A stretch of DNA of 5,950 nt from an uncultured Methanosarcinales archaeon (GCA_964447875.1 CAYUUQ010000084.1:1-5950), one strand, 5' to 3'. Positions 1 through 5,950 are shown, numbered from the stretch's first letter. Notes: generated by a model from the letters alone, not told the origin. Numbers and translations: made by a program.

Positions 1-1298
1 AAAACATCATCCCAGAACTAGAACTAAAAAGAACATTATCAAAGTACAAATCCGAAGCAACTATCTACAAAGGATTAAGAGGTGTTGAAACAGCTTTCTA
101 TTCATGCTTAGACATTATGAAACCAGGTGAAGAAACTTTAGTAATAGGTGCGCCCACAAGATCATCATTACTAAATCGTTTTTTTATCAAATTCCATAAA
201 GAAAGAGCAAGAAGAAAAGTAAAGATGCGTATAATCTACAATGAAAGCACAAAAAACGATCTAAGAGCTAAACCAGAAAATCTTCCATTAAGTAAGATAA
301 AGTTCTCTCCAGAAACAACTCCTTCATCAGTAAATATATACAAAGATAAAATTATTATTTTTCCAGAAACAAAAGAACCATTATTAATAGTAATAGACAG
401 TAAAGAAGTTGCTGAATCATTTAGAGTTCAATTTGAGATGCAATGGAATCAAAAAGTACAAGTTTTTGAAGGCCCGAAAAATGCAACAAAATTCTTCACA
501 GATATCCTCTCAGACCTTAAACCAGGAGAAGAATATTTTGTTCTTAATGGAAATCAAGGAATTGAATCTGTTCCGGAAATAAAGAACTTTTTCCATGAAT
601 ACCATAAAAAAAGAGAAAAGATAGGAATAAAAACTAAATTTTTATTTAATCAAAACGTAAAAGATGATATACCTAACTTAGCTAAGTCTCCAGCAGAGTA
701 TAAATATCTTCCAGCTGATTTCAAGTCTCCACTACAAATAACTTTCTACAAAAATAAACTATATATATCTCTATGGGCAAAAAAAGCAATAGGTTTCTTA
801 ATAGAAAGAAAAGACATTGTAGACGCATTTAAAGCTTATTATGAGAATCTATGGAATCAAGATACCGAAGTAACAAAGGGTTTTGACGCACTAAAGTTTG
901 CAGTTAATGATTATGTTGATCACCTAGAAAAAGATGAAAAATATACTGTTTTAGGTGCAACGTTTGGTCCAACTGGATTATCCAAAGAATATGCGAATTT
1001 TTTCAGTAAAATACATAAAAGAAGATATGAAGAAGGTATAGGTGGAAGATTATTATTTAATCCTGAAGCAAAACCAACTATAACTAAACATAGAGAATAT
1101 CATAAATATATAACAAAACCACACAATAAATACAAAATTCTCCCATATAAAACAGAATCACCGGCTGCAATATTTATATCAAAATATAAAACAATGATTA
1201 TACTACAGAAAAAAGAACCAATTATAATAACAATAAAAGGTAAGGAGGTTTCACTTGCTTTCGAAAAAAACTTTGAAGCTATGTGGAAGTTGGCTTAA
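1..1298 (+). CDS. TrmB-like regulator paralog, 5'-truncated by the window edge (the N-terminal HTH presumably lies upstream). Contains three tandem ~130-aa effector-like modules.
   Basis: The frame of the 117..1298 ORF stays open back to nt 3 with no stop codon. The extra residues NIIPELELKRTLSKYKSEATIYKGLRGVETAF align with FLPELKLKQAMHETESETTVFKGIKGAETAF of the 2945..4486 protein. Three internal modules each start with x-V/I-x-K/E-G and end with F/Y-E-x-x-W (FEMQWNQ, YENLWNQ, FEAMWKLA). Stop TAA is at 1296-1298. Confidence 0.8.
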   Translation, partial: NIIPELELKRTLSKYKSEATIYKGLRGVETAFYSCLDIMKPGEETLVIGAPTRSSLLNRFFIKFHKERARRKVKMRIIYNESTKNDLRAKPENLPLSKIKFSPETTPSSVNIYKDKIIIFPETKEPLLIVIDSKEVAESFRVQFEMQWNQKVQVFEGPKNATKFFTDILSDLKPGEEYFVLNGNQGIESVPEIKNFFHEYHKKREKIGIKTKFLFNQNVKDDIPNLAKSPAEYKYLPADFKSPLQITFYKNKLYISLWAKKAIGFLIERKDIVDAFKAYYENLWNQDTEVTKGFDALKFAVNDYVDHLEKDEKYTVLGATFGPTGLSKEYANFFSKIHKRRYEEGIGGRLLFNPEAKPTITKHREYHKYITKPHNKYKILPYKTESPAAIFISKYKTMIILQKKEPIIITIKGKEVSLAFEKNFEAMWKLA

Positions 1299-1486
1299 CC
1301 AAAAAACCTTGTTCTAGCAAAACTAGCAACAATGGCCCCAAATGTAAAAGCTGGAATTGTAACTAAAATAAACTCCATAGCAACACCCATAACATAAGCA
1401 ACAATAGCAAGTTCCACTGATTTCTTCATTCCATCCTCAAAACCTTTAAGGATTATTCTCTTCCACTCTTTTTTGTTAAGTTTCAT
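1295..1486 (-). CDS. Small membrane protein (63 aa), last gene of the minus-strand operon
   Basis: ATG at 1486 lies 2 nt downstream of the preceding gene's stop (1489-1491). A GAGGA-like ribosome-binding site sits just upstream. The basic N-terminus (MKLNKKEWKR) is followed by a long hydrophobic stretch, LAIVAYVMGVAMEFILVTIPAFTFGAIVASF. No family recognised. Confidence 0.6.
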   Translation of the reverse strand: MKLNKKEWKRIILKGFEDGMKKSVELAIVAYVMGVAMEFILVTIPAFTFGAIVASFARTRFFG

Positions 1487-1488
1487 CT

Positions 1489-2169
1489 CTATCTTCCTCT
1501 TCTTTGGTCAGTTCTTCTTCTACTTCTCATTAGTTTACTTGCTGCTTCAGCTGCTTTAAGCATATTCACTTTAGCAGTAATACCGTATGCAAAGCCGTCC
1601 TTATCATCTCTGCCTAGTTTCCAATCACTATACCCAGCATCTGCTCCTACTTCTAATGCACCCAGTTTAACACCAATTCCAGCAGTAATTCTATTTTCTA
1701 ACAAATCTCCGTCTCCAGTTAACTGAACAAGATCAACTAACCGAGGATTAAGTGTTACTCCACCTATTTTAACTTGGGTTCCAGCTTTTAACAAGGTGTT
1801 ATATCTAATAATTTCGCCTTCATCAAGATCATACCTTAGTTCTTCTGACAAAGAAACCTTAAACCTACCTAGTTTCTTATCATAAGTAATATGACCTGAA
1901 GCAATATCAGTTCTATTTTTTGATTCTTGAGTTCCATATGCTAACATTACTTTAAGATCATCAGTTAGCTTGTATGAAAAACCAACTATATCTTTGGAAA
2001 GATAAGTTCCATCTTCATCAGATCTTCTCAGTTGATTAGCAACTAAAGCTGACCTTTGACTTAATGGAACAACCTCAGTTGTAATCTGATTATACTGCCC
2101 TGCTTGAGCATGTCCTGCATAAGCAATTGCAACAGCAGTTGCTATTGCGAGTCCAGTTTGTTTTATCAT
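1489..2169 (-). CDS. Secreted beta-strand-rich protein (226 aa) with a Sec-type signal peptide and an outer-membrane-barrel-like alternating pattern
   Basis: I place the start at ATG 2167-2169, not the TTG at 2188-2190 used by the track. GGAGG lies 9 nt upstream of this ATG. The N-terminus MIKQTGLAIATAVAIAYAGHAQA/GQ looks like a signal peptide with an AxA cleavage site. The rest shows repeated dyad hydrophobic/polar strands (IVGFSYKL, LKVMLAYG, RFKVSLSEE, IIRYNTLLKAG, RITAGIGVKLG, GFAYGITAKVNM) separated by G/D/N-rich turns. The C-terminal tail is Arg-rich (SRRRTDQRRGR). Confidence 0.75.
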   Translation of the reverse strand: MIKQTGLAIATAVAIAYAGHAQAGQYNQITTEVVPLSQRSALVANQLRRSDEDGTYLSKDIVGFSYKLTDDLKVMLAYGTQESKNRTDIASGHITYDKKLGRFKVSLSEELRYDLDEGEIIRYNTLLKAGTQVKIGGVTLNPRLVDLVQLTGDGDLLENRITAGIGVKLGALEVGADAGYSDWKLGRDDKDGFAYGITAKVNMLKAAEAASKLMRSRRRTDQRRGR

Positions 2170-2170
2170 T

Positions 2171-2314
2171 TTATTGCGCCTCCATTCCAAATCTTGTTTT
2201 ACATCTATTACATATATTATTCACAATACTAGAACCACATATTCCACATATGCAATTAGCTTTAAAGTCGTGAACTATAACTTCATCATCCCCATGTAAA
2301 TGTTCAATTTCCAT
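2171..2314 (-). CDS. Zinc-ribbon micro-protein (47 aa), not in the ORF track
   Basis: Manual reverse-strand translation gives MEIEHLHGDDEVIVHDFKANCICGICGSSIVNNICNRCKTRFGMEAQ, with a CxCxxC-x8-CxxC motif. The ATG at 2314 is 1 nt after the upstream gene's stop (2316-2318). Its own stop TAA (2171-2173) is 1 nt before the next ATG (2169). It fills what would otherwise be an unexplained 125-nt gap. Confidence 0.6.
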   Translation of the reverse strand: MEIEHLHGDDEVIVHDFKANCICGICGSSIVNNICNRCKTRFGMEAQ

Positions 2315-2315
2315 T

Positions 2316-2690
2316 TTATTCGGCCCCGCTCTGAACTTCATCTACTAATTGTCCAATATCAAAATCGGCACGATCAATTAACTTACAATCAGGAAATGCT
2401 ATCTCAACTTCTGGTCTATCAATCCCATGCACTATGTAAACTGGTTTCGAATCAATGCCTAACTCAACATCTCTTTCTCTCCATCGATTAATAAGTCTCC
2501 TTGCAGAATCATAAGCAAGATGAATTCCCAAATCTAAAAATAATGCATCTATATGCTTATGATACATAAGGCCCATGGTCTCATTCTCTGAATAAGAAAA
2601 AAGAGTATGAAAAGCAGATCCAAAAACTACTCTAGTTTGATCTTGAATATTCCCATTATATCCATTACAATAAATTATTCTTGATTTCAT
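2316..2690 (-). CDS. Hypothetical cytoplasmic protein (124 aa), family not recognised
   Basis: ORF from the track. The ATG at 2688-2690 is preceded by GAGGT, which overlaps the TGA stop of the upstream micro-ORF. No signal peptide or TM segment. Weak FGS...ENE and FHTL motifs are not sufficient to assign a fold. Confidence 0.7.
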   Translation of the reverse strand: MKSRIIYCNGYNGNIQDQTRVVFGSAFHTLFSYSENETMGLMYHKHIDALFLDLGIHLAYDSARRLINRWRERDVELGIDSKPVYIVHGIDRPEVEIAFPDCKLIDRADFDIGQLVDEVQSGAE

Positions 2691-2699
2691 TTTTCAACC

Positions 2700-2822
2700 T
2701 CATAAAAACCTATAATCTTGGTATTGTTCTTCTTCTTCAGTTTCAGTACAAAACAAGCCCAATAACCATGCATAAGCACTAATTGTTGTTGCTTTCAAGT
2801 CCTGAATAATTTTTTTTATCAT
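2700..2822 (-). CDS. Micro-ORF (40 aa) with a hydrophobic core and acidic tail; first gene of the operon and not in the ORF track
   Basis: Manual translation gives MIKKIIQDLKATTISAYAWLLGLFCTETEEEEQYQDYRFL. A GAGGTGG Shine-Dalgarno sequence (complement of 2828-2834) lies 5 nt upstream of the ATG (2820-2822). The stop TGA (2700-2702) overlaps the ribosome-binding site of the 124-aa gene. Confidence 0.45.
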   Translation of the reverse strand: MIKKIIQDLKATTISAYAWLLGLFCTETEEEEQYQDYRFL

Positions 2823-2852
2823 ATCTACCACCTCAAGTTTTACCTTGTAACT

Positions 2853-2868
2853 ACTATTAAGTAATAGT
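2853..2868. promoter_or_regulatory. 16-nt palindrome ACTATTA-AG-TAATAGT between the minus-strand TATA box and its predicted start site; candidate operator
   Basis: Perfect 7-bp inverted repeat with a 2-nt spacer, read directly from the sequence. It lies immediately downstream (minus sense) of the TATA box at 2872-2879. Confidence 0.4.
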
Positions 2869-2871
2869 GAG

Positions 2872-2879
2872 TATATAAA
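2872..2879 (-). promoter_or_regulatory. Archaeal-type TATA box (TTTATATA on the minus strand) for the five-gene operon
   Basis: The plus-strand TATATAAA at 2872-2879 reads TTTATATA on the minus strand. The predicted start site near 2849 would give a ~27-nt leader containing the SD sequence. Confidence 0.5.
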
Positions 2880-2888
2880 TATTATCTC

Positions 2889-2900
2889 CCCCTAAAGGGG
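2889..2900. promoter_or_regulatory. GC-rich palindrome CCCCT-AA-AGGGG between the two divergent TATA boxes
   Basis: A 5-bp inverted repeat forms a G/C island in an otherwise A/T-rich intergenic region, roughly midway between the TATA boxes at 2872-2879 and 2915-2922. Confidence 0.35.
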
Positions 2901-2914
2901 TTGAACTAGAAAGA

Positions 2915-2922
2915 TTTATATA
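2915..2922 (+). promoter_or_regulatory. Archaeal-type TATA box (TTTATATA) for the TrmB-family gene, implying a leaderless mRNA
   Basis: A perfect TTTATATA ends 23 nt before the ATG at 2945. No SD-like motif lies in between. Confidence 0.6.
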
Positions 2923-2944
2923 GTAAAACTACACAATACCTCAT

Positions 2945-4486
2945 ATGGACTTAAGATTATTAGAGGAAATTGGTTTAACAAAAGGAGAAATAGCTGTTTA
3001 CATGGCTTTACTAGATGTAGGTTCATCAACAGTAGGTCCAATAATAGATAAAGCAAATGTTTCATCCTCAAAAGTCTATGATATTTTAGAAAGACTAATG
3101 GATAAGGGATTAGTTAGTTTCGTAATTAAATCAGGAACAAAAAATTTTGAAGCTGCTGACCCAGAAAGACTCCTTGATTATATGAAAGAAAAAAAGAGAA
3201 GCTTAAATGAACAAGAAGATAAACTAACAAAATTTCTGCCAGAATTAAAATTAAAACAAGCTATGCACGAAACAGAATCCGAAACAACAGTGTTCAAAGG
3301 CATAAAAGGTGCAGAAACTGCTTTCCAAGATATATTAAATCAAAAAGAAGAAGTGGTAGTAATGGGTTTTAGTGATGTTCCAGAAAATTTTCAAGATTTT
3401 TTAGTAAGATGGCACAATAAAAGAGCAAATAAAAAAATAAAATGTCGGGCGGTATTTGGAACAGAATTAAAAAAATTATTGAATTTATCTAAACTACCAC
3501 ATACAAAAGTAAAAGCACATCCATTAGATAATCCTATAGCTATATTGACTTATGGAGAAAAAACATTATTCTCACTAGCTAACGATAACTTATGGATCCA
3601 AGTTAAAAATAAAAGACTAGCTAGAGCAAATAAAGCCAGATTTGAAGAATTGTGGGAACAAGATACTGTAGTTACAAAAGGATTCAAAGCAATGAAACAT
3701 GCACTATATGATATGATAAATAACGTTGATCCCAAAAAAGGATATACTGCATTAAACGCTTGTTGGGGAGATGCAGAATCTAAAGAAAGATATGTCGATT
3801 TCTTCAAAGAATACCATAGAGATAGAAAAAAGAAAAAAGTCAATGCAAAATTATTATTCCAACCGAATGTTCAAGAAATACTTAACAAAAACTTAGAAAA
3901 CTATAACGAATTTTGTCAATATAAAACAATGCCTTATGAACCAGATTCACCAGTTGAAATATTTACAACAGAAAATAAAGTTATAATCATGATACAAGAA
4001 TCAAATCCAACAATCATAACTGTAAACAACAAAACTCTTGCAAAAACATTCAAAACAAGTTTTGAATCATTATGGGACCAAGATGCTAAAATAGTAAAAG
4101 GCCTAGACGGCATCCAAGATATATTTGAACAGATTCTTGCATCAGGTAGCTGTGACTTTATATCTGCAGAAGGATATTTCATGGACATGCGTCCAAAATA
4201 CATAGATGAATGGGAAAAACGGGCAATAAAACACGGGTTTAAGATGAGAAATATAGTAAACCCAGAAGCAAAAGGCCATAGAATTACGAAATTCCCATTT
4301 GCAAAAACAAAATATACCATTCCAAAAGAATTTGCAAAACTAAGCGTTATATGGATATTTGCAAATAAAGTAGTTATAGCTAATTATACTGAAAAAGAAC
4401 CTATTGCATTTGTAATAGAAAATGAAAGCTTACAGCAGATGTATAAAACACAATTTGAACTTCTTTGGAAAAAAGATAAACTATAA
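2945..4486 (+). CDS. TrmB-family transcriptional regulator (513 aa): N-terminal winged HTH, coiled-coil linker, then three tandem effector-like modules
   Basis: The N-terminus MDLRLLEEIGLTKGEIAVYMALLDVGSSTVGPIIDKANVSSSKVYDILERLMDKGLVSF is a typical TrmB-type HTH. The linker (KEKKRSLNEQEDKLTKFLPELKLKQ) is charged. The three modules span aa ~114-239, 240-379 and 380-513. Each begins xVxKG and ends FEELWEQ, FESLWDQ or FELLWKK. Confidence 0.9.
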   Translation: MDLRLLEEIGLTKGEIAVYMALLDVGSSTVGPIIDKANVSSSKVYDILERLMDKGLVSFVIKSGTKNFEAADPERLLDYMKEKKRSLNEQEDKLTKFLPELKLKQAMHETESETTVFKGIKGAETAFQDILNQKEEVVVMGFSDVPENFQDFLVRWHNKRANKKIKCRAVFGTELKKLLNLSKLPHTKVKAHPLDNPIAILTYGEKTLFSLANDNLWIQVKNKRLARANKARFEELWEQDTVVTKGFKAMKHALYDMINNVDPKKGYTALNACWGDAESKERYVDFFKEYHRDRKKKKVNAKLLFQPNVQEILNKNLENYNEFCQYKTMPYEPDSPVEIFTTENKVIIMIQESNPTIITVNNKTLAKTFKTSFESLWDQDAKIVKGLDGIQDIFEQILASGSCDFISAEGYFMDMRPKYIDEWEKRAIKHGFKMRNIVNPEAKGHRITKFPFAKTKYTIPKEFAKLSVIWIFANKVVIANYTEKEPIAFVIENESLQQMYKTQFELLWKKDKL

Positions 4487-4492
4487 CTAAAA

Positions 4493-4894
4493 ATGACAGC
4501 AGAAGAAATAGCAAACAAAGCAAGAAAATCAATAAGTACGTATTGCTATAAAGAATGTAAAGCTTACTGTTGTAGAAAAGGTTATTTAGTTCTGACAAAA
4601 AAACAACTTAATCTTATAACAAAAAACAATCCAGGAAAAGATCAAATAAAACCATTAGTGTTTAACACATTTTCATTAAACCTAAGCCAATCATGCCCAA
4701 GTTTAAAAGATTTCAAATGTGTTATCAATAAAAATAAAGATCGTCCAGATACATGTAAACAATTTCCAGTATTTATTGAAAAAGATACAGTCAGATTATC
4801 CAGTAGATGTCCAGCAATAAAAGAAGGTTTATTCTATCCTTATATCTATGAATGGATTGCATTAGGCTATAATATAATTGAAGGAAAAATCTAA
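4493..4894 (+). CDS. YkgJ-family (UPF0153, CxxCxxCC-type) cysteine-cluster protein, 133 aa
   Basis: It carries an N-terminal cluster C-x3-C-x3-CC (YCYKECKAYCCRKG). A second block, SCPSL...FKCVINKNKDRPDTCKQFP, matches the CP.L...C.IY..RP..C..FP signature of this family. It starts 6 nt after the regulator's stop, so it is probably co-transcribed. Confidence 0.85.
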   Translation: MTAEEIANKARKSISTYCYKECKAYCCRKGYLVLTKKQLNLITKNNPGKDQIKPLVFNTFSLNLSQSCPSLKDFKCVINKNKDRPDTCKQFPVFIEKDTVRLSSRCPAIKEGLFYPYIYEWIALGYNIIEGKI

Positions 4895-4977
4895 CCACTG
4901 GACATGCCCCATTCTTAAGAATTTATAATAATTAGAAGCTATATCTCTAAAATCCAATACCACTGGACACTGGACAT
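4894..4977 (+). repeat. Direct repeats of ACCACTGGACA (4894-4904 and 4959-4969) plus an overlapping third ACTGGACAT (4969-4977), flanking the perfect palindrome ATTCTTAAGAAT (4911-4922)
   Basis: Read directly from the sequence. ACTGGACA occurs at 4897-4904, 4962-4969 and 4969-4976. Confidence 0.4.
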
Positions 4978-4990
4978 ATGTGCGTAGCAC

Positions 4991-4998
4991 TTATAAAT
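4991..4998 (+). promoter_or_regulatory. TATA-like box (TTATAAAT) upstream of the tRNA-like element / micro-ORF
   Basis: It ends about 22 nt before position 5020. This is the same geometry as the TrmB-gene promoter. Confidence 0.4.
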
Positions 4999-5019
4999 AA
5001 AGAATTCTAAAAAAAGAAA

Positions 5020-5125
5020 ATGGTGGCCAAGTTTGCTAAAAGCAAACTTAAATTTGCAAAAGCAAATTCAACCACAAAAGCACTTAGTCAAAAACTAAGT
5101 TAGTACCTAACCCATAGAATATATG
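5020..5125 (+). ncRNA. Degenerate tRNA-like, hairpin-rich element paralogous to the adjacent tRNA. Alternative reading: a leaderless 27-aa cationic micro-ORF at 5020-5103.
   Basis: GGTGGCCAA (5022-5030) matches the tRNA at 5168-5176. GTTAGTACCTAACCCATA (5099-5116) matches 5207-5224 at 17 of 18 positions. The anticodon-stem equivalent CTTAG/CTAAG (5083-5087/5095-5099) differs from the tRNA's CCTAG/CTAGG by a compensatory pair. Two extra hairpins, AAGTTTGCT-AAA-AGCAAACTT (5029-5049) and AATTTGC-AAAA-GCAAATT (5051-5068), sit where the D-loop would be. There is no acceptor 5' strand and no T-arm. The ATG at 5020 opens MVAKFAKSKLKFAKANSTTKALSQKLS, with the stop at 5101-5103. Confidence 0.4.
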
Positions 5126-5137
5126 ATATAGATCAAC

Positions 5138-5145
5138 TATATAAA
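5138..5145 (+). promoter_or_regulatory. TATA-like box (TATATAAA) upstream of the tRNA gene
   Basis: It ends 17 nt before the tRNA 5' end. That spacing is somewhat short, so the call is tentative. Confidence 0.35.
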
Positions 5146-5162
5146 CATTTTGTTTGTGCAAT

Positions 5163-5950: not shown

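Follow-up and report, generated by a model that had tools for sequence, protein, structure and literature searches.

Organization of the operon and its divergent promoter

The window analysed here is a stretch of 5,950 nucleotides (GCA_964447875.1 CAYUUQ010000084.1:1-5950). It contains five genes on the minus strand (1295-2822), designated A to E from the first to the last gene of the operon, which are located between two genes for TrmB-like regulators on the plus strand. The initial annotation had described a tightly packed, translationally coupled operon, and all five open reading frames were found at these coordinates. The distances between the genes amount to 9 nt (A/B), 1 nt (B/C), 1 nt (C/D) and 2 nt (D/E), and the TGA stop codon of gene A overlaps the GAGGT motif in the start region of gene B. 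This spacing suggests translational coupling. SD-like 4-mers were identified at -4 to -16 before four of the five starts, with gene C preceded by GGGG only, and before all four starts of a paralogous cassette on the same contig (eight of nine in both cassettes together); the background of such 4-mers is 8% of positions and 15% of ATGs. No SD-like motif is located upstream of the longer alternative starts of C (56 aa) and D (233 aa, TTG). Since chance ORFs of 40 to 60 codons are frequent in the window (32% GC), the length of an ORF alone is no proof of a gene, and the proof has to come from conservation. The GC3 values of all operon genes (0.17-0.25) are equal to those of the host genes, which argues against a recent insertion of the operon.

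The regulator gene divergent from the operon (2945-4486, plus strand) encodes a TrmB-family protein of 513 aa, in which a wHTH domain and a coiled-coil are followed by internally repeated C-terminal modules. At the left side, the window covers the 3' part of the second regulator gene (1-1298, plus strand), which encodes 533 aa in the full contig, is part of the neighbouring cassette and overlaps with its stop codon the stop codon of gene E. The proposed position of the operon between two paralogous TrmB-like regulators, with a divergent promoter shared with one of them, was confirmed: both proteins contain the Pfam domain TrmB (PF01978; 56 and 55.5 bits) and are 36% identical to each other. 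The right-hand regulator and the TrmB adjoining a barrel gene in a Nanoarchaeota MAG (locus L005) share 37% identity along the full length of the former, and a second, offset alignment of this pair shows the internal repeats. The PDB match to TrmB of P. furiosus (3QPH) is limited to residues 5-155; past residue 155 neither 3QPH nor the NCBIfam TrmB models gave a sequence match for the C-terminal sugar-binding effector domain.

The divergent promoter region (2823-2944) contains two TATA boxes with the sequence TTTATATA, one for the operon (2872-2879, minus strand) and one for trmB (2915-2922, plus strand, 22 nt ahead of the ATG). Between them lies a GC-rich palindrome, CCCCCTAAAGGGG (2888-2900), of the form CCCC-N4-5-GGGG. 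The corresponding intergenic sequences of the paralogous cassette and of L005 can be aligned with this region. Within 21.5 kb of the contig that carries the window (L001), the palindrome is restricted to the promoters of the two cassettes (3 matches versus 0.04 expected), and in L005 to the TrmB/barrel intergenic region. A different, perfect 7-1-7 palindrome is located between the divergent TATA boxes of a further archaeal locus, L007. We infer that the GC-rich palindrome is the TrmB operator, to which a TrmB dimer would bind. As it lies directly beside the BRE/TATA of the operon and 14 nt upstream of the trmB TATA box, TrmB would co-regulate its own gene and the operon, possibly in response to a ligand sensed by the repeated C-terminal modules.

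In the Thermococcales P. furiosus and T. litoralis, TrmB adjoins and controls the operon of the trehalose/maltose ABC transporter. The arrangement in the window is similar in that a wHTH gene is located beside a gene set for envelope traffic, which it presumably controls via a palindromic promoter site. The two systems differ in the effector region, which consists here of repeated modules and not of the known sugar-binding domain, in the candidate operator, whose sequence differs from the Thermococcales TGM, and in the presumed target, a beta-barrel instead of an ABC transporter.

The predicted beta-barrel encoded by gene D

Gene D (1489-2169, minus strand) encodes a protein of 226 aa that is predicted to be exported and to fold into a beta-barrel like those of bacterial outer membranes (DUF2490-like). 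Its start is preceded by the SD motif GGAGG. The predicted signal peptide comprises about residues 1-23, with K3, the hydrophobic stretch GLAIATAVAIAYAG and the site ...AGHAQA/G, and the same layout recurs in the family members P0002, P0006 and P0007 and in the paralogue. An AF2 model based on a shallow alignment of five sequences (pLDDT 79.8) showed residues 3-22 as a detached helix and about 11-12 consecutive antiparallel strands, in agreement with the earlier description of D as a beta-rich protein with a signal peptide. The alternation of hydrophobic and polar residues is clear in the strands between residues 103 and 201, and the strand amphipathicity is higher than in 97% of shuffles. The C-terminus consists of an amphipathic helix and a basic tail (RSRRRTDQRRGR). 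D ends with ...KVNMLKAAEAASKLMRSRRRTDQRRGR and does not contain the C-terminal aromatic beta-signal; an aromatic C-terminus is present in the paralogue (...LKVGF), in P0007 (...IGYKW) and in P0008 (...LKFEF).

A Foldseek search of the PDB with the model of D yielded exclusively bacterial outer-membrane barrels as top matches, and a search of a viral library identified phage OmpC/porin/DUF481 proteins. The best structural matches were PcoB (7PGE), NanC (2WJQ), FapF (5O68) and the beta-domains of intimin/invasin, with TM scores of 0.47-0.53, a probability of 1.0 and sequence identities of 7-12%. D resembles these small monomeric 12-stranded barrels in strand number and in the short turns, and a TM score of about 0.5 indicates that it shares the architecture of PcoB/NanC/FapF-type barrels but is no member of their family. 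All of these are proteins of diderm bacteria, where BAM assembles them.

Profile comparisons connected D with DUF2490 (Pfam PF10677; TCDB 1.B.81, putative outer-membrane porin family). The direct match of D to the Pfam profile, with 17.4 bits, is below the gathering cut-off of 29.8; P0008 matches DUF2490 at 5.5e-28 and three of the six members of the barrel family do so at E<=0.1, with additional matches to OMP_b-brl and DUF481. An exhaustive search with a profile of D and P0002 identified P0007 (4e-8) and P0008 (4e-4), and hhalign assigned D with 96.7% probability to P0007 and with 94% to P0008, a bona fide DUF2490 protein. One archaeal relative carries the NCBI name 'DUF2490 domain-containing protein'. 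D and the DUF2490 proteins are alike in the size of the mature protein (about 200 aa), in the signal peptide of the Sec type and in the all-beta barrel. Its conserved R, (E)Y and E-x-R positions inside the barrel (R49, Y113, E158 and R160) are compatible with the buried network of two cations, two anions and a Tyr reported for DUF2490 (bioRxiv 10.64898/2026.07.29.741452). Judged by profiles, Foldseek and the AF2 model, D is a divergent member of the DUF2490/MBB-superfamily barrels, and the earlier classification of all operon products as unassignable fails for this protein.

D and DUF2490 differ in several respects. In D, P0002 and P0006 the amphipathic helix and the poly-basic tail replace the terminal aromatic residue; D is found in archaeal hosts without a known outer membrane or BAM; and its gene is linked to that of a TrmB regulator and, in the genome studied here, to those of two novel micro-proteins. 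To our knowledge, neither BAM nor a lipid outer membrane able to host a barrel occurs in archaea, and this counts against the barrel as part of an archaeal envelope operon. A borderline match to Pfam Porin_4 (PF13609; 27.3 bits, cut-off 27.0) is confined to positions 119-302 of the 310-position profile. In contrast to the classical porins, which form larger trimers with 16 strands, D has about 200 mature residues and 11-12 strands, and it was rejected as a general porin of this type.

Micro-proteins, cassette-specific genes and related loci

Gene C (2171-2314, minus strand) encodes a putative zinc-ribbon micro-protein of 47 aa, whose start agrees with that of its paralogue. Three copies were found: in the window, at 5572-5718 of L001 (57% identity) and at 1-123 of locus L012 (75% identity). 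In every copy a single nucleotide separates C from the barrel gene that follows. An N-terminal E.LHG.DEV[IV]VHDF motif is followed by CxxC-x8-CxxC; the longer pattern CxCxxC-x8-CxxC noted in the initial annotation is present in the window, and the shorter one is common to all three copies. The four Cys residues of the two CxxC knuckles are invariant in these copies, and the match to Pfam DZR (PF12773) is weak (16-17 bits versus a cut-off of 27.3). Between the window and L012, C is better conserved (75%) than the adjoining barrel (49%); for C, 11 of the 20 differences fall on third codon positions and dN/dS is about 0.2, compared with 0.25 for the barrel. Zinc-finger micro-proteins are known from archaea, such as the small proteins of the CPxCG type investigated in Haloferax volcanii. 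C is similar to these in size (about 50 aa), in the single four-Cys motif of a putative zinc ribbon, in being conserved though small and in being easily missed by annotation. It differs in its own N-terminal motif and in the fixed 1-nt junction with the barrel gene, and no sequence relationship to the archaeal zinc-finger micro-proteins was found.

The first gene of the operon, gene A (2700-2822, minus strand), is preceded by the SD motif GAGGTGG at a distance of 6 nt. The encoded micro-protein of 40 aa has a hydrophobic or amphipathic helix in its N-terminal part and a conserved C-terminal motif of acidic and aromatic residues, EEEEQYQDYRFL. Its paralogue at 6535-6660 of L001 retains EEEEEQYKDYRYL, and both share the tail EEEEQYxDYRxL. 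The strong conservation between them is confined to the last 12 residues, with pN (0.36) lower than pS (0.90). With a KD19 of 0.97, A is only marginally hydrophobic enough for a transmembrane helix, for which the paralogue (1.89) is the clearer candidate. A has no match in Pfam, NCBIfam, PHROG or PADLOC, and members of both the A and the C family were found in this population only. The description of the two micro-ORFs as unannotated does not apply to A, which was called by four of four pipelines, and fits C better, which was called by one of the four. As they recur in the paralogous cassette, and C also in L012 under constraint, both are genuine conserved genes. With the EEEEQYxDYRxL peptide and the putative DEVIVHDF zinc ribbon, the operon would encode members of two micro-protein families not known before.

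Genes B and E are specific for this cassette. B (2316-2690, minus strand; SD motif GAGGT) encodes a soluble acidic orphan of 124 aa, for which no homologue besides itself was detected in 5.8 billion protein clusters and no match in Pfam, NCBIfam, PHROGs, PADLOC or PDB sequences. The 63-aa product of gene E (1295-1486, minus strand; SD motif GAGGA) was proposed to be a membrane protein, a prediction that agrees with its basic N-terminus and about 34 hydrophobic residues (KD19 2.32). No homologue of E was found in the related loci, including the paralogous cassette and L012.

The paralogous cassette, 3 kb away on the same contig, keeps A, C and the barrel gene, and an unrelated protein of 269 aa occupies the slot of B. 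In L012, C is followed by the barrel gene and a T-run. Among 1.84 billion representative proteins only three divergent relatives of D were identified, two of them in Nanoarchaeota/Woesearchaeota genomes and each of these two adjoining a divergent TrmB gene. These two genomes (L005 and L007) retain TrmB and the barrel only, and the linkage of both genes is found in three separate archaeal lineages and in the paralogue. Archaeal markers are located on the contigs with the barrel genes, one of which extends over 712 kb: TFIIE, L15e and PurP in L005, and Rpb7, Spt4, S24e and NurA in L007. The contig of the window itself carries archaeal KaiC-type ATPases and a match to the N-glycosylase/DNA lyase family PRK01229. 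The hosts of the barrel-bearing relatives are DPANN archaea (Nanoarchaeota/Woesearchaeota). We know of no bacterial-type outer-membrane barrels in DPANN archaea.

Comparison of these loci, with about 20 kb of context each, shows an ancestral unit with divergent trmB and barrel genes and a compact promoter containing two TATA boxes and a palindrome. In this genome the unit has undergone a tandem duplication and an insertion of three genes between promoter and barrel (the 40-aa peptide, the variable orphan and the 47-aa putative zinc ribbon), and one copy of the cassette has the predicted 63-aa membrane protein added at its end. In our reading, the barrel around which the module is built was acquired and is of bacterial type.

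Proposed function and alternative explanations

With a probability of roughly 0.6, we regard the locus as an envelope operon that is controlled by TrmB in a DPANN archaeon and whose conserved effector is a Sec-exported bacterial-type barrel distantly related to DUF2490. The polycistronic mRNA would be translated by coupling. D would be exported, lose its signal peptide after AQA and fold at the cell surface into a barrel of 11-12 strands with a polar, charged interior. A and E would reside in the cytoplasmic membrane, and C may act in the cytosol in a fixed ratio to D, for instance in the handling of the pre-protein or in post-transcriptional control. More tentatively, with the odds against it, some Woesearchaeota/Nanoarchaeota may use bacterial-type transmembrane beta-barrels that are folded without BAM and controlled by a dedicated TrmB sensor, with the A and C families as assembly or targeting factors. 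Barrels of this kind in DPANN archaea would imply either an outer lipid layer that has escaped recognition or a barrel planted in the membrane of the host cell as a symbiotic interface.

The envelope or export role suggested in the initial annotation fits the operon, because D carries a signal peptide and is an outer-membrane-type beta-barrel by prediction. The accompanying idea that all five products form a single envelope/export complex of fixed stoichiometry is clearly unlikely. The spacing of 1-9 nt and the combination of cytosolic, membrane and exported products are in line with it, but the five genes do not occur together elsewhere: E is missing from the paralogous cassette and from L012, B is an orphan replaced by an unrelated protein, and other archaeal genomes have TrmB and the barrel only. 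An obligate five-part complex is thus unsupported. Instead of a structural protein, gene A could encode a regulatory leader peptide of the MifM/SecM type, whose hydrophobic segment reports insertion or secretion capacity and whose acidic motif stalls the ribosome and controls downstream translation. In MifM, too, a transmembrane segment at the N-terminus is combined with an acidic arrest cluster. The operon begins with A, which is strongly conserved only in its last 12 residues and whose stop codon overlaps the SD of the second gene in both cassettes (TGAGGTTGAA / TAGGTTGAA). We consider this very unlikely, as no stable or conserved mRNA structure and no hairpin sequestering the downstream SD was detected at the A/B junction of either cassette (fold z-scores -0.5 to +1.4), the downstream genes have strong SDs of their own, and the L005 barrel gene follows the same 5' region without an A-like ORF.

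DUF2490 and the other matching families are overwhelmingly bacterial (PMC4827864; bioRxiv 10.64898/2026.07.29.741452) and archaeal relatives are extremely rare, as would be expected of a barrel gene that came from bacteria by horizontal transfer and has no function left, or of contaminated or mis-assembled contigs. Such an origin is hardly credible and largely refuted by the dN/dS of 0.25, the signal peptide retained in all archaeal barrel copies, the promoter, candidate operator and TrmB partner conserved across three archaeal lineages, the archaeal marker genes on the same contigs (one of 712 kb), the GC3 identical to that of host genes and the independent assembly of the window sequence in several samples. 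Most DPANN archaea are regarded as episymbionts living on metabolites of their hosts, and they are not known to have an outer membrane of their own. Such a symbiont might secrete D, which would insert spontaneously into a membrane of the host cell or of a partner bacterium and serve as a nutrient conduit or a pore-forming effector, with TrmB tying the production to the nutrient status. The signal peptide and the predicted outer-membrane-type fold would suit this role, and the barrel family has very few members in a narrow range of lineages, a pattern often seen in accessory interaction genes. We judge it rather unlikely, since R49, Y113, E158 and R160 in the interior, like the buried network of DUF2490 (bioRxiv 10.64898/2026.07.29.741452), favour a plugged barrel over an open pore. 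A host-directed pore and the TrmB-regulated envelope operon differ solely in the final location of the barrel.

A coupled five-gene operon and its tandem duplicate

The initial annotation described an operon of five minus-strand genes, and an ORF scan of the window recovered all five consecutive ORFs exactly where they had been placed: gene A (2700-2822), a 40-aa peptide, gene B (2316-2690), a 124-aa protein, gene C (2171-2314), a 47-aa zinc ribbon, gene D (1489-2169), a 226-aa predicted barrel, and gene E (1295-1486), a 63-aa predicted membrane protein. The five genes form a coupled operon. The gaps A/B, B/C, C/D and D/E are 9, 1, 1 and 2 nt, and the TGA stop of A overlaps the GAGGT preceding B. 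Shine-Dalgarno-like motifs are located 5' of four starts (A GAGGTGG, B GAGGT, D GGAGG, E GAGGA), C being preceded only by GGGG, and the background of such 4-mers on the operon strand is only 8% of positions and 15% of ATGs. No such motif precedes the alternative longer starts of C (56 aa) and D (233 aa, TTG). The overall GC content of the window is 31.8%, and a GC profile showed slightly raised values for the operon genes. Recent horizontal transfer, suspected from this increase, was rejected since the GC3 of all operon genes matches that of the host genes; the higher GC therefore reflects amino-acid composition. At 1295-1298 the stops of E and of the convergent left-hand trmB gene overlap by 4 nt and are read from a palindromic TTAA, so that no intergenic terminator is possible between the two cassettes.

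The whole TrmB-plus-operon unit was duplicated in tandem. The window sequence was also assembled in four other metagenome records with at least 99.9% identity, and one of these is a 62.6-kb JGI contig, of which we used 21.5 kb (L001). On L001 the left-hand trmB has its own divergent operon of four genes (4934-6669), encoding in this order a 41-aa peptide, a 269-aa protein, a 48-aa zinc ribbon and a 213-aa signal-peptide beta protein. C is 57% identical to the paralogous zinc ribbon, including E.LHG.DEVIVHDF and CxxC-x8-CxxC, and D shares about 30% identity with the beta protein. A and the 41-aa peptide align in their C-terminal ends (EEEEQYQDYRFL and EEEEEQYKDYRYL); the hydrophobic N-terminal halves have little in common. 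Comparison of B with the 269-aa protein of the middle slot revealed no relationship, and the paralogous cassette contains no counterpart of E. In the public gene call P0012, A and B are joined as one 168-aa protein because TGA GGT TGA (2688-2702) is read as sense, a result of gene calling with code 4/25 on a 2.4-kb contig. Stop-codon reassignment at this junction was rejected: at the corresponding junction of the paralogous cassette the stop is TAG and the two frames differ, which identifies the fusion as an annotation artefact.

In AT-rich DNA, chance alone produces many ORFs of 40-60 codons (the scan also listed antisense ORFs of 97 and 128 codons inside trmB), and the case for the micro-ORFs A and C must therefore rest on conservation. 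In the comparison of the paralogues, in which synonymous sites are saturated, pN was far below pS both for A (0.36 versus 0.90) and for C (0.27 versus 0.64). A third copy of the zinc ribbon is present on an 863-bp contig (L012), with its stop 1 nt before the barrel gene P0002. This copy is 75% identical to C, whereas P0002 and D share only 49%; dN/dS is 0.2, and 11 of the 20 differences are located at third codon positions. Because copies are conserved in the paralogous cassette (both) and on L012 (C), A and C are, as judged from these alignments, real genes under purifying selection, in agreement with their initial inclusion in the operon. Besides A and C, D is also under purifying selection. 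No other protein of the cassette is as well conserved as C, and A is known only as two paralogues from one population. The population variants of the window were dropped as evidence, as their 99.9% identity holds no information on selection.

Database searches returned few relatives of the small proteins. A word-indexed search of 5.8 billion clusters retrieved for B only B itself and for C only itself and its paralogue. Scans of Pfam, NCBIfam, PHROGs and PADLOC gave no match for A, B or E and only sub-threshold zinc-ribbon matches for C; PDB sequences contained no match for B or for the 269-aa protein. The single metagenome-scan match to the zinc ribbon was found on a high-GC bacterial purK contig and was rejected as chance. 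Motif scans detected no A- or C-like ORFs in L005 and L007, the loci of barrel relatives in Nanoarchaeota and Woesearchaeota MAGs, and a zinc-ribbon ORF present in L007 resembles C too weakly to be used (E 0.04 among 1,277 ORFs). E contains a strong hydrophobic segment and has a good Shine-Dalgarno-like motif, with no conservation support in related loci. Viral-contig scans for A, C and D gave no match, and thus nothing points to an origin from viruses or mobile elements. As a minor alternative, A might be an arrest leader peptide like MifM or SecM. Its hydrophobicity is marginal in the window copy (KD19 0.97) and clear in the paralogue (1.89); against an arrest function, an mRNA structure test revealed in neither cassette a hairpin that would sequester the Shine-Dalgarno-like motif of the next gene.

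The predicted barrel protein D

OMP-type transmembrane beta-barrels are considered characteristic of organelles and diderm bacteria, and to our knowledge the host organism has no recognised outer membrane or BAM. D is predicted to be an exported protein with an outer-membrane-type barrel fold. On Pfam it reaches 27.3 bits with Porin_4 (threshold 27) and remains below threshold with DUF2490. The word-indexed search of 5.8 billion clusters returned only D itself and P0002, and when a D+P0002 profile was run exhaustively with HMMER against 1.84 billion representative proteins, only three further relatives were added, P0006, P0007 and P0008. Scanned singly on Pfam, members of the family matched DUF2490 (best 5.5e-28), OMP_b-brl and DUF481. 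In hhalign, the archaeal profile was linked with 96.7% probability to P0007 and with 94% to P0008, a bona fide DUF2490 protein.

An AF2 run with two sequences was unusable (pLDDT 42), and the run with five sequences (pLDDT 79.8) was used instead. In the predicted model, a detached N-terminal helix corresponds to the signal peptide, 11-12 antiparallel strands are joined by short turns, and residues 203-224 form a C-terminal helix. The top Foldseek matches in the PDB were all bacterial outer-membrane barrels (PcoB, FapF, NanC, intimin/invasin, EspP and OmpG; TM ~0.5), and matches in the viral library were phage-encoded OmpC, porin and DUF481 proteins. Strands 103-201 show a clean alternation of hydrophobic and polar residues. 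The classical C-terminal aromatic residue is present in the paralogue (…LKVGF), P0007 (…IGYKW) and P0008 (…LKFEF); in D, P0002 and P0006 it is replaced by an amphipathic helix and a poly-basic tail. Among the polar positions of the family, R49, Y113 with a neighbouring E, and E158-x-R160 are the best conserved.

DUF2490 is listed as a putative outer-membrane porin family of unknown function, TC 1.B.81 (PMC4827864), and a 2026 preprint (bioRxiv 10.64898/2026.07.29.741452) describes models of its members as barrels of the outer membrane that carry Sec signal peptides and bury a network of two Arg, two Glu and a Tyr. The conserved polar positions of the D family appear compatible with this network. 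D is homologous to these barrels and would work like them; it differs in missing the Pfam threshold and the C-terminal beta-signal, and its cellular context is foreign to the family. Full-text searches found no account of TrmB-linked OMP-type barrels in DPANN archaea, and the sole related mention is of a possible PopA-like relative in Altiarchaeales (PMC12228718). A and C are two new micro-protein families attached to this barrel module. The locus yields two validated families of a kind often missed by gene callers.

TrmB link and the conserved divergent promoter

The link to TrmB is the most widely conserved feature of the locus. The right-hand trmB (2945-4486, plus strand) is divergent to genes A-E. 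In L005/L006 the barrel gene is divergent to a 511-aa TrmB, which shows 37% identity to the window TrmB over the full length and has internal repeats in common with it, and in L007 a DUF2490-like gene is divergent to a shorter TrmB of 243 aa. The intergenic regions of both cassettes and of L005 are mutually alignable and form a conserved divergent promoter with a palindrome. On the operon strand, TATATAAA, the trmB TATA box in reverse, is followed after ~14 nt by CCCC-N4-5-GGGG and after a further ~8 nt by TTTATATA, the operon TATA box, the GGTGG-type Shine-Dalgarno-like motif and the first ATG. The palindrome of the window (CCCCCTAAAGGGG, within 2823-2944) is a candidate TrmB operator. In the 21.5 kb of L001, CCCC-N4-5-GGGG is confined to the two cassette promoters (3 overlapping matches where 0.04 are expected), and in L005 it occurs solely at the TrmB/barrel intergenic spot; L007 contains at the same position a different, perfect 7-1-7 palindrome (GTCATATAATATGAC). 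The distance of only ~22 nt between the trmB TATA box and the ATG suggests a leaderless trmB mRNA. In L005 the barrel gene itself is first behind the same 5' region, and the ancestral unit therefore appears to have been TrmB plus barrel. A, C and the variable second gene resemble insertions specific to this lineage, and E resembles an addition confined to one cassette.

Taken as a working model, TrmB would bind the palindrome and co-regulate itself and the operon in response to a ligand. D would be exported by Sec and form a barrel at the cell surface, C would act in a fixed ratio with D, and A and E would be cytoplasmic-membrane micro-proteins. In Thermococcales, TrmB reportedly controls an adjacent ABC-transporter operon; by analogy, the position of TrmB beside a putative envelope-traffic operon may echo this arrangement; effector domain, operator and target all differ. 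The main interest lies in the way an archaeon would employ a barrel of bacterial type, and in its location. A conserved, selected, signal-peptide-bearing barrel of predicted OMP type with its own dedicated regulator in DPANN archaea raises testable questions on how these cells build their own envelope or how they breach that of their hosts. Should the barrel turn out to be no more than a surface protein gained by transfer, the locus would extend the DUF2490 family only modestly. The compact archaeal divergent promoter with its candidate operator could serve as a model for TrmB-type regulation.

Several smaller observations concern the regulator genes. The annotated start of the left-hand TrmB (MNNFLKIMIEK..., L001 6753-6774) is only 2 nt past its TATA box; a second ATG 21 nt downstream (MIEKTLEEIGLTK) agrees both with the leaderless spacing and with the N-terminus of the right-hand TrmB, so that the 533-aa model probably includes 7 residues too many. 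At 4493-4894 (plus strand), 6 nt past the TrmB stop, starts a 133-aa Cys-rich protein with a weak Pfam match to CxxCxxCC, a putative Zn/Fe-chelating domain (18.5 bits, cut-off 23). As it is adjacent to TrmB in all assemblies, its gene is probably co-transcribed with trmB; no equivalent follows TrmB in L005 or L007. The far side of the TrmB gene in L007 (8075-9051) encodes two small predicted membrane proteins of 114 and 96 aa as well as a tandem pair of zinc-ribbon micro-proteins (49 and 50 aa, CxxC-x9-11-CxxC) with marginal similarity to C, a loose parallel to the micro-proteins of the window cassette.

Genomic neighbourhood

The context, read over only ~20 kb per locus, is archaeal. The neighbours on the window contig include archaeal-type KaiC ATPases, PurA, an N-glycosylase/DNA lyase (PRK01229) and a radical-SAM/DUF4130 pair. 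The barrel contigs of L005 and L007 carry the unambiguous archaeal markers TFIIE-alpha, L15e and PurP, and Rpb7, Spt4, S24e and NurA, respectively. Together with the MAG names Nanoarchaeota and Candidatus Woesearchaeota, these markers identify the organism as a DPANN archaeon. At L001 13211-16122 a LAGLIDADG homing-endonuclease-like gene (393 aa) splits the radical-SAM DNA-repair gene (TIGR03916) from its usual partner DUF4130, with junctions 1 nt apart and 4 nt overlapping.

A tRNA-like stretch is located at 5163-5290 (plus strand), with a partial repeat at 5021-5110; the segment upstream of it repeats GGTGGCCAA and GTTAGTAyCTAACCCATA. It comprises a 5' acceptor strand (GGCGCGG), a D arm, an anticodon arm (CCUAG-UUGAAGG-CUAGG), a long extra arm and GCGGGUUCAAAU, and the complementary acceptor strand CCGCGCC-G-CA follows only after a further ~45 nt, as would be expected of an interrupted T arm. 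The Rfam tRNA score is 17 bits (gathering score 29), and ARAGORN reported no tRNA in this stretch with or without introns allowed. The stretch may represent an archaeal tRNA gene that contains an intron, is split or has degenerated.
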